This document shows positions 1 to 64,000 of a stretch of DNA of 64,000 bases, piece by piece. A program made the position numbers and the translations under genes. This stretch comes from Vulcanimicrobiota bacterium. Its GTDB lineage: Bacteria; Vulcanimicrobiota; JAJTBE01. The first letter of the stretch is position 1, and every line of letters starts with the position of its first letter. Where the stretch lies: the NCBI GenBank assembly GCA_021107945.1, contig JAIORV010000097.1, positions 2,972 to 66,971 on the forward strand, in the 5' to 3' direction. The notes beneath the pieces are model-generated. The model saw only the letters and a program-made list of their open reading frames with translations, ran no database searches and had not been told where the DNA came from.

Positions 1-1068
1 TTTCAATGTTTTCTGTATAATTTTTTCCGGGTTCTTGCCGGTAAGTTTTATTGTCATGATAAGGGGCGCGCCTTGTTTCAGTCCCATAGCTGCCTGAACC
101 GAGATGTTGGCCGAGTGTGCCGGATCGCGGTTCATATCATTTGTAAGTATGTCGAACGAGTTTCTTTTTGGGCTGTATAGCCTTGCATCTTTTTGGATAA
201 TTTTGATTTCTCCGAGTTTATGGAGTTCGGGATCAACGGGAGCCCTGTCTATTGCTGTCACTGCATATCCTTTTTCCAGGAGGACTTTTGACCATCCTCC
301 GGGTGATGCGCCCAGGTCAAGTGCATTTTTTTCTTCGGGGTGCTCAAAATTAAAAACCTCGAACGCTTCCAGGAGCTTGAATCCCGACCTGCTCAATTGT
401 CCCGGCTCCTTCGCAAAGCGTACAATTCCACCCGACCGTTCACACAGATTCTCCCGGGGTGTGGACATACCAATCATTGCGATTCGATTATAAGTGGAGT
501 CGCCTCCGGAATCGGGAATCAGCTCTACTGCTTTTCCGGAGTCTATATCGATTCCGGTCGAGTCGCAAATATATAAAGAAATAATAATGTCGGGATTTTT
601 CACCGTGGGAATTGCGGAATATTTCTCCAGCACGCATTTGTCAATCACCTTTTTATACGAGAATGCGCTTTGCTCGCGCTGGAAGGGCATTTTTCTAACC
701 TGAACTGCGACTTTCTTGCCTGTTATCTCTTTCGCAGCCAACCAGTCTATCGTCTTAACAATCATTTCATCTGTGTGATCGGTATGAAAAAACAATACAA
801 TATCTATAGGTTGTATGTGTCTCAAGAAAATCGGTGGAGTTCGGCTGATCTCTTCAAAGAATTTATTTTTTTCCTGTGATATGGAAAATAAAAAGACCCC
901 ATCGGGAAACTTGTCAATTATTTTTACTCCTGAATCAATGCTCTTTATCTCTTTACTGGCATTCTTAACATATTTTTTCGATGCTGTACCCAGGAATATG
1001 TTATCAAAAGAATAAACTGTCAAATTATTTCCTGACCCCTCATTCTTTACTTTGTTTCTACAAAACAT
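1..1068 (-). CDS. FtsJ/RlmM-like SAM-dependent RNA 2'-O-methyltransferase with extra N-terminal domain; 3' end runs off the window
   Basis: Minus-strand ORF starts at the ATG at 1068 and continues past position 1. Its translation contains LDLGASPGGWSKVLLEKGYAVTAIDRAP, the FtsJ/RlmE/RlmM-type SAM-binding motif. The short overlapping plus-strand ORFs in the track are antisense artefacts. Confidence 0.6.
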   Translation of the reverse strand, partial: MFCRNKVKNEGSGNNLTVYSFDNIFLGTASKKYVKNASKEIKSIDSGVKIIDKFPDGVFLFSISQEKNKFFEEISRTPPIFLRHIQPIDIVLFFHTDHTDEMIVKTIDWLAAKEITGKKVAVQVRKMPFQREQSAFSYKKVIDKCVLEKYSAIPTVKNPDIIISLYICDSTGIDIDSGKAVELIPDSGGDSTYNRIAMIGMSTPRENLCERSGGIVRFAKEPGQLSRSGFKLLEAFEVFNFEHPEEKNALDLGASPGGWSKVLLEKGYAVTAIDRAPVDPELHKLGEIKIIQKDARLYSPKRNSFDILTNDMNRDPAHSANISVQAAMGLKQGAPLIMTIKLTGKNPEKIIQKTLK

Positions 1069-1281
1069 TCCAAAATCCCCTGAAATTAAAATAATTTTTT
1101 TACGAATTCTTCATGTTTTGCGTTAAAACTTGCCTTTTCATATGATATCGTTACTCATGCAGCACTTTACTCTCTTTCACATCTTCAAGTTGACCCGGTA
1201 TGCCCAAATATAAAAAGGATTTTGATTTGAACGGTAGAAAATAAACCAGGGCAGTGAAAGATAAACGGCAGGGGTTGTAAT

Positions 1282-1869
1282 ATGGGCATTCATATTCTTG
1301 CATTATTTGGCAGTCCGAGAAGAGGCGGCAACACAGACATTCTCATGGAAGAGTTGCTTAACGGCATATCTCGGGATGGCGGTATTGATATAACCAGGAT
1401 ATATCTTTGTGATTATGATATTAAACCCTGCAAAGCTTGCGCATATTGCGAGATACATGGGGAATGCTGCATACAAGATGACATGTGTAAGATCTATCCC
1501 CTGCTTGACAGGTCACAGATAATTATTGTCTCATCCCCCGTATATTTCTTTGGTCTATCCGCGCAATGCAAGACAATGATAGACAGATGTCATATCATCT
1601 GGGCAAGGAAGTTTGTTCTCAACGAACCCTGGTCCGAGGATGATGAGATGGTCCGACAGGGATTTTTCATCTCTGCTGCGGGAACAAACAACCCAAGTCT
1701 GTTTTACGGAGGGGAGATGACGATCAGGAATTTCTTCGATTGTCTTGATATTTTATACCAGGGGGCGATTATGGTCAGGGGCGTCCAGGAAAAGGGAGAG
1801 GTAAGGAAAAAAGTAAATGCGCTTAAAAACGCATATAACAAGGGCGTTGAGTTGGTAAATCCATATTAA
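1282..1869 (+). CDS. iron-sulfur flavoprotein / NADPH-dependent FMN reductase family (flavodoxin-like)
   Basis: N-terminal LALFGSPRRGGNT motif is typical of the NADPH-FMN reductase/Isf family. A compact Cys cluster (CDYDIKPCKACAYCEIHGECC) is consistent with Isf-type [4Fe-4S] ligation. Confidence 0.7.
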   Translation: MGIHILALFGSPRRGGNTDILMEELLNGISRDGGIDITRIYLCDYDIKPCKACAYCEIHGECCIQDDMCKIYPLLDRSQIIIVSSPVYFFGLSAQCKTMIDRCHIIWARKFVLNEPWSEDDEMVRQGFFISAAGTNNPSLFYGGEMTIRNFFDCLDILYQGAIMVRGVQEKGEVRKKVNALKNAYNKGVELVNPY

Positions 1870-1961
1870 GCTTTCTTTTAGTCCCACAATTCTCCATCGC
1901 CACCGCAGTAGAAACATCTTCCCATGCCGTTGTAAAAACATATAAAACCAATGGAATCCCA

Positions 1962-3194
1962 ATGAACAAAATTATTTACAATAAAACAATCGCCTGTTTC
2001 ATACTGACAGCAATTTTACTTATTGCTATTTCCATAACAGGGTGCCTGAAAGCATCCCGGAAACCGAATCAAGAATCACCCCGGAAACCAACAGAAATAT
2101 TAAATACGTCTCCTGAAAATAAGACCGATGCAAAAATAAAAATCCCGAAATACTGGTTCAAATTCCGGGGAAACCTGAGAAATACGGGGACAAACTTAAA
2201 TACAACAGGTCCTGATAAACCGGTCTTAAAATGGAAATTCAGGGCAAAGCATGAAATTATGTCCTCTGCGTCATTCTCATCCTCCGGTGATGTATTCATC
2301 GGCTCCCACGATGGAAACATATATATTGTCGGTCGTGACGGGAAAGGCTCGATTTTTTTTCATACAAAAGAGACAATAACCTCAACTCCCCTAGTTGTCG
2401 AATATTATGATCGAATATTATGGGGGAATTTCGATGGAAATTTCTACTGTGTGGACGGCAAGGGAAATCTTCAATTCAAGTTCGATACCGGGGACTGGAT
2501 CCCATCATCCCCGACAATCTCCGGGGACGGGAAAATATTTGTCACATGTCGGAATGGATTTCTGTATTGCCTTGATATGAAAGGCGAGCTAATATGGAAA
2601 TTCGAAATCGGCAAGCAGGATTATGAGATCCAGTCGTCCCCCGCAATCTTCGAAAACAGCGTTATAGTGGGATCTGCCGCGGGATTCGTATATCGCATTG
2701 ACTTTGACGGAAGCTTGATATGGAAGTTCAAAACAGACGGCGATATTTATGCCTCGCCTGCGGTTGATAATAATGGAAATATATTTATAGGATCGTGGGA
2801 CGGCACATTTTATTGCGTTGATAAAAACGGGAAATCGGTATGGAAATACGAAGCAGGTTCAAAAATCACATCCTCCGCCACTCTCACCATAAAGGGACAG
2901 ATTGTATTCGGAGCGCATGACGGCAATGTTTATTCCCTTGATAAAGCGGGCAATATTTTATGGAAATTTGATTCGGGAAAATCCATAGAATCCTCACCGG
3001 CATCAGATAGGAACGGCAATATTTATGTGGGATCCGATATTGGAAAGATGTTTGCCCTCACCCCGCGCGGGGGAAAGATATGGGAATTTGAGACCAAAAA
3101 GCCTGTCCTCTCGTCTCCGTCAATTGGTAAAAACGGTGAAATTGTATTCGGATGCGAGGATAAGTATATATATTGTATTTGGGACAAAAAATAA
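1962..3194 (+). CDS. PQQ-like beta-propeller repeat lipoprotein (BamB-like fold)
   Basis: Lipoprotein-type signal peptide (LLIAISITGC). At least eight repeats of the pattern G.GNIY..D.KGN..WKF run through the protein, as in PQQ enzyme-repeat/BamB propellers. Confidence 0.7.
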   Translation: MNKIIYNKTIACFILTAILLIAISITGCLKASRKPNQESPRKPTEILNTSPENKTDAKIKIPKYWFKFRGNLRNTGTNLNTTGPDKPVLKWKFRAKHEIMSSASFSSSGDVFIGSHDGNIYIVGRDGKGSIFFHTKETITSTPLVVEYYDRILWGNFDGNFYCVDGKGNLQFKFDTGDWIPSSPTISGDGKIFVTCRNGFLYCLDMKGELIWKFEIGKQDYEIQSSPAIFENSVIVGSAAGFVYRIDFDGSLIWKFKTDGDIYASPAVDNNGNIFIGSWDGTFYCVDKNGKSVWKYEAGSKITSSATLTIKGQIVFGAHDGNVYSLDKAGNILWKFDSGKSIESSPASDRNGNIYVGSDIGKMFALTPRGGKIWEFETKKPVLSSPSIGKNGEIVFGCEDKYIYCIWDKK

Positions 3195-3202
3195 AGTGAC
3201 TA

Positions 3203-3303
3203 TTCACCGCAAAGACCACAAAGATTAAAAATTTTCTTTGCATTCTTTGCAGGCAACGTAGCGCGGGTCTTCAGACCCGCTAATCATCCTCAGAGCTACG
3301 TTG
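3203..3303. terminator. nested hairpin structures between convergent genes (repeat words plus a stem-within-stem); probable bidirectional terminator
   Basis: ttcaccgcaaagaccacaaag (3203-3223) pairs with ctttgcattctttgc (3236-3250). An outer stem caacgtagc (3254-3262) / gctacgttg (3295-3303) encloses an inner hairpin gcgggtc-ttca-gacccgc (3263-3280). The structure lies between the stop codons at 3194 (+) and 3329 (-). Confidence 0.4.
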
Positions 3304-3328
3304 TATTCAGCAAACCTAAAGGTTTGAG

Positions 3329-5248
3329 CTACAGATCCTTATATCTCCGAAAATCCATTTCAGCTTCTTTTCTCCTGCCCATTCTCTCAAGAACCTCGCC
3401 TCGCTTCAGGTATGTGTTTGCAAGTCCCGGGTCAATCTCAATCGCCTTGTTGAAATCCTTCAGAGCTTCCTCATCCCTGCCCAGCTCGTAATTCAATGTC
3501 CCCCGCGTGACATATGCATCATTATAATCGGGATCTATCTCGATTGCCATGTTAAGGTCGCAAAGCGCTTGCGCCAATTCGCCTGTCTCTTTGTATGACA
3601 ATCCCCTTCCACAATATGCCATTGCTGAATCGGGGTTGATATCGAGGGCACTGTTGTTGTCCTCGATTGATTCCTCATATTCGCCAATATCGTGACATAT
3701 AAGGGCGCGGCAAATAAAGGCCTCCTCATATTCCGGGTTTATCTCCAGTGAACGGTTTAAATCCCCTATCGCCTCTCTGTAATTCCCCACGGCGTAATTT
3801 GCGAACCCTCGCCACAGGTAGGCTTCATCAAAGTCCGGATCCAAATCTATAGCCCTGTTGAAGTCGCCGATTGCCCTCCCGAATTCCTCAACCTCCCTGA
3901 AAACCAGCCCCCTTCCAACAAATGCCTCGGCGTAACCGGGATCGATAAGTATTGCCGAGTTGAAATCATCGAGAGCTTTATTGTTGTCGCCAATGATTGA
4001 TTTGATGGATCCTCTCTTACAAAGGGCGGAGACATAGGCGGGGTCGGCATCTATCGCCCTCGAGTAGTCTTCATTTGCTTTTTGGAGATTATCAAGATTT
4101 TCATAGGCCATTCCCCTCCACAGGTAAGGCCGGGCGAAATCCGAGTCCAACAGAATTGCCCTGCCGAATTGTTTTATCGCCTTCTCATAATCCCCCTTGT
4201 TGTACGAAGCGATTCCGTGGTTAAAAAAAGCGGTGGGTGTTTTTAAGACATGCTTCATATTCTCCAGCGTAACCATTATATGATGTATTGATTCCGGACG
4301 ATCCGCAGGCTTTATCTCGAGCATTTTCATTACCAGAGCTTCGAATCCCGGCGTAACCTCCGGATTCATGTTTTTTATCTTCTCAAAAGAGAAAGCCGGT
4401 AACTCCGGGGTTGCGGGGTTTATACCCGTCAGCAGGTAATGAATAATTGCTCCCAGTGAATATATGTTGCTTTTCTCGTCAACGATTCCCTTGTATTGTT
4501 CCGGCGAAGCAAATCCCGGGATGCCCGTCATTGCCCCTTTTTTTATTGACCTGAAAAAATGTGACAATCCCGGATCGGCAAGGTAAACCCTGTCCCCCGC
4601 CGACACTATAAAATGCGAGGGCTTGAGATTACAAAGAAAGATGGGGGGATACCTGCCGTGTAAATAATCGAGGAGATCCAGCATCTGATGAAGCCAAACT
4701 ATGACCTGGGATTGGGGCAGCGGTGTGTTTTTTCTTTCATACATAATTGTCTGGAGATCCTGCCCATAAACAAAAGCTGTTACCAGATGTAATTTTCCAT
4801 TTTCGAGAAAAAGTTTTATGAATCGCGGAAGTGATTTATGTGTAATATGAAAAATGTTATTAATCTTTTTATCAAGAATGTTGATTATCTCTTTTTTTCT
4901 TGCTTTTTCTGCGCCAGGTTCTCCGGGTTCATTATTTTCAACAAACATCTTTTCCGGTGTGAAGTATAATTTTTCTCCTGCAAAGTCTCTCCTGATATCC
5001 TGGGGCAGGATGATTTCCTTGATCGCCACCCTTGCGCCGGATTCGGTATCCCTCGCCCTGAAAACCGCCCCGGTCTCACCCCTGTGCACAATTGACTCCA
5101 CCCTGTATTTTCCCCCGATGACATCCGACTCACCCGGCGCATCAAACTCGCCAATGCCCTCGGAAGCAAGAGCACCTCCGCATTTCCCACAGAACCGGGA
5201 GGCCTCCTCGTTTTCCGCATTACATTTTTTACAGATAATATTGGACAT
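3329..5248 (-). CDS. Ser/Thr protein kinase-like protein with N-terminal zinc ribbon and C-terminal TPR array; catalytic loop degenerate (predicted pseudokinase)
   Basis: CKKCNAENEEASRFCGKCG zinc ribbon is followed by a kinase domain with VAIKEI lysine motif, DPG in place of DFG, and SPE in place of APE. LCNLKPSH replaces the canonical HRDLKPxN catalytic loop. The C-terminal half carries at least nine TPR-like repeats (AY..RG......A..D...AI..DP). Confidence 0.75.
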   Translation of the reverse strand: MSNIICKKCNAENEEASRFCGKCGGALASEGIGEFDAPGESDVIGGKYRVESIVHRGETGAVFRARDTESGARVAIKEIILPQDIRRDFAGEKLYFTPEKMFVENNEPGEPGAEKARKKEIINILDKKINNIFHITHKSLPRFIKLFLENGKLHLVTAFVYGQDLQTIMYERKNTPLPQSQVIVWLHQMLDLLDYLHGRYPPIFLCNLKPSHFIVSAGDRVYLADPGLSHFFRSIKKGAMTGIPGFASPEQYKGIVDEKSNIYSLGAIIHYLLTGINPATPELPAFSFEKIKNMNPEVTPGFEALVMKMLEIKPADRPESIHHIMVTLENMKHVLKTPTAFFNHGIASYNKGDYEKAIKQFGRAILLDSDFARPYLWRGMAYENLDNLQKANEDYSRAIDADPAYVSALCKRGSIKSIIGDNNKALDDFNSAILIDPGYAEAFVGRGLVFREVEEFGRAIGDFNRAIDLDPDFDEAYLWRGFANYAVGNYREAIGDLNRSLEINPEYEEAFICRALICHDIGEYEESIEDNNSALDINPDSAMAYCGRGLSYKETGELAQALCDLNMAIEIDPDYNDAYVTRGTLNYELGRDEEALKDFNKAIEIDPGLANTYLKRGEVLERMGRRKEAEMDFRRYKDL

Positions 5249-5372
5249 GTATCTGATTTCTAAGTTATGACGGAGATTCCCTTTTATGTAATCAAGTCAG
5301 GTAAGATTCATGTTTTTTTATATCTATTCACCGCAAAGGGTGCAAAGGAGGACGGAAGCCAGAGACCAGAGG

Positions 5373-5654
5373 CCGGATGACGGAGGCAAGTTTCCTGGGC
5401 GTGGTGATATTGCCCGCGGCATGACCCTGAATTATGAGCTTGTCAAAACGGGATTAGCTTGGCAGTGGAAATATTCGAATTATCCGACCCTGGGGAAGTT
5501 GGAGAACGAAGCACGGAGATCACGGCAGGGACTGGCAGGGGAAGAATCCGATTCCACCTTGGGACTGGAGGAAGGGGAAAAGATAATATTTACGAAATTG
5601 CTTCTTATATCCAATAGAAATAGTCCAAAGAAAGGAGATAAATATGAATCCTGA
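5373..5654 (+). pseudogene. remnant of a staphylococcal-nuclease (SNase/thermonuclease)-like gene; only the C-terminal third is conserved and the N-terminus is replaced by a repeat word
   Basis: Translation DDGGKFPGRGDIARGMTLNYELVKTGLAWQWKYSNYPTLGKLENEARRSRQGL aligns by eye with the SNase C-terminus (DKYGRGLAYIY..NEALVRQGLAKVAY...AQAKKEKLNIW). The upstream part of the ORF (5327-5376) is ttcaccgcaaagggtgcaaagg repeat sequence. The catalytic N-terminal region is absent. Confidence 0.4.
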
Positions 5655-6339
5655 GATAGCAGGAATGTTTGACCGGGCTGAGGAGTTAATCAGAGAATTG
5701 GAAGATGAATACACAAGGTGTAAGAAAGAAAGAGACATAACTGAAAAGCTTAAGAACATAACTCATGAGTTAATAGAGAAATTGAGGCATATACTTGACC
5801 ATGCAACAAGGGTGGCATGGGAAAAATATATTGCTCCAAAACTGAATAAAGAAGAAAAAGGCAAAGCTAGAGTTTACTTCCCAATTACGAATAAGACAGA
5901 GGGTTTTAAATCTATACTTGGGCGAGCCAAAATGCAGAATTTGGAGAAAGTAAACAAAGTTTTTTATGATTTTCTATTAAAACAACAACTATTTTCATCC
6001 TCCAAAAACAAATGGTTGATACAGTTAGCAAATCTTGCAGCAGAGGGGAAGCATGTTGAATTTGTGCCTCAGAGAATTAAAAAGCACCATCTAAAAACAT
6101 TAACCACACCGGAAGGTATAAATATTATTTTGGAGACTGCAGGAAATGCAAAAATATCAATTGGGGAAATTATTATAGGTGACCCAAAAGGCGAAAGAAG
6201 TTATGACCCTTCTAAACTTAGTGCGCGGGAGTGTTCCTGGGAATCTATTGTCATTAAAGACTATGATATTGATGTCCTCGATTTTTGCAAGGGAGTATAT
6301 GCAAAGACGCGTAAACTTGTGGAAGAGATGCCTAATTGA
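5644..6339 (+). CDS. hypothetical protein (231 aa), first gene of an AT-rich three-gene cassette
   Basis: Good RBS (aaaggagat) 7 nt before the ATG. No motif I recognise. Highly charged, with a coiled-coil-like N-terminus. Confidence 0.45.
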   Translation: MNPEIAGMFDRAEELIRELEDEYTRCKKERDITEKLKNITHELIEKLRHILDHATRVAWEKYIAPKLNKEEKGKARVYFPITNKTEGFKSILGRAKMQNLEKVNKVFYDFLLKQQLFSSSKNKWLIQLANLAAEGKHVEFVPQRIKKHHLKTLTTPEGINIILETAGNAKISIGEIIIGDPKGERSYDPSKLSARECSWESIVIKDYDIDVLDFCKGVYAKTRKLVEEMPN

Positions 6340-6467
6340 TTGTAGTCAAACGGCAACTTTCCAGATTGACTTTTTTGGGGAGGATACAAATTAAACCTTG
6401 CAAAATGCAAACAAAAATTCTTTCTGTTAAAGCGTTAAGAACAGTATAATAACGGCGTTTGATGGAC

Positions 6468-6497
6468 TTGACAAATGTGACCAACCAAAAGTATAAT
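6468..6497 (+). promoter_or_regulatory. near-consensus sigma70-type promoter (TTGACA-18-TATAAT) with an overlapping inverted repeat, upstream of the 6532 gene
   Basis: TTGACA at 6468-6473 and TATAAT at 6492-6497. The inverted repeat accaac...gttggt flanks the -10 and is a possible operator. RBS ggtgg precedes the ATG at 6532. Confidence 0.5.
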
Positions 6498-6531
6498 ATC
6501 TATAAACGTTGGTTATTTTTGGGGTGGTTAT

Positions 6532-6846
6532 ATGGATTTAATAAAGAGTGTCCTACAAGAGGAATTGGAATCATCACTTGAAACGCAGAAATACTATCAG
6601 AAGGAAATAAGCAAACTTCCGAGAGGAAGCTTATCAAAGAAAAAGACGGGTGGTAAAGCTTATTATTATTTGTCTTACAAGGAAGGTTCCAAAGTCAAGA
6701 CCGACTACCTGGGCAAACTCTCCGATGAAAAAATCAAAGACTATCAAGACAGGATAAACAAGCGAAGACATTATCAAAGTCAATTGAGAAAGGTCACCAA
6801 GAAAATAAAATATTTACGGAAGGTTTTGAATGTTAAAGCAATTTGA
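6532..6846 (+). CDS. small basic hypothetical protein (104 aa), translationally coupled to the downstream nucleotidyltransferase-fold gene (antitoxin-like position)
   Basis: Lys/Arg-rich with a coiled-coil-like C-terminus. The stop overlaps the next gene's start by 17 nt (ATGTTAAAGCAATTTGA). Confidence 0.45.
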   Translation: MDLIKSVLQEELESSLETQKYYQKEISKLPRGSLSKKKTGGKAYYYLSYKEGSKVKTDYLGKLSDEKIKDYQDRINKRRHYQSQLRKVTKKIKYLRKVLNVKAI

Positions 6847-7522
6847 ATTGGTGGACGAAATCCTGAAAGCCCTGGACAAGGAAGGCGTCCTTGTTAATAT
6901 CATTATTGTGGGGAGCTGGTGTATTTATTTCTATAAACACCATTTTGAGGAAGCTAGAATCCTGTCCAATATAACAACTCTGGACATTGATATCGATGTG
7001 AACCCTCTTCGCAAGGAGAAGAGAAAAGTTAATATTTCCGACATATTAATATCCCTGGGGTTTGACCTGCGTTTTCATGGTGATGGTTCTATTTCTTTGA
7101 TACATCCGGAAATCAAAGCAGAATTCCTCGTTCCGGAAATAGGAAGGCCTGCCCATGATCCCATCAAAATACCCGGATTCGGAATCACAGCACAACCCTT
7201 GCGATGGCTTAATCTCCTGGAAGAGGAAGTTATCACTGTAGATTATAAAGGCATGCAGGTGAAGGTTCCCCATCCTGCCCGGTTTGCAGTCCATAAACTT
7301 ATAATATCCCAACGGAGAATCGGGAGGAATCCAAAGGTTAAAAAAGATATTCACCAAGGAATTGAGGTTGCAAGAATGCTTATCGAAATGGGACAAGCTG
7401 GAAAACTCAATGAGATTATCGGGGGATTATCCTTGAAACAAAAAAAACTTGTCAGAAAAGCCCTGGCGGGTGTGGATTCATCATTTATAGAAAAATTGCT
7501 ATCCAATAATGGGGAAGTGTAA
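6830..7522 (+). CDS. Pol-beta-superfamily minimal nucleotidyltransferase-fold protein (AbiEii/MNT-like), hypothetical
   Basis: IIIVGSW (hG[GS] motif) is followed by RILSNITTLDIDIDV (acidic DxDxD). This matches the nucleotidyltransferase-fold signature. Size is 230 aa. Confidence 0.45.
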   Translation: MLKQFELVDEILKALDKEGVLVNIIIVGSWCIYFYKHHFEEARILSNITTLDIDIDVNPLRKEKRKVNISDILISLGFDLRFHGDGSISLIHPEIKAEFLVPEIGRPAHDPIKIPGFGITAQPLRWLNLLEEEVITVDYKGMQVKVPHPARFAVHKLIISQRRIGRNPKVKKDIHQGIEVARMLIEMGQAGKLNEIIGGLSLKQKKLVRKALAGVDSSFIEKLLSNNGEV

Positions 7523-7778
7523 ACAATAATTTCGCAAAAGGTAGGAAGGGGGGATACTTTGCTTTTCCGGATAGTATTCATGCGGGTTCAAGTGGGTGAG
7601 CATGAAGTGGGCAAGCATGAAGTTGGCAAAATGAAGGGAGTGTGGGGCATCTTTAGGACAAAATGTTTCCAAAACAGGATAATACAGTGCTATTTTATAC
7701 CAAATACGACACGATTTTCTATAACTAAAAAACCCACCGTTTTCTTGAAATGGCGGGTTTTGTTATTGTTTTTGGGAT

Positions 7779-7851
7779 GGGCGGAGAGGGACTTGAACCC
7801 ACGACCTCCTGAATGTAAGTCAGATGCTCTAGCCAACTGAGCTACCCGCCC
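7779..7851 (-). tRNA. tRNA-Val (anticodon TAC)
   Basis: Reverse complement reads GGGCGGGTAGCTCAGTTGGCTAGAGCATCTGACTTACATTCAGGAGGTCGTGGGTTCAAGTCCCTCTCCGCCCA. It folds as a cloverleaf with anticodon loop CTTACAT. CCA is not encoded. Confidence 0.85.
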
Positions 7852-7959
7852 GATGAAAAAATGAAAAATTATCCTTTCCGGGTAATATTCTTTACGATTA
7901 TTTGCCCGGATTTGACAGGAAGGCAGGAATATTTCACCTGCCTCCGTCGATTGTAAAGT

Positions 7960-8032
7960 GACCCCAACGGGATTCGAACCCGTGATCTTCACCTTGAAAG
8001 GGTGATGTCCTAGGCCGCTAGACGATGGGGCC
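7960..8032 (-). tRNA. tRNA-Glu (anticodon TTC)
   Basis: Reverse complement reads GGCCCCATCGTCTAGCGGCCTAGGACATCACCCTTTCAAGGTGAAGATCACGGGTTCGAATCCCGTTGGGGTCA, with anticodon loop CTTTCAA. Confidence 0.85.
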
Positions 8033-8100
8033 GTTTTTTATACCAAAATTATTAACATTCCGGTGGATCTTCCACATAAAACAAAGGCCATCAAATAGGA

Positions 8101-8173
8101 TGGGCCCACCCGGATTCGAACCAGGGACCGATCGGTTATGAGCCGACTGCTCTACCGCTGAGCTATGGGCCCT
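8101..8173 (-). tRNA. tRNA with CAT anticodon (Met elongator or Ile2/lysidine type)
   Basis: Reverse complement reads GGGCCCATAGCTCAGCGGTAGAGCAGTCGGCTCATAACCGATCGGTCCCTGGTTCGAATCCGGGTGGGCCCA, with anticodon loop CTCATAA. The G1-C72 pair argues against an initiator. Confidence 0.8.
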
Positions 8174-8334
8174 CATGTCCTTTGACGCTGTTTATTATAA
8201 TGTAAAACATCCTCCAGGTCAATACCCATGACAAAAATATTTTACAACCAGGTTGACATTTACCCGGACAATGCCTTTAAATTCAACGCAGAGCTCGCAG
8301 AGACCGCAGAGGAGAACTAATAAATATCTGCGAT

Positions 8335-9665
8335 ATTTCCAATATTGAGTCATGAAGTGGGAAGTGGGAAATGGGAAAAAATAGAAATTTTGAGATTTTT
8401 CGATGTTCTTTTATCCGTTGTTCGTTTTGGGGGGTGCGGTGAAGAGAGAGAGAGCCACCGGGAAGACGCTGAAGCGCCTGTTTTTTATAGGGTTGTGTGT
8501 ATTCCCTTCTTCCCCCGGATAAATCCGGGGGTTAGTCTCATGGGAGATCTAAAAACCTCTCATGCCTGACCTCCATCCTCCAGCTTCCATATTCCGTCAT
8601 CCATTACCCTCTGCGTTCTCTGTGGTGAATGGGAAAAAGGAAAAGGGAAAAAAGGAAAAGACCGGGGTTTTGAGGTTTTTCGATACTCTCTTATCCGTTA
8701 TTATTCATTTTCTTCGTGACCTCCGTGGCTTCGTGGTGAATTCCATTCTCCATTCTCCGGACCCCTCTGTGTACTCTGTGCCCTCTGTGGTAAAAAAACA
8801 CTTGTCCTTCGAACCTCTTTGTGGGGTTTGTGGTGAATAAATAAATCTGTCATACATTTTTCACAATCCGTTTTATCGGGATTGGGAAATCCCTCCTACA
8901 GATCTAATCTTTCATGACATCTCCTCAACCTCCGATGGGGACTGGATTTCAGAGGTCAGGAGATGTCCCGGGACAAGGTCTTCAAGCTCCGTTGCTTTGC
9001 CTCGGACATCCGGTTTAGAGGTTTTTCAAATATATGGAAGGGGGAAATGAGAAGCGAGAAATGAGAAAAGAATTTCTCAACTCTCGTCTCCCGATTCTCT
9101 TTTCTTATTTCCACCACACCATTAACCTTCAGAATCTGGAAGCCTCTGAAGAGGCTAAGACGGCGTGGTTAAGCCATTCTCTCTCCACCACAATAAATTG
9201 TGGTGTTGTTCTAAAAAACAATTGCGGTGTTGTTCTAAAATTAATAGTTGCATTATTGTCAATGCACTCTAAATATCACATCCATTTCCATGTAAATGTA
9301 AATGGATATAAAGATTAGCCTACAGATCCGGGCTCGTATTTTTCTTCGTGTCCTCCGTGGCTTCGTGGTGAATTCTATCCTCCATTCTCCGGACCCCTCT
9401 GTGTACTCTGTGCCCTCTGTGGTAAAAAAACACTTGTCCTTCGAACCTCTTTGTGGGGTTTGTGGTGAATAAATAAATCTGTCATACATTTTTCACAATC
9501 CGTTTTATCGGGATTGGGAAATCCCTCCTACAGATCTGGGCTCTATTTTTCTTCGTGTCTGGAGCCTGCGCTGAACTTGTTTCAGTGTGTCTTCGTGGTG
9601 AATTCTATCCTCCGAATTCCTCTGCGATCTCTGCGTCCTCTGCGTTGAAAAACACATCCGAGCTG
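8335..9665. repeat. 1.3-kb mosaic array of short modular repeat words downstream of the tRNA cluster; includes two near-identical ~195-bp direct repeats (8710-8905 and 9343-9537)
   Basis: Contains catgaagtgggaagtgggaaatggg, ctccgtggcttcgtggtgaa, the CCCCCGGATAAATCCGGGGG palindrome, ccacaataaattgtgg+tgttgttctaaaa (twice), and ttatcgggattgggaaatccctcctacagatct (twice). The ORFs the track predicts here are low-complexity translations of the repeats. Confidence 0.8.
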
Positions 9666-9667
9666 TG

Positions 9668-11749
9668 TTATCCGACATCCGCTCCTGCGAATATGCCCAG
9701 TGTTACTTCCATATTCATCGGGCGGTATGTCATGGGGGTGGTTTCTTCTTCCGGGACTCCCTCTTCACGGAAAATGCGGTTTATCAACTGCTCGCAAGTT
9801 TTTCCTCCGCATGCGCCCATTCCCACATTCAATTCCGCCTTCAACTGATTCATATCACGAACGCCCGCCCGGATAAGCTTCCTTACCTCGGAATCCCAAA
9901 CACGGGAACATTTGCAGACAATCACATCTTCAAACTTAGTTTTATTTGCCTCTTTTTCTACAAGCTTCACATCCTCCGGCGACTGAATCCTTATTCCCGC
10001 AACCCGGCAGGCATGCCCGGCAGGGACATTGAGCTTCACAAGAAGGGTTCTGTCGGCGAATTTGGGATTTGATATTTTCAGAATCTCAGCATCTACAATG
10101 TAATTCCCGTCAACATCCACAACGGGGAATTTATCACCCACCCCAATTGTCTCACTCAGAAGCTCGAACGGAACCGTCACATGGGCGAATCCCTCGTCGG
10201 ATTTCCTGAAATCGACGAGCGTAATGGCAAGCCCGGGGCATATTGCCACACATTTCCCGCAGGCGGAGCATTTCCCATCAAAAGATGGAATCCCCATCAA
10301 TGTGTCATTGTCGATTTTAATCGAGTTATGGGGACATACCTCCGTGCAAGGGTTGCATGGAATTTCCTGGAAGCAATGGATTACCGGGAATACTCCCTCT
10401 TTCCTGTCGGAGTATTTTACAGGATAAGTCCTGCCGGGTCTGCTCTTTAGAATGTCAGATTTTTCATGCCATTCATCAGGAATTTCCACATCATCGCCAA
10501 GATCGGCGGCAATCGTAAGCCCAGCTATTTTTCCGCTGAACATCGCGGCGCTTGCCTCGGCAATCTCGGCGGCGTCACCTGCGGCATAAACGTCCATACC
10601 TATCTTTTTTGCGAATTGATACATCTCCGATATGGGATTCAAGCCCACCGCTATGAGAACCGTGTCAACATCAAACGCCTGTTCGGTTCCGGGAATCGGG
10701 TTGAAGAATGGATCGATTCTGATAATCTTTATGGATTTCACGCCATTGTCATCGCCGGAAGCTTCAATGGCGGTATGTGATAAATATATGGGTACTCCCA
10801 GTCGTTTCAGCTTGTCGGCGTGAACCTTATATCCGCCAACCCGGGGCATTGCCTCGACCAGTCCCGCCACCTTGATCCCGGCTTGTATGGCGTGATAACC
10901 TGCAATAAGCCCGACATTTCCACCGCCGATGATGAAGAGGCGGTGAGACGGGCGAACGAGATCCCGGTTGACCAGTGTCTGAAATGCTCCGGCGCCATAT
11001 ACCCCGGGGAGATCCCATCCGGGGAAGCCCAGGGCTTTTTCTCTTGCGCCGGCGGCGACAAGAAGCTTCGATGGCTTGACAAGAAAATAGTTCTTTCCCT
11101 GTATAACTCCAATTTTCTTATCCACAAAAACACCGAGTGCCGATGTATTTAAAAAGACTTTCACATTTTCATATTTATGAATCTCGGATTTGAGGATATT
11201 TGCAATGTCAATCCCCCTTGTTCCCGCGTAACAATCGGCAATTGAGCCAAAGAATGTATGTGTCTGCAGGACAAGCTTTCCGCCGAGACTTGCCCTGTCA
11301 TCAACGAGTATGACGGATCTGCTGAGTTTCCCCAGCTCAATGGCGGCGGCGATCCCGGCAGGTCCTCCGCCAATCACCATTACATCACATTGTTTTGTCT
11401 CTACATCTCGAAAATGGGCATCGTAATAATCATCGGGAGGAAGATCGGGCAATTCCTCGCAGGAATATATCTTCATCCCGGATTTCACGGGCTCCATGCA
11501 AGCTTTGACGGCGAGTCCGTCGGCGATAACGGTGCATTGACTGCACTGCCCGTTGGCGCAGAACATCCCCTGGGGGCTTCCGTCTTTGATGTGATGTCCG
11601 AATACATTTATACCGTTGGCAAAAAGTGATGATGATATCACCTCGCCCTCAATGCCGATCATTTCTTTATCGTTAAAATTAAATGTGAATTCATCCCTTT
11701 CGTGAATCGGAAGGATAGGATGTTTGTTTAATCTTTCGTTTTTGCTCAT
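9668..11749 (-). CDS. multidomain FAD/NAD(P)-binding oxidoreductase with N- and C-terminal BFD-like [2Fe-2S] domains and a 2x[4Fe-4S] ferredoxin domain (SoxA/OoxA/HcnB-like)
   Basis: CANGQCSQCTV [2Fe-2S] motif. VMVIGGGPAGIAAA and FIIGGGNVGL dinucleotide-binding motifs. CNPCTEVCP...CSACGKCVAICP ferredoxin motifs. C-terminal CKCSRV...GMGACGGKTC BFD-like motif. Confidence 0.7.
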   Translation of the reverse strand: MSKNERLNKHPILPIHERDEFTFNFNDKEMIGIEGEVISSSLFANGINVFGHHIKDGSPQGMFCANGQCSQCTVIADGLAVKACMEPVKSGMKIYSCEELPDLPPDDYYDAHFRDVETKQCDVMVIGGGPAGIAAAIELGKLSRSVILVDDRASLGGKLVLQTHTFFGSIADCYAGTRGIDIANILKSEIHKYENVKVFLNTSALGVFVDKKIGVIQGKNYFLVKPSKLLVAAGAREKALGFPGWDLPGVYGAGAFQTLVNRDLVRPSHRLFIIGGGNVGLIAGYHAIQAGIKVAGLVEAMPRVGGYKVHADKLKRLGVPIYLSHTAIEASGDDNGVKSIKIIRIDPFFNPIPGTEQAFDVDTVLIAVGLNPISEMYQFAKKIGMDVYAAGDAAEIAEASAAMFSGKIAGLTIAADLGDDVEIPDEWHEKSDILKSRPGRTYPVKYSDRKEGVFPVIHCFQEIPCNPCTEVCPHNSIKIDNDTLMGIPSFDGKCSACGKCVAICPGLAITLVDFRKSDEGFAHVTVPFELLSETIGVGDKFPVVDVDGNYIVDAEILKISNPKFADRTLLVKLNVPAGHACRVAGIRIQSPEDVKLVEKEANKTKFEDVIVCKCSRVWDSEVRKLIRAGVRDMNQLKAELNVGMGACGGKTCEQLINRIFREEGVPEEETTPMTYRPMNMEVTLGIFAGADVG

Positions 11750-11912
11750 GAATGCTTCTCCATTTTTTTGCTTCTTTTTCTTGTGTTTTTTTTACCACAG
11801 AGGTCACAGAGGTAATATCTTAAAACCCTCTGAAACGCCTTAAAATCAACATTTGGTAGTCCCCTAGAAAGATGGACTGAACAGTTACAAAATATGTTAT
11901 TAACCGAAATCT

Positions 11913-12404
11913 TCATTGTTTATTCTTTTTTACATAAGCTCTGTTCACCATAATAATGATAAATATCAGAAAAGCGAATAAAGGCAAGAAAAGAATTAAA
12001 ACAGGTATAATAATAACCGGATTCTTAATAGAGTATATTATGACTATCAGAATTTGGCCAAGGACTATAATCTGTGAATCCGTGCCAAGTAAATAACGAT
12101 CAGATATGTATGCCGTCAACTCCAAGTAAATGAAACTAACTAACGGAACACTCAAAATAAAATATATAATTGCATAAATTACTCCCATTAGTCTGAAACG
12201 GTAAATAATAAAAAATATCCCTGTAAGAATAGAGATAATAAGGAGAATTCCGAGGCAATTTGATAATATATAATACTTGGTACTCAGGGAGAATAGTATT
12301 GTAATGACAATATTTGATGTGATTATTATAAGTAAAGCGGGTAGGAATGAACGGAATTTACTTATAGGATCATTATAATCATTCTTCTCACATTCACTTT
12401 TCAT
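11913..12404 (-). CDS. hypothetical integral membrane protein (Ile/Leu-rich, about four TM segments)
   Basis: Long ORF that is hydrophobic throughout. Low-complexity composition, so it could be spurious. Confidence 0.35.
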   Translation of the reverse strand: MKSECEKNDYNDPISKFRSFLPALLIIITSNIVITILFSLSTKYYILSNCLGILLIISILTGIFFIIYRFRLMGVIYAIIYFILSVPLVSFIYLELTAYISDRYLLGTDSQIIVLGQILIVIIYSIKNPVIIIPVLILFLPLFAFLIFIIIMVNRAYVKKNKQ

Positions 12405-12621
12405 ATAGGTACACCTCGATATTGTATTATAGATAGCTGTATAGCTTTTTTCATTTCACATCGCCAGGTATTTGAAAGATGTCCCGTTGGCAGAAGTGAC
12501 ACATATAAAACTCAAAAATTATCAATGTCCTCTGTGAGCTCTGTGTCCTCTGTGGTGAATTCCTGTCCTCTGTGGTGAATCCAAACAATCTTCCACCCGG
12601 TTTTGTCTTTTCCTTTAACCC

Positions 12622-12650
12622 TTGACACCATTATATTTAACGCTTACAAT
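12622..12650 (+). promoter_or_regulatory. sigma70-like promoter TTGACA-17-TACAAT upstream of the M50 protease gene
   Basis: TTGACA at 12622-12627, 17-nt spacer, TACAAT at 12645-12650. A 5-bp stem hairpin ctgac-aaggaatc-gtcag lies just downstream at 12684-12700. Confidence 0.45.
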
Positions 12651-12735
12651 ATTCAAGATAAATCTTTAAAAAACGACTTCTTCTGACAAGGAATCGTCAG
12701 GATAAATACGAATCTTTTATAAAAGGTGAGAAAAA

Positions 12736-13371
12736 ATGGACTTATTATATAAAATACTTTTTGTGATACCGGCGATATTGCTTTCGTTCGTGGTTCATGA
12801 GATGTGCCATGCATATGCAGCTTATCTATTTGGAGATCCGACCCCGAAATTCGATGGAAGATTGAGTCCGGATCCAAGAAAGCACATCGACCCGTTTGGC
12901 GCGGCGCTCATTGTGATACTACTCCTTATAGGCAGCCGGTTTATTTTTGGCTGGGCGAAGCCTGTGTCGGTCAATGCCAACAATTTCAAGAATCCCAGGC
13001 AGGATATGGCCTGGGTTGCGTTTGCGGGTCCTTTGTCCAACTTCGCAATGGCGGCGGCGGTAGGGATGTTGCTGAAATTCGGGGTTGTATCCGCGGGGAC
13101 GTTATTCGGACAATTTATTGTTGTTTTTGTAATGGTAAACCTTGGATTGGGTATATTTAATATGATACCCTTTCCACCCCTTGACGGCTCCAAAATTATT
13201 TATGGAATACTTCCCTCGGACATTGCGTATAAGCTTATGGCAATGGAAATGAAATATGCCCGGTTTGTACCGTTCGTGCTGATTATTTTAATTCTGTCCG
13301 GACTTCTGGATCCGATTATCGGTTACCCGTATGCTTTCTTGTTCAGAGTTTTCACGGGGTTGAATATATGA
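12736..13371 (+). CDS. site-2 protease family zinc metalloprotease (peptidase M50)
   Basis: HEMCH (HExxH) sits inside a transmembrane segment (FVVHEMCHAYAAYLFG). The protein is multi-TM and carries the downstream LDG-type motif (PPLDGSK). Confidence 0.75.
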   Translation: MDLLYKILFVIPAILLSFVVHEMCHAYAAYLFGDPTPKFDGRLSPDPRKHIDPFGAALIVILLLIGSRFIFGWAKPVSVNANNFKNPRQDMAWVAFAGPLSNFAMAAAVGMLLKFGVVSAGTLFGQFIVVFVMVNLGLGIFNMIPFPPLDGSKIIYGILPSDIAYKLMAMEMKYARFVPFVLIILILSGLLDPIIGYPYAFLFRVFTGLNI

Positions 13372-13463
13372 CGAATTATTGGAGATAAGAAGTTTGATGC
13401 AGTAAAGATGATTGAGAGAACCCGGATAAACTGAACAAAGAACCATCAAAAAGGACAAATAAA

Positions 13464-14864
13464 GTGAAACCTGACAGTAATTTTGAATACGAAATAGGGT
13501 TCTCCTCACATACCGGAAACGTGAAGGACTTAAACGAAGACAATTACTGTGCGGAGCGCAGGGAAGATCTCGACGGAGGATGGACGGCCATGCTCGCCGT
13601 TTCCGACGGAGTGGGAGGTTTTTCCCTTGGCGAAATTGCAAGTAAGATTGCAATAAACCATATGGAGAAATTTTTTAAGCTTGGCGAGTTCAGACAGATG
13701 TACGATGAAACGGAAATCATCGAGCCCCACAGGGTAATCCAGGAATTATATACCAGGATAAACCATATCATCCTCTCCATGGCTGAGAAAGAAAACCGGC
13801 AAGTGGGATGCACGCTGGCCTCCGGTCTTTTTTATGGGAACTCCGTTTATATTGCAGGTGTCGGCAACAGCAGAGCATATTTTATCAGGAACGGAGGCAT
13901 TAAAAAGATTACAGAGGATCAGTCGCCTCCCCTTACTAAAGTAAACCTGGATAAGCTTACATCCGATGAAACCCTGGATACCGGACGGAAGAATGGATAT
14001 CTGAATTCTCTGGGATCCGAGATTACACTCAAAGCTGATATTCATCATATAAACGCAGAAGACGGGGATATTTTCCTCTTCTGTACCGACGGGCTGTATT
14101 CACAAGTGGAAGAAATGGAGATCGTCAACACCGTCGCCGAGAACCCGACAATGCAAGCATTTTGTAATGCGCTTATAGACAGGGCAAACTTTGCGGGTGG
14201 AGCGGATAATGTTTCAGTGACGGCTCTGAGGATTTCACGAAAAAAGAAGACCCTCCGGAGTATCCTTGCAGGCAGGAAAAAGGGAGAAAGTTTCCTTACG
14301 CAGCCGGTTTTAATAATTGCAACTCTCATAGGAATATTATTGTTGCTGGTAGTACTGCTTATGGGGAAAAAATACCTTTTCAGTGAAAAGAGAAAAAAAG
14401 AACCTCACGACATTGTAGCTACAATGCCGGTAGGTCAAACAACTTCATACAACAGCATAACGCTGCAATCAAAAATTCCTCTGAATTATATCTATATAAA
14501 TAATGATAAAAAGTCGATTAAAGAGGATATTGTTACTTTTGAATTCGAAAACGATGACAATACGATAAAGATAATGCCCGACTTCAATAAAATTAAGAAA
14601 AAACCGAAGCTCTACACGCTGACCATGAGCGGGCTGAACAGGAACCTCACGGTTATTCAGGCAAGGAAAAACAAAATAACACTTAATTATGATACAGTTA
14701 CGGTTCACCTCACCGCAGGCTCCAAGATTGATTTCATAGCAAAAGAGGAGAGAACGGGCGAGAAATTCATATTGAGGGTCAATAAACTGGGAAGTCCTTT
14801 TATAATCAATATGAAAGCTGAGGAGAATGTTCAGGTGATGATATTGCCGGATAAGAAGAAGTAA
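13464..14864 (+). CDS. PPM/PP2C-family Ser/Thr protein phosphatase with TM segment and C-terminal extracytoplasmic domain
   Basis: GTG start. Motifs AVSDGVGG, FLFCTDGL and GGADNVSV match PP2C metal-binding motifs. A TM helix follows (VLIIATLIGILLLLVVLLMG). Confidence 0.8.
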   Translation: MKPDSNFEYEIGFSSHTGNVKDLNEDNYCAERREDLDGGWTAMLAVSDGVGGFSLGEIASKIAINHMEKFFKLGEFRQMYDETEIIEPHRVIQELYTRINHIILSMAEKENRQVGCTLASGLFYGNSVYIAGVGNSRAYFIRNGGIKKITEDQSPPLTKVNLDKLTSDETLDTGRKNGYLNSLGSEITLKADIHHINAEDGDIFLFCTDGLYSQVEEMEIVNTVAENPTMQAFCNALIDRANFAGGADNVSVTALRISRKKKTLRSILAGRKKGESFLTQPVLIIATLIGILLLLVVLLMGKKYLFSEKRKKEPHDIVATMPVGQTTSYNSITLQSKIPLNYIYINNDKKSIKEDIVTFEFENDDNTIKIMPDFNKIKKKPKLYTLTMSGLNRNLTVIQARKNKITLNYDTVTVHLTAGSKIDFIAKEERTGEKFILRVNKLGSPFIINMKAEENVQVMILPDKKK

Positions 14865-14884
14865 GGTTATTTTGAAGGAGAACC

Positions 14885-14995
14885 CAGGGGACGAGATCCT
14901 TCGCTGATTAATACATCGGAGGTAAGTAAAACCCGTCCTTGCCAGGATTTATCCAGGAATGGTAAAGATCGTATTCCGCTCAGGATGACACAGCA
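14885..14995. repeat. truncated copy (one end) of the MITE-like element family, in reverse orientation
   Basis: gatccttcgctgattaatacatcggagg is the reverse complement of 35391-35418. ccgctcaggatgaca is the reverse complement of the 35321 terminal repeat. The spacing between the two matches the full copy. Confidence 0.5.
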
Positions 14996-15112
14996 TTGAT
15001 CTTTTTATTAGCCGATTCACTCCGTCCCATAAAATGCATATAAAGATTAGACATAATGCCGGGGGCGGCTTCCCTCTGCCGACTGCGCAGGACGCTTTGG
15101 AAACAATCAAAT

Positions 15113-15499
15113 TTATAGATATTTTTGAGTTTGTAAATATAATCTGACATTTTCAATAAAAACCTTGCCCTTTTCAAGTAAATCAACTGCATCTTGACTG
15201 GAGATAACCGGTATATATCCATATTCCCCGATTTGTCGCTTTTCAAAAGCAAGATGTAATTCTCTTCCCATGATACCTGGAAAAATTCCTGTTTTCACGA
15301 AATGTTTCCCAAAATTTGAGATCACGCCTTTATGAGATGAAAATGTTAGATTTTTTGTTAGCAATACCGCCTGAGTTGAGAAGAACATTGCATAATATGT
15401 TCTGGAAACTGATGATTCATAATCTTCAGCATTAATAAGTATTTCAGAACTCTTAATATATTTTTCAGCCTTTTCTATCAGAGACTTGATCTCATTCAT
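15113..15499 (-). CDS. HEPN domain protein (toxin of a HEPN/MNT pair)
   Basis: Small helical protein immediately downstream of a minimal nucleotidyltransferase. The start ATG overlaps the upstream stop (ATGA), which indicates translational coupling. Confidence 0.7.
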   Translation of the reverse strand: MNEIKSLIEKAEKYIKSSEILINAEDYESSVSRTYYAMFFSTQAVLLTKNLTFSSHKGVISNFGKHFVKTGIFPGIMGRELHLAFEKRQIGEYGYIPVISSQDAVDLLEKGKVFIENVRLYLQTQKYL

Positions 15500-15817
15500 A
15501 CAGCTATCCCTTCTCTTTTCACATTTAAAAGAACAGGTCCCTTGCTGCATTGTAATTCTTTCTCTGAAACAGGATAAATTGCTATTAGTGTATCATGTTT
15601 AAGAGCAATTTCATAAATTGTATCTATCATTCTGTCTATCTCTTTCCCCGGCGATACTTTCCCCGACAAAACAATCATCAGGTCAATATCCGAATTATCA
15701 TCGGCATCACCCCGCGCCCAGGAGCCATAGAGAATAATCTGCCTTAACCTCTTTCCATAGAGTACTGAGATTTTTCTCTTTACTTCATCTAAAATAATAT
15801 TAATTTCCATATTTGAC
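15496..15817 (-). CDS. minimal nucleotidyltransferase (MNT) antitoxin
   Basis: ILYGSWARGDADDNSDIDLMIV is the classic GS...DxD Pol-beta nucleotidyltransferase motif. RBS gaggt lies 5 nt before the ATG at 15817. Confidence 0.85.
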
Positions 15818-15886
15818 CTCAAATAAAAATTCAACCGGCAGACATAAAAACCTGCCGGTTGAAAATCAAGAATGTTTATGTTCTTG

Positions 15887-17113
15887 TTATGGCTTCATCA
15901 GTCTTCCTATAAACAGAACGCTCCCGGTTCTCTTGTCTCTGATTACAAATACAAACGGATGATCCGCCCTGAAAAGCTTTGGCTTCTTCGAGGGGCCGGC
16001 AGCGGATTTCGTCATTACCACTGCTGTTGCAGCGGCGGCTTCCGTACCGGCTTCATAGATCGAGACATATGTCTTGTGAATTACGGCGGAGATGAAGAGG
16101 TCCTTTTTGCCGGTCATTCCAGAGAAATCCGCCTTTGATGAGAATGCTTGGGACATTCCCATTTTCTTGAGGGTATCGCCCAAAGAGAAGCTTGAATCGA
16201 GCTTAAATTTTGGCATTATTACTCCCACTTTTTGATGCCTCATACCCTTTATCCATTTATCCATATTGCCTGAATTCAGCTTTTTTTCAAGTTGATAGAT
16301 TCCGTTAACTTTATCGGGAAGCAGGATAACCATTGATATATCCCTTCCCCTGTAAGGCATTTCAAGAATCTGGACTCCGTCTGCGTTGTTATACTTGAAA
16401 TATGAGCTTTGATGCATCATATCGGTTTTGATTGACTTCCCATCCGCAAGCTTGAATGTCTCTTTCTGCGTCATTTCCGGGTCAAACCGGCTGAGCCATT
16501 CATCCTTGAAATATATGGCGTTTGTAAGGACAAGCCTGGTGTCGGAAGTCAGGATTCCTTTGGAGAGAAGATCCTTAATTTTTCCGTTTGTTTCTTTCTC
16601 GACCCATGTATTTATTGTTACACGAGCTTTTTCCGTGGCTCTTTTAAAATCGACAATCTGTAAGCCACCGTCATAATAGGTCTTTATTACATTGAGAAAC
16701 GAGTCGAGGAATTTGTAACCTTTCTGACCCCATAACCTGTTTGCGACATTTAATTGATATCCCCGCCTCTTTCCTCCCTCGTCGAGGGATTTCATGATAT
16801 CGCTAAAGGACTTGTGAAGTCTTTTTTGCGGCAAATCGTAATGGAGTACTTTTGACATTTGTTTTTGAGTATTCCCCTTTGCGCCCGCATAAGTCATTCC
16901 AAGGGCGGTGGAGATGCTATACGGCGACAGGAAAAGGTTCTGCTTGCTTCCGGCACATAATTTCCTGTAAATATCAAATCCAAAATCGTTGTTTCCCTTT
17001 ACCAGTGTCTTCATATCATCGGACATGCCCGGTTTTCGTGCCGGATACGCAGTCCCGGAGATAAGCAATCCGATGATAATCATCAGCGTTATGAATATTG
17101 TCGTTCTCTTCAT
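15887..17113 (-). CDS. serpin (serine protease inhibitor) with signal peptide
   Basis: NAIYFKDEW serpin motif. Hinge and reactive-centre loop read GTEAAAATAVVMTKSAAGP. C-terminal FRADHPFVFVIRD motif. N-terminal signal peptide. RBS AAGGAG before the ATG at 17113. Confidence 0.9.
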   Translation of the reverse strand: MKRTTIFITLMIIIGLLISGTAYPARKPGMSDDMKTLVKGNNDFGFDIYRKLCAGSKQNLFLSPYSISTALGMTYAGAKGNTQKQMSKVLHYDLPQKRLHKSFSDIMKSLDEGGKRRGYQLNVANRLWGQKGYKFLDSFLNVIKTYYDGGLQIVDFKRATEKARVTINTWVEKETNGKIKDLLSKGILTSDTRLVLTNAIYFKDEWLSRFDPEMTQKETFKLADGKSIKTDMMHQSSYFKYNNADGVQILEMPYRGRDISMVILLPDKVNGIYQLEKKLNSGNMDKWIKGMRHQKVGVIMPKFKLDSSFSLGDTLKKMGMSQAFSSKADFSGMTGKKDLFISAVIHKTYVSIYEAGTEAAAATAVVMTKSAAGPSKKPKLFRADHPFVFVIRDKRTGSVLFIGRLMKP

Positions 17114-17224
17114 TACAATCACTCCTTATGGTATTTCTTTATTATGCCAGTGAAAATTTATTGATGAAAAAAGATAGCCTCCATTGTCAATCTATACAGG
17201 AATCTTTTTAAATAATTCCCCAAA

Positions 17225-17535
17225 CGTAGATTTTTTTTTTTTGATCTGCGGCGAGACGCCGCAGCCACCGGCATTGTTATAATGGTGGGGGCGGCGTCTC
17301 GCCGCCCAAACAAGGGGGATATGGGGAATGGGACATGGGAGTCGGGAAGCGGGATCCGTTCCCCTTTGTGGTCTTTGCAATGAAAAACAAATCCGTTATC
17401 GGGACGAGGACGTCCCTCCTATATGGGAAATGGGAAAAGTGATGTGGGAAAGGGGATCCGTCCTCCGTGTCCTTCGTGCCTTCGTGGTAATAAAAAATGG
17501 GATCAGGGCTCCGTTTATCGGGATTGGGAAATCCC
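17225..17535. repeat. mosaic repeat array: T-run, then the GCGGCGAGACGCCGCAG inverted-repeat element, then gggaa/tggga words, then two TTATCGGGA-hairpin-TCCCTCCTACAG modules
   Basis: ctgcggcgagacgccgcagccacc...ggtgggggcggcgtctcgccgc forms a 22-bp-arm inverted repeat. Modules follow at 17395-17430 (stem GGGACG/CGTCCC) and 17510-17545 (stem GGGATT/AATCCC). Confidence 0.8.
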
Positions 17536-17537
17536 TC

Positions 17538-18221
17538 CTACAGTTCTGATACCTGAACTTCGGCCTCAGGCTCTCCTGTCTCCGGCTCCTGACTTCCGGC
17601 ATCTTTTCCCTTGTCTTTATGGGGGATCTTTATGAATTTCATGATCAGGAACCCACCTATAAGTAAAGCCATAAAGGCAATTGTCAGGGTGTTAAAGTGA
17701 TGATCGATAAAGTACTGGATTTTCTCACCGAATATCATGATAAGACCGGCAACCAGGAAGAACCTTGCTCCCCTGCTTATCACCGTTACTATTACAAATT
17801 TCCAGAAATCGACATAAAAAACACCGGCAGATATGGCAAATACCTTGTAAGGTACGGGTGTGAACCCGGCTATCCCGATAGCCCATTCCTCGTATTTCTG
17901 GAAATAACCATGTATCTGTTCAACTCTCTCTTCTTTTACGAATTTCAGGAGGACAGGCTTTCCGCCCTTGATCCCGATAAAGTAACCCAGCATTCCGCCT
18001 GTTACGGATCCCACAAGACATATAAGCGCATATAAAAGCGCCAACTTCGGATTTGCCACGCACATTGCGACAAGCAGGAGGTCCGGTGGAACGGGAAAAA
18101 ACGATGACCCGGAAAACGCCAGAATGAGAAGGGCAATGGGTGCATACGGCGTCTGAGCCCACATGAGAACCCAATCTTTCAGCCAATGTATCCAGTCTAT
18201 TGCATTATGAAACAACTGCAT
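17538..18221 (-). CDS. DedA/YqaA (SNARE-associated, TVP38/TMEM64) family membrane protein
   Basis: FFPVPPDLLLV motif, about five TM helices, and a charged C-terminal tail. Confidence 0.6.
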   Translation of the reverse strand: MQLFHNAIDWIHWLKDWVLMWAQTPYAPIALLILAFSGSSFFPVPPDLLLVAMCVANPKLALLYALICLVGSVTGGMLGYFIGIKGGKPVLLKFVKEERVEQIHGYFQKYEEWAIGIAGFTPVPYKVFAISAGVFYVDFWKFVIVTVISRGARFFLVAGLIMIFGEKIQYFIDHHFNTLTIAFMALLIGGFLIMKFIKIPHKDKGKDAGSQEPETGEPEAEVQVSEL

Positions 18222-19062
18222 TCTTTACTCCTTTATTTATAAGCTTTTCGAGAAGAACGCCCGCCATCTGACGCCTGTATTTATCGGTGGAGCGAAGGTC
18301 GGTTATGGGAGTTACTTCCGTTGTGATGATTTCACAAGCTTCCTTAACAACCTCATCGCTTATTTCCTTGCCGTTCAGGTATTCCTCGGTCTTTGGTGTG
18401 CGGACAACGGTCGGAGCCACAGCTCCGAGAGATATTCTTACATCCTCCAGTTTGTTACCGGTTATATTGGCGCAAAATGCCATGGAAACTTTTGCGCATG
18501 CAAGAGCTTTTCTCTGCCCCAGTTTTATAAAATCAGAAAAATATGTATTCTCAAGAGGTTTGAACCTTATAGCTGTAAGTAATTCCTGGTCCGTCCTTAC
18601 GGTTTTTCCAGGTCCGGTGAAAAAATCAGATGCTTTTACGAACCTGCTTTTCCCCTTACTTTCAAGTCTAAATTCCGCATTGAGAGTGTATAGAGCGGGA
18701 ATTGAGTCACCTGAAGGTGAGGCATGACAAATATTTCCTCCTATCGTCCCCCTGTTCCTGACCTGTGGCGATCCCACAGAGGCACATGCCGAGGCAAGCA
18801 CATTTGCTTTTTGGTTTATTAGATCCAAGCCTGCAATCTCACCATGAGTCGATAGAGGCCCAATATAAATATATCCATCCCTTTCCTCGATAAATTTAAG
18901 CTCTTTTATATAACTTAAATCGAGAAACGAGTGTCGATCCAATTTCTTTTCCTCTTTTAAGACACTTATATCGGTGCATCCCGCGACAGGCCTGAGTCTG
19001 TCTCCCTCTCTTTCAAGAATCATAAGTGCTTCCATAACAGTTTTGGGGCGGTAATATGCCAT
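18205..19062 (-). CDS. FAD-binding (medium) subunit of a molybdenum hydroxylase, CoxM/XdhB/YgfM-like
   Basis: N-terminal YYRPKTVMEALMIL, AGCTDISV (AGGTDL-like) and RNRGTIGGNICHASPSGDSIPAL match CoxM-family FAD-binding motifs. No large molybdopterin or FeS subunit is adjacent. Confidence 0.75.
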   Translation of the reverse strand: MAYYRPKTVMEALMILEREGDRLRPVAGCTDISVLKEEKKLDRHSFLDLSYIKELKFIEERDGYIYIGPLSTHGEIAGLDLINQKANVLASACASVGSPQVRNRGTIGGNICHASPSGDSIPALYTLNAEFRLESKGKSRFVKASDFFTGPGKTVRTDQELLTAIRFKPLENTYFSDFIKLGQRKALACAKVSMAFCANITGNKLEDVRISLGAVAPTVVRTPKTEEYLNGKEISDEVVKEACEIITTEVTPITDLRSTDKYRRQMAGVLLEKLINKGVKNAVVS

Positions 19063-19336
19063 CTTAATCCTCCGGAAATAATATTTTCAACCTGATATTC
19101 TTTTTCCGGCAAGATATTCCTGTTACATCAGGTTGAGTATCCCGGGGAAGGATTTTATATTGTTTTGCCCGAATTTGTATATGATAGTAGATTCAAAAAG
19201 GAATTAGCTATTTACAATAATAAATGTCGATTTAATTGGAATGACGATAAAACCGCAAAGAAGCAAAGAACGCAAAGAAAGTTATTATTAACCTTTGTGG
19301 TCTTTGCGGTGAATATATTAAAAAGGAGTTTTGCAC

Positions 19337-20632
19337 ATGCCGGCAATCAATCCTGAAAACACAATATTTGTAGCCCTCTCTTTCGAGGGGCCTGATGTTT
19401 ATTCACAGGCAGGCGGGCTGGGCGTAAGAATGACGGAATTATGCCGCGGCCTTGCCGAGTGGGGATTTGAAACACATCTTTTCTTCATAGGAGATCCTAA
19501 AAAACCAGAGGAAGAAAAACATTTCAACAACAAGCTGATTCTCCACCGCTGGTGTCAGTGGATAAGTAAACACCATCCCAATGGCGTATATCAGGGCGAG
19601 GATGGAAAAATTAACGATTACAGGAATTCAATCCCGCACCACCTTGTCGAAAACATAATTTATCCCGCCGCACTCTCAAATAAAAGAGTTGTTATCCTGG
19701 CGGAGGAATGGCACACGACAAGCACCGTGATTAAACTTCATCACTATCTCAAGGCGGTGGGATTGAGAGATTTTGTTATAATTTTCTGGAACGCCAACAA
19801 TACTTATGGATTCTGGAACGTCGAATGGGAATCGCTGAAAAAGGCCTGCACGATAACCACGGTCAGCAGGTATATGAAGCATATTATGTGGAAATATGAT
19901 ATTAACGCCATGGCGATACCCAACGGTATTCCCAGGAGATTCCTCGAGCCTCTCGACAGGCGGTGGGTCGATTATTTGCGGCACATATTCCACAATAAAT
20001 ATTTCCTGGTAAAATTCGGCAGATATACACCCGACAAGAGATGGGTGATGGCGGTTGAATCTATCTGGAAGCTGAAGAGTATGGGTGAGGACTCTTGTCT
20101 TGTAATGAGGGGAGGTATGGAACCGCACCGGGCGGAGGTAATGAGGGCTGCAAAATTCTTAGGGTTGAGAGTCAAGGAGCTTGAATCGAACGAGGTCGGT
20201 GGAAGAAGCTTCGAGGAGATTGCAGGCGCACTTGAAAAGTACAGGGATTATGACATTATAGAAATGAAATTCTTTGTTCCCGATGAATTCAGGAATCTCA
20301 TGTTCGCCTCGGCTGATGCTGTTCTTGCCAACTCTGGACATGAGCCTTTCGGTATAGTGGGGCTAGAAGTTATGGCGACGGGAGGCCTTCCATTAGTCGG
20401 CACGACAGGAGAAGACTACGCCCAGGCTTTCCAGAATTCCATCACCGTGGAATCCGACGACCCCGGCGAAGTTGCTTCATATTTAAAGTATCTCCAGGAA
20501 AACCCCGGAATGATCAGGAAGATCCGGCAACAGGCACAACATACGGCGCAGATGTACACATGGGACAGGGTGCTGGAGGATCTCCTGGGAAAACTGGAAT
20601 ATATCGGAAGAGCATTTGGAGTTATAGGTTGA
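19337..20632 (+). CDS. GT-B fold glycosyltransferase (GT4-like, sucrose-phosphate-synthase/glycogen-synthase-like)
   Basis: C-terminal EPFGIVGLEVMATGGLPLVGTTGED is the GT4 nucleotide-sugar-binding motif. The ATG at 19337 sits 7 nt after AAGGAG. The track's TTG at 19331 is less likely. Confidence 0.65.
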   Translation: MPAINPENTIFVALSFEGPDVYSQAGGLGVRMTELCRGLAEWGFETHLFFIGDPKKPEEEKHFNNKLILHRWCQWISKHHPNGVYQGEDGKINDYRNSIPHHLVENIIYPAALSNKRVVILAEEWHTTSTVIKLHHYLKAVGLRDFVIIFWNANNTYGFWNVEWESLKKACTITTVSRYMKHIMWKYDINAMAIPNGIPRRFLEPLDRRWVDYLRHIFHNKYFLVKFGRYTPDKRWVMAVESIWKLKSMGEDSCLVMRGGMEPHRAEVMRAAKFLGLRVKELESNEVGGRSFEEIAGALEKYRDYDIIEMKFFVPDEFRNLMFASADAVLANSGHEPFGIVGLEVMATGGLPLVGTTGEDYAQAFQNSITVESDDPGEVASYLKYLQENPGMIRKIRQQAQHTAQMYTWDRVLEDLLGKLEYIGRAFGVIG

Positions 20633-20704
20633 TGGAGGTCGAAATTGTAGGAGGGACGTCCTCGTCCCGATAAACTTAAGCTTTAATAAGGAGCATAATT
20701 AATC

Positions 20705-22057
20705 ATGGAAGAGAAGCGAAAAATAGTAATAGGCAATGCCAACATCATGACGCTGGGAGAGAGCAACCGTTTCATCAAAGACGGGGCGGTGTATGTCGAG
20801 AATGGAATAATAAAGGACATCGGCCATACTGTCGAGATTTCCGACAAATATCCCGGTTCTGACTTCGAGGATATGCGGGGACTTCTCATGCTTCCCGGTA
20901 ATATTATAGCCCATACTCACCTTTACTCCTCGCTTGCAAGGGGAATGGGACTCAAGGACGATGCGCCTTCGAATTTTGTCGAGATTCTCGAAAGATTATG
21001 GTGGAGGCTGGACAAGGTTCTTACCGAGGAGGACAATTACTACTCGGCGATGGTGGCTCTCCTGCAATGTATAAGGTATGGCACAACCACGATCATCGAT
21101 CACCATGCAAGTCCCGGGGCGATCGGGGGAAGTCTTGATGTGCTTGCAAGGGCGGTTTTCGAGTCGGGAATCCGCGCTTCTCTTTGCTATGAGGTAACCG
21201 ACAGAGGCGGCGAGGAAGAAGCGATAGCGGGGATAAAAGAAAATGTCCGATTTATGAAAAAATGCAGACAATATCCCACAAGCTTTGTCAGAGGGGCATT
21301 CGGAATACACGCGTCTTTCACCGCGTCGGACGAGACATTGAAAAAATGCCTGAAAGAGATTGAAGGTCTCGATAATGTTGTATTCCATCTTCATGTCGAG
21401 GAGGATATGGCCGACAGGATAGACAGCGAGGAGAAATACGGCGTCCCCGTGCTGTTCAGACTGAAGAATATGGGAGTAACGAAACACCCGGTTCTTGCCA
21501 TACACTGCGTTAACATCAGGGAAGATGAAATAGACATTCTTGAGTCGGAAAAGATCCTCGTGGTTCACAACCCGGAATCAAATATGAACAACGCCGTAGG
21601 GGTCGCTCCCGTGTTGGAAATGATGGACAGAGGCGTAACGGTTGGACTGGGAACCGACGGTATGACCGCGGACTATTTCCAGGAGATGAAAGTTCTGCCA
21701 CTTCTTCACAAAATCCATTCCGGCGATCCCCGTACATACTCGTTTGACAGGCTCTACCAGACAATATTCCTCAACAATCCAAAGATCTGTAAGCATTTCT
21801 GGAAAGATGCCTCGCTGGGGGCGATTGAGCCGGGAGCCTATGCGGATTTAATTGGACTTGATTACATTCCGCCCACACCTTTGAATGCGGACAACTTCCT
21901 TGGGCATTGTCTGTTCGGCATGAATTCTTCCATGATAGACACCACAATCGTAAACGGTCAGCTTTTAATGAAAAAGAGAAAGATCCTTCACCTTGATGAG
22001 GAAAGGATTTTCGCCCGTTCCAGGGAGCTTGCGTCGAAGCTGTGGAAGAGATTTTAA
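20705..22057 (+). CDS. amidohydrolase of the SsnA / chlorohydrolase / nucleoside-deaminase family (SsnA-like)
   Basis: LMLPGNIIAHTHLYSSLARGM resembles the SsnA HNHFYSGLSRG metal-binding region. The amidohydrolase fold runs throughout. Strong RBS taaggag. Confidence 0.7.
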   Translation: MEEKRKIVIGNANIMTLGESNRFIKDGAVYVENGIIKDIGHTVEISDKYPGSDFEDMRGLLMLPGNIIAHTHLYSSLARGMGLKDDAPSNFVEILERLWWRLDKVLTEEDNYYSAMVALLQCIRYGTTTIIDHHASPGAIGGSLDVLARAVFESGIRASLCYEVTDRGGEEEAIAGIKENVRFMKKCRQYPTSFVRGAFGIHASFTASDETLKKCLKEIEGLDNVVFHLHVEEDMADRIDSEEKYGVPVLFRLKNMGVTKHPVLAIHCVNIREDEIDILESEKILVVHNPESNMNNAVGVAPVLEMMDRGVTVGLGTDGMTADYFQEMKVLPLLHKIHSGDPRTYSFDRLYQTIFLNNPKICKHFWKDASLGAIEPGAYADLIGLDYIPPTPLNADNFLGHCLFGMNSSMIDTTIVNGQLLMKKRKILHLDEERIFARSRELASKLWKRF

Positions 22058-22074
22058 AAATCTGGCGGGTAAAT

Positions 22075-22480
22075 ATTTGAAGGATCAAAATTAACCGCAA
22101 AGAAGCAAAGAACGCAAAGTGGTCTTTGTGGTGAAAAAACAAATCCATTATCGGGACGAGGACGTCCCTCCTACAGATCTGGAGAATTCCAACCTCCGAA
22201 TCCCTCTGTGGTCTTTGTGGTCTTTGCGGTGAATAAACAAATCCGTCGTCCATTATTCGCAATCCGTTTATCGGGATTAGGAAATCCCTCCTATAAAGGA
22301 AAGGGGAAAGGGGACATGGGAAACGAGATCCATTATCCGTCATCCATTATCCATTTTCCAATATCCATTATCCGTTTGTCGAGATGGTCATACAGATTCG
22401 ACCTGCGTCATCAGTTTTCCGAATCCCTCCGTGTTCTCCGTGGCTTCGTGGTGAATGGAAAAAGAGAAAAGGGATTCTTC
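22075..22480. repeat. mosaic repeat array (ccgcaaagaagcaaagaacgcaaag words, two TTATCGGGA-hairpin modules, atccattatccg words)
   Basis: Modules at 22155-22190 (stem GGGACG/CGTCCC) and 22262-22300 (stem GGGATT(A)/AATCCC). ccattatccgtcatccattatccattttccaatatccattatccg lies at 22320-22380. Confidence 0.8.
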
Positions 22481-22485
22481 CTCCT

Positions 22486-24126
22486 CTAATCCTCCGTTTT
22501 ATCCTCCACACCCATGTTTTTCATCAGGTTGCCCATAAATTCATTAAACCTGAGAATTACCCCGGAGATCTCGTCCTTTGATTTGATTTTCCTGAAATTT
22601 TTCAGATCAACCGGTATTTCCACAGGCATAACAAGCATGCGCTCCATAAGGCAATACCTGTTTTTTATTATGGCCTTCCTGTCCAGAACAAGTCCGATTA
22701 TTGCCGATGATTCCTGGTTCTGCGGAATATAGAATACATGAGCGGGAATTGTCGCCGATTGACTCCTGATAACTTTTAGCGACTCATATACATTTATCCC
22801 GTGAAGCATCAGCCTGTTTATATAATCCACATGGGGTCCTATCACGATGTAGCCTCCGGGCAGATCAAGAAACTCTCTTTCATCCGGGTTTCCGTCCTTG
22901 AATTCAATTTTCTGATCCCATTCATAAGGTTTATTGTTTATGCCGACCCGAGCTTTGAACGTATGCGTCGAAGAATCTTTTCCATTTATCTTTACATTTA
23001 CCGGGATTGTTTTCATTTCAAGGGTAATAGAATCTCTCTCCCGTGCGAACTCCCTGGACTTATCGACAAGACTTTTTACCTTCTTTTTGTTTCCCGCTAA
23101 CTCGTCCAGAATAATCATCAGGGTTTGTTGCTGCCAGTCCAGTCTTTTATCTAGTGTTTTCAGTCCCTGGTCATATGCGCTTGTTTCAATCAAGAATGTC
23201 ATTGCGTTTCTGAGATTGAAGTAATCCGCCGCCGTAACGCCCATATTCTTCATCGATCCCAGGTCGCCGTAGGGTCCTGCGTAGTAAAAAGCTCTTGTTC
23301 CTCTTGATTTCAATATCGGGAATACCTTTTTATCACATATTTCCCTTGCATATTTTGCCAGAGGCGGATAGACATCGGGGTTCCTTCCCGCTCCCAGTAG
23401 TATATCGAAGCAATCCGACATCCACCATGCATGACTTGTTACAATAACGGGAATCGAGGAGAATTCGTGCAAATCAAAGACAACATCGGGAGAAACGCGG
23501 TTAAAAACTCCCACACAAGCACGGGCTTCGGAACTTTTCAACGCCTGATAATCCCTGTTTATATCTGTCTCACTCAGATTTCCTCTTCCACTCCTGCCCC
23601 AGAATCCGCCGATTTTTTCATAACTTTCAAGGGCGTCGCCGGCTCCGTTGGGATTGAGGCAGGGGATAATATAGAATGTAAAATTTTCCAGGTAATTTGT
23701 CGTCCTGCTGTTTTTTTTGCAGGCCATATCCCTGACAAAGCTAATAATCGCTTCCATCCCGGCAGGTTCACTCCCATGAGCTCTGGCGATTATCATGACT
23801 TTAAGCTTCTTGTCGTCGGGAATTTTTTTGTTGTCGATAGTCACAAGATATATGGGTGTATTATACCTTTGGCTTGTTCCTGCTTCTTCTATCGATATGT
23901 TCTTGTTTGACTCGGCAATTTTTTCCAGAAAATCAACCATTTCCTGGTATTTTGTAAAATAGCTGCTCTTTTCAAATGGGGTCTGCAGTTTCTCGCCGGA
24001 AGATGCAAGACGGTTCTGAGACAGAACCTCAGCTATCTCCGCGGAATACGCACAAGGAGCTATAGAGAAGATCGGAATAAATAAAAAAAGATAGTAGAAC
24101 GCTATTTTAGATTGCTTTTTACTCAT
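22486..24126 (-). CDS. secreted M14-family zinc carboxypeptidase-like protein
   Basis: Signal peptide present. IIARAHGSEPAG is an HxxE zinc-binding motif of M14 type. There is an additional C-terminal domain. Confidence 0.5.
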   Translation of the reverse strand: MSKKQSKIAFYYLFLFIPIFSIAPCAYSAEIAEVLSQNRLASSGEKLQTPFEKSSYFTKYQEMVDFLEKIAESNKNISIEEAGTSQRYNTPIYLVTIDNKKIPDDKKLKVMIIARAHGSEPAGMEAIISFVRDMACKKNSRTTNYLENFTFYIIPCLNPNGAGDALESYEKIGGFWGRSGRGNLSETDINRDYQALKSSEARACVGVFNRVSPDVVFDLHEFSSIPVIVTSHAWWMSDCFDILLGAGRNPDVYPPLAKYAREICDKKVFPILKSRGTRAFYYAGPYGDLGSMKNMGVTAADYFNLRNAMTFLIETSAYDQGLKTLDKRLDWQQQTLMIILDELAGNKKKVKSLVDKSREFARERDSITLEMKTIPVNVKINGKDSSTHTFKARVGINNKPYEWDQKIEFKDGNPDEREFLDLPGGYIVIGPHVDYINRLMLHGINVYESLKVIRSQSATIPAHVFYIPQNQESSAIIGLVLDRKAIIKNRYCLMERMLVMPVEIPVDLKNFRKIKSKDEISGVILRFNEFMGNLMKNMGVEDKTED

Positions 24127-24440
24127 ATACCCACCATTTCCTTATTTTTCCCTCAACTTTGTCACATACCCGCCATACTCCTCTTGTATGGTAGTAAAAT
24201 AACCAGGTAGAATAGAGAGCCGGCGTAGCGGCATTGCTTCTATCTCCGGCTCCCCCTCATCAAACCGTATGTTCGTGCAATTGATGAAAGAGTTTGGGAT
24301 TCACTATTTTTCCGGACCGCCCGAAGATGTTGAGGAAAAAAGCTCTTTCCAAAGGCGGAAGGCGGTTAAAAAATGATAGTTCAAGACCTGACCCCTACTT
24401 GACATCATCATTGTTCTATATTATAGAAGCTTTGGATTTA

Positions 24441-24620
24441 ATGTTAAAAAACCTTTTCTCATCTACAATCAGAATAAAATTGCTGAACCTTTTCTTAACC
24501 AATCCTGATAAGAACTTTTACATAAGAGAAATACAACGGTTGGTCAAGAAAACTCTTTCTGCCATCCGCAAAGAGCTTAACAATCTGGAAAGCATAAGGA
24601 TTACCAAATGGGAAACATGA
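24441..24620 (+). CDS. possible small winged-helix (ArsR/TrmB-like) regulator, convergent with the 24628 gene
   Basis: MLKNLFSSTIRIKLLNLFLTNPDKNFYIREIQRLVKKTLSAIRKELNNLE has the spacing of a wHTH N-terminus. An upstream TTGACA-17-TATAGA sequence is promoter-like. The upstream part of the longer ORF lacks coding character. Confidence 0.3.
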   Translation: MLKNLFSSTIRIKLLNLFLTNPDKNFYIREIQRLVKKTLSAIRKELNNLESIRITKWET

Positions 24621-24627
24621 AGTCTGA

Positions 24628-25641
24628 TTAGATCAAATCATCAATACTGATCTCTTCTTTTGGAAGATTTTCAAGCTCTTTTTGATTCCCAGCCCCTCCG
24701 AAGAAATTCGAGAGAGCAACAGTCTCTTCTTCTTTGGGATTTTCAAGCTCCTTTTTGATTCTATCAATTGTGTCTCTTAGCTGCATGATTTCATCATTTG
24801 TGGGACTTAAAGGGCAGGGCAAATTTATATTAATGATAAGAGTAATGGGAATATTCTCAGCTTCTTTGGGGGTTTTACCTGTCATTTCTTCAGTTTCCGG
24901 GAATGTGGTGATATTAACTATTGCTCCATCGCTCTTGATATTAAGGACTTGTTGAATATCTTTTTCCTTCTCATCCAAAGCTGCATTATCCTTTTCCAAC
25001 GCTATTTGAACGATTTTTTCCCCTCTTTCATTTTTAACTCTTTTATATTCTGCAATGCTATAATTACTCAGCAATAAGATCGTTGGAGAAATCTGTGTGT
25101 ATTTTATCTTATCGCAATACTCAATCTCTATTCTTTGCACCAATTCATTCCATGTCAATGGTCTGTCAAAAAAGGAAATTAACTTCTTATATACAGGGGT
25201 TCTGAACAGGATTTTCTTCATGACCTCCTTTGATTTCTCTCTGTTCCAGGGAAGCATCTTGACAAAATCAACAAGATTCGGAATTGGTAATATGGTTAGA
25301 TCAAGTGGAGAACTCACAGATCTCAGATATTGCACCGGATTCTCCACAATATTTCCTGAAGAATCCAGGATATGTATCATCTTATTTGAACATAAGAACC
25401 TGGTGAAGAAACTTACTGTTTGGTCTTTAAGTTTCCCCTCCATATACTCAATTATTTTCCTGGGATCTGTGGGCCTTGTACCATGTTCACTCGTAATTGC
25501 CATAGTTACAAGGAAATCCTCAAATTCATTGTGCTGATAATATATGATGAGATAATCCTTCAGAGGAATTAATGGAATTGATGGTTTCTTGCTCTTTTCC
25601 GTTTGCATCTTATTCACTGGCCTTTCAGAATTGTTCATCAT
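24628..25641 (-). CDS. hypothetical protein (~337 aa), downstream partner of the P-loop NTPase gene
   Basis: No recognisable motif. Start placed at the internal Met pair, 28 nt after the upstream stop. Codon usage is AT-rich. Confidence 0.45.
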   Translation of the reverse strand: MMNNSERPVNKMQTEKSKKPSIPLIPLKDYLIIYYQHNEFEDFLVTMAITSEHGTRPTDPRKIIEYMEGKLKDQTVSFFTRFLCSNKMIHILDSSGNIVENPVQYLRSVSSPLDLTILPIPNLVDFVKMLPWNREKSKEVMKKILFRTPVYKKLISFFDRPLTWNELVQRIEIEYCDKIKYTQISPTILLLSNYSIAEYKRVKNERGEKIVQIALEKDNAALDEKEKDIQQVLNIKSDGAIVNITTFPETEEMTGKTPKEAENIPITLIININLPCPLSPTNDEIMQLRDTIDRIKKELENPKEEETVALSNFFGGAGNQKELENLPKEEISIDDLI

Positions 25642-25669
25642 ATTCTCCTGCTTTAATAAAAAAATATCT

Positions 25670-27256
25670 CTATAATCGAGGCGATTCTCCCCGGGCTTCC
25701 GTCCCGAATCCCGAACCCCGAATTCCGAATCCCGGGTCCAATATATCAAGGGCATTGCGGTATATTGGAGCCACTTTAAAGAATTTGGTTCTCTTAATCG
25801 ATTTCTTGCCAACTTTCTGCAGAAAGCCTGCGTCCAGCAATTGCTTCAGGGCTTCATCCAGTACCTTGTCTTCATTTTCTAATTCCAATATCTCAATTAG
25901 ATCTTTCCTGGAGAATTTAACCTTTTCTTCCCCCCTGAAATACTCAACTTTCTCTCGTATATCCCTAAAAATGTTATAGAGGTAATCATTTAACTTGGAG
26001 GACGAAGCATCCTTCAGGCCAAAATCGACCGCTTCCCTCCCAATAATAGAGCCTTGATTGTCTCTCTTCCTGTTATACAAATCAATCTGGCTGTCTTTTG
26101 CTTTTCCCACAAAATTTAGCAGATCCCTGGGAGATATGTTTCCATGACCATCTTGCAGCCTGGAGAAAATATAGTCTCGTGTTGACACCTGACTTCCATC
26201 AGGGTTCTCATAATTCTTTCCAAAAAGCCATTCGAACAATTCAACCGCACTTTGCTCGGAAATACCATTCCCCCCATTATTGAGGAAAAACTGAATCCTC
26301 TTTGAAAGAAGCATTATGAGATGAGTATCATCCCATTCAATTTTCAAAACCTTATCAGAAAAATGATCCTTGTTTACAAAAGGAAGTTCATCATATATAT
26401 CATCTCTTATAAATATCTTCAGCTTTATGTATTCATGAATACGAAAATCTGAATAAGCAGTCATTAGTGTGCCCAGGATTTGTCTTTGATTGTCCCTGTT
26501 ACCCGATCCGGGCCAGGGATAGATTTCATCCACCCGGTCAAACAGTACCCAGACTTCGATAATGCCTTTCCCTTTCTCCCCTCTTGTGAAATTAATATCT
26601 TTCAAGACATCATCAATCAACCTGAGCAAAACACGCAGATTCTCTTCCTTTTCTTCAATGTTTTCATGAGGTGCTCTGAATTCAACGGTTCCTTTCGGCC
26701 CTTCGGGTAATTGAATTCCAAGGGATTTAATATATTTTGGAAGATTGCGAACAATTCCGGGGTCATGTTTATCTCCGGTATATAGCTTTAATTTTGATAG
26801 GTAATTTTCAAGCTTTGATGTATCGATGTTGTATTTTGTGTTATTGGAAATAAAACGTTCACCGATCTTCGAGGCTATATAGATTTCCCATAAGTGCGTC
26901 AATTCATTGTGTGAGTCGGATGTGTCGGGTATTTTGCCAAAACTCCTGACAGCTTCAGTAAATTTATTGAGCTCTCTTACCTCATTTGGGTCATCAATAA
27001 AAATAAGGATCTTGTCTGCGATTTCCGGAATTTCAGGATAATGGCCCTGTTTCTTTTTTAGGATCTGAATAATCGCGCTCTTACCGGAACCCTTTGGGCC
27101 TGTTATGATGCTTTTTCTCCCGGAAACCACTTCAAGAAAATCGAGAGTCTCATAGAAATATTCCGGGAGGTAATTATCATCCTCGGCATTTAAATCTCCT
27201 ATCCTCAATTTTCTCAGGAATTTGATCTTGCTTTCTTTTGTATTATATTGATCCAT
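25670..27256 (-). CDS. P-loop NTPase (Walker A GPKGSGKS near the N-terminus, hhhhDD 28 aa downstream) with ~400-aa uncharacterised C-terminal region
   Basis: SIITGPKGSGKSAI Walker A, ILIFIDDPNE and VWVLFDRVDE acidic motifs. The last ~18 codons (GFGIRGSGFGTEARGESP) are encoded by the cccgaatcccgaaccccgaattccgaatcccgg repeat. Confidence 0.6.
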   Translation of the reverse strand: MDQYNTKESKIKFLRKLRIGDLNAEDDNYLPEYFYETLDFLEVVSGRKSIITGPKGSGKSAIIQILKKKQGHYPEIPEIADKILIFIDDPNEVRELNKFTEAVRSFGKIPDTSDSHNELTHLWEIYIASKIGERFISNNTKYNIDTSKLENYLSKLKLYTGDKHDPGIVRNLPKYIKSLGIQLPEGPKGTVEFRAPHENIEEKEENLRVLLRLIDDVLKDINFTRGEKGKGIIEVWVLFDRVDEIYPWPGSGNRDNQRQILGTLMTAYSDFRIHEYIKLKIFIRDDIYDELPFVNKDHFSDKVLKIEWDDTHLIMLLSKRIQFFLNNGGNGISEQSAVELFEWLFGKNYENPDGSQVSTRDYIFSRLQDGHGNISPRDLLNFVGKAKDSQIDLYNRKRDNQGSIIGREAVDFGLKDASSSKLNDYLYNIFRDIREKVEYFRGEEKVKFSRKDLIEILELENEDKVLDEALKQLLDAGFLQKVGKKSIKRTKFFKVAPIYRNALDILDPGFGIRGSGFGTEARGESPRL

Positions 27257-27489
27257 AAGATCTCCTCATAATGATTCCAATTGTACTTCACCAAGTAGAT
27301 TCTTTGTCAGGAAGAGTGGATCCTCTTTGTCCTTGGATGAATACCTATGAGACTTTTGAAATCTAATGGTTGCTAGTGCAAGATTAAAAGGACAGAACTT
27401 TGTAAAAACAGCTTAATTAATGCCGGCAAAAAAAGGGAAGTGGCAACATATAAACAATTAAATTTTGATAATTAATAAATCAGGAGTTT

Positions 27490-28170
27490 TTGAAGATGGA
27501 CAAAGGACTTGAAAATTACAATCAAATAAAACATTTTGCCATTGATAAAGGGGCATCGCTTTTTGGGGTGGCGGATATATCTGATAAGAAGGAGCATATA
27601 AACATATACCCGGAAAAGATCCTCGATAAATTCGACCGGGCTATTTCAATTGGACTTCGGCTCTCCAGCACCGTGCTGAAAACTATTGTGGATCGCCCCA
27701 ACAAGCTTTACACCCGGCATTACAAGATAGTAAACATGTTATTGGATCAACTTGCAATACTCGTGGGGAATAAGATTCAGGAAGAAGGATACAACTATAT
27801 TCCCATTCCTGCATCGGTTCTGCTTGATTGGACCGAGTTGACTGCCCACGCTTCTCATCGTGCGATAGCGTATTATGCCGGGCTCGGTTGGCGGGGCAGA
27901 AGCAGCTTGATTGTGAATCCGCAATATGGAGCGTGTGTACGCTATGTTTCCATTCTTACCGATATGCCGTTAACGGCGGATGCGCCTATAGAAATGAGTT
28001 GTGGAAAATGCAGGGCATGTATCGATGTCTGTCCTGCGGGAGCGATTCATGAAGACGGTTACGATCTCGATGCCTGCCATAAAATGCTCAAACATTTCGA
28101 TAAAACATTACATACAAGTCTTATATGCGGCGTATGCGTGAAAGCTTGCAGGGGCAGGGAGAAGCAATAA
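27490..28170 (+). CDS. QueG-like epoxyqueuosine-reductase family protein (short form) with 4Fe-4S ferredoxin motif
   Basis: SHRAIAYYAGLGWRGRSSLIVNPQYG resembles the QueG GLGW.GKN.LLI.PE.GS region. CGKCRACIDVCPAGAI is a Cx2Cx2Cx3CP cluster motif. The cobalamin-binding and HEAT parts of full-length QueG are missing. Confidence 0.5.
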   Translation: MKMDKGLENYNQIKHFAIDKGASLFGVADISDKKEHINIYPEKILDKFDRAISIGLRLSSTVLKTIVDRPNKLYTRHYKIVNMLLDQLAILVGNKIQEEGYNYIPIPASVLLDWTELTAHASHRAIAYYAGLGWRGRSSLIVNPQYGACVRYVSILTDMPLTADAPIEMSCGKCRACIDVCPAGAIHEDGYDLDACHKMLKHFDKTLHTSLICGVCVKACRGREKQ

Positions 28171-28284
28171 AGGATCTTCCTGCTTTCCGTTGAAAAATTG
28201 GGATGCCGGAATTGAAATTATCGGGCGTTCTTTTATTATTTGTGAAAAAATGCCCTGACAAATAGAGAATTAACAGAGAATTAT

Positions 28285-28890
28285 ATGAAAGATCTCAGCG
28301 AAGAAAATTTAATATCCCTTGCAATAAATGGATCGGAGTTGGCCTGGAGGGAAGTTTATCACAGGTACTTCAATCGTGTAAGAAGAGTTGTCGCGTGGAG
28401 AAAATGGGGCTTCACCCGCGCCGAGGTTGATGAAATCATACAGGAAGTATTTCTTGAGCTTATAAAGGCGCTTCCAAACTTTCGATACGAAGCTTCACTT
28501 TCCACATTTCTCACAAAACTCTCAAAAAACAAGTGTATTTCGGTCTTGCGCAGGAAAAACGCTCAAAAACGTGTCCGGGAAGAATATGGTTTTGTTTTCG
28601 ACGATAGACAGATAGACAGGGAAACGGAGCGGAAGTTATTTGTGGAATCGAAAATAGGAAATCCCGAGGAGATACTAATTTTTGGCGAAGAAGCCATGGG
28701 CTTGATGAAGGCTATGAAGAACCTGAACCCCGATTGCCGTGAGGTGATAAAAAAGAGGTATTTCGATGAGCTTTCATACAAGGAGATTTGCGGCCAGTTA
28801 GATTTACCCCTGGGAACGGTCTGTTCAAGACTGAAACGTTGCCTTTTACGCCTGAAAGAAATTATTCTGAAAAATTCCGGGGAAGTTTAG
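28285..28890 (+). CDS. ECF-type RNA polymerase sigma-70 factor
   Basis: Region 2 (EIIQEVFLELIKALPNF) and region 4 HTH (SYKEICGQLDLPLGTVCSRLKR) are both present. Confidence 0.85.
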   Translation: MKDLSEENLISLAINGSELAWREVYHRYFNRVRRVVAWRKWGFTRAEVDEIIQEVFLELIKALPNFRYEASLSTFLTKLSKNKCISVLRRKNAQKRVREEYGFVFDDRQIDRETERKLFVESKIGNPEEILIFGEEAMGLMKAMKNLNPDCREVIKKRYFDELSYKEICGQLDLPLGTVCSRLKRCLLRLKEIILKNSGEV

Positions 28891-28959
28891 GAATTTTTTT
28901 AAACTTTTAGCGACAATGTAGGTATAAACAGGAAACGGAATGAGGAAAATAGTATTGTT

Positions 28960-29100
28960 TCTAAGGAAATAAGGAAATAAGGAGAATACAGAGGACATGG
29001 AGTTTTTTATTTTTAGATTCTTCGTGAATTTCGTGACTCTGTGGTTAAATCCTGAAAAATCTCTGCGAACTCTGCGCTCTTTGCGGCGAAAAAATTCCAA
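28960..29100. repeat. repeat-word array inserted between the sigma and anti-sigma genes
   Basis: Contains ggaaataaggaaataaggagaatacagaggacatggag, then ttcttcgtgaatttcgtgactctgtggttaaa, then ctctgcgaactctgcgctctttgcggcgaa. Confidence 0.7.
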
Positions 29101-29124
29101 CTTCCAAGTTGTAGGTGAATAAAA

Positions 29125-30744
29125 ATGAGTTGTTCAAAACCTGAGGTATCTGAAAATTTAATAATGTTCATCGAGGGAGATCTGCCCGGTGAAGAATACG
29201 AGAGATTGTCGGCTCATCTTGCTGAGTGCTCCGATTGTCGGAAGGAGCTTGATGAGTTGATGGAGGTCATCGCCACAATCCAGGTATCGGCTGGGCATAT
29301 AAAGGAGAAGTGGATTCATCCCGATCCCCGGACGCTTCACCTGCTTCATTTCTCCCCCGGTTCCATAGAAAAAGAGAAGCGGAAACAGACGATTGCCCAC
29401 ATATGTGCATGCCCCTCATGCCGGGAAGAATACATGCTTTTAAAGGAATCCCCTGACTTCGTGGAAATCGAGGAAGCAGAGTCAATTGCGGAAATCCCGG
29501 ACACCCTTATACAGTCTTACAGGGATCTTCTTGTGAAGTCACACGAAAGCAAGCCCATTGTAGTCGGTTCAATCAAGCCTCCTGAAGTGTCCTTATGGAA
29601 GAGAATGTGGCACATCCTGACGCCCCGCATGAAATTTGCTTACGCCTCTATGGCTGTTATTCTTCTACTGATACTGGCCACCGGCGTCATCTTCTTCGGC
29701 GGCATGCTTCCGTCGGAGCGGTCGCACCGCGTTGCAATTACGAATGTGGATCCCGACAGGCTTGAGGAATTCCCGATGAAAGATGCCAGTATAAATGAGC
29801 GTGAAAATTTTGCAATGCATCTGAGAGATTCCGGAATACCGGTAGTGCTCAAGGATAGTAAAATCCTGGTAAAGGGAGACCGCCTGGGCGTTGTGGAGAA
29901 ATTTTATAATGAATATCAAAATCGGATTGATGTTGCAATGGCCGAATCTCCTTCCGGAAGCGGGTTGCCCGATTTCCATCCCCGGACAAAGGGCGGCGGA
30001 ACGGGACCCATGCTGACAGGACATGTGACACCATCGGCTCATGTTGCCGGTCATAGTGATCGTACGGGAAAAGGCGCCAATGCGAGGCTGGCGGATGCAC
30101 TTGACAAGAGTATTGACTATCCCGAAACAGCTCCCTCTCCCCGCGGAAAAGCCGCTTCACCCACCCGCAAGGCAAGGGAATTCAAATCCGGTATAACAAG
30201 CGACTCGAATATTTTTACAGGAGAGTCTGGCTCCACCCCAACCCCGGGTGATTCAAAATCGAAAAGCGAATCAAAAAAAAGAATTCCTGTCGGTGAAGGT
30301 GATTATGTTAATGACAATACTACCCTGGCAAATTACGATCTTGATACCAGCAAGCGTTTTCATCAAAGCTTTGAAAGTCTGGATGTAAAAAAACCCACAA
30401 TCCCCGCCAGCGAAACATTCAAACCGGTGGAATTCGACGATCTTGAAGAGCGGGAACGCAAGACCGCAGAAGTGCAAAAAAAGCTAAAAAAGAAAATTCT
30501 CGGTATTTTAGAAGATGATCCAACAACAGCCAAATGCAAGGTGGAGGTTTTTGTTACACTCTCTTCAAAGAAGGATCAATGGGGTGAATACAAGGCCAGA
30601 AGTGTCACAATCTCTATTGAACACTCCCAACCCCTTAATATAATTGAAAAAGCCAAGATTAAGGAAAGAATCAACAGAAAAATGGATTGGCAGGGACTCT
30701 GGGATAAGAAGTTTAATTTCATCACCCCAAAAGTAGGAAAATAA
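29125..30744 (+). CDS. anti-sigma factor (zf-HC2 N-terminal domain, single TM, large C-terminal domain)
   Basis: HLAECSDCRKELDEL...CACPSCREEY zinc-finger anti-sigma motif. A TM helix (AYASMAVILLLILATGVIFFGG) follows. The gene is adjacent to the ECF sigma gene. Confidence 0.7.
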   Translation: MSCSKPEVSENLIMFIEGDLPGEEYERLSAHLAECSDCRKELDELMEVIATIQVSAGHIKEKWIHPDPRTLHLLHFSPGSIEKEKRKQTIAHICACPSCREEYMLLKESPDFVEIEEAESIAEIPDTLIQSYRDLLVKSHESKPIVVGSIKPPEVSLWKRMWHILTPRMKFAYASMAVILLLILATGVIFFGGMLPSERSHRVAITNVDPDRLEEFPMKDASINERENFAMHLRDSGIPVVLKDSKILVKGDRLGVVEKFYNEYQNRIDVAMAESPSGSGLPDFHPRTKGGGTGPMLTGHVTPSAHVAGHSDRTGKGANARLADALDKSIDYPETAPSPRGKAASPTRKAREFKSGITSDSNIFTGESGSTPTPGDSKSKSESKKRIPVGEGDYVNDNTTLANYDLDTSKRFHQSFESLDVKKPTIPASETFKPVEFDDLEERERKTAEVQKKLKKKILGILEDDPTTAKCKVEVFVTLSSKKDQWGEYKARSVTISIEHSQPLNIIEKAKIKERINRKMDWQGLWDKKFNFITPKVGK

Positions 30745-30972
30745 TATTCTAATGTAGGAGTGGCATCCTGCCACGAACAAATGTCTGCAGGCAATAATTG
30801 TTTTATTGCAGGAGCGGTTTCCTAACCGCGATAAGAAAAGAGCCAATAACGAAAATATCGCCTTTGGAAAAGGCTCCTACAAAACTTCTGCAATCCCCTA
30901 ATCCATCCGGCATGGGCAAAAACAACAAGAATTAATAATTGAAATGTCAATCCAGACCATTTATTTCCGGAT

Positions 30973-33348
30973 TCAACCTCTCAGGGAAGCTTCAACCTTT
31001 TCTTCGAGTAGTTTTAATATTTTATCGATTTTCTTTTGAACCTCTTCATCGGTAAGTGTTCGTTCGGGAGATGAGAAAGTTAGTTTAAATGTCATACTTT
31101 TCTTGTGCTCGGGAATCTGCTTACCCTTATACACATCATAACAATAAACATCGGTAATGATCGGCTTTCCCTTTTTTTGAATCACTTCCTCCACTTCAAT
31201 CGCTGGAATTGAATCGTCCAGGAGAACAGAAAGGTCTCTCTCGACCGGTGGAAAACGTGGAATTTCTCTGAATTTCAGGGATTTCTCAAGTTCTCTGATC
31301 TTATCGATGAATATCCTGCCGATAACCACATCCTGCTCGATCCCCTGCTCTTTTGCGATTTCGGGATGGAGATAGCCCATAATGCCGATTTTCTCGCCAT
31401 TCGATGATATTTTTGCTGTCTTTCCGGGGTGCAGATATGGAAATTCATCTTTTTTATATGACAATTTCTGCCCTGTTCTGGAAGCTATAAGTTCTATTAT
31501 TCCCTTCATTGCAAAGAAATCGTATTCTTTTTTATCGCCGTCAGGCGCGCTCATGACAAGTGTAAGCTCTCTTCTCTCCTCAGGCTCATTCTTTCCGATA
31601 TCCCTGTATAGCTTTGAAATTTCGAAGAGTTTAAAATCAAAACGCCTGTTTGCCATATTTCTCTTGAGTACATCCATAATATGCGGCACTGCATCCGCAC
31701 GGAGGAGTTGCTGATCGGTAGTGACGGGATTCTTGACCCTGAGAAGGTCTCTGTCATCAATACGGTATTCCCCGATCTTCTCTTCGCCATGAAGACTCAA
31801 AGTTATAATCTCATACATTCCACATCTTGCCAGGATATTTCTCAGTCTCTCGTCAAACTCCGTCTCAGGCTCGATGGATCCGAGAGAGACGCCGATTGGC
31901 GTGGTTGTGGGAATATTGTCATAACCCCACAGGCGCGCAACCTCCTCAACAAGGTCAATCTCCTCGTTTATATCACGTCTGACTGTGGGGGCAGTTACAA
32001 GAAAAGCCTCTCCTCTGTCTTCCACCTTGAAGTCGAGACCTTCAAGTAATTCCTTTATTGTCCCCCTGTCTATATCTGTTCCGAGTATATGGTTAACTCT
32101 CCGGGGTCTTAAAAAGATCTCCGTCAATCCCGGCGGAGTAACACTGCATACCGACTCTCCGGCAAGTACTTTTCCACCCTCTTTTTCCATCAGGTGGCAA
32201 GCCCTCCTGGACGCAAGCTCTACACAGTGGTAATCGATCCCTTTTTCAAACCTGCGGGAAGATTCCGATTTGAGTTTCTGTCTGATCGAGGTTCTTCGAA
32301 CGGACGGAGCACTAAAACTTGCCGCCTCAAGAAGGACGTTTTTCGTGTCTTCCCCGACTTCCGAGTTCAGCCCGCCCATAACGCCGGCTATGGCAATAGT
32401 CTCCGAGACATCGGTTATCATCAACATATCCGGATCAAGCTTCCGCTCTTCCCCGTCAAGACTTATGATTGTTTCGCCGTCACGAGCCGGGCGCACGAGG
32501 ATTAATCCACCTTTTATTTTGTCAAGGTCAAACGCGTGGAGAGGCTGCCCCGTTTCAAGCATCACATAATTTGTTATGTCAACGATATTATTTATCGGTC
32601 TCATGCCTGCCGCGTAAAGCCTGCCCTGCATCCATAGCGGTGATTTCTTTATAGGCACATTGCGGATTATTCTTGCTGAGTATTTTGGGCATAGCTTCAT
32701 ATCCTCGATTTCGATCTTTATAAAATCGGAGGCTTTATCAGGGATTTCCGGGTATTTAATCTCGGGTATTCTCATTTTCTTACCCAGAACTCCCGCCGTT
32801 TCCCGAGCTATTCCCAGGATACTCAACTGGTCGGGACGATTGGCAAATATCTCAAATTCCAAAACAGGATCATTAAGGCAGTAAAGTTGCGTAACGTCAG
32901 CTCCCGGCGGTGTGTCGGGAGGAAGTATAAGAACACCTTCTCTTTGTTCTATCGGGAGATCTTTTAAGTCGATACCCAACTCTTTTGCGGAGCACATCAT
33001 CCCGTTGGATTCCTGCCCTCTTATCTTCGAGCGTTTTATCTTCAAGCCCCCAAAAAGACGTGCGCCGTTAATGGCAAGAGGAACTATGTCCCCCTCTTTC
33101 ACATTTTGTGCGCCTGTTACAACTTGAATCAGATCCTCGCCGATTTTCATATCGGTAACAACGAGCTTGTCAGCGTTCGGATGTGATTTTATCAGCATAA
33201 TTTTAGCGGCAATTACCCCCTTGACATCGGGGCTTAAATAGGTGATTGACTCGACAGGAATTCCCACCGAGGTCAATTTTTCCGCCAAATCTTCAGCGGC
33301 TATATCAACATCCACGTAATCTTTCAACCAACTTAATGGTAGTTTCAT
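30973..33348 (-). CDS. pheT: phenylalanine--tRNA ligase beta subunit
   Basis: N-terminal MKLPLSWLKDYVDV is classic. The 791-aa protein carries tRNA-binding, B3/B4, B5 and FDX-ACB domain signatures. Confidence 0.95.
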   Translation of the reverse strand: MKLPLSWLKDYVDVDIAAEDLAEKLTSVGIPVESITYLSPDVKGVIAAKIMLIKSHPNADKLVVTDMKIGEDLIQVVTGAQNVKEGDIVPLAINGARLFGGLKIKRSKIRGQESNGMMCSAKELGIDLKDLPIEQREGVLILPPDTPPGADVTQLYCLNDPVLEFEIFANRPDQLSILGIARETAGVLGKKMRIPEIKYPEIPDKASDFIKIEIEDMKLCPKYSARIIRNVPIKKSPLWMQGRLYAAGMRPINNIVDITNYVMLETGQPLHAFDLDKIKGGLILVRPARDGETIISLDGEERKLDPDMLMITDVSETIAIAGVMGGLNSEVGEDTKNVLLEAASFSAPSVRRTSIRQKLKSESSRRFEKGIDYHCVELASRRACHLMEKEGGKVLAGESVCSVTPPGLTEIFLRPRRVNHILGTDIDRGTIKELLEGLDFKVEDRGEAFLVTAPTVRRDINEEIDLVEEVARLWGYDNIPTTTPIGVSLGSIEPETEFDERLRNILARCGMYEIITLSLHGEEKIGEYRIDDRDLLRVKNPVTTDQQLLRADAVPHIMDVLKRNMANRRFDFKLFEISKLYRDIGKNEPEERRELTLVMSAPDGDKKEYDFFAMKGIIELIASRTGQKLSYKKDEFPYLHPGKTAKISSNGEKIGIMGYLHPEIAKEQGIEQDVVIGRIFIDKIRELEKSLKFREIPRFPPVERDLSVLLDDSIPAIEVEEVIQKKGKPIITDVYCYDVYKGKQIPEHKKSMTFKLTFSSPERTLTDEEVQKKIDKILKLLEEKVEASLRG

Positions 33349-33349
33349 C

Positions 33350-33935
33350 TATTTACCTCCTATTTATGGAAAATGGGAAATGGGAAATGGGAAATGGGAA
33401 ACGGGATGCGGGAAACGGGAGATGAGAAGTGGGAAATGGGATCCGGTCTCCGTTTTCTTTATTTCTTCACCGGGAAGCCACTGAAGTGGCTGAGATAAAG
33501 AGCAAGAAAAGGGTGGGATTTCCTTCTTCCCCCGGATTAATCCGGGGGTTAGTCTCATGGAGGTTTAAAAACCTCCGCTACCAAATTTCCGCTCTCCGCT
33601 ACCCGACCTCTGTAATCCGTTCTCCATTCTCCGTCAATATTCATTTTCTTCGTGTTCGGAGCCTGCCCTGAATTTATTTCAGGGCGGCTTCGTGGTGAAA
33701 AACAAATCCGTCCTCCGTATTTCAGCCTCTGATTTCCGTTTTCCGGCCTCTGGACTCTTTTATCCGTTCTCCTTTTCGAGCATTTTTTCCTGAAACCTTC
33801 CTATAGGCAAAAACGGCGGAGATTTAACCCGCCGTTTTTCTGAGAATATATTAACAATTTTTTATCCGTTATCTGTCATCCGTTATCCATTGTCCTTTTA
33901 TCGGGATGGGGACATCCCTCCTACAAATCCGTTAT
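33350..33935. repeat. mosaic repeat array occupying the position where pheS would be expected
   Basis: Contains tggaaaatgggaaatgggaaatgggaaacgggatgcgggaaacgggagatgagaagtggg, the gccactgaagtggc hairpin, the CCCCCGGATTAATCCGGGGG palindrome, the GGAGGTTTAAAAACCTCC palindrome, and the ttatcgggatggggacatccctcctacaaatccg module at 33895-33935. Confidence 0.8.
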
Positions 33936-33938
33936 CCG

Positions 33939-35144
33939 TTACAATGGGTAGTCCTCCGTCGCTTTATACCGCCAGTCGTAAAAGAATTGTTGCTCAAACT
34001 CGTTTGTAACTTTCTCATCTTCTACATGTGCCCCGATTTCCCGGTTGATATTTAGCCCCTTGTGAGACCAGTTTGCTGAGCCTATCAAGAATTTTTCACC
34101 GTCCACCGTTGCCCACTTTGCATGAAGCTTCTGACCTTTTTCTACCTTGAACCACCGAACCGGGACGCCCGCTTTTTTTAATATATCGAAACTTTTTCCA
34201 TTGGGACTCCATCCTGTATATGCAAAATTGGGATCCAGTATAACCCTGACATCGACCCCTCTTTTATGCGCCTTTTTAAGTTCTTTGATAACCTTTTTAT
34301 TTGATAATACATACAACTCGGCGTGAACTGATTTCTTGGCTCCCTTTATGCTCTCGAGAATCGCCTTTTGCATCGTCTTATCTTCACGCAACTTAGTGCG
34401 CAATCCCATGACGACAGCCTTTTTTCCGCTATTAGCCGCTTCGTCGTCGAATTTCCCGGGTTTTATTTCTTCCCCGGATGATAAATTCCATCCCTCTGCG
34501 AAGTACTCGCTATAATAATTGACTGCAGGCCCTTCAATTTGTATGTCGGCGTCGTGATTTTTCTTTGAATAGGTGTTCCAGTTCATTCCGCCTAGCATTG
34601 CCTTTTTCCCGTCAACAATCATGAGCTTTACATGATCGATCTGGTTTCTTCCCTTGTCAACAGGAAACTCAACTACATTCACGCCGTTCTCTCTCATTAA
34701 TTCCCGCATTTCCCTGCGCAACCTTGATCCTCTTTTTGAAGAACCTGACGTGGGGTCAACAATTACCTTTACATCTACTCCCCTCTTGACAGCTGCAATC
34801 AATTTCTGGGCCATTTTCATATCCTGGAAATCATACATCTCAACTTTTATATTTTCTTTAGCTGAGTCAATCATTTTCTCCGTTGCCTTGAAAATTTTAG
34901 CTCCGCCTATTATAGACTTGATTTTATTTCCTGATGTCACAACCGCTTCCGGGCAATTAAGAGTGGTTTCGTCCTCAATGTTAAGCTTGAGCTCCGATTC
35001 AATAACATCAACACTAAGAGTCTCCGGGGGCTTGGCGGATTTTAGTGCGCCTGACAAGGGAATATTCTGTTTGAGATGATTGATTTTCACAGAAACCTCC
35101 AATATTCTACATATATTATATAACATGTGACCATGGAAATACAA
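33939..35144 (-). CDS. phospholipase D superfamily protein with two HKD motifs (cardiolipin-synthase/PLD-like)
   Basis: HVKLMIVDGKKAMLGGMNW and HAKWATVDGEKFLIGSANWS are two HxKxxxxD motifs. The N-terminal start is uncertain. Confidence 0.8.
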   Translation of the reverse strand: MYFHGHMLYNICRILEVSVKINHLKQNIPLSGALKSAKPPETLSVDVIESELKLNIEDETTLNCPEAVVTSGNKIKSIIGGAKIFKATEKMIDSAKENIKVEMYDFQDMKMAQKLIAAVKRGVDVKVIVDPTSGSSKRGSRLRREMRELMRENGVNVVEFPVDKGRNQIDHVKLMIVDGKKAMLGGMNWNTYSKKNHDADIQIEGPAVNYYSEYFAEGWNLSSGEEIKPGKFDDEAANSGKKAVVMGLRTKLREDKTMQKAILESIKGAKKSVHAELYVLSNKKVIKELKKAHKRGVDVRVILDPNFAYTGWSPNGKSFDILKKAGVPVRWFKVEKGQKLHAKWATVDGEKFLIGSANWSHKGLNINREIGAHVEDEKVTNEFEQQFFYDWRYKATEDYPL

Positions 35145-35271
35145 ATAATGACGATTTCACGGGGTAATGGAGCAAACTCAGGTACGAAGCCGTTTCGTCG
35201 ATTTACAACCCATCTTGCTAACAACTTTTGTTTGTTAACAATTTGTTAACTTGTGAAATATTATACCACCA

Positions 35272-35590
35272 GAAAACCTATAACATAACTTACGCATTTC
35301 CAGGAAAGAAACGCATGAAATTGTCATCCTGAGCGGAATATGATCAGTTTACTTTAAAAAACAAACCTTTCTCAGGAACGGGGCTTGCATACCTCCGATG
35401 TATTAATCAGCGAAGGATCTTTTCTCATAGCGAATGATCTCCTTCAAGCAAATATTAAAGAGATTCTTCGCTATGTGAACCTTTGGAGATCAAGGAAATC
35501 CCGTCCTTGAGAAAGTCATTGGAGTAAAGTAACTCTCTCGTGTATCGCTCAGAATGACAATTGCGTAAGTCCTACTATAACATAACTATG
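35272..35590. mobile_element. MITE-like non-autonomous element: ~26-bp terminal inverted repeats (acttacgca..attgtcatYctgagcg) flanked by the direct repeat ctataacataact
   Basis: Left end ttgtcatcctgagcgg (35321-35336). Right end cgctcagaatgacaattgcgtaag (35545-35568). ctataacataact occurs on both outer sides as a TSD-like direct repeat. Homologous copies lie at 45395-45730, 14885-14995 and 52780-52945. Confidence 0.55.
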
Positions 35591-35659
35591 CGGCTTTAAT
35601 ATTGATAATACCATGAGAAATATCCGGCATTTGTTTCTTAATAAAATCACCAAATAATA

Positions 35660-35690
35660 AAGGGGAGAATTATTTAAGTCTTCTCCCCTT
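35660..35690 (-). terminator. rho-independent terminator for the 35721..37094 gene
   Basis: Perfect 10-bp stem aaggggagaa / ttctcccctt with an 11-nt loop. On the minus strand it is followed by TTATTATTTGGTGATTTTATT. Confidence 0.6.
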
Positions 35691-35720
35691 ATTACAATCT
35701 GATTTATTATTCGTCTGGAA

Positions 35721-37094
35721 TCAATAAGACTTGTTCCAATAGTATATGGTTCCGTCGTTACTTCCACCTGTATTATCATTATATGATGTAAAGTAGATGG
35801 TAATCTCTGTGCCTGTATGGAACATTATGCCATTCAGGGGGAACTCGACACCTGCGGAAATTAAATCGCTAACTTGCGAGTCGGAGGGTTCGAGCGGGAA
35901 TTTTGTAGAATCGCTCACGTCGATCTCGATCCAGTTTCCACCCTGTACCTTACTAATATTACTGGAAACATAAACCTTATTGAGGGTCCCCTTTAAAGTG
36001 CCGGATGCAATGTCGTGGGGAACCTTGACGTCGTATGGGAATTTCAGTGATTGAGCAACAACTTCCCTTGTACCGTCCTTTTGAATCTGGTTGTTAGCAT
36101 TGTCATATTTAACCTTCTGTCTAACAAGTTGTCCTGAAGAGGAGGAGCAGTTTGTCCAATAGACATAACCCTCCATAGGATAGACGGGGGTTTTGTTATC
36201 ACTTTCATAAATCGGCTGAAAAACCACCTTTGTTGGCATCGACTCGTTGGATCCTACCTCGAATGGGGTTACCGGATAGACAACTTCATCTGCAGAGAGA
36301 TCGTACATCAGCACTTTGCCATCGGGTGCGGCAATTCTCTCTGTTGCAAAAACGAAGTCTTCATCCGGAGCGCTGGCATCGTTGGAATCAGATATCGATA
36401 TCCCACTTACACCATAGGCGTTTGTGATACTCGAATCGACGTCATCCGGTATAGCAGGTGTCTGCTCCGGAAATGCATCCACTTCATGAACTGCACTGGA
36501 GGCTCCCCCGGCGTCACGGGTAAAAAAGAGTGGCCCCATGGAGAACATATATATCAGGTCTCCGGTCATTCCGGTGGTCAACTGCTCCATGGAAAAGCCC
36601 GAGTCGGTCAGATTCACTCTCCAGATAACTCCGTTTGTGGGTGTTCCTGACTCACTGACAAAAAGGTAGTCTTTCGCGCTTCCGCCAGATTCTTGACCAC
36701 TCTGAAGATGCATTGCAGAGGGTTTGTTAAGACCCGAAACTACTGTCTCGACACTTCCGCTTCCATCGGAGAGGATTCTGAATACACTTCCCTGGGGTGT
36801 CGATGATTTCTCCACCCAGTAGATATACTTCTTGCTACTGCCGACACTATGCTGGTAGAGTCGCAGATCAAATGTATTCGCCCTTCCTGTGGCATACTCT
36901 CTCAGGGTTTCCTCACCAGGTTGTGGTGGGGTCTCTGTACCGGTGGGACTTGGAGTTGGGGGTGGAGTTGATGTTCCTGTAGGTTCCGGTGAAACATCAA
37001 AGACTCCCTCTCCTGTACAACCGAATATCCAGAGACATGCAAAACCCAGAATTGCAATAATTAATACAAATACTTTTGCTTTTTTCATAAGCAA
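35721..37094 (-). CDS. secreted/lipoprotein with Pro/Thr-rich linker and beta-propeller-like (YWTD-like) repeats, hypothetical
   Basis: Signal peptide with a lipobox-like FGC. TSTPPPTPSPTGTETPPQPG linker. YIYWV and YVYWTN repeats. Confidence 0.4.
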   Translation of the reverse strand: MLMKKAKVFVLIIAILGFACLWIFGCTGEGVFDVSPEPTGTSTPPPTPSPTGTETPPQPGEETLREYATGRANTFDLRLYQHSVGSSKKYIYWVEKSSTPQGSVFRILSDGSGSVETVVSGLNKPSAMHLQSGQESGGSAKDYLFVSESGTPTNGVIWRVNLTDSGFSMEQLTTGMTGDLIYMFSMGPLFFTRDAGGASSAVHEVDAFPEQTPAIPDDVDSSITNAYGVSGISISDSNDASAPDEDFVFATERIAAPDGKVLMYDLSADEVVYPVTPFEVGSNESMPTKVVFQPIYESDNKTPVYPMEGYVYWTNCSSSSGQLVRQKVKYDNANNQIQKDGTREVVAQSLKFPYDVKVPHDIASGTLKGTLNKVYVSSNISKVQGGNWIEIDVSDSTKFPLEPSDSQVSDLISAGVEFPLNGIMFHTGTEITIYFTSYNDNTGGSNDGTIYYWNKSY

Positions 37095-37145
37095 CTCCCC
37101 TCAGACTACTTTGTTTTCAATAATATATTGAGTAAAAATCCGGGA

Positions 37146-39224
37146 TTATTCATCAGATTTATTCGCTTCCGCTATGATTGGCTCGGCAATCTGACTCGGC
37201 ACCTCTTCATAAAAAGAGAATTTCATTGCAAATTCTCCTTTTCCCTGTGTCAGGGAGCGAAGATCGATTGAATACCTGAGCATCTCTGACAGAGGAACCT
37301 TCGCCTTGATTGATTGCATTCCGTCTCCCAGAGGATCCATTCCCAGTATGCGTCCCCTCTTGGAGTTGAGATCGCCGATACAGTCACCCATAAATGATTC
37401 CGGGACAACGACCTCCACGTCCATAATAGGTTCGAGTAGGATCGGAGTCGCCTTGTGTGCTCCCTTTTTGAATGCCATTGAAGCGGCAATCTGAAAAGCT
37501 ATATCAGAAGAATCAACGGTATGGTAAGAACCGTCAAAAAGTTTTACTCTAACACTTGTCACGGGGAATCCTGCAAGAAAGCCCTCTTCCATTGCTCTTT
37601 TTACTCCTTTTTCTACCGAAGGAATAAAGTTTTTGGGAATCACGCCTCCCACAATTTTGTCAACGAATTCAAATTCCTGATCGCGGGGTAACGGCTCAAG
37701 CTCCAGATAGACATGGCCATATTGTCCCCTACCTCCGGATTGCTTTTTGTACTTGTGCTCAATTTGAGTTTTTGACTTGAGAGTTTCCTTGTAAGGAATC
37801 TTTGGAGTTTTAAGATCCGCTTCGAGTCCAAATTTCCTCTTAAGTCTCTCCATTACAATATTAAGATGAAGTTCACCGATTCCGTAAATCACGGTCTCCT
37901 TCGTCATTTTATCCCGATTAACCTTAATAGTGGGATCCTCTTCAAGGATTTTTGACAAAGCGTTACCTAGCTTGTCTTCATCACTCTTGCTCTTCGGATA
38001 TACCGACATTGACATGAGCGGATCGGGAAAGTCTATCCGGGGAATTTCCACAGGCCTTGATTTATCGCAAAGCGTGTCAGACGTGCCGGTGACAGAAAGT
38101 TTGGCCAGAGTAACAATATCACCGGGAGACGCTTGATCTATAACTTCATGATCCTTGCCCCGGAAAATCATCAGGGAACTAATCTTTTCATTTGTCTCTT
38201 TACCGGGGTTCAGCAGTTCTATATCTGGCTTGAGAGTACCTGAATAGACTCTCAATACCGACAGTTTTCCCACATAGGGATCTGTCGTGGTTTTGAAAAC
38301 CAGCGCAGATACAGGTTCCGAGGGGTCGGGATGAATAAGAATCTCTTCTTCCGTTTCTGGTTTTAATCCCTTTATTTCCTTGAAGTGGCCGGGATCGGGC
38401 AGGAAGTCTATGATGAAATCCATCAGATTGGTTATTCCGATGTTCTTGTCGGATGAGCCACAAAGAACCGGAATTACTCTTCCTTCAGTTATCTCCCCTA
38501 AAAGGGACCGGGTTATATCTTCAGGCGTAAGCTCCCCTTCAAAGAATTTCTCCATCAATTTCTCGTCGTCCCCCGCCGCTGCTTCTGCAATTTTCTCTAC
38601 ATATTCCTCGACAATATCCTCCATGTCCTCGGGAATATCAATTTCAATCGGTTTTCCATCTTCAAACGCATAAGCGCTTTTTTTAAGAAGATCAACAACT
38701 CCTATAAAGCTGTCGCCTCTCCCGATAGGAAGCTGTAAAGGTATAAGCTCTCCATCGACTTTAAGGTCTTTGTTGATCTCGTCGATACACTTGTCGAAAT
38801 CCGCATTCTCCTTGTCCATCATATTAATAAAGAATGCCCTTGCTATGTTCGTTTCACAAGAAAATTTCCATACCCTTTCAAGTCCCACTTCCACTCCGCC
38901 GACTGCGGACACCAGGAACAGGCCGCTTTCGACAACCCTCATGGCGCTTTTGACCTGGGATACAAAATCAAGAAAACCCGGTGAATCCAGTATATTCAGC
39001 TTCATGTCCCTGTATTCCACCGGAAGTACTGTTGTAAACAGTGAAATACCCTTTCGTATTTCATCGGGATCAAAATCTGAAGTGGTGCTGCCTGCTGTTA
39101 CTTTTCCAAAACGATCAATCGCTTTCGTGTCGAATAACATCGCTTCTGTTAGTGTTGTTTTTCCGGAACTGCCATGTCCAAATAGTCCTACATTTCTTAT
39201 ATGTGCCGTATCGTATCTCTTCAC
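37146..39224 (-). CDS. elongation factor G family translational GTPase (EF-G or EF-G paralogue)
   Basis: G1 motif GHGSSGKTTLTEAMLF, DSPG, and five-domain EF-G length (692 aa). No rpsG/tuf neighbours, so it may be an EF-G2-type paralogue. Confidence 0.85.
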   Translation of the reverse strand: MKRYDTAHIRNVGLFGHGSSGKTTLTEAMLFDTKAIDRFGKVTAGSTTSDFDPDEIRKGISLFTTVLPVEYRDMKLNILDSPGFLDFVSQVKSAMRVVESGLFLVSAVGGVEVGLERVWKFSCETNIARAFFINMMDKENADFDKCIDEINKDLKVDGELIPLQLPIGRGDSFIGVVDLLKKSAYAFEDGKPIEIDIPEDMEDIVEEYVEKIAEAAAGDDEKLMEKFFEGELTPEDITRSLLGEITEGRVIPVLCGSSDKNIGITNLMDFIIDFLPDPGHFKEIKGLKPETEEEILIHPDPSEPVSALVFKTTTDPYVGKLSVLRVYSGTLKPDIELLNPGKETNEKISSLMIFRGKDHEVIDQASPGDIVTLAKLSVTGTSDTLCDKSRPVEIPRIDFPDPLMSMSVYPKSKSDEDKLGNALSKILEEDPTIKVNRDKMTKETVIYGIGELHLNIVMERLKRKFGLEADLKTPKIPYKETLKSKTQIEHKYKKQSGGRGQYGHVYLELEPLPRDQEFEFVDKIVGGVIPKNFIPSVEKGVKRAMEEGFLAGFPVTSVRVKLFDGSYHTVDSSDIAFQIAASMAFKKGAHKATPILLEPIMDVEVVVPESFMGDCIGDLNSKRGRILGMDPLGDGMQSIKAKVPLSEMLRYSIDLRSLTQGKGEFAMKFSFYEEVPSQIAEPIIAEANKSDE

Positions 39225-39260
39225 GGTATTACCTCCTGATAACTCGTACTCATCGTAAGT

Positions 39261-39428
39261 TTAGTTCGAGGGCGTTTTATCTCTATATTCCTTTGGAATA
39301 TGTTTGCCCGCTTTAATTGCACACTCCATGTGCCATTTTTTTCCGCCTATTTTTACAACCGGTTTGCCTTCCAGAAAAGCACCGCATCCTCTGCATCTGG
39401 GCTCGCCGATCTTTTTTTCTTTTCCCTT
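39261..39428 (-). CDS. possible small zinc-ribbon protein (55 aa, CxxC...HxxC) upstream of the EF-G gene
   Basis: TTG start 6 nt after AGGTGA. Translation ...RCRGCGAFLEGKPVVKIGGKKWHMECAIKAG. Only the spacing of Cys/His and the RBS support it. Confidence 0.25.
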   Translation of the reverse strand, partial: KGKEKKIGEPRCRGCGAFLEGKPVVKIGGKKWHMECAIKAGKHIPKEYRDKTPSN

Positions 39429-39888
39429 TGCCAAAAAGTATTCACCTCTTTCTATCTAAAAAAATATAGAAAACAAGCAAGAACTCATTTTCTTGCATAT
39501 TAACGGAATATTTCCTTCCCCCCTTTCTATTATTCATGTAAAAATCCTCTTTAGCAAAAACAGATTATGACATAATGGCAATTATTTTACTTTTTATTAA
39601 CAATTTTCCCTTCACTTCTCTCCATGATTTTGTTAAAATAATCACAGGACACATTCGAATACGGAAGAAATACTAATTATTCACCGCAGAGTTCGCAGAG
39701 GGCGCAGAGCTTCAAATGAAGTCAACACTTTTAACCATTATTAATTCGATAATACTTGGGTAGAGGCTGGTTTCCTCACCAGCCTGAAACTGTGTGAAAT
39801 CAAGGTTTAGAAATCTCCAATAAAAAGAGGGCTGAATAGTCATAGAAAATATTTCCATCTAAGCGGAGCGAAATAAAAGAGAATAATT

Positions 39889-41247
39889 ATGAATATTAGC
39901 AATAATATACAATTCAATTCCACATCGAAAGCTAGCCCGGCCACCGGTAAACAAAAAGACTGGACCGTTCTGCTTTATATGAACGGCAATAATGATATTG
40001 AAGGCGACATTCTCAAGGGGTTTCTCACCACCGAGGAAACGGCGCAACATGACAAGATAAATATGCTTGCCCAACTGGGACGCGCCCCGCAGTATGTAGC
40101 CCACCCGACATATAAGGACGAAATTGACGGCGACTGGGGTGGTGTCAGGCGTTATGTGATGAAAAAGGGAGAAAATGGAGACAACCCAAGGGAAGTGTGG
40201 ACTTCGCTGGGGAAGCATGACGCCGAGATCGATTCCGAAATCACAGCGGACCTGGGCAAGGCCGACATGAGCTCCCCTGATACGCTCCAGGATTTCCTTG
40301 AATGGGGAATGAAAAAATATCCCGCAAAGCATTATATGGTTGTGCTTGCAGGGCACGGAGCGGGATTCCTCGGCGCACTGCCCGATTATAAAAGCAAAAA
40401 ACATATGAGTCTCCGGGAGATATCCGATACATTCGAAGAAGTGCAAAAAAATACTGAAATAAAGCCTGACATTGTTGTTATGGATGCGTGTCTGATGGCG
40501 CAGGGGGAAGCCGCCGTCGAACTTCAAAATACAGGAAAATATTATATCGCCTCTGAAGATTACAATTATAATTGTCTTCCCATGCAAAAAACTCTTATGG
40601 AAGTTGAAAAAAGAATGGACCAGGGAAAGGACATAACGCCGGAAGAAATGGCAGGCATACTGGTGGAGCAATCGGGTAAGTTTCGCGACGTCCCCACAAT
40701 CTCTTCCATTAATATGGAGAAGATGACCCAATTCATTCCGGCTGTTAAAGACCTTGCGGACAAACTTCTAAATACAAATACGAATCCCGACACAATAAGG
40801 GATATTATCAAATCAACCAGGGGCTTTGCCGAAAATGATAATAATGTGAAGCCATATTCTGATTATAAAGATCTGAAAGACCTTGCCCTTAGAATTGCCG
40901 GAAGTAAAAATATAAAAGATCCGGATCTGAAAAAATCCGCAAGCCACATGGCGGATGTCATGAACAGCGGGCTTATCACCGATGAAGCTCATGCGAAAGA
41001 ATTAGATGAAGACGGACGGGGAGAAATCAGCGGACTGACAGTTTATATTCCCACCGGCGGTTTTGATTATGATGATTACAATTTCATCTTCCCCGGCAAT
41101 ACAAACAAAAGCGAGTACGAGGGAATTTACAGAAGTCTTGAGTTCACAAGAAAAACCGGATGGGACAAGGTAATTGACAAGTATGCCGAGAGTGCAAAAA
41201 AGAAATCCCGGAGAGAGGATGTTCTGAACAAGTTAATCTTCGACTAA
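39889..41247 (+). CDS. clostripain-like cysteine peptidase (family C11)
   Basis: DWTVLLYMNGNNDIE N-terminal hallmark. Catalytic His in VVLAGHGAGF and Cys in VVMDACLMAQGE. The antisense ORF 39859..40731 is spurious. Confidence 0.75.
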   Translation: MNISNNIQFNSTSKASPATGKQKDWTVLLYMNGNNDIEGDILKGFLTTEETAQHDKINMLAQLGRAPQYVAHPTYKDEIDGDWGGVRRYVMKKGENGDNPREVWTSLGKHDAEIDSEITADLGKADMSSPDTLQDFLEWGMKKYPAKHYMVVLAGHGAGFLGALPDYKSKKHMSLREISDTFEEVQKNTEIKPDIVVMDACLMAQGEAAVELQNTGKYYIASEDYNYNCLPMQKTLMEVEKRMDQGKDITPEEMAGILVEQSGKFRDVPTISSINMEKMTQFIPAVKDLADKLLNTNTNPDTIRDIIKSTRGFAENDNNVKPYSDYKDLKDLALRIAGSKNIKDPDLKKSASHMADVMNSGLITDEAHAKELDEDGRGEISGLTVYIPTGGFDYDDYNFIFPGNTNKSEYEGIYRSLEFTRKTGWDKVIDKYAESAKKKSRREDVLNKLIFD

Positions 41248-41268
41248 ACCGGGAAGAAAGACGATACA

Positions 41269-41781
41269 ATGAATACAGCAGTTTATCCGGGAAGTTTTGA
41301 TCCATTCACAAACGGACACAGAGATATTCTTGAGCGAGCCCTCAGTGTCTTTGACAGGGTTATCATTGCCGTGGCAAGGAATCCTTCCAAGAAGCCCCTG
41401 TTTACATTTGATGAAAGAGTTGAGATAATCAATGAATCCATGCCGGACACGGATCGCGTGGAAGTCAGGAATTTCCACGGTCTCCTTGTTGATTTTATGC
41501 ACAAGGTTAATTCCAGGATAATTGTCAAAGGACTCCGGGCTGTCTCCGATTTCGAGTTCGAATTCCAGATGGCTCTCATGAACAGAAAGATTGATCCTGA
41601 GGTAGAGACCGTTTTCCTCATGACTTCCAGTGAATACGCATTTTTAAGCTCCTCGAAGGTCAGGGAAATCTCAAGTCTGGGAGGACCTGTTTCCTGTCTT
41701 GTTTCACCATTTGCTCAGAAAAAATTAAGAGAAAAATGTAAAATTTGCGATGATAAAGGCGAAACCGTGGAAATAGATTGA
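41269..41781 (+). CDS. coaD: phosphopantetheine adenylyltransferase
   Basis: AVYPGSFDPFTNGH is the HxGH nucleotidyltransferase motif. Length and overall sequence are typical of CoaD. Confidence 0.9.
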   Translation: MNTAVYPGSFDPFTNGHRDILERALSVFDRVIIAVARNPSKKPLFTFDERVEIINESMPDTDRVEVRNFHGLLVDFMHKVNSRIIVKGLRAVSDFEFEFQMALMNRKIDPEVETVFLMTSSEYAFLSSSKVREISSLGGPVSCLVSPFAQKKLREKCKICDDKGETVEID

Positions 41782-41784
41782 GGA

Positions 41785-42180
41785 AATAAGGACCGGGAGC
41801 GGAATAAGGAAATTAGAGAATGAGGAATTTTGCCGCTTAGGAAATTAGGAAACCAGGAAAACGGATAGCTGAGGACGGATCCCGTTTCCCGATTCCCGCT
41901 TCCCGCTTCCCGCTTCCAAAATGGTAGCGGAGGTTTTTAAACCTCCCATGAGAATAACCCACGGATTTATCCGGGGGAACAGGAGGAATCCCAATCCCCA
42001 TGTCTCTCACACAAACCTTCAGACGCTTCAGCGTCTTCCCGGTAAGGAAATGAAGAACTGTTACCTCTGAGGAAATGAGGAAATAAGGATTATGGAAACG
42101 GAGAATGGAGGTCGGAGGTCGGAGGTCGGATCCCATTTCCCACATCCCCTTTCCCACTTCCCTTATGGGAAACATATGAA
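41785..42180. repeat. mosaic repeat array between coaD and gmhA
   Basis: Contains ggaaataagga/ggaaattagga words, cccgcttcccgcttcccgcttcc, the GGAGGTTTTTAAACCTCC palindrome, ggatttatccggggg, and ggaggtcggaggtcggaggtcgg followed by cccatttcccacatcccctttcccacttccc. Confidence 0.8.
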
Positions 42181-42242
42181 TATCTGAAAATACATTGTAT
42201 GCCGTTTAATTTCACAACAACAATGGAAAGGTAAGGATAATA

Positions 42243-42815
42243 TTGATCAACACAATAAATAAATCGCTTAATGAATCCCTTGAGCTTTTCGAGAAGTTGG
42301 GGGAACTGGCTCCTGATATAGAAGAGGCAGGTAGCCTTATTCTCAAGAAGATTTCAGGTGGTGGGAAACTTATCCTTTTGGGAAACGGTGGATCTGCCGC
42401 TGACGCCCAGCACATCGCCGCCGAGATGGTAGGAAGATTCGAGTATGACCACATCCCCATTCCCGCCGTCGCCCTCACGACAAACACGTCAATCCTCACT
42501 GCGGTCTCAAATGATTTTGGGTTTGATGAAATCTTCCTTCGACAGATGAAATCTCTCATGAGGAAAGAGGATGTAGTTCTTGGTATAAGCACATCGGGAT
42601 CATCGGGCAATATAATAAAAGCGATAGAATACGCGCTGGAGCATGAAGTACCGGTTATCGGCCTTACGGGGAAAGACGGCGGAGAGATGAAAGAACTATG
42701 CAAACCCTGCATAATAGTGCCGTCCGAACGCACATGCCGCATCCAGGAAGCGCATATACTAATAGGGCATATTCTATGTGAGATAATTGAAAAGAAGTGG
42801 ATGAGGATCGGATAA
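42243..42815 (+). CDS. gmhA: phosphoheptose isomerase (SIS domain; GmhA/DiaA family)
   Basis: LLGNGGSAADAQHIAAEMVGRF and GISTSGSSGNI SIS motifs. Probable TTG start after aaggtaagga. Confidence 0.8.
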   Translation: MINTINKSLNESLELFEKLGELAPDIEEAGSLILKKISGGGKLILLGNGGSAADAQHIAAEMVGRFEYDHIPIPAVALTTNTSILTAVSNDFGFDEIFLRQMKSLMRKEDVVLGISTSGSSGNIIKAIEYALEHEVPVIGLTGKDGGEMKELCKPCIIVPSERTCRIQEAHILIGHILCEIIEKKWMRIG

Positions 42816-42956
42816 CTGATGATGGAGGATCGGAGGGCGGAGGACGGATCCCATTTTCCACTTCCATCTACCAAAAAGCCCACGGAGTTTTTGATTTAAA
42901 ATTCTCCGTGAACTCCGTGACTTCGTGGTGGTCAAATCCCATTCGACAGTCTTATA

Positions 42957-43403
42957 TCAGTCCTTTGTCTTCTTAATCTTTTCGCCCGTCACTGCATCAA
43001 ATGTCTCTTCAAACCTGGCTTCCCCAATAGATCCTTCTATCGCAACCCTTTCAAGGTAATTGTATGTAATGGCAAGTCTGTCCCCGATCATCTTCTCGGT
43101 AAAAGTCTCCCGCACCACATCACTCGTAATTGAAGGATTTGACGGTGTCCTTTCAAATTCAAACTTAACCTCGTCTTCCGTTTTCGGGCTATCATCAACC
43201 ACGCTTCCATAGATAATTCGATGCTTGTCACCGAGGTTTATCTCCTCCTCAACATAATACCTATCCACATCACTGATAGAGGATTTTCTTTTTGTGCCTT
43301 TCTCCTTGACGATTGCCTTCAAATCCTGGTATTTTGGAAGAACATATTTTGCTATACCATTTTTAATCTCTGACAATGTATCCACCTCCGGTTTAAATTG
43401 CAT
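42957..43403 (-). CDS. hypothetical protein (148 aa)
   Basis: Clean ORF with hydrophilic composition and no recognisable motif. Confidence 0.4.
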   Translation of the reverse strand: MQFKPEVDTLSEIKNGIAKYVLPKYQDLKAIVKEKGTKRKSSISDVDRYYVEEEINLGDKHRIIYGSVVDDSPKTEDEVKFEFERTPSNPSITSDVVRETFTEKMIGDRLAITYNYLERVAIEGSIGEARFEETFDAVTGEKIKKTKD

Positions 43404-43512
43404 TATTACTAAAGATTCATCTGAGAAATTTTGACAAAATCATAATAGCAATTTTACATTCGCGATTAATATCCTTCTCACCTCCCATTTCTCACCTCTC
43501 GTCTCTCATATC

Positions 43513-45285
43513 TCACTTCTCAATAAACGCGTAGATATAGCCCCCTGTAGTTGTTACATATAAAAATCCGTCCGACACAACAGGAGCGGAGCGAATCGGC
43601 GAGTCGAGTTTTTCCTTCCAGACTGTTTCCCCGGAATCTATGGATCTGCAATATAAATACCCGGAGTTGGATCCAAAAAACACGAGATTGTTGCTGACAA
43701 TTGTGGGTGTAGAGAAAATAGCGTCCAGGAGTCTGATTTTATCATTTTTCATCCGCCAAATCTCGCCTCCCGCCCTGAGATCAAGCGCAACCAGGTATTC
43801 GTCCTGGGTTCCTATAAATATTTTCCCATATCCCACCGAGGGGGATCCTTCCACAACACCGTCCAGGTCAACGGCATAAACCCATGAGTCTTCCCCGGTT
43901 TTTAATGAGAGAGCGTAGAAGTGTCCCGACCTGTCCGGTATATAACAATGGTCGTTACACACCGCCGGTGTGGATATAAAACGATGCTGAAGGGGATGGT
44001 CTGCGGGAAACCGCCATATCTCCCTGCCGGTCCCGGAATCCACGCAGAAGACCCTGCCATTCCGCGATGCGACAAAAACCATATTCTCAAATATCGCCGG
44101 GCTCGATAATATCTCGCGTCCTTCCTCGTCAAGGGCGCATTCCTCTTTTCCATTGCCGTTTTCGCCGGACTCAAATTTCCATATTACCTTGCCGGTTTCC
44201 AGGTCAAGTCTGTAAAGCTCTCCCCGGTTATTGACTACGAAAACCCCCTGTTTGCAGGCGAGAATATTTGCCGTTATACTTCCAATATTTTCTTTCCTTT
44301 TCCGGGGAAATACCCAGGCAGGCTTCCCTTTTTGGGCATCACTTGCATAAACCTTGCCGTCACAGGATCCGGCATAGATAATATCATTGTAAATTGCGGG
44401 GGTAGATGCGATAAAACCACTCGTGGGGCGTTTCCATACAACAGCTCCGGTATATTGATTGAGAGCATGCAGGTTCATATCGCCTGAGCCGTAATAGACA
44501 AGACCTTTATATACGATTGGAGATGAAAGTATGCCGGCTATTTGTCTTTTATCAGGGTATGTCCATTTTCTCTTAAGGGCCGGAGTTATTTTCTGACTGC
44601 TGTTTCCGGTACGTTGGGGGTCTCCCTTGAACATGGGGTAACTCCTGCCGTCGAGTTCCATCTTCTTATTGCAATGAATACATTTATTTTTCCATACATC
44701 CGTATATCCCCTACATTCAGAGCAAGTTCGCAATTGGCGATTGCATTCGGGGCAAAAGTTTAAATTTTCTTTAATTGTTTTACCACAGCCGATATATGGG
44801 CATTGAATTATGGGCTTCAGATTAATGCTGGTCTCCCTGTGGAATTCCTTGCAAAGATCAAATCCACAACCGACGCAGAATTTTGCCCCGGGTTTCGATG
44901 TGAGAGTGCCGCAACGTGGACACCGGCTAATTTTCATCTCGACTGTTTTTTTAACGCCACCGGGTGAAGGAGGGAGTATTAACCTCAGGGGCTTTCTATT
45001 CGAGCCGGGAATATCCTTATAGACCCTTGTTTTATCATCCGGCAGGGGATCGGCGGCCTTATGCCAATCCTCCTTAAGGGGTCTGCCCATTGTAGTGCAA
45101 AACCGCGCGGTTATCCTGTGAAAACGCCCGCAAAGAGGGCATTTTCTCTTCTCCTGTTTAGTTTTTTTCAACTCTTTTTTTCTCATATTGTGTCCCGGAA
45201 TCCTGATGTTTTTAATATTCTGCAATTTATAAATTGAATATATTTTACCATTTAGAGTAATACCCAATTTCCGTTGGAAAACCAC
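43513..45285 (-). CDS. multi-zinc-ribbon protein fused to a PQQ-like beta-propeller
   Basis: Four CxxC...CxxC ribbons in the N-terminal 200 aa (CPLCG, CPRCG...CVGCG, CPYIGCG...CPECN, CSEC...CIHC). PQQ/BamB-type repeats (YAGS.DG.VYA.D..GK..W.F) follow. Confidence 0.6.
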   Translation of the reverse strand: MVFQRKLGITLNGKIYSIYKLQNIKNIRIPGHNMRKKELKKTKQEKRKCPLCGRFHRITARFCTTMGRPLKEDWHKAADPLPDDKTRVYKDIPGSNRKPLRLILPPSPGGVKKTVEMKISRCPRCGTLTSKPGAKFCVGCGFDLCKEFHRETSINLKPIIQCPYIGCGKTIKENLNFCPECNRQLRTCSECRGYTDVWKNKCIHCNKKMELDGRSYPMFKGDPQRTGNSSQKITPALKRKWTYPDKRQIAGILSSPIVYKGLVYYGSGDMNLHALNQYTGAVVWKRPTSGFIASTPAIYNDIIYAGSCDGKVYASDAQKGKPAWVFPRKRKENIGSITANILACKQGVFVVNNRGELYRLDLETGKVIWKFESGENGNGKEECALDEEGREILSSPAIFENMVFVASRNGRVFCVDSGTGREIWRFPADHPLQHRFISTPAVCNDHCYIPDRSGHFYALSLKTGEDSWVYAVDLDGVVEGSPSVGYGKIFIGTQDEYLVALDLRAGGEIWRMKNDKIRLLDAIFSTPTIVSNNLVFFGSNSGYLYCRSIDSGETVWKEKLDSPIRSAPVVSDGFLYVTTTGGYIYAFIEK

Positions 45286-45394
45286 TGAAGTGGTTAAATC
45301 AAGCGAAAAAGGGTGGTTATGCTTTTCCTTCCACCATAATAAATTATGGTGTTGTCTTAAACCGCTTTTCTATCGAGCTTCCTTTTTTGCATTT

Positions 45395-45730
45395 AACAGG
45401 CGATAGGAGTTACACATTTTGTCATTGCATACTCCTGAGCGGAAAACGATTATTTTACTTCACTTGATCAACCCTGGCAAGGAAAAATATACTATACTTC
45501 TGATGTCTTTCACAGCGAAGGATCTCACCCCGGCGTTTATGCTTCAAGATAATCCTCCTTCACTATTGAGACTTGCTCCCTCCAGACCATTGGAGTTTAG
45601 ATTCTTCGCTGTGTCAATTTGCGAGCATCAAATAAACCCCGTCTTGAGAAAGTCGTCGGAATCAAGTGTTTCATTCTTGATCCGCTCAGAACGACAGTTT
45701 GCATGCTCAAAATGACAAGAAGTCCCAGGG
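45395..45730. mobile_element. second full-length, more diverged copy of the MITE-like element
   Basis: tgtcattgcatactcctgagcgg (45420-45442) at one end. ccgctcagaacgacagtttgcatgctcaaaatgacaagaagtcc (45682-45725) at the other. The internal core (agattcttcgctgtgtcaa...cccgtcttgagaaagtcgtcgga) matches 35470-35520. Confidence 0.5.
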
Positions 45731-45901
45731 GACTGAATAATTACGATAACTTACCATTATCAAGTTACAAAGGATAGCTTCTTACTATATATTATTTCTC
45801 GTGATTTTTCTATTTCCTTTTCAGATTCGGGTATTTAGGTAACAGGGATATGACTTGTTGTATAGAAAAATTCCTCCAAATCAAATTTTAAGGAGAAAAT
45901 A

Positions 45902-48190
45902 ATGTCCGGAAAATCAATCAACTTCGCATTCGGAATACATAACCACCAGCCCGTGGGGAATTTTGACTCGGTATTTGAAGAATCGTATGAAAAAGCATAC
46001 CTGCCGTTTCTTGAATGTCTGGAAAATCACCCGCATATGAAGGTCGTTTTTCACAACTCGGGACCTATTTGGGACTATTACCAGCAAGAAAAGCCCGAGT
46101 GGATAGAGAAGATAAGAAAACTTGTAAAAGAAGGCAGAATGGAGATGCTCTCCGGGGGATATTATGAGCCTATACTTGTAAACATATCGGATCGCGACAA
46201 AATCGAGCAAATAAAAAAAATGAATAGAAAAATTCGAAGGGAAACAGGAACTCAGCCCCGGGGGATGTGGTGCGCCGAACGAGTATGGGAGCCTCACCTT
46301 GCAAAGCCTATTTGCCTTGCCGATATGAAATATGTGATCCTGGACGAATATCACCTTCGATCCGCCGGACTGGCCGAGGACGATATATTCGGCTACCACG
46401 TAACCGACGAGCAGGGATTTCCCCTGGCAATATTCCCCACTCATTATTTCCTGCGTCACAATATACCATACGGCACGCCGGAAGAGGTGATGGAATATCT
46501 GGAAAAATGGGCATCTGAAGACGGTGACAGACTCGCATTTTTTGCCGACGACGGCGAGAAATTCGGAGTATGGCCCAAAAGTTATCAAGCCTGCTGGGAA
46601 GAGGGATGGGTTGATAAATTATTCAGCCTTCTGAAGAAGAATGAAGACTGGATAAATATTGTTACCCCGTCGGAATATATGGATAAATATCCCCCAAAAG
46701 GCAGGGTATATCCGCCGACGGCCTCATATTTCGAGATGTCAGGCTGGGCGCTTCCCGCAAAAACGGGGGTTGAGTTTAATAAGATAACCGATGAATTCAG
46801 ACAAGAGGATAGATGGGACGAGCTTCGCAACTTCTTGAGAGGCGGTTTCTGGAGAAACTTCCTTGCCAAGTATCCCGAGTCAAACCATATTCAGAAAAAA
46901 GCTCTTTTTGTAAGCGAAAAAGTGAGTAAATTGACAGGCAAAGTAAGAGAAGATGCTCTTACCGAGCTTTTCATGGGGCAATGTAACTGTGCATACTGGC
47001 ACGGCGTATTCGGGGGAATCTATTTACCTCACCTTCGTCATGCCATTCAGGAACATCTTATAAATGCCGAGATAATTGCAGATGAGGAGAAACATGGCGC
47101 AGAACCTTTCAAGGAGATCCTGAAGGTTGACATAAACCGGGATATGCAAAATGAAGTTATCATAAACACACTAAACTTCGGACTATACTTTATCCCTCAC
47201 CTGGGAGGAGCATTGAACGAGCTTGATTACAAGCTCGAGGCGATCAATTATTGCGACACTCTGACCCGCCGCCCCGAGTCATACCACGAAAATGTGAAGA
47301 ACCTGAAAGATGAGGATATTACTGAAGATTCGGATATCGAGGATATAGCGGATCTCAACAGGGCGAAGGACAAGAAACTCAAGGATCTGTTAAAGTATGA
47401 CAAATATGAGAGACATTCTTTTCTTGATCACTTCATCGGGAAGGATGTGGATATTGACTCTTTCAGGAATTGCCAATATGAGGAATTGGGCGATTTTATA
47501 GGAAAGCCATACGAAATTTTCACATCAACCAAGGATGATAAGGCCGCATTGACGCTGTCGAGAAAGGGCATGGTAGAAACCGACGATGATGAAATTCCCG
47601 TGGAGATAGAAAAGACTTTCTTCGTTCCCGAGGTAGGCGATACGATACAGATTCAGTACTGGATAATAAATGATTCCGATGATCCTCTGATCGTCAGATA
47701 CGGATGCGAACTGGATTTCTCAATCCTCTCAAAGGAAATGGACACGAATTTCATTTATACCGAGCAGACGGTTGTTGAAAAGAAAGAAGAGCGTCTTGAG
47801 GTTCACAAGTTCGCCCTTGATTCGGTGGGAGAGCATGAAAACATCTCCAAAATATCGATCCGGGACGGCCACAGGTTCACGAAAATTCACATCGAAACCG
47901 AGAGAGAAGCCGACGAACTATGGCGTTTCCCCATAGAAACCGTTTCAATGTCCGAGGAAGGCTTCGAAAAGATATACCAGTCAACGGTACTCATGCCCAT
48001 CTGGAATATTGTGCTGGAACCCGGCGACAGTTGGGAAAACAATATGGAGATAATATTCGAGCCGATAGAAGAAGAGGATGAAGAGGCAGATGCAAAAACG
48101 GCCGGCGATGAGGAGCTTGATACGGAAGAGATGAATATAAATGACATTGAAGAAGAAGAGTTACCGGAGGAGGATGTTCTTAAGGTTTAG
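45902..48190 (+). CDS. glycoside hydrolase family 57 enzyme (alpha-amylase / 4-alpha-glucanotransferase / branching-enzyme-like) with acidic C-terminal tail
   Basis: N-terminal FAFGIHNHQPVGNF is the GH57 hallmark. GGYYEPIL and WCAERVWEP are conserved GH57 regions. The C-terminal 60 aa are poly-acidic. Confidence 0.8.
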   Translation: MSGKSINFAFGIHNHQPVGNFDSVFEESYEKAYLPFLECLENHPHMKVVFHNSGPIWDYYQQEKPEWIEKIRKLVKEGRMEMLSGGYYEPILVNISDRDKIEQIKKMNRKIRRETGTQPRGMWCAERVWEPHLAKPICLADMKYVILDEYHLRSAGLAEDDIFGYHVTDEQGFPLAIFPTHYFLRHNIPYGTPEEVMEYLEKWASEDGDRLAFFADDGEKFGVWPKSYQACWEEGWVDKLFSLLKKNEDWINIVTPSEYMDKYPPKGRVYPPTASYFEMSGWALPAKTGVEFNKITDEFRQEDRWDELRNFLRGGFWRNFLAKYPESNHIQKKALFVSEKVSKLTGKVREDALTELFMGQCNCAYWHGVFGGIYLPHLRHAIQEHLINAEIIADEEKHGAEPFKEILKVDINRDMQNEVIINTLNFGLYFIPHLGGALNELDYKLEAINYCDTLTRRPESYHENVKNLKDEDITEDSDIEDIADLNRAKDKKLKDLLKYDKYERHSFLDHFIGKDVDIDSFRNCQYEELGDFIGKPYEIFTSTKDDKAALTLSRKGMVETDDDEIPVEIEKTFFVPEVGDTIQIQYWIINDSDDPLIVRYGCELDFSILSKEMDTNFIYTEQTVVEKKEERLEVHKFALDSVGEHENISKISIRDGHRFTKIHIETEREADELWRFPIETVSMSEEGFEKIYQSTVLMPIWNIVLEPGDSWENNMEIIFEPIEEEDEEADAKTAGDEELDTEEMNINDIEEEELPEEDVLKV

Positions 48191-48239
48191 GTCGCAAAGC
48201 TTCATCCCTGGAACTTAAGCTATTTCTACAAGATAATGT

Positions 48240-48440
48240 CTTGTTATTAGGGCGGCGAGACGCCACCCCCACCATTCTTTTGTTATTTGGGCGGCGGGAT
48301 GCTGCCTCTACCATTATATCAACATAGGTGGCTGCGGCGTCTCGCCGCAGTTAAAAAAGGATAATACTTATTTGAAACAGCTTATCCTTTTTCCCATTTC
48401 CCATTTCCCATTTGAAGCAGGGTTCAATCGACGGAAATAG
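48240..48440. repeat. GCGGCGAGACGCCGC inverted-repeat element (inverted orientation, larger loop) plus tttcccatttcccatttccc words
   Basis: gggcggcgagacgccacccccacc...ggtggctgcggcgtctcgccgcag, then ttttcccatttcccatttcccatttgaag. Confidence 0.75.
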
Positions 48441-48535
48441 AACTTTGATTTATTCAGCATATTAAACAAATGTAAGGGAGTAAAATATTAATAGAATTTC
48501 TTGTTTCCATCAAATTAAAATGGAGGTAATAAGAC

Positions 48536-49771
48536 GTGAAAGAATTAAAAATTGGACTTCTTCTGGGCAACGAGATTTCCATGCCCGATGCTTTTGAGGG
48601 ACTGCTTAAAAAGCTCAATCTCAATATCAAGTATAATGGCGAAACATTTACATTCAACACAGACAGGATACTCATCGAGCCTTTCAATATCAGGTACAAG
48701 CCCAATTACGATATGATAATCGAGAGAGTGAGTCACTGGCATACAAACCCGAGAGAGTGGCTGAAAAAAATTATTATTGATGGTGTATATGTTGTAAACA
48801 ACCCATTTAGTTTCCAGTCGATGGAAAAACATACCGGGTTCTGCCTGCTGGCAAAACTGGGGGTATTCATTCCCAACACATGGCTTCTTCCCCAGAAAGA
48901 CCAGTCGGATCTTCTCCAGGAAGCATTGGAGCTTTACAGCACATTTTTCGATCTGGATGAAATCGCCGACAGCATAGGCTACCCTATGTATATAAAACCT
49001 TATGACGGCGGCGGTTGGGTTGGCGTAAAGAGGCTTGAGAACCGCGCGGATCTTCATGAGACTTATAATGGTTCAGGCAAGAGGATGATGCACCTGCAAA
49101 AGTCGGTTGAATACGACAAGTTCTGCCGCGCTTTGAATATAGGTCCGCAAATTTTGCCGATGCAATATGATCCGGATCGCCCGCTTCACGAGAGATATGT
49201 AATAAACTTCGACTTCCTCACTCCTTCTGAAGGAGAAAAGATGGTCAAGATAACGAAGCTTGTCGGTTCCATATTCGGCTGGGAGTATAATTCCTGCGAG
49301 GTGGGCATAATAGACGGGACGCTTTATCCTATCGACTTCTCGAATCCCGTACCGGATAGTTCCGTTATGTCGCTTCATTTCTACTTCCCCTGGATAATTA
49401 AATCACTTATTCGCTGGGTAACATTCTGTGGTGTCACGGGCAGAAAGTTTAGGTTCGACCTCAACTGGCAGAAATATCTTGAAATTGCAGACATGGACAT
49501 TGATTTCATGGAGAAGCTTGATAAATACATGGAGCTTTCTGCAGATTACTTCGAGGAAGATAAGTTTAAGGAATATTGCGACAAACATTTACCCCATCTT
49601 GATGAGGTCGCTTTTGAATATTTCACTTCGCCCGAAATGGACAAGATAATCGAGAAGAAAGTCACGAAGAAATTCCCGGAACATGAGCATGAGGAATTCA
49701 TCGATCACTACAAGGGTCTCAGAGATTTCTGGGCAAAGTGTGAGTATAATAAATTAACGACGAATGAGTAA
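48536..49771 (+). CDS. ATP-grasp fold protein (RimK/glutathione-synthetase-like), hypothetical
   Basis: GTG start after GGAGGT. Central YPMYIKPYDGGGWVGVKRLEN with downstream acidic residues resembles the ATP-grasp nucleotide-binding core. Confidence 0.45.
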   Translation: MKELKIGLLLGNEISMPDAFEGLLKKLNLNIKYNGETFTFNTDRILIEPFNIRYKPNYDMIIERVSHWHTNPREWLKKIIIDGVYVVNNPFSFQSMEKHTGFCLLAKLGVFIPNTWLLPQKDQSDLLQEALELYSTFFDLDEIADSIGYPMYIKPYDGGGWVGVKRLENRADLHETYNGSGKRMMHLQKSVEYDKFCRALNIGPQILPMQYDPDRPLHERYVINFDFLTPSEGEKMVKITKLVGSIFGWEYNSCEVGIIDGTLYPIDFSNPVPDSSVMSLHFYFPWIIKSLIRWVTFCGVTGRKFRFDLNWQKYLEIADMDIDFMEKLDKYMELSADYFEEDKFKEYCDKHLPHLDEVAFEYFTSPEMDKIIEKKVTKKFPEHEHEEFIDHYKGLRDFWAKCEYNKLTTNE

Positions 49772-49900
49772 AACAAAGAATGGATGTCGGAGAACGGGAG
49801 CCGAACTCTACCACGAAGTCACGAAGGACACGGAGTCTTTATAAATGATGGTTCTTCGTGAACTCCGTGGCTTCGTGGTGAAAAACCTTCGTTCTCCCTA

Positions 49901-50908
49901 TCACTCATGTATCTCGATAACGGCCTCGTCCTGAAGAGGATGGTGTTGATCCACCGGTTGTCCGTCATAATATCCCTTACCCCATATCCTGGCAAAACGC
50001 ATATTTCTGGCGAGATCCTTGTGTATATGATATGCGAGATCCTCGACGGTCTTCCCCGCTTTTAAAATGAACGGATGTTTCACGTCAGGTTTTCTGCCGG
50101 GTGTTTTTGTATATACCCTGATAACATCCAGGTTGTCAAATATCGCTCTTTTAAATTCACTAATACCCTCGCCCGTTTCACAAGATATGGGAAAAATCTT
50201 GAACTTCTCACCAAAAAATTCCTTCAGGATCTCCAGGTGCTCACCTGCAATTTCTATATCCATCTTGTTTGCCGCCAGCAAAGTCTTTTTCTTGCTAAAT
50301 CCGGGAACAGGCTTTTCTTTCAAAAATTCTCTTGTTAATGTTATCCTGCCGTCCTCGAGGATAGAAATTAAATTGTCCAGGTTATCAAGGATGTCGGGAT
50401 TACTCAAATCCGCAACCAGAATTGCTACATCCGCATTCCGGATCAGCCCCAGAACCCATCTTTCGTAATAATCAGGATGTATGGCGGGGGTATCGACAAG
50501 CTGAATCTGAATATCTTCAAAGGGCATCATTGCAGGCTGCATAATCCTGGTTGTGAAAGGATAGTCCCCGACATTAAATTGTGCATTTGTAACCGTATTG
50601 ACAAGCCTGGTTTTTCCGGCGTTGGGCGGTCCCATCAATATGACCTGTCCCGCTCCTTGCTTTTCAACATGATATGAAAGCTGCCTTTTGCCACCCTTTT
50701 TCAATTCACCCTTTTTAAGCTTTGCAATTCTGCGCTTTATGTCGGCTTGCATCTTATCCGTTCCCTTGTGTTTCGGGATAGTTGTAAGCATCAACTCAAG
50801 ATATTCGAGCTTTTCTTCGGATGTTTTTGCCTGTCTGTATTTTTCTTCCGCATTCCTATATTCGGGAGTCAGGTTGGCAGACACAATCATCAACTCCTTT
50901 ACAAACAA
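49901..50908 (-). CDS. DRG-family GTPase (Obg-class, developmentally regulated GTP-binding protein-like) with C-terminal TGS domain
   Basis: N-terminal helical region with KHKGTDKMQADIKRRIAKLKK. G1 GPPNAGKT, G2 YPFTT, G3 DTPA. C-terminal VIRVYTKTPGRKPDVKHPFIL..TVEDLAYHIHKDLARNMRFARIWG parallels the DRG TGS region. Confidence 0.65.
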   Translation of the reverse strand: MFVKELMIVSANLTPEYRNAEEKYRQAKTSEEKLEYLELMLTTIPKHKGTDKMQADIKRRIAKLKKGELKKGGKRQLSYHVEKQGAGQVILMGPPNAGKTRLVNTVTNAQFNVGDYPFTTRIMQPAMMPFEDIQIQLVDTPAIHPDYYERWVLGLIRNADVAILVADLSNPDILDNLDNLISILEDGRITLTREFLKEKPVPGFSKKKTLLAANKMDIEIAGEHLEILKEFFGEKFKIFPISCETGEGISEFKRAIFDNLDVIRVYTKTPGRKPDVKHPFILKAGKTVEDLAYHIHKDLARNMRFARIWGKGYYDGQPVDQHHPLQDEAVIEIHE

Positions 50909-51122
50909 TAATATATTTTTTCAATAAATATTTTTTATTGCTATCTCTACGTCCTCCACCATGAATAGTCATATTTTGTTTCAGTATTATTTTCGTGATT
51001 CGATTCAAATTCCCCTTGCACTTTTCAACAGGGAAATTGGATTAATGTATAATGCAGGAATTAAAAAAGGGAAGCTAACTGTAATTTGCTTCCCTTCTCC
51101 TGATTTAATTATGTGAATATTA

Positions 51123-52556
51123 TTATTTTTCCGACGGTCCAACGGGAGGTTCGTTCAATCCATATCCGGGAGGTCCGGTAGTAGCTTTCTTTCTGGCCTC
51201 GTTATCCAGAATACTCCTGCCAGATTTTTTCGAATCAGATTGGTCCGACGAGCTTCCTCCTTCATATCTCGATGGAGGCTGTCCACCGGATCCTTCTTTA
51301 CCGTCTGAGTGAACATTCTGCATTTTTTCCGTCGGTTGCGGTGTCGGCTTGCCTTTATATCCGGGAGGCGGAGGTGGATCTTGCGCTTTGCCGTCATTTG
51401 TTCCAACACCCGGCGGCATCGGTGGTTGAAAAGGAGCGGAAGAACCCGAGTGGGTATTTATCATTTCTCCCCTGTTATTAGTGGGCGGTCGATGTGCCTG
51501 CGGCGCTTTCGCAGGTTTATGTGCCGATTGTTTGTGTGTGGATGTCGGATGTTTTGGTGGGAATACCGGTTGTTTTGCTGAAGATTTCGGTTGTTTTGCC
51601 GGGGACATCTGTTTAATATGCATCGGGGCTTTTGCTGATTCTTTTTCAATCCCTACAGGCATTTCCTCAAGAGCTTTTTCCCTTGCCAATTTCTTTGGAA
51701 TTGGCAGCACAATGGGACTTGCTCCCAGCAGGTTCTCGCTCTTGATGAGCAAATTCCACTTCTGCCAATCGGTTTTTAAACGTCTGATGCTCAGAAGGTC
51801 CGGGGGAGGTGGAATAATATTGCCCGCTTTGTCGATAAAGAGCATCTTTCCCTTATCAATATAGATTTCTTTTTCCGGGTCTTTTTTTGGCATGAAAGAA
51901 AGCTTACCATTCCAGGAATATATATGAGCATTATCATTTTTAAGCACTATTTCAAAATCGTTTCCGTCTCCCTTGATAACCCCCCTGGGGGTTGTTACTT
52001 CAAAAATATCTCCCCCACCTTCAATCCACATTCTCCCTTCTTCCAGAACCAACTTAACTCTCTGTTTGAAATTTGTTGTTTCTTCCGATGACTCAAACAT
52101 AAATTTTGTATCTGAATCGGTCCTGACGGAATGTGCAGACCCGGGAATAGCGAAAATATTTCTCCTGGAGTCATTTCCTGTGAGAATCTTTATTCCAAAG
52201 GGAATCTCTCCCTCTTTTTTAGGTGTCCATGTATCAACCTTTTCGTTATAGATCGAAAAATCGGAGTCAACAAATATCGGTTTCAATTTTCCAGTGGATG
52301 CCCTGCTCGGTATTGCCACATGTCCATTTTTTTTCTGATTCTTGTTTGTGCCTGAAAGGGAATAAACGCCTATGGCGGAGATTAAGAGCAGGAAGATTAC
52401 CGCTCCGATAAAAATTGGTTGCCCCAGTGCGGACTTCTTTTTTCGGGGAGGGATTAGAAGCGGAGCATTCTTTGCCTCGATAACGGGTTGCTCGTCAGAG
52501 CCATTTTTTGCTCTTTCCTTCTGCTCCAGGAAACTTTTATAATCAACCGGGTTCAT
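51123..52556 (-). CDS. membrane-anchored FecR-like domain protein with Pro-rich C-terminal region, hypothetical
   Basis: Single TM (IFIGAVIFLLLISAIGVYS). A beta-sandwich-like middle region follows. The C-terminal 180 aa are Pro/Gly/Lys-rich. Confidence 0.4.
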   Translation of the reverse strand: MNPVDYKSFLEQKERAKNGSDEQPVIEAKNAPLLIPPRKKKSALGQPIFIGAVIFLLLISAIGVYSLSGTNKNQKKNGHVAIPSRASTGKLKPIFVDSDFSIYNEKVDTWTPKKEGEIPFGIKILTGNDSRRNIFAIPGSAHSVRTDSDTKFMFESSEETTNFKQRVKLVLEEGRMWIEGGGDIFEVTTPRGVIKGDGNDFEIVLKNDNAHIYSWNGKLSFMPKKDPEKEIYIDKGKMLFIDKAGNIIPPPPDLLSIRRLKTDWQKWNLLIKSENLLGASPIVLPIPKKLAREKALEEMPVGIEKESAKAPMHIKQMSPAKQPKSSAKQPVFPPKHPTSTHKQSAHKPAKAPQAHRPPTNNRGEMINTHSGSSAPFQPPMPPGVGTNDGKAQDPPPPPGYKGKPTPQPTEKMQNVHSDGKEGSGGQPPSRYEGGSSSDQSDSKKSGRSILDNEARKKATTGPPGYGLNEPPVGPSEK

Positions 52557-53111
52557 AAACTCAACTCCATTCTTCTTTTATCCCAACCATGCTAATTATA
52601 CAATAAAAAGGGACGAAATAAAAGTGTTGCTTATTAATTATTCTCCTGTCTATTTCTACAATTTTCCAGAAAAAACATTCCCATTTTTTGTTTGTATTTT
52701 GAATTATTTGCAAGAAATACTTCCAACTTTTCCTTTTCAACTCATATCTTTCACCGCAGAGGACGCAGAGAGCACAGATCTTAATTGAGCAGGACTTGCG
52801 CATTTTGTCGTTGCGAGGAGGCGAAGCCGACGAAGTAATGACAATATTCCCGGTAAAAAGTGCTAAACCATAGCTTAACATTGACAATGTTAATATTGGA
52901 ATAAAAACCCTGAATAGGCTGACTAAAAAGTGTGTTGAGTCATCCTGAGCAGGAATATTTTCCTTGAATATTTGTTGCAACATGTTATAACTCCACAAAA
53001 AAACCTGGCAACATATTCATCGGGGCGTTTGTTGTAAATTATCGAACGGCAGGAATTTATGACAAATTGAAAAAACATTGTCCTTGACTATTAATATTTA
53101 ATTTAAGGATT

Positions 53112-54476
53112 GTGAGTTTAATTTTTATAAGGCACTTTGCAACAGAGGCATTAAATTTTTTACCGGGATTTTCAATTTCAGGATTGATAAGGACTTTTCA
53201 TGGTCTTGGTAATTTTATAATTTTTGGAATCTTGCTTCTTGTTATCATATATGTTTTTACATCAGTACTTTATTCAACCCTGAGAAAGTCTATCTCAAAG
53301 GAAACCGATGGCGAATATGGCGGTGTCTATTTTATTATTTTATCATTCGGTATTACATTCGGCGTCCTGATGTACTATATACTTCGTAGTAGTTTTCACT
53401 CCCTCAGGATTGATCCCATGGGTTCATATTATTACCTCCTGGGGAGCCGGACAACCTTGCCGGCAATAATTGCAGATGTCTTACTTGCTACGTCAGTATT
53501 GGTAGTTACGGGGTGCTGGATACGCATTTACCAGATTCTGCTTATAGAAGATATCGACAGAAGATTTCGCAAGCTGGTAAAACTACTCCCATATCTTTCC
53601 ATCTTTATGACGCTGGGACTATTAACGATAATATGGTTTTTTTATTCCAATGTCTTCCCTTTCTACTGGTATTTCTTTTCTTTTTTTATAATTTACGGGA
53701 TTATTCTTTATTTTTCTCATAAAGACTTTCTCAAGGTACTACAGATGAGAATGTCCAGATCATATGAGTTCGAGGAGCATTTCTCACTCAAGACCATTTC
53801 TATTATCGCCGGCATACTCCTGATTATCCTGATAGCTTTACCGAACATCTTCAGGATTGATAAATTTGCATTTTTCGTCATTCCCATAATGTCGGTTCAG
53901 CGTGTTCTGCCATTCTCTTATATTTTTATATTGTTTTTCGTATTATGGATTGTTTCAATGTATATCACACCGGGAAAAATATTCAGGCAATTAAAAGTGT
54001 TTTCCAGGTTTGTAGAAACCCCGGCAAGAATTTTATTTTTCACCCGGTTCACAAGAAAATTTCTATTCTTCTGGGGTGTAATTTTTCTATTTATTTCGTT
54101 TGTTTTATCGAGTGGCATTATGTTTGGTCCGGGGTTTTCAAATCCATACAAGAACGTAAAAAGGTGTGAAAATAATCTCCGACAAATTGGTGAGGCCATG
54201 GAGCAATGTATAGAGCAGTCTCATTATTTGCCAGATTCGAAAGCCTGGATAAAAAAGACCTGGCTTTCCAAGATAAAAGATAACAGGAAATTAAAGTACG
54301 TTCCTTATTGCCCTTCAGGTGGAGTATATGAATTTAAAAAATGGAGAGATAAAAAGGGCAGGGCGATGTATGAAATAAGGTGCTCCTGCGGCGCACACAG
54401 AAGAGCGCATATTAAGGATAATTTCTATCCCCGGTATATGAGGAAAAAGGGATTGATTAAAAGTTCAAAGAAATAG
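53112..54476 (+). CDS. polytopic membrane protein with Cys-containing C-terminal soluble domain, hypothetical
   Basis: At least eight hydrophobic helices. A basic C-terminal domain carries CENNLRQIGEAMEQC...CPSGG...CSCGAH. GTG start is uncertain. Confidence 0.4.
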   Translation: MSLIFIRHFATEALNFLPGFSISGLIRTFHGLGNFIIFGILLLVIIYVFTSVLYSTLRKSISKETDGEYGGVYFIILSFGITFGVLMYYILRSSFHSLRIDPMGSYYYLLGSRTTLPAIIADVLLATSVLVVTGCWIRIYQILLIEDIDRRFRKLVKLLPYLSIFMTLGLLTIIWFFYSNVFPFYWYFFSFFIIYGIILYFSHKDFLKVLQMRMSRSYEFEEHFSLKTISIIAGILLIILIALPNIFRIDKFAFFVIPIMSVQRVLPFSYIFILFFVLWIVSMYITPGKIFRQLKVFSRFVETPARILFFTRFTRKFLFFWGVIFLFISFVLSSGIMFGPGFSNPYKNVKRCENNLRQIGEAMEQCIEQSHYLPDSKAWIKKTWLSKIKDNRKLKYVPYCPSGGVYEFKKWRDKKGRAMYEIRCSCGAHRRAHIKDNFYPRYMRKKGLIKSSKK

Positions 54477-54515
54477 AGTTACAATACAGACAATCAAATA
54501 CAGGAGGTTGGCAAC

Positions 54516-54857
54516 ATGAAAAATACTCACAAAACATTCATATTTCTTACTGTGCTGGGCTTGGTTCTGATTTTTTTATCATCAGTTTCGGTACATGCCC
54601 AGTTGGTCATGAGCGAGCAGAAGATGAAAATTGTCAAGGTGGAGAGAGAGTTCAACCGCCTCCAGGCAAGGGTACATGAGGACAACAAGGGAAACGTACA
54701 GTATATACTTGTTGATGGCAATACGAAATTCTCACACAACAACCGTGAGGTCAGTTTTAATAAAGCCTGGAAAATGTTCAGAAAAGATATGATAATCCGG
54801 GTAAAGGGTGGAGTAACTATCACCGGAAAAATCAAGGCTAAACAGATATGGTGGTAG
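54516..54857 (+). CDS. small secreted protein (113 aa) with signal peptide, hypothetical
   Basis: Signal peptide MKNTHKTFIFLTVLGLVLIFLSSVSVHA. RBS aggaggt upstream. Confidence 0.45.
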   Translation: MKNTHKTFIFLTVLGLVLIFLSSVSVHAQLVMSEQKMKIVKVEREFNRLQARVHEDNKGNVQYILVDGNTKFSHNNREVSFNKAWKMFRKDMIIRVKGGVTITGKIKAKQIWW

Positions 54858-54873
54858 ATGGCTTCTGCTAATA

Positions 54874-57867
54874 CTATCTATCTAGTATTTCTCTCACTTT
54901 GTTCAGGAAGTCTATCTGACTGAAAGGTTTTTCAATAAAATCAAGCCCCTCATCGAATTCATAATGTTCTTCCAGAACACCCCTGGAATAACCGGACATG
55001 ACAAGTGTTTTTATGTCGGGATCCATTTGCCGGATCTTCAAGGTCAAATCGACACCGTTTGTTTTCGGGAGAAGCAGATCAACGATTAACAAATCAGGCT
55101 TTTCATCAGCGGATTCATATTGTTGTTTTGCCTGCTCTGCGTTAGTGGAAAAGATAACTTTATAACCCGCATCATTGAGCATTCCCTTTATAAGTTTTCC
55201 TATCATACGATCATCTTCCACAACCATTATGCATTCAGAAGCTCCGGAAAGCGCATTCAAATCCGGGGGAGTCTTTTCCGAAATCCCGGATTTTTCCTCA
55301 ATTGCGGGGAAATATATATTAAATATAGTTCCCTCTCCAGGCTTACTTTCTACAACGATATAGCTTCCTGCCTGTTTTACCATACCATAAACAGTTGAAA
55401 GTCCCAGTCCGATTCCCCTTTCTCTATCCTTAGTTGTAAAGAAAGGCTCAAATATGTGAGATAAGGTTTCATCATCAAGTCCTACGCCGGTATCTCTTAC
55501 CGAGAGTGTTACATAACGGCCGAGTTTGACAAATGGATGGCTTCTTTGAAAAATATCATCAACCGTGAGCATTCCTGTCTGTATTACAAGATCCCCTCCT
55601 TCTACCAGAGCATCCCTTGCATTGACAACAAGATTCATTACAATTTGCTCAACCTGTGCGGGGTCAGCTTTCATCAGGGAAATAACAGGCGAAAGGATTG
55701 TTTTTAAAGAAATATTTTCCGTAATGAGTGGACGTATTATCCTTTGAATGTCTTTGATAATTGAATTGAGATCAACCACCCTGGGAGTTACAACTTGCTT
55801 CCTGCCAAATATCAACAACTCTCTTATCAAGTCAGACCCCTTGTCAGCCGCCTTGTTGATATCATACAAGTATTCAAGAATTGGATTTCCCGGTTTAAGC
55901 TTTTTTCCGGCTATTTCCGCATTTGCCATAATACTCATCAGAATATTTCTAAAATTGTGGGCTATTCCACCGGCAAGGCTCCCGATTGCCTCCATTTTCA
56001 TTGCCTGACTTAGCTGTTTCTCAAGCATAACTTTTTCAGTTATATCTGAAACCATTACCAGGTCGATGATGTATTTTCCGTTTTCATCAGCAAAAGGAGT
56101 GGCATGAATCCTTCCTGTTCTGTGACTTCCGTCTTTTGCCAGAAATTTAATTTCATAGGGAGGAATTTGCTCTCCCCTCATCCTCATATTGAAGTTATTG
56201 AGGACTTTACCGGCTGTTTTCTTATCCCATATGGGGAGTTCCATAATATTCTTTCCTATTACTTCATCGGCTTCATAACCAAGCCAATCGGTAATCCTAT
56301 CATTTGTCCCTATAAAACAACCGTTTTTATCAAAAAGCACTATAGCCTCCGGGGAGAGTTGAAATATTCTTCTGTACTTCTCCTCGCTTTGCCTTAACTT
56401 CCTTTCCATTTCCATGCGCCTTGTCACATCCCTGAATACCCCCCTTGTTCTGACCGGCTTTCCCTCTTCAAAGCGGCAGTTTGCGCCACCCTCAACTTCT
56501 ATGGTCCTGCCGTCCTTGCTTACGAACCTGGCTGAAATACCTTTTTCATTTTTACCCGATATCACCTGTTTAAATACAGCTTTACAATGCTCAATGCTAT
56601 CCGGGTGAATTATATCAAAAAGGTTCAGGTCGGCTATCTCCTCATCTGTGTATCCAAGAGTCTCTTTCCATGCCCTGTTTACATATTCAAATGAACCGTC
56701 AGTCCTCACAGACTGGATCAGGTCGTTCGCATTTTCGAAAAGGTCTCTGTATTTCTCTTCGCTTTCCCTTAGTTCTTCTTCTCCTTTTTTCCTCATAAGG
56801 GCGTTAATTAACACTTCTCCCACTATCTTCAAAAGGGTGATAGTATCTTCATTCCATTTTTTTTCAACTTGTATAGAGTCGAAGCCAAGAAATCCCTTGA
56901 TTTCATCCTGGTATATCATGGGAACAACAATCAGGGACTTGATTGATTCAATCTGAAATTCTTCTTTTTCCGCTAACGCTTCATCTGGAAGGTCATCCAC
57001 TCTTGGAACATAAAAAATATCGAAATTCCTTATTTTCCCGTTAAAATAAGGAAGAAAATCAGAATCAAGATCCGTCAATCTGTTTTTTTGTGACCCAATA
57101 CCCTCACCACACCACTCATGTGTATTACTCCTTTTTTTTCCATCATCCGAATAAAGAAATATATAGCTTCTATCGACATTGGAAAAATTGCCGATTTTTC
57201 TCAGGGCATGATTAATTCCACTATCTATTTCTTCCGGGGAAAGACTTATAAAATGGTTGGATATGGATGTTATGAGATCCTCAAATTGCAGGCGGTATCT
57301 TAATTCTCCCTCGATCTTCTTTCTCTCTTCAATCTCTTTTTTAAGTAACACATTAGATTTTACAAGCTCATCCGTTCTCTTTCTGACTTTCGCTTCAAGC
57401 TGATAGCGAGCCTTTATCAGGGAATCTTCCGCTTTTCGGCACTTTCTTGCCTGACTCTTTAATTTCTCGACCAACCCATGCTGATCCATTGCATACCGGA
57501 GGGTACGTATAAACAAGTCACTGTTTATCTCACCCTTTACCAGGTAACTCTGGGCGCCTCCCTTCAGGGCTTTCATTCCCATAGTCGGATCGTCCAGGGC
57601 GGTTAGCACGATTACAGGCTTATCGGGAGCTTTCTTGCGGACTTTATGTAAGGTCTCTATACCCTGACTGCCGGGGAGCCATAAATCAAGAAGAACTAAA
57701 TCTATCTTGTTATCGGCAAGATAACTGAAACACTTTACAAGATCGTCGGCATGCTTGATTTCAAAATCATTCCCGTCGGAAACCGAGAGAAGTTCCTGTA
57801 TAAATCTTGCATCATCCGGATTATCCTCAACTAAAAGAACTCTGATCTTTTCAGCCTCCATGAACAC
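54874..57867 (-). CDS. hybrid sensor histidine kinase: REC-coiled coil-GAF-PAS-PAS-HisKA-HATPase-REC
   Basis: N-terminal receiver (LLVEDNPDD...DLVLLDLWLPG). HisKA H-box AHNFRNILMSI. N/G-box HATPase (DTGVGL...GLGL). C-terminal receiver (MVVEDDRMIGKL...DLLIVDLLLPKTNG). Confidence 0.9.
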   Translation of the reverse strand: MFMEAEKIRVLLVEDNPDDARFIQELLSVSDGNDFEIKHADDLVKCFSYLADNKIDLVLLDLWLPGSQGIETLHKVRKKAPDKPVIVLTALDDPTMGMKALKGGAQSYLVKGEINSDLFIRTLRYAMDQHGLVEKLKSQARKCRKAEDSLIKARYQLEAKVRKRTDELVKSNVLLKKEIEERKKIEGELRYRLQFEDLITSISNHFISLSPEEIDSGINHALRKIGNFSNVDRSYIFLYSDDGKKRSNTHEWCGEGIGSQKNRLTDLDSDFLPYFNGKIRNFDIFYVPRVDDLPDEALAEKEEFQIESIKSLIVVPMIYQDEIKGFLGFDSIQVEKKWNEDTITLLKIVGEVLINALMRKKGEEELRESEEKYRDLFENANDLIQSVRTDGSFEYVNRAWKETLGYTDEEIADLNLFDIIHPDSIEHCKAVFKQVISGKNEKGISARFVSKDGRTIEVEGGANCRFEEGKPVRTRGVFRDVTRRMEMERKLRQSEEKYRRIFQLSPEAIVLFDKNGCFIGTNDRITDWLGYEADEVIGKNIMELPIWDKKTAGKVLNNFNMRMRGEQIPPYEIKFLAKDGSHRTGRIHATPFADENGKYIIDLVMVSDITEKVMLEKQLSQAMKMEAIGSLAGGIAHNFRNILMSIMANAEIAGKKLKPGNPILEYLYDINKAADKGSDLIRELLIFGRKQVVTPRVVDLNSIIKDIQRIIRPLITENISLKTILSPVISLMKADPAQVEQIVMNLVVNARDALVEGGDLVIQTGMLTVDDIFQRSHPFVKLGRYVTLSVRDTGVGLDDETLSHIFEPFFTTKDRERGIGLGLSTVYGMVKQAGSYIVVESKPGEGTIFNIYFPAIEEKSGISEKTPPDLNALSGASECIMVVEDDRMIGKLIKGMLNDAGYKVIFSTNAEQAKQQYESADEKPDLLIVDLLLPKTNGVDLTLKIRQMDPDIKTLVMSGYSRGVLEEHYEFDEGLDFIEKPFSQIDFLNKVREILDR

Positions 57868-58019
57868 ACCTCTGCCTTAAACTTCTTCACTCCAGCAGGA
57901 ATCCTATATATTTATACGAACTCATCTTTATTAATATTTATTTTTATTTTGGGATTTACTCTTTTCCTCTCTCATGTTAAGAAAAGTTATTATTTAGACT
58001 ATTTCTAATAAGTATTTTT

Positions 58020-58120
58020 CTTTTTGATCTGCGGCGAGACGCCGCAGCTACCGACGTTGTTATACCGCATTGTTATAATGGTGGGGGCGGCGTCCCGCCG
58101 ACCAAATAACAAGACATTAT
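58020..58120. repeat. third copy of the GCGGCGAGACGCCGCAG inverted-repeat element, preceded by a T-run
   Basis: ttctttttgatctgcggcgagacgccgcagctacc-gacgttgttataccgcattgttataat-ggtgggggcggcgtcccgccgacc. Confidence 0.75.
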
Positions 58121-58154
58121 TTTCGAGAAATAGCTTATATTCTAAATTAAAAAG

Positions 58155-59336
58155 ATGAACGAAAACATTCAACAACTTATTACAAAGGCGGAAAGTCAAT
58201 TAAAACGCAGGGAATATCGTAATGCCAGGCTTCTCTTTCAGGAAGCGGCCATACTTGCCCGGGACGAAAGGGACTTCCCATCTGCCGCCGATAATTTTTA
58301 TGCCGCCGGGACTGTTTCATATAAAGAAGGCAATATTAAGGATGCTATAAAGAATTTTCAAAAGGCGGGGAAAATATATTATAAAACCGGTGATAAGGAG
58401 CACCTGGCGGATGCGGGCTTTAACATAGGAAAATTATATCAGGAAATTGGAAGGCCCGAGGAAGCGGTGGAGCACCTGCGTATGGCTTATGATGTATATA
58501 GAGAACGCGGGGATATTGAAGACCTTGGCGACGCCGGGTACAACCTGGGACTTGTCTATCTGGATCTCGACAACACACAGGACGCTTACGATCCATTTTT
58601 CACAGCACTTGATTATTTCGAGGAAATGCATGAGGATGAGAATTTTGCCGATTGCATCTATCAAATCGGGAAAATGTTTTACATGGGAGGAAATCCTTCA
58701 CCGGCAAGAGAGTATTTCACTAAGGCGGTTGAGTTGTTTGAAAAACTTGGAATTGAAGACAGCAAAGCCGACAGTCTTTTTAAACTGGGGAACATATTCC
58801 TGGATATGGAAAAAACCGAGAATGCCCGGGATTATTTTAAAAAAGCTTTAAAAATATATACAAAGCTTGGCGAGAAAAAATACATGGCAGAAACCCTCAT
58901 AAATATGGGAACTGCAGATGAAGCTGAGTGTAATAATGAATCCGCTCGGGATATGTATAAAAAGGCACTCTCGTTATTTACTTCCCTGGATGATGAAGAG
59001 GGCAGAGGAGATGCTTTTTACAACCTTGCTGCCATGGAAAATGAATCGGGCGATTTTATGGAGGCGCTCAAGTTATTCTCCCTTGGCATGTTCTCCTATA
59101 AAAAATCCGACAATTTAGAGAACGAGGGTGATTCAAACCTTAGAATCGCCGGGATATATCGCAGTATGAATGATATGGATAATGCACTCTTCTTCTATAA
59201 AAAATCTATGATCTGCTTTGAAAAGAGTAAGAATTATAACAGGGCTAAAGAAGTGAGGGAGTTGATGGAGAAACTGATGACGCAGAACGGAGGACGGATT
59301 ACGGAAACCAGAGGTCGGAGGTCAGATGATGGATGA
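58155..59336 (+). CDS. TPR repeat protein (at least eight TPR units); C-terminus encoded by a repeat word
   Basis: Regular A..Y/F.....G.Y..A...F.+A 34-aa periodicity. The last 15 codons (ggacggattacggaaaccagaggtcggaggtcagatgatgg) match the ggaggtcgg repeat family. Confidence 0.7.
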   Translation: MNENIQQLITKAESQLKRREYRNARLLFQEAAILARDERDFPSAADNFYAAGTVSYKEGNIKDAIKNFQKAGKIYYKTGDKEHLADAGFNIGKLYQEIGRPEEAVEHLRMAYDVYRERGDIEDLGDAGYNLGLVYLDLDNTQDAYDPFFTALDYFEEMHEDENFADCIYQIGKMFYMGGNPSPAREYFTKAVELFEKLGIEDSKADSLFKLGNIFLDMEKTENARDYFKKALKIYTKLGEKKYMAETLINMGTADEAECNNESARDMYKKALSLFTSLDDEEGRGDAFYNLAAMENESGDFMEALKLFSLGMFSYKKSDNLENEGDSNLRIAGIYRSMNDMDNALFFYKKSMICFEKSKNYNRAKEVRELMEKLMTQNGGRITETRGRRSDDG

Positions 59337-61539
59337 TGAAAAATGGAAAGTGGATCTCGTTTCCCCCTTCCCCCTTCCCCCTTCCCCCTTCGATATAACT
59401 CTTGTAAACATCGTATTCCCCACTGATATAGGCACAAAAAAATACTACTACGTACCCGTAGGCGTACTTTCCCTGGCTTCATTCCTGGAAGAAAACGGTT
59501 TCTCCGCCGAGGTCCTGGACTATCAGCACGCGGTACATCCCCAGCTCGATAAACCGGAGAGTTACTATGAATTTCTTCTGAAAGCTAAATCAGATATTAT
59601 CGGGATCAGTGTGATGGCAAAAGATATGCCCGGAGTGATAATTGCATGCCAGATGCTGAAAAAGAAATATCCTCATAAGATCATCATTCTTGGCGGGCCC
59701 GGCCCCACAGGTGTGGCGAGAAAGTTGATGGAAGAATTCCCGTTTATCGATTTCGTTGTCCGGGGCGAGGGAGAATATACACTTCTTGAGCTGATGAGGA
59801 CGGTTTGTCGGAAGTCGGAAGATAGAAAATGGATGATGGAAAATGGAGAATGGATGACGGAGAACGGATCCCCTTTCCCACGTCCCTTTTCCCATTTCCC
59901 TTATGGGGGGGATGTCCCCGTCCCGATAAACACTGACAACGACACGGAATCTGACATTTTTAAAAATATAAAAGGCCTTATATATAGAAAAGGCAGCAAT
60001 GTAAAAGTTAACCCACAAAGAGAACGCATTGAAAATATCAATAATCTTCCTCTCCCGGCCTATCACTTAATCAACCCCAATAAATACAACCTTGTTTATT
60101 TTCCATCCACAAGAGGATGCAGACATTTCTGCACTTTCTGCGATCAGCCCGCTCTTTGGCAGGGGAAAGAAATCAGCAAGTCTCCGGATAGTGTTTTTAA
60201 TGAAATCGATTATATTACAAGAGAATTAAATGCGAAATGGGAGGTTGCCTTTTCCGACAATGAATTCTGTGCGGACGAGGAAAGATTCGTGGAATTTTGC
60301 CGCCGATACAAAGATGGAGGGTACAGATTCCATTTTTCAATGGATCGAAGGATAGATTCAGTTGACGAGGATTTCCTGAAAGCCGCCCGCAGTGTCAATT
60401 GCCGCTTGACATTATACGGCGTCGAATCCGGAAGTGACAGAGTTTTAAAAGAGATTAGAAAAGGATTCAAAAGTGAAAACATAAAATCTTCCCTTTTGCT
60501 GTCAGCAAAATATATGGATAACACCATTGCATCATTTATGTTCAATTATCCTTTTGAAGAATTGCGGGACTTCATCGCCACGCTGAATATAATTTATTCA
60601 CTCTGGCATAAACCCACCAGAAATTTTATCACATTTCAACTTCATTACCTGTCTCCACTACCTCGTACCCCGATATTTGAGAAATACAGAGATACGCTTG
60701 TCAGGCGCGATGTCTCGAACATGATGATATCAGGGCAAAATGAAACGCAGTATGAACAAGTTATAGATTATGAGAAGAATAAAGTGGCCGTACTGGCGAA
60801 GGTGTTGACGGAGGACGGAGAACAGAGAGCGGATCCCGCTTCCCATTTCCCGCTTCCCATTTCAAGCATTGTTGACAAATACCCTGATATTTTTGTCCCA
60901 TATTATACATACAAATCACCAGATCTTGACGTGAAGGAACATCTCATAAAATGCCTATATGTCGCCCTTGAGATTGATTTACAAAACGTATTGTTTAGGT
61001 ATGGTGATAATTTTATATACTTCGGGCAAGAAGAGATAAAATTCGAGGGCAAATTCGAGGAGGAAAGAGCTGACACCGTCTATTTCAAGCTTACCAGGAA
61101 TTTCTTTGACAAACCGGAAAGACTCCTGAATTTTCTGAAATCCAAGGGAAATGAAAAATATATCCTCTTCTCCGTTGACCTTGAAGGCGTTCCTGAAGAC
61201 AGGGACACGGGAGACAAGCTTTGCCAATTCCTGGAAGACCTCCGTATGGAAGGATTCAAATTCAAGCTTCTTTCCCATATTCCCCGGAAATATTTCAGAT
61301 TTACCCGGTACCTGAAAATGGAATCACAATTCAACATGCCTGTGGATCCTATATCGGCGCATGATTTCTTCTATGTTGACGAAAAGGGAAGAGTGTGCAC
61401 ATTCGACGGAAATAAATTGGACTATGTATGGGAATATGAAAGCAGAGAAGAGATACAACAAGCTATAGATGAAAATGAGAACCGGGAAGAGGACAAAATT
61501 AAAGAAATTAGAAAAAAAGATACATGCTCAGAAAAATGA
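59326..61539 (+). CDS. B12-binding domain radical SAM enzyme carrying three in-frame repeat-word insertions
   Basis: B12-binding region (IIGISVMAKDMPG...IIILGGPGPTG...FVVRGEGE). Radical SAM cluster motif RGCRHFCTFC (CxxxCxxC). Repeat-derived segments lie at 59341-59396, 59815-59933 and 60808-60866 without breaking the frame. Confidence 0.7.
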   Translation: MMDDEKWKVDLVSPFPLPPSPFDITLVNIVFPTDIGTKKYYYVPVGVLSLASFLEENGFSAEVLDYQHAVHPQLDKPESYYEFLLKAKSDIIGISVMAKDMPGVIIACQMLKKKYPHKIIILGGPGPTGVARKLMEEFPFIDFVVRGEGEYTLLELMRTVCRKSEDRKWMMENGEWMTENGSPFPRPFSHFPYGGDVPVPINTDNDTESDIFKNIKGLIYRKGSNVKVNPQRERIENINNLPLPAYHLINPNKYNLVYFPSTRGCRHFCTFCDQPALWQGKEISKSPDSVFNEIDYITRELNAKWEVAFSDNEFCADEERFVEFCRRYKDGGYRFHFSMDRRIDSVDEDFLKAARSVNCRLTLYGVESGSDRVLKEIRKGFKSENIKSSLLLSAKYMDNTIASFMFNYPFEELRDFIATLNIIYSLWHKPTRNFITFQLHYLSPLPRTPIFEKYRDTLVRRDVSNMMISGQNETQYEQVIDYEKNKVAVLAKVLTEDGEQRADPASHFPLPISSIVDKYPDIFVPYYTYKSPDLDVKEHLIKCLYVALEIDLQNVLFRYGDNFIYFGQEEIKFEGKFEEERADTVYFKLTRNFFDKPERLLNFLKSKGNEKYILFSVDLEGVPEDRDTGDKLCQFLEDLRMEGFKFKLLSHIPRKYFRFTRYLKMESQFNMPVDPISAHDFFYVDEKGRVCTFDGNKLDYVWEYESREEIQQAIDENENREEDKIKEIRKKDTCSEK

Positions 61540-62201
61540 AAGAAAAAGACATACCGTTCGTTGTGGAATTGCATTCCGGATATATCCCCGGCGCGCTGTT
61601 TCCAAAGCTGGGAAATAAATTCATGCATGCTCTTTATCACACGATGATTGACATGGATTGCGCGGTAAATTACGTATGGGAAATAGAAGTTGAAGATTGT
61701 AGGAGGGACGTCCCCGTCCCGATAAACGAAGGTCGGAAGTCGGGAGCTCCGAAACATAGAGGAGAAGACAAGGAATCTGAAGCCAGAACCGTCGCATTTA
61801 TTACTGCAACAACCGACTCGTCAGTTCTTTTCCGACAGGTACTCATCAAGAATTTCCCGCTGTTTGTATGGAGAACATTTCTATATTTAATGGGAAATCC
61901 GCTAAGAATAAGAGAGGTCTGGGAAACGGTCACATACTCGAAACTGGCGAAAGTCCCCGATGTTACCGCCGAGCTTCTATTCATTGCAATAGATAAAAAT
62001 TTCCGCAAAAAAAGTATATCAGACGACCTTGTAAACAAATGTCTCCAATGGGCAAAAGAAAAAGGTCATAATAAAATAAAAGTAACCACGTATACAACTA
62101 ATCACGGGGCAAATACACTTTTGGAAAGACTTGGTTTCAAATGTGCAAGAAAAGAGCCCTTCCGCGACAAGGAAATAAATTTGTATGTCCATAATCTATG
62201 A
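61524..62201 (+). CDS. GNAT-family N-acetyltransferase with an in-frame ~30-codon repeat-word insertion
   Basis: ELLFIAIDKNFRKKSISDDLVNKCLQWAKEKGHNKIKV is GNAT motif A. 61698-61790 (aggagggacgtccccgtcccgataaacgaaggtcggaagtcggg...) is a TTATCGGGA-hairpin module translated as EDCRRDVPVPINEGRKSG. Confidence 0.65.
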   Translation: MLRKMKEKDIPFVVELHSGYIPGALFPKLGNKFMHALYHTMIDMDCAVNYVWEIEVEDCRRDVPVPINEGRKSGAPKHRGEDKESEARTVAFITATTDSSVLFRQVLIKNFPLFVWRTFLYLMGNPLRIREVWETVTYSKLAKVPDVTAELLFIAIDKNFRKKSISDDLVNKCLQWAKEKGHNKIKVTTYTTNHGANTLLERLGFKCARKEPFRDKEINLYVHNL

Positions 62202-62209
62202 CAGGGAAA

Positions 62210-62400
62210 TAAGGAATACCAGGAATATTGCCTCTCAGGAAATTAGGAAATAAGGATAACAGATAACGAAAATTTTTCACCACGAAGCCGCGGAGTATGT
62301 AGGAGCACACTATAATAGGGACGTCCTCATCCCGATAAACGGATAATAGAGGATGGATAATGGACGGCAGAGGATGGGCGGCGGAATTTCACTTCAATAT
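62210..62400. repeat. mosaic repeat array downstream of the GNAT gene
   Basis: ggaaataaggaa/ggaaattaggaaataagg words, ttcaccacgaagccgcggag, and a gggacgtcctcatcccgataaacgg module (stem with a G.T wobble). Confidence 0.75.
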
Positions 62401-62512
62401 AATACTTCTTAAAACTAATGTCCAAATTGAAATACGGAGGGCAACCGCTCTCCGCATTTAAAGAAAATATTTTAAACAGAATTTATTATAATGGATCGAA
62501 ACTTACGATTAA

Positions 62513-62908
62513 TCAGGAATTAAGTTTTCTCTCATCATACATATAGATTCCCTCTTGCTTGTTTACGACCACAGCCACTTCTTTATTCTCGCTTGTTGAT
62601 TTCATTGAAACCATTTCGGTTTCACTGTCCGGTATTCTGCCGTAGCTTGCCGTCTCTTCGCCATTTGGGTGTTTGTATGAAATCGACATATCCTGTAGCT
62701 TGTTCATCTGTCCAGGAAGGGAATCGTAGTGCAACTTGGCGTTGAGGGATGTAGTGTCTTCATTCTGGGTGATGACCACTGATCCTTTTTTGGGGTCCTT
62801 GTCTTCCTGTGTGTTGTCCTTTGCAATAAATTGTTTTGCAACAGCCTTGGTTCCCGCTAAGACCGTCAAAGCCTGTTCTTTATTGTTTGATATGCTTTCA
62901 TTTTGCAT
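62513..62908 (-). CDS. hypothetical protein (131 aa)
   Basis: Clean ORF that is hydrophilic and Lys/Glu/Thr-rich, with no motif. Confidence 0.3.
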   Translation of the reverse strand: MQNESISNNKEQALTVLAGTKAVAKQFIAKDNTQEDKDPKKGSVVITQNEDTTSLNAKLHYDSLPGQMNKLQDMSISYKHPNGEETASYGRIPDSETEMVSMKSTSENKEVAVVVNKQEGIYMYDERKLNS

Positions 62909-63678
62909 TATATTTTCCTCCAGCCTATATTTTAGAATTTGAAACTATCGAAATTACAACTATATTATAGTCCGCATTGCGAGGAACATCAATTAACAAA
63001 ATGTAAACAATTGCTATATTATTGTTAAAAAAAAGGTAACTATTCACCGCAGAGGGCGCAGAGAGCGCGGAGAGAAGAAAAAGAGGAGAACTTTCATATA
63101 AGTACTTACGCAAAATGAGGAGTGAGTCCTGTCATACTGAAACAAGCCTGCCCTGACGAAGGCCAGGGTTCAGCACAGGTTTCTGAGCGGTACAAGAAAG
63201 AACGTAAGCATTCAGTCCTCCCTTGCAGGAGTAGCATCTTGCCACGAAAATCGAGGCTGGAAGCCTCTCCTTCAGTGATGGGTCTGAATAAATACTTAAT
63301 TTTTATACTCGAAAATCGGTATTCAGAATTTAGTGAATAGCAGACAATGCTTCTAATCCTCTGCGCCTGCACTGAGAATTCTCTGATTTATCTCTGTGCT
63401 CTCTGTGTTCTCTGTGGTAAAAAAACATAGGGGCTGAACAGTAACAAAAAAAAATTTTAAGTGTAGGGACTGCGAAAAATCGATAATGTCAAAATAAATT
63501 CATGAATCTATAGAAGGGAATGTTGCATAGCTAAAGAATTAATTATCTATACTCCCAAAATATGACACAAAGGCTCAGATTAGGACTGAATTATAGTATC
63601 TATATGCAGGGATCACCAGTTCTTGCTCAAGCAAATGACAAAATAGCGGGAGTATATAAAAAATGAGGAGGGATATGT

Positions 63679-63996
63679 ATGTTTGCCACAATTGTAACCG
63701 TAAAGATTAAACCGAAAAAATGGGAAGAAGCCTGGAAAATGGGAGAAAAGAGAGCCAAAGAGCAGACTCAAATTCCGGGGATGAAGGGCTATTTTGTAAT
63801 GTCCGATCTCAAAGCTCACAAAGTTGTGAAAGTTGTCTTATGGGAATCGGAAGAAGTCATGAAAAAATATGCCGAAAGCAGCGGAGTACACGAAGCCATG
63901 GAACAATCAGAAAAATATCTTGCAGGACCAATGGAGATAGTGAATCTTCCGGTGGTAGCTTCGAGCTTTTCTGATACCCCTGTATCGGTTATGTAA
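63679..63996 (+). CDS. ABM (antibiotic-biosynthesis-monooxygenase-like / Dabb) domain protein
   Basis: About 100 aa with the ferredoxin-like ABM pattern (TVKIKP...W...PG.KGYFVMSD...VVKVVLWESEE..K.). Confidence 0.45.
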   Translation: MFATIVTVKIKPKKWEEAWKMGEKRAKEQTQIPGMKGYFVMSDLKAHKVVKVVLWESEEVMKKYAESSGVHEAMEQSEKYLAGPMEIVNLPVVASSFSDTPVSVM

Positions 63997-64000
63997 ATCC

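Follow-up and report, generated by a model that had tools for sequence, protein, structure and literature searches.

The 64-kb window analyzed here (the term denotes the whole stretch of DNA) carries a family of intergenic elements that are probably non-autonomous, REPIN-like heterodimers of expanded-loop, TGTC-tagged REP units mobilized in trans, a reading in which we place slightly better than even confidence. Each unit is about 100 nt long, and the window holds five of them: two in copy 1, two in copy 2, and one in copy 3. The elements are non-coding, their units and dimers have a defined anatomy, and the closing, or foot, stem of the unit is under selection. The family has dispersed to unrelated loci, with one polarized gain and the long persistence of another copy.

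Architecture of the Units and Dimers

A profile search of the window returned the five units at meaningful E-values and nothing else. Ten units from three sources define a module of 105-107 nt, leader included, in which the leader GGACTTACGCAWTT is followed by an unpaired TGTC, ATYCTGAGCG, an interior of 71-73 nt, and AGCGAAGRATCT. The leader is lineage-specific, 12-18 nt long, and lies 5' of the head. In all ten long units 71-73 nt separate CTGAGCG from AGCGAAG, and the unit is closed by pairing of ATYCT-GA-GC with GC-GA-AGRAT, after which comes a tail of CTC, CTT, or CTA. TGTC stands before the stem in c1L, c1R, and c3, in the lone unit L119, and in both units of L121. In L127 the B unit has it and the A unit lacks it, and both units of copy 2 (c2L and c2R) have a degenerate form. 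Based on interior identity, the ten units form two sequence types, with A units 56-91% identical to one another and B units 64-86%, whereas A-B comparisons yield only 38-55%. The stem reads ATCCT...AGGAT in four of the five A units (the exception, from L127, has lost its head and reads CTCT) and ATTCT...AGAAT in B units.

Copies 1 and 2 share the order A(+)-spacer-B(-), with the heads facing outward (Table 1), and the same A(+)...B(-) dimer occurs at five of seven loci, with spacers of ~36-107 nt that can contain other repeat modules. The preliminary description, made from the sequence of the window, had proposed a MITE-like family with 26-bp terminal inverted repeats. The family is indeed dispersed, non-coding, and bounded by inverted ends, but because A and B units are paired heads outward, what appeared to be terminal inverted repeats are the heads of two separate hairpin units. 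The inverted termini reported for copy 1 are present as GTCATCCTGAGCG at 35323-35335(+) and GTCATTCTGAGCG at 35546-35558(-), and the second copy, placed at about 45395-45730, has the architecture of copy 1 with indels, as had been noted. Lone units are known for both types, namely copy 3 (A) and L119 (B). Copy 3 had been regarded as a truncated end in reverse orientation at 14885-14995; the orientation is right, and a 48-nt stretch is 88% identical to copy 1, but the sequence is a complete single unit. The proposed fourth copy at 52780-52945 goes undetected by the unit profile; it comprises a short hairpin, related and preceded by the leader of the family, and a head fragment from 52939. Conversely, the head fragment at 63104-63215 is an additional member that had been overlooked. 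The small module that splits the head of this fragment also splits a B head in L131. The partial copies, five to six in number, are all 5' (head) fragments.

Table 1. Coordinates of the elements and their parts in the window.
Feature	Position	Strand	Remarks
390-nt block that two relatives lack at the orthologous intergenic site	35268..35657		Alignment with L129 and L131; copy 1 plus ~84 nt of unique DNA
Left 13-nt direct repeat CTATAACATAACT	35278..35290	+	Last 3 nt overlap leader ACTTACGCA
Left leader ACTTACGCATTT plus 21-nt local palindromic insertion	35288..35321	+	Jointly form hairpin ACGCATTTCC..GGAAA..GCGT
Copy 1 A-type unit (c1L)	35322..35420	+	TGTC head; stem ATCCT-GA-GC / GC-GA-AGGAT; 73-nt interior; nhmmer E=1.4e-23
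Copy 1 spacer	35421..35460		Joins A and B tails
Copy 1 B-type unit (c1R)	35461..35559	-	TGTC head; stem ATTCT-GA-GC / GC-GA-AGAAT; 73-nt interior; nhmmer E=6.9e-26
Right leader, reverse complement TAGGACTTACGCAAT	35560..35574	-	
Right 13-nt direct repeat CTATAACATAACT	35575..35587	+	Junction also in independent Logan assembly L128
Copy 2 leader GGAGTTACACATTT plus A-type unit (c2L; unit 45420-45525)	45406..45525	+	Head/stem broken by 7-nt insertion TGCATAC; E=1.4e-19
Copy 2 spacer	45526..45598		Length and sequence unlike copy 1 spacer
Copy 2 B-type unit (c2R)	45599..45696	-	Head TGTCGT; stem GTTCT/AGAAT; E=8.5e-22
Copy 2 outer partial second head GTCATTTTGAGCA plus leader GGACTTCTT	45697..45726	-	5' "stutter" of the B unit; also in L127
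Copy 3, lone complete A-type unit (c3)	14894..14990	-	Between stop codons of the PP2C and HEPN genes; E=8.3e-23
"Copy 4" part 1: leader GGACTTGCGCATTT, then short TGTC-headed hairpin of another type	52792..52845	+	GTTGC-GA-GGAGGC GAA GCCGAC-GA-AGTAAT; missed by the unit profile
"Copy 4" part 2: 5' head fragment GAGTCATCCTGAGCAGGAATA...	52937..52965	+	Without 3' half
Extra fragment: leader ACTTACGCAAAATGAGGAGTGAGTCC plus head TGTCAT, then TCTGAGCGGTACAAGAAAGAACGTAAGCAT	63104..63215	+	Head split by nested small-hairpin module; weak profile match 63181-63201

The two-part pattern TCATYCTGAGCG-N60-90-AGCGAAGRATC has three matches in the window (0.00 expected), and the terminus, allowing up to two mismatches, has seven (1.95 expected). 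Other intergenic repeat families also saturate the window. Copy 1 contains no ORF longer than 41 aa, in agreement with the earlier statement that the copies are non-coding. A small ORF in the interior was dropped by eye on account of 1-2 nt indels and in-frame stops, as was an integron attC site, the RYYYAAC/GTTRRRY boxes being absent. Visual inspection likewise led us to drop k-turn and box C/D motifs, an interior IHF site, whose consensus is not matched, and promoter-like hexamers at the B tail, which are not conserved.

Covariation and Folding

The closing stem is the sole conserved helix of the unit and runs A-U, U-A, Y-R, C-G, U-A, tandem G.A/A.G, G-C, C-G. These nine positions comprise seven Watson-Crick pairs, of which the first two are A-T and T-A, and the tandem G.A, and they are 97% paired across the ten units. 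The Y-R pair distinguishes the two types: all five B units have U-A there, four A units have C-G, and the A unit of L127 has U.G. RNAalifold identified no conserved interior helix, either over all units or within each type, and the folding energies of single units are no better than those of shuffled sequences (z from -0.2 to +0.95). A scan against Rfam 15 returned no family for the element, either at the gathering threshold or at E up to 10, and a scan of the whole window returned tRNA and rRNA only.

The whole copy 1 dimer forms one long hairpin with a DNA folding energy of -48.9 kcal/mol (z = -6.9), and the L121 dimer does likewise (z = -5.9). Co-evolution of A and B within dimers was rejected: within-dimer interior identity is 39-49%, no higher than between dimers. 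Since dimer partners are no more alike than non-partners, the long-hairpin pairing is not maintained by selection.

Gain, Dispersal, and Persistence

The preliminary description had suggested looking for empty sites in related strains, and such a site was found in two genomes. Both L129, a sister genome from Logan SRR32473248, and L131, an outgroup from JGI 3300033141, keep the synteny of the genes for EF-G, the 455-aa protein, and PLD, and in both the orthologous intergenic region lacks positions 35268-35657 (390 nt). Their intergenic sequence aligns on both sides, with a terminator hairpin that leads straight to an invariant GTTAACAA-T-TTGTTAAC palindrome. EF-G identity is 89.9% between the window and L129, vs 84.1% and 85.7% for the pairs with L131; with the window and L129 as the closest pair and L131 as the outgroup, the 390-nt block was gained in the window lineage. 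This is the one documented gain event. The gained block is larger than the dimer, since it also takes in the two 13-mers and ~84 nt of unique DNA; the extra 70 nt of the block have no second copy. The right junction is confirmed by the Logan assembly L128, whose contig ends inside the B unit.

The flanking direct repeat noted earlier is genuine at copy 1, where the 13-nt CTATAACATAACT is exact and occurs nowhere else in the window, but it is not a trait of the family, given that copy 2, L121, and L127 have no such repeat of at least 10 nt. Neither of the empty sites, in L129 and L131, contains the 13-mer; the direct repeat could be the duplication of a target peculiar to the window lineage.

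Over 242 nt that take in the spacer, copy 1 and the L121 dimer are 86% identical. None of the genes flanking the L121 dimer matches the window, so the two dimers occupy unrelated loci. The locus of copy 3 is old: the head and ~25 nt are kept in the sister genome, with position and orientation unchanged, and the outgroup may retain a remnant. At the copy 2 locus, the orthologous region of L135 is unalignable and has a 181-aa ORF instead, and the L136 contig does not extend far enough for comparison.

Gene Context

The window is a chromosomal stretch of housekeeping genes, among them those for PheT, EF-G, tRNAs, and GH57. Copy 1 lies upstream of the PLD gene (33939-35144, minus strand) and downstream of the 455-aa gene, copy 2 between divergent genes, one of which is the PQQ/zinc-ribbon gene (43513-45171, minus strand), and copy 3 between the convergent PP2C and HEPN genes. 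The statement that all copies sit directly downstream of genes is thus wrong for two of them, the PLD and PQQ/zinc-ribbon genes being on the minus strand. The varied gene orientations around the copies rule out a fixed cis-regulatory role. Neither the 64-kb window nor the related contigs contain a transposase or HUH/Y1 gene.

Relatives in Other Genomes and Viruses

Outside the window, true homologues of the long unit turned up in just two sources, namely low-GC contigs from a single JGI metagenome and the outgroup genome. They comprise the lone B unit L119 and the A-B dimers L121, L127 (of the copy 2 type), and L131, the last with a 107-nt spacer packed with other repeat modules.

The foot of the unit extends much further. 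When one genome per species was scanned for the two stem halves at a distance of 60-90 nt, the matches listed covered about 14 phyla: Acidobacteriota, Chloroflexota, Bacillota, Bacteroidota, Planctomycetota, Gemmatimonadota, Nitrospirota, Pseudomonadota, Campylobacterota, Bdellovibrionota, Calditrichota, Actinomycetota, Desulfobacterota, and Binatota. Nearly all of the matches listed are a short hairpin version of ~25 nt, GTCATYCTGAGCG-N-AGCGAAGRATC, which has a loop of 3-6 nt and stands alone, in inverted pairs, or in arrays where the 5' half is repeated ahead of one complete hairpin. An independent expanded-loop version of ~95 nt occurs, among the matches listed, at four Acidobacteriaceae loci (L010, L036, L072, and L107). 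Covariation was measured on 320 short hairpins from 113 loci among the matches listed, with the two middle stem positions left free. These free positions are Watson-Crick in 305 of the 320 hairpins (95%), as TC/GA (144), TT/AA (135), CC/GG (14), or TG/CA (12), and the head is TGTC in ~80% and CGTC in ~16%. Rfam has no family at the eight short-hairpin loci that were scanned.

At least 120 viral contigs of IMG/VR also contain the short 25-mer, in many cases with phage structural genes on either side. When ORFs near short hairpins were clustered (113 genomic and 120 viral loci), no recurring transposase was seen; apart from phage structural genes, the clusters consist of families that are ubiquitous (ABC ATPase, response regulator, histidine kinase, sigma-70, SDR, and EF-G). 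Because a gene present once per genome would rarely be sampled in this way, the absence of a transposase near the hairpins is a weak test. BLAST of copy 1 found nothing in plasmids and one chance match of 42 nt in a Flavobacterium phage, no IS with matching ends was found in plasmid and phage collections, and the leader plus head had no match in viral contigs. The terminal 12-mers appear in the full-text literature only as unrelated primers.

Discussion

Comparison with Known Repeat Systems

The closest published counterpart is the CGTC/TGTC-tagged REP superfamily (Di Nocera, De Gregorio & Rocco 2013), which includes Neisseria dRS3 and Rickettsia RPE-4/RPE-6 (PMC3733652). Superfamily members have a CGTC or TGTC (also CCTC) head, A-T/T-A first pairs, stems of 8-9 bp, a 4-5-nt loop, and a 3-nt unpaired tail with consensus CCA. 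They are intergenic, occur in distant phyla, and frequently form inverted dimers with 20-100-bp spacers, of which head-to-head dimers predominate and tail-to-tail dimers are reported as rare, and they are not known to be associated with a transposase gene (PMC3733652). Four family consensus sequences, CGTC-1 to CGTC-4, are published for the superfamily (PMC3733652); membership was judged here from the text of the description. Our units agree with it in their unpaired TGTC head, their ~9-position stem starting A-T, T-A, and their short tail, and in being intergenic, often forming inverted dimers, and occurring in distant phyla. They are unlike it in their loop of 71-73 nt with conserved sequence islands (~15x that of any described CGTC repeat), in the tandem G.A mismatch of the stem, in a tail of CTC rather than CCA, in the tail-to-tail joining of A and B as heterodimers, and in the lineage-specific leader.

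The dimers share with REPINs (Bertels & Rainey; PMC3337134) the composition of two inverted REP-type units with a short spacer that form one long hairpin, the lack of autonomy, singlets as remnants, and persistence at orthologous sites with occasional new insertions. Unlike REPINs, they have a TGTC and not a GTAG (GT[AG]G) head, and their units are three to four times longer (PMC3337134). Furthermore, the RAYT (Y1 HUH) gene of a REPIN system is single-copy and flanked by the same REPs, whereas no RAYT gene was seen in the 64-kb window or the related contigs, and the partners are two distinct types with interiors only about 45% identical. Escherichia coli BIMEs are similar in that they, too, combine two kinds of inverted palindromic unit (Y and Z, as against A and B here) with other short motifs into intergenic mosaics, but the sequences are unrelated, and the IHF and gyrase sites of BIMEs are not evident in our units. 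Correia/NEMIS elements of Neisseria, RUP, ERIC, and Nezha are comparable as 100-300-bp, non-coding, intergenic, and hairpin-capable sequences with ~26-bp inverted ends; the target duplication of Correia elements, however, is always TA and their two ends are parts of a single unit, whereas here the ends self-fold separately. IS1397 and ISKpn1 insert into REP loops, and PATEs are non-autonomous elements derived from IS200/IS605. The former resemble the present case in placing extra DNA in a REP hairpin loop and the latter in consisting of two recognition hairpins only, but the 73-nt interior, unlike IS1397/ISKpn1, lacks inverted ends of its own and a target duplication, and the two hairpins lie on opposite strands, unlike the LE and RE of IS200/IS605.

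Origin of the Dimers

A classical MITE would be a deletion derivative of an IS, with ~30-38-bp terminal inverted repeats bound by a DDE transposase, cut-and-paste movement, and duplication of the target, and its parent would be a DDE transposase gene bounded by inverted GGACTTACGCAWTTGTCATYCTGAGCGG. The inverted arms of copy 1, which the preliminary description had correctly recognized, extend over 38 nt at 74% (35319-35356 vs 35525-35562), with an outer 21 nt at 76%, and the corresponding termini of L121 over 37 nt plus 21 nt (90%). These values, the exact 13-nt direct repeat around copy 1, the small non-coding element, the empty site in relatives, and copies at unrelated loci in related genomes are what such an origin would leave behind. 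The direct repeat, however, is present in one of the four dimers examined (copies 1 and 2, L121, and L127), and the 13-mer is missing from the empty sites. Complete lone units such as copy 3 and L119 have just one "end", the spacer varies and takes in other modules, and the covariation is within the stem of a unit and not between the ends; the ends of copy 1 in fact differ at the covarying position (C vs T), so that end-to-end pairing would break there. It would also be unexpected for the ends of one IS that the terminus is half of a hairpin found in about 14 phyla among the matches listed, and copy 1 is unmatched in plasmid and phage collections. We therefore regard a MITE origin as unlikely. 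In a passive, BIME-like mosaic, old REP-type units would have been shuffled by recombination, slippage, and gene conversion, with no transposition of the dimer. The abundance of other intergenic repeat families in the window with modules nested within modules, the ~84 nt of unique DNA beyond the dimer in the gained block, the arrays of head "stutter" here and in other phyla, and the retention of copy 3 at its orthologous site all fit this explanation. It is nevertheless distinctly unlikely in our estimation, as it does not lead one to expect a dimer that is 86% identical, spacer included, at a non-orthologous locus (L121), a stem under selection across phyla, or the recurrence of the head-outward A-B layout.

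Tandem G.A motifs are typical of RNA. The units could be structured RNA genes or cis-regulatory RNAs, each of ~100 nt transcribed and acting as RNA, and a structured sRNA had been suggested from the outset as the alternative to a mobile element. The closing stem with its compensatory pair and its tandem G.A motif, the tight length of 105-107 nt, and the G.U pairs that the short relative at 52792-52845 requires are consistent with this possibility. Against it stand the failure of Rfam to return a family at E up to 10, folding energies no better than those of shuffled sequences, and an interior without a conserved helix. Moreover, both strands are represented within one element, the gene contexts are unidirectional, divergent, and convergent, copy 1 is missing at orthologous sites, and many copies are truncated. 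Together these points make an RNA function highly improbable.

For the REPIN-like heterodimer that we favor, we infer mobilization on single-stranded DNA by an enzyme reading head plus foot. Y1/HUH transposases act on REPs and on the ends of IS200/IS605 through a 5' tetranucleotide that adjoins the foot of a hairpin (PMC6006769). By analogy, copies would be made in trans on single-stranded DNA by a putative enzyme that reads the tetranucleotide and the hairpin foot, as HUH/Y1 enzymes do; the "TIRs" would be a by-product of the inverted dimer, and any effects on neighboring genes would be incidental. All incomplete copies keep the head, which suggests that copying or processing begins there. 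Counting against the REPIN-like reading are the lack of an HUH/Y1 or other transposase gene in the window and the related contigs, the CTC tail, the ~15x loop, the rare dimer orientation, the documentation of a single gain, and a gained block larger than the dimer. HUH transposition makes no target-site duplication, and the 13-bp direct repeat at copy 1, which looks like one, counts against this reading as well.

A bolder version, which we think quite unlikely, is that A and B are the first cargo-carrying members of the orphan CGTC/TGTC superfamily and constitute a new class of non-autonomous elements mobilized as single-stranded DNA. The two types would then be a pair of differentiated ends, both made of a REP foot and a 73-nt insert that is constrained in length and contains conserved islands such as CAAGGACGGG and CTCCGATG. 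Were this true, the near-identical foot in about 14 phyla (among the matches listed) and in viruses would point to a very widespread enzyme or host factor; this putative factor would recognize TGTC together with the ATYCT-GA foot, the head, which every partial copy keeps, would be where copying begins, and the present lineage would offer a handle for finding the enzyme.

Significance

The CGTC/TGTC REP superfamily was described in 2013 as ancient, present in several phyla, and lacking a known transposase (PMC3733652). The elements reported here add a loop that has grown from a few bases to 73, with its length conserved and with two distinct partner types, and a clean, polarized gain, seen by comparison of orthologous sites, in a lineage that has received little study and whose MAG is labelled Eremiobacterota. 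They also extend the 25-base foot, with strong stem covariation, to viral contigs and to many more phyla than had been reported. In practical terms, the elements can extend or terminate adjacent ORFs, and their masking or annotation in MAGs is advisable. They also break short-read assemblies at the copy 1 locus, as in Logan L128, which ends in a unit.

Conservation of the 25-nt hairpin

The short hairpin GTCATYCTGAGCG-N-AGCGAAGRATC, a 25-nt loop-less version of the hairpin of the long unit, is near-identical across at least about 14 phyla, represented by both MAGs and genomes (loci L003–L115 of the genome collection), and across IMG/VR viral contigs, of which at least 120 carry it (L138 onwards in the viral collection). 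Its stem occurs in four Watson-Crick variants and is paired in 305/320. Rfam contains no family for this hairpin, and the literature yielded no match to its sequence.

Partial copies and insertion into the head

In "stutter" arrays, a block made up of the head, the 5' hairpin half and a short spacer recurs three to five times in tandem ahead of a single complete hairpin; the truncation point is the same within one array and different between arrays. As in these arrays, the partial long units in the lineage of the window all keep the head. The head can itself be split: a small hairpin module lies between TGTCAT and TCTGAGCG at the identical point in two different genomes, and the module of the window has an additional hairpin nested within it. 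The unit head itself may be an insertion target.

Neighbouring genes

In the outgroup genome, the orthologous PP2C-serpin interval lacks the HEPN-domain gene that lies beside copy 3 (window 15113–15550 compared with 6402–7008 of contig L133), although the flanking sequence is alignable in part. This difference is an indel next to a repeat, and the gene concerned is probably of toxin-antitoxin type. On another outgroup contig (L135 1761–1832), the reading frame of the GH57 gene continues into a partial unit, whose head supplies the stop codon, indicating that the repeats can change the C-termini of ORFs; the GH57 product there is 804 aa long, compared with 762 aa in the window.

Of 113 genome loci, four (L043, L089, L097 and L105) have an EF-G gene within 8 kb of the short hairpin, the EF-G gene of the window (37146–39224) is two genes from copy 1, and one short-hairpin locus (L107) adjoins 23S-5S rRNA. 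The hairpins may be commoner in the vicinity of strongly expressed genes, or else these placements may be due to chance.

Upstream of the PLD-like gene, a perfect palindrome is left intact by the copy 1 insertion and is invariant, at the equivalent position, in the window, the sister genome (L129) and the outgroup (L131), whereas the proteins at this locus are only 70–77% identical among the three. The palindrome resembles a binding site for a regulator.

Other intergenic repeats

Many intergenic regions of the window are saturated with other short repeat families, which are frequently nested in one another and are also common to related metagenome contigs. Next to a tRNA cluster (7778–8172) lies a 198-nt direct repeat whose two copies are 98% identical at a spacing of 632 nt.

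Positions and composition of repeat-associated features
Feature	Composition	Position
Head-splitting small hairpin module	ACTGAAACAAG...TTCAGCACAGGT	L131 8046–8080; window 63136–63180
Stutter arrays (examples)		L028 5900–6004; L038; L026; L016; L005; window 45697–45726
Palindrome	GTTAACAA-T-TTGTTAAC	window 35228–35244
Direct repeat		window 8708–8905, 9340–9537
Repeat-rich intergenic regions (examples)		window 8357–8908, 9340–9540, 17232–17550, 22115–22474, 33366–33933, 41823–42170, 48211–48424, 57999–58142, 59280–59931, 62221–62386, 63028–63427
Intergenic repeat family, heptamer runs	GGGAAAT / GGAGGTC type, around GGATCC	window
Intergenic repeat family, runs	TTCACCGCAGAGGNCGCAGAG	window
Intergenic repeat family, hairpins	TTTATCGGGAYNNGGANRTCCCTCCTACAG	window
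Intergenic repeat family, palindromes	GGCGGCGAGACGCCGC	window

Follow-up and report, generated by a model that had tools for sequence, protein, structure and literature searches.

Some of the GTAG-tagged REPs described by Di Nocera, De Gregorio and Rocco in 2013 (PMC3733652) lie wholly within ORFs, where they code for 20-45 amino acids; some are N-terminal, and the tag can give rise to stop codons. REPs also form part of REP/REPIN-RAYT systems (Bertels and Rainey 2011, PMC3116915). The Rickettsia palindromic elements, or RPEs (Ogata et al. 2000, 2002, summarised in PMC10969869), are palindromes of ~100-150 bp, each coding for a conserved peptide, and the same review covers bacterial MITEs with in-frame fusions, namely ERIC, Correia/NEMIS, BOX and the Anabaena MITEs. 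Heptameric G-rich tandem repeats have been reported as GGGAATC in Xanthomonas and GGGGA(C/T)T in Nostoc (Rehm et al. 2015, PMC4692102), and the four-heptamer elements of Geobacter metallireducens are located both inside genes and between them (PMC2700814).

The window, the whole 64,000-nt stretch of DNA that was analysed, carries repeats that share features with each of these. Like GTAG REPs, its hairpins are short palindromes in which an unpaired GTAG tag and a dinucleotide spacer accompany a 6-bp stem closed by a 4-nt loop, together with a tail motif of 3 nt; they fall into subfamilies differing in complementary stem residues, and they are mostly intergenic, near the 3' ends of ORFs. In contrast to GTAG REPs, they are single or in direct tandem, with no inverted doublets, they are embedded in tandem arrays of 7, 8 and 9 nt, and their host, a MAG labelled Eremiobacterota, is outside the phyla described. 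Like the heptamer repeats of Xanthomonas, Nostoc and Geobacter, the window arrays are dispersed 7-nt arrays with G-tracts, chiefly intergenic near ORF ends and sometimes intragenic; however, their units are heterogeneous, with purine-rich and pyrimidine-rich halves around GGATC(C), and they are physically joined to REP hairpins. With MITEs they share small size, lack of autonomy and the ability to fuse in-frame with host ORFs or to inactivate genes, but the inserts have no identified terminal inverted repeats or clear target-site duplication. The behaviour recalls RPEs, selfish repeats found in-frame in unrelated housekeeping or metabolic genes and adding peptides at fold-compatible positions. 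By the description of RPEs, the window inserts differ in being mosaics of 7-nt units and a 30-nt hairpin, and their peptides differ between copies.

Results

Intergenic DNA makes up about 21% of the window and holds a dense modular repeat system of two main parts, tandem 7-nt arrays and a GTAG-tagged REP-type hairpin (Table 1). In the arrays, a central GGATC(C) separates a leading G/A-rich half from a C/T-rich half. Period-7 arrays are numerous, TRF found their units to be heterogeneous, and GGAGGTCGG has 36 matches in the window at ≤1 mismatch, as compared to 9.8 expected. Stop codons are depleted in the arrays: 78 of 102 array frames were open, whereas random window segments gave 54.8 ± 4.2 and shuffled arrays 54.0 ± 3.8. 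The composite arrays folded no better than dinucleotide shuffles (z-scores -2.1 to +2.7), and therefore are not strong RPE-like palindromes.

The hairpin unit is GTAGGA-GGGAnn-TCCY-nnTCCC-GATAA. At ≤3 mismatches, TTATCGGGACGGGGACGTCCC occurs in seven copies in the window (0.01 expected), and a slightly looser pattern gave 12. Tag, spacer, stem and tail match those of GTAG-1/2 REPs, and the core recurs, with covarying stems, in MAGs from several phyla; of 54 hairpin copies, 45 had Watson-Crick pairs at the two unconstrained stem positions, with 8 stem variants. In the GTAG-first orientation the REP has a single open frame (CRRDVPVPIN), which both genic copies use. Judged by these features, the hairpin has the architecture of a GTAG-tagged REP and represents no unknown family. 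A search of about 40 window ORFs yielded neither RAYT nor another transposase, and a crude HUH/Y motif scan over all fetched loci detected none; in this respect the DNA available here differs from REP/RAYT systems.

Table 1. Coordinates of genes and repeat features in the window.
Feature	Position	Strand	Basis or remark
SNase remnant ORF, 5'-truncated	5310-5653	+	9-mer/heptamer repeat DNA makes up the first ~22 codons
Two tandem intergenic REP hairpins	17396-17543 (17396-17423, 17515-17543)	+	pattern search
Further intergenic REP hairpins	starts 8873, 9505, 20653 (-), 22148, 22268, 33898, 62318 (-)		pattern search
P-loop/AAA-like protein gene	25670-27256	-	sequence, translation
GGGATTC-type heptamer array	25673-25740	-	codes for P-loop C-terminal ~20 aa (DPGFGIRGSGFGTEARGESPRL)
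Second composite copy, intergenic, near the reference copy	41862-41925		compared with rSAM insert 3
Composite heptamer-GGATCC-heptamer element, intergenic reference copy	42085-42166	.	compared with rSAM insert 2
TPR gene	58155-59336	+	Pfam, sequence; repeat array forms the last ~17 codons (59283-59336)
Composite heptamer array, TPR/rSAM junction	59283-59396	+	sequence, TRF, orthologues, AF2
B12-binding radical SAM gene (rSAM), intact, 737 aa	59326-61539	+	Pfam, orthologue alignment, structure model
rSAM insert 2, aa 164-208, ~45 aa	59815-59949	+	orthologue alignment, intergenic match, AF2
rSAM third repeat segment, aa ~495-513	60808-60866	+	heptamers, GGATCC, heptamers
GNAT acetyltransferase gene, intact, 225 aa	61524-62201	+	Pfam Acetyltransf_1, GNAT fold matches (Foldseek)
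GNAT insertion, 72 nt (24 codons)	61688-61759	+	DNA alignment gap, orthologues, AF2

Among about 46 window genes, only rSAM and GNAT share long internal 10-mer stretches with intergenic DNA (59837-59900 and 60834-60863 in rSAM, 61697-61728 in GNAT), and the inserts resemble intergenic composites, with 75-80% identity and GGATCC kept in register. These matches bear out the claim that intergenic modules lie within intact ORFs, and at least three genes (rSAM, GNAT and P-loop) contain repeat DNA that leaves the frame unbroken.

The rSAM protein, which is identical to an NCBI MAG protein, has Pfam B12-binding (aa 37-156) and Radical_SAM (aa 261-421) domains, and its model matches OxsB, MgmA, TsrM and TokK in Foldseek. 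Of three insertions proposed between its domains, that at aa 164-208 was confirmed by alignment. It is composed of 8 G/A-rich heptamers, GGATCC, 4 TCCC-type heptamers and a degenerate REP hairpin (GGGATGTCCCCGTCCCGATAAAC). The first proposed insertion is instead an N-terminal extension, and the third is mostly a linker replacement rather than a pure insertion: a variable acidic linker was replaced with a net gain of about 5 aa (alignment columns 501-525) by DNA 75% identical to its intergenic counterpart over 53 nt. Of 16 orthologues, 14 lack the N-terminal 18 aa and aa 164-208, and in the remaining two the latter loop holds different inserts; a palindrome is present in the rSAM loop of P0002 and P0006. 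The nearest of these orthologues is about 55% identical, and the indel calls rest on a comparison between different species.

At the TPR/rSAM junction, about nine G/A-rich 7-mers are followed by a GGATCTCG centre and (TTCCCCC) x4.4, and this array codes for the last 17 aa of the TPR protein and the first ~22 aa of rSAM. Both the rSAM Shine-Dalgarno sequence, GGAGG (59317-59321), and the ATG at 59326/59329 are inside it. Orthologues of rSAM begin M-K-Q-F-D-I-S-L, and there is no ATG, GTG or TTG between the array and the conserved DITLVNIVFPT of rSAM. The TPR gene was said to end in a repeat-encoded tail, and by sequence the tail DNA is indeed array; Pfam matches end by aa 372, and a search for TPR orthologues for tail comparison found none. 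The similar tail predicted for the P-loop protein was upheld by its homologues (best 59% identity), which stop at query residue ~507, the tail extending 20 aa beyond. The SNase ORF, previously called a 5'-truncated remnant, matches positions 47-104 of the 107-position Pfam SNase profile (E 3.5e-5), and repeat DNA adjoins its truncated end.

In GNAT, one insertion was found, as predicted, but with a slightly shifted range (61698-61790 in the original prediction). It comprises flanking heptamers, the REP hairpin TGTAGGAGGGACGTCCCCGTCCCGATAAAC (61697-61726) and GAAGGTC GGAAGTC units, is absent as a clean 72-nt gap from the closest orthologue, L001 (85% nt identity), and is missing from 14 of 14 orthologues. 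The interval from YVWE to FIT, 63 nt long in L001, is 72 nt longer in the window (135 nt) and 99 nt longer in L011 (162 nt), and each of these additions is a multiple of 3. At this loop L011 has a different 14-unit heptamer array, and the GNAT loop of P0124 holds 14 GGANNNC units. The insert junction shows no more than a possible direct repeat, A(A/C)ATAGA.

AF2 models had a mean pLDDT of 83 for both proteins. Low-confidence regions (pLDDT <50 at rSAM aa 1-18, 164-208 and 496-506 and at GNAT aa 62-84) coincide with the inserts, although the coincidence is in part circular, since these stretches lack homologous columns in the alignments. They lie between secondary-structure elements, between helix 150-172 and strand 218-222 for rSAM insert 2 and between strands 47-55 and 87-96 for GNAT. 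None of 303 homologues carries the repeat peptides, which would be expected in unrelated taxa if they were ancestral. Thus, alignments with 16 rSAM and 14 GNAT orthologues and the structure models agree with the anticipated RPE-like behaviour, and the rSAM and GNAT segments are lineage-specific, in-frame, repeat-derived additions at loops or termini, whose passenger peptides are presumably disordered.

Dispersed repeats do break contigs, and L013 begins inside the (TTCCCCC)n array, so that mis-joins through such repeats in a metagenome bin might place repeats falsely within genes. However, both flanks of each insert belong to one gene, in one frame and in orthologue order, and over 59373-64000 (4,628 nt), three inserts included, the window agrees at 100% identity with a separate contig that comes from an ENA SPAdes assembly. 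An assembly artefact is thus very improbable, and the in-gene repeats are best read as genuine.

Discussion

Whether the repeats are tolerated or inactivating had been left undecided. The arrays are intrinsically stop-poor, and an open frame is thus weaker evidence of selection than usual; rSAM and GNAT might be pseudogenes in early decay whose frames stay open only through such arrays. Four repeat blocks are clustered in these two adjacent genes, the native rSAM start region has been lost, and the SNase remnant, whose broken end carries repeats, indicates that gene loss occurs near repeats. Yet all insert lengths preserve the frame and avoid secondary-structure elements, and the array itself offers a strong GGAGG Shine-Dalgarno sequence and ATG. 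Over 737 aa, rSAM has no stop or frameshift and keeps CxxxCxxC (C265/C269/C272) and 90 other invariant columns in the 16-orthologue alignment, and dN/dS for GNAT against L001 is 0.084. Early decay is therefore distinctly unlikely; the kept residues, the dN/dS value and the intact predicted folds favour host genes that look functional, with insertions tolerated rather than inactivating.

The inserts might also have been exapted as peptide linkers or tails, as mRNA hairpins for translation or stability, or, for (TTCCCCC)x4.4 at rSAM codons 12-22, as a phase-variation switch. The start signals of rSAM come from the array, SSRs near N-termini have been tied to phase variation (PMC4692102), and the array at 59361-59391 is perfect (4.4 copies, 100% matches in TRF), in contrast to the degenerate internal arrays. 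An independent contig breaks within it, and REPs are oriented GTAG-first on the sense strand in 8 of 8 window cases and 4 of 5 elsewhere. However, repeats would be expected to break contigs in any case, four copies are short for efficient slippage, no orthologue conserves the insert peptides, and unrelated inserts at the same loops in different lineages fit permissive sites better than a selected function. We consider exaptation rather unlikely.

A possible, though doubtful, origin is growth of the in-gene arrays at their present sites, through replication slippage or gene conversion starting with pre-existing GA-rich heptamer-like codons (GGGAAGC..., acidic linkers), with only the REP hairpin being mobile. 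The L011 array begins exactly at conserved TGG-GAA-GC (W-E-A) codons and the window GNAT insert likewise begins after TGGGAA; in orthologues, acidic (GAR-rich) sequence occupies the GNAT loop and the linker that was replaced in rSAM; no clear TSD or TIR was seen; and heterogeneous units are expected from slippage followed by mutation. On the other hand, heptamer growth keeps frame solely in three-unit steps, and rSAM insert 2 shares 80% identity over 70 nt with the whole composite at 42085-42166, its asymmetric GGATCC centre and CTTATGGG end included, which argues that a pre-formed unit was copied.

The reading that we prefer, and regard as quite probable, is that repeat modules or composites occasionally enter coding DNA and are kept as passenger peptides at permissive sites. 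Hairpins would spread via a REP-associated tyrosine transposase (RAYT), and arrays may propagate or lengthen through slippage or microhomology where codons are GGGAA/GA-rich (acidic linkers). A copy would survive in a gene only if its added length is a multiple of 3, its reading frame is free of stop codons, and it falls in a surface loop, an inter-domain linker or a terminus. Such entry may have given rSAM about 45 aa between its B12 and radical SAM domains and a rewritten linker at aa ~495-513, and GNAT 24 aa in a beta-hairpin loop. It may likewise account for the rSAM N-terminus, Shine-Dalgarno sequence and start codon included, and for the C-terminal tail of the P-loop protein; the segments would be translated and roughly neutral. 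These genes would thereby join the already documented cases of in-frame REP, RPE and MITE insertions in genes, among them the RPEs of Rickettsia and the intragenic REPs of Di Nocera 2013.

Repeat modules inside the radical SAM and GNAT genes

The original prediction held that short modules of the intergenic arrays recur in-frame inside protein-coding genes. A census of 10-mers common to intergenic DNA found long internal stretches in only two of ~46 genes, a B12-binding radical SAM gene (rSAM) and the GNAT acetyltransferase gene (see table). Insert 2 of rSAM was 80% identical over 70 nt to an intergenic composite at 42085-42166, in register around GGATCC, and insert 3 was 75% identical over 53 nt to intergenic DNA at 41862-41925. 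The GNAT block includes a perfect copy of a hairpin, described below, together with GAAGGTC and GGAAGTC units. Arrays were richer in open frames (78 of 102) than random segments of the window (54.8 ± 4.2) or shuffled arrays (54.0 ± 3.8). When read GTAG-first, the hairpin has a single open frame, encoding CRRDVPVPIN, and both genic copies use this frame, which is why they have DVPVPIN in common. Predicted junction-spanning peptides include ...CRRDVPVPINEGR... and ...SPFPRPFSHFPYGGDVPVPINTDNDTESDIFK. For both genes the prediction was confirmed, with the qualifications given below.

The window has a GC content of ~43%, and ~21% of it was intergenic in our gene map. The rSAM protein (737 aa; Pfam B12-binding domain at aa 37-156, radical SAM at aa 261-421) has a 100% identical NCBI counterpart, encoded on an 89-kb contig of a MAG that bears the label 'Candidatus Eremiobacteraeota bacterium'.

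Host genes, inserts and repeat families in the window
Feature	Coordinates	Strand	Position or content	Basis
TPR protein ORF	58155-59336	+	upstream of rSAM	Pfam
rSAM ORF	59326-61539	+		Pfam
rSAM inserts	59283-59396 (array at the 5' end, shared with the TPR tail), 59815-59949 (insert 2), 60808-60866 (insert 3)
GNAT acetyltransferase ORF	61524-62201	+	next ORF after rSAM	Pfam
GNAT insert	61688-61759
AAA/P-loop protein ORF	25670-27256	-		weak Pfam match
Internal stretches of shared 10-mers	59837-59900, 60834-60863, 61697-61728			10-mer census
Intergenic module mosaics	8173-9667, 17123-17537, 22058-22485, 33349-33938, 41782-42211, 62202-62512
Hairpin copies (starts)	8873, 9505, 17396, 17515, 20653, 22148, 22268, 33898, 59909, 61705, 62318
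~100-nt repeat	35320-35424, 45430-45527, 14894-14989 (reverse), 52939-52959 (partial)

The inserts are missing from orthologous proteins

We aligned rSAM with 16 orthologues (38-56% identity, 604-696 aa). These mostly start with M-K-Q-F-D-I-S-L; the query is longer by 18 residues at its N-terminus. Insert 2, at residues ~164-208, was missing in 14 of the 16, and two orthologues, P0002 (L012, 3795-5852) and P0006 (L002, 10001-12091), carry a different palindromic module (TTTCAGCCGGCTGAAA-type palindrome) at the same loop. The third segment aligned to a variable acidic linker with a net gain of only about 5 aa, and it is therefore better called a replacement. Thus, of the three insertions originally proposed for rSAM, insert 2 was upheld by the orthologues, but the third mostly replaces an acidic linker. 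P0006 also has a 9-mer-like array at a second rSAM site. Its 'YRDGD' peptide was considered as the REP hairpin described below, read on the other strand, an explanation ruled out at the DNA level, where the sequence is the 9-mer-like array TACAGAGATGGAGAC....

The GNAT block was missing in 14 of 14 orthologues. Alignment with the closest GNAT, from the closest relative contig, L001 (85% nucleotide identity), left one clean 72-nt gap. From YVWE to FIT, L001 has 63 nt, the window 135 nt and locus L011 162 nt, so that the differences of +72 and +99 both preserve the frame. In L011, fourteen GGANNNC heptamers occupy the same GNAT loop (orthologue P0124, 3357-4100) and start exactly at the conserved TGG-GAA-GC codons. 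Of the terminal inverted repeats (TIRs) and target-site duplications that mark MITEs, TIRs were not seen, and the sole candidate duplication was A(A/C)ATAGA, which may form an imperfect direct repeat of 7-8 nt at the window's GNAT junctions. Because different repeats fill the same loops across lineages, the B12-radical SAM and GNAT folds appear to have naturally permissive insertion sites. The L001 GNAT adjoins a gene for a class I aminoacyl-tRNA synthetase (Pfam tRNA-synt_1c) and not rSAM; thus, the adjacency of rSAM and GNAT is not conserved. Elsewhere in L001 (11883-12126 and 13742-13904), the same repeat families occur as ACCTCCG and TCCGTTA heptamers, TTTCCTAA octamers and a hairpin at 12010.

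Repeat-encoded termini were also examined. Homologues of the P-loop protein (best 59% identity) stop at residue ~507 of the query, which continues for ~20 residues, DPGFGIRGSGFGTEARGESPRL, encoded by GGGATTC-type heptamers, as expected if this gene ends in a repeat-encoded tail. The tail of the TPR protein is array DNA by sequence and a candidate addition; no orthologue closer than 29% identity was found. Being stop-poor, the arrays let mechanically called ORFs continue into them at gene ends. The repeat-encoded peptides occurred in 0 of 303 homologues, which speaks against ancestral protein sequence.

Other explanations for the internal segments were considered. A chimeric assembly is argued against by an ENA contig of a second assembly, which is 100% identical over 59373-64000 and begins inside the (TTCCCCC)n array near the rSAM start. 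A B12-domain gene split from an rSAM gene was ruled out, since no in-frame stop interrupts insert 2 and every orthologue is a fusion. Inteins or introns seem unlikely: at 24-45 aa of repeat DNA the inserts are short, and the only Pfam domains are B12-binding/Radical_SAM and GNAT.

Integrity of the host genes and the start of rSAM

The rSAM protein keeps C265/C269/C272 and ~90 other invariant columns. The dN/dS of GNAT relative to L001 outside the insert was 0.084, with a dS of 1.27, near saturation. AlphaFold models of both proteins had a mean pLDDT of 83, and Foldseek matched the rSAM model to the cobalamin-dependent radical SAM enzymes OxsB, MgmA, TsrM and TokK and the GNAT model to GNATs. 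Values below 50 were limited to aa 1-18, 164-208, 275-277, 496-506 and the last three residues of rSAM, and to aa 62-84 of GNAT. Low pLDDT at the inserts is partly expected, because the alignments lack homologous columns there. Still, the predicted placement of inserts between secondary-structure elements is informative: helix 150-172 and strand 218-222 flank rSAM insert 2, and strands 47-55 and 87-96 flank the GNAT segment. Together with the orthologue alignments, these models agree with the proposal that the inserts are lineage-specific indels at loops.

No ATG, GTG or TTG was found between the 5' array and the conserved first strand of rSAM, DITLVNIVFPT; judged from the sequence, translation would therefore have to start within the array. 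ATG codons at 59326/59329 lie in a GGATGAT unit, 4-7 nt past the GGAGG (Shine-Dalgarno) of a GGAGGTC unit. Codons 12-22 consist of (TTCCCCC)x4.4 with 100% matches (59361-59391), a perfect 5' simple sequence repeat with a unit not divisible by 3, as in phase-variable genes. On the template strand, this array reads (GGGGGAA)4, a possible G-quadruplex, and it may frameshift by slippage. The second assembly (L013) breaks inside it.

A truncated SNase homologue was found at 5310-5653. The 114-aa ORF is 5'-truncated, matches Pfam SNase positions 47-104 of 107, and begins with ~22 codons of 9-mer/heptamer repeat DNA. This fits the suggestion that insertions may also accompany gene truncation, of which they would be only a possible cause.

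A hairpin of the GTAG-tagged REP type

The hairpin unit is TTATC-GGGAnn-NGGA-nnTCCC-TCCTAC, or GTAGGA-GGGAnn-TCCY-nnTCCC-GATAA on the other strand. It has a 6-bp stem (GGGAnn-NGGA-nnTCCC) and a 4-nt loop and spans ~30 nt with its flanks, the geometry of a small-palindrome REP. Seven copies were found in the window at ≤3 mismatches, versus 0.01 expected, and 12 with a slightly looser pattern; 10 of these 12 are intergenic, a high-copy intergenic distribution within 64 kb typical of REPs. The order of elements is GTAG tag, GA dinucleotide, 6-bp stem, 4-nt loop, return stem and GAT tail, and GTAG-GA-stem...stem-GAT(AA) was present in 10 of the 12. Two copies have degenerate tags, that of rSAM (TATGGGG) and the one at 62318. 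Across all copies, not only those of the window, both free stem pairs were Watson-Crick in 45 of 54, with invariant flanks and eight stem types (TT/AA, CG/CG, CT/AG, CA/TG, GC/GC, CC/GG, TG/CA and TC/GA), a pattern of covariation. This layout agrees with the GTAG-1/2 type of GTAG-tagged REPs (Di Nocera et al. 2013, PMC3733652). In that report, intragenic REPs encode 20-82 aa, REPs lie at ORF N-termini, and tags supply stop codons.

Window hairpins are single or in direct tandem, ~120 bp apart (17396/17515; 22148/22268); in several other genomes, an inverted second unit, GTAGGAGCGGYTTCCYARCCGCGAT, often forms a pair with the hairpin. An exact-pattern genome scan returned, among the matches listed, MAGs labelled WOR-3, Stahlbacteria, Poribacteria and an uncultured bacterium, and a metagenome scan that set no bases for the inner stem returned 30 contigs with 33-60% GC. 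The hairpin core, seen in loci L004-L043 besides the window, is therefore not lineage-specific. The REP pattern had 0 matches in viral contigs. At gathering thresholds, Rfam found no more than three tRNAs in the window and gave no family for the hairpin. No RAYT or other transposase was found among ~40 window ORFs or by a crude HUH/Y motif scan of the fetched loci, and 38 fetched loci of other organisms held no convincing further intragenic REP copies.

Read along the sense strand of the host gene, or of co-directional neighbours, the REP is GTAG-first in all 8 unambiguous copies of the window and in 4 of 5 elsewhere (L001, L005, L006, L009 and L010). This bias suggests an RNA-level role or strand-biased insertion.

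Heptamer arrays and other intergenic repeats

In the usual heptamer array, G/A-rich units (GGGAAAT, GGAGGTC, GGAGAAC...) lead up to a GGATC(C) centre, which is followed by C/T-rich units (TTTCCCN...); 8-nt and 9-nt arrays are also present (for example, TAAGGAAA; CGCAGAGAC or GTGGTCTTT). With ≤1 mismatch, GGAGGTCGG occurred 36 times in the window, versus 9.8 expected. According to the ORF map and the 10-mer census, TRF arrays of period 7/14/21 are intergenic or at gene termini, the exceptions being the internal blocks in rSAM and GNAT. As 7-nt units that are dispersed, non-coding and near ORF ends, the arrays are heptameric dispersed tandem repeats of the STRR or G-rich SSR type. GGATCC was ruled out as an enriched site (29 occurrences versus 26.9 expected in the window, of which 8-9 are array centres). 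Long stable hairpins were also ruled out for the arrays, RNA folding z-scores being unremarkable; relative to dinucleotide shuffles, the composite inserts scored -0.99, +2.68, -2.07 and -0.80. A blastn search of plasmids with rSAM insert 2 gave no match, and literature searches by literal repeat sequences returned nothing relevant.

The mosaic at 8173-9667 is a 1.5-kb gene-free stretch consisting almost entirely of repeat modules; it adjoins three tRNA genes (7778-8172, minus strand) and contains an internal duplication of ~200-270 bp (8708-8905 and 9336-9605). A separate dispersed ~100-nt repeat has conserved ends, GTCATCCTGAGCGGAA ... CAGCGAAGGATCT, and its full copies are all intergenic.

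Proposed origin and significance of the inserts

Composites of array and hairpin occur as near-copies at intergenic and genic sites, and those within genes keep the frame, contain no stop and occupy loops or termini. REP hairpins would spread through a RAYT-like enzyme. For the arrays, slippage or microhomology at GGGAA/GA-rich codons would account for their spread or growth. The two GNAT-loop events, which are independent of each other, share TGGGAA as their starting point, and orthologues have an acidic linker where rSAM has the replacement. Selection would remove copies other than frame-preserving ones at permissive sites.

The proposed resemblance to Rickettsia palindromic elements (RPEs) was supported, and the repeats appear distinct from them. 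As with RPEs, insertion is in-frame, into functional genes and at structurally permissive sites. In contrast to the long stable RPE palindrome of ~100-150 bp, however, the inserts fold no better than dinucleotide shuffles, and their peptides vary between copies, except for DVPVPIN from the REP; the likeness is one of behavior. The composite arrays are not strong palindromes (z -2.1 to +2.7), and so they act in an RPE-like way but lack that defining RPE feature. The hairpin itself is of the GTAG-REP type. In-frame insertions of REPs, RPEs and MITEs in genes are established (PMC3733652, PMC10969869), and intragenic heptamer elements were noted in Geobacter (PMC2700814). The present repeats are a case of this known phenomenon from a little-studied lineage and have an unusual composite architecture.

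Selfish repeats that become part of proteins were known as Rickettsia RPEs and as proteobacterial/verrucomicrobial REPs. To these the finding adds a little-known uncultured lineage and a composite type, heptamer arrays with a REP hairpin. It also matters for annotation: ORF callers extend genes through stop-poor arrays, so that database termini and lengths include repeat-derived segments (rSAM, 737 aa versus ~650 aa in orthologues), and alignment, domain boundaries and structure prediction can be misled.

A speculative joint reading, which we regard as rather unlikely in its entirety, is that one REP family is common to at least five phylum-level lineages (33-60% GC), with a fixed GTAGGA tag, TCCY loop and GAT(AA) tail, a freely covarying stem, and GTAG-first reading on transcripts. 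In this lineage, its fusion to stop-free heptamer arrays would have yielded composites serving as a general source of parts for genes (Shine-Dalgarno and start codon, C-terminal tails and loop peptides), and the perfect 5' array might be a frameshift on/off switch. If true, it would be a sign that uncultured phyla have a RAYT-like system, ancient or spreading horizontally, which actively remodels protein termini and loops.
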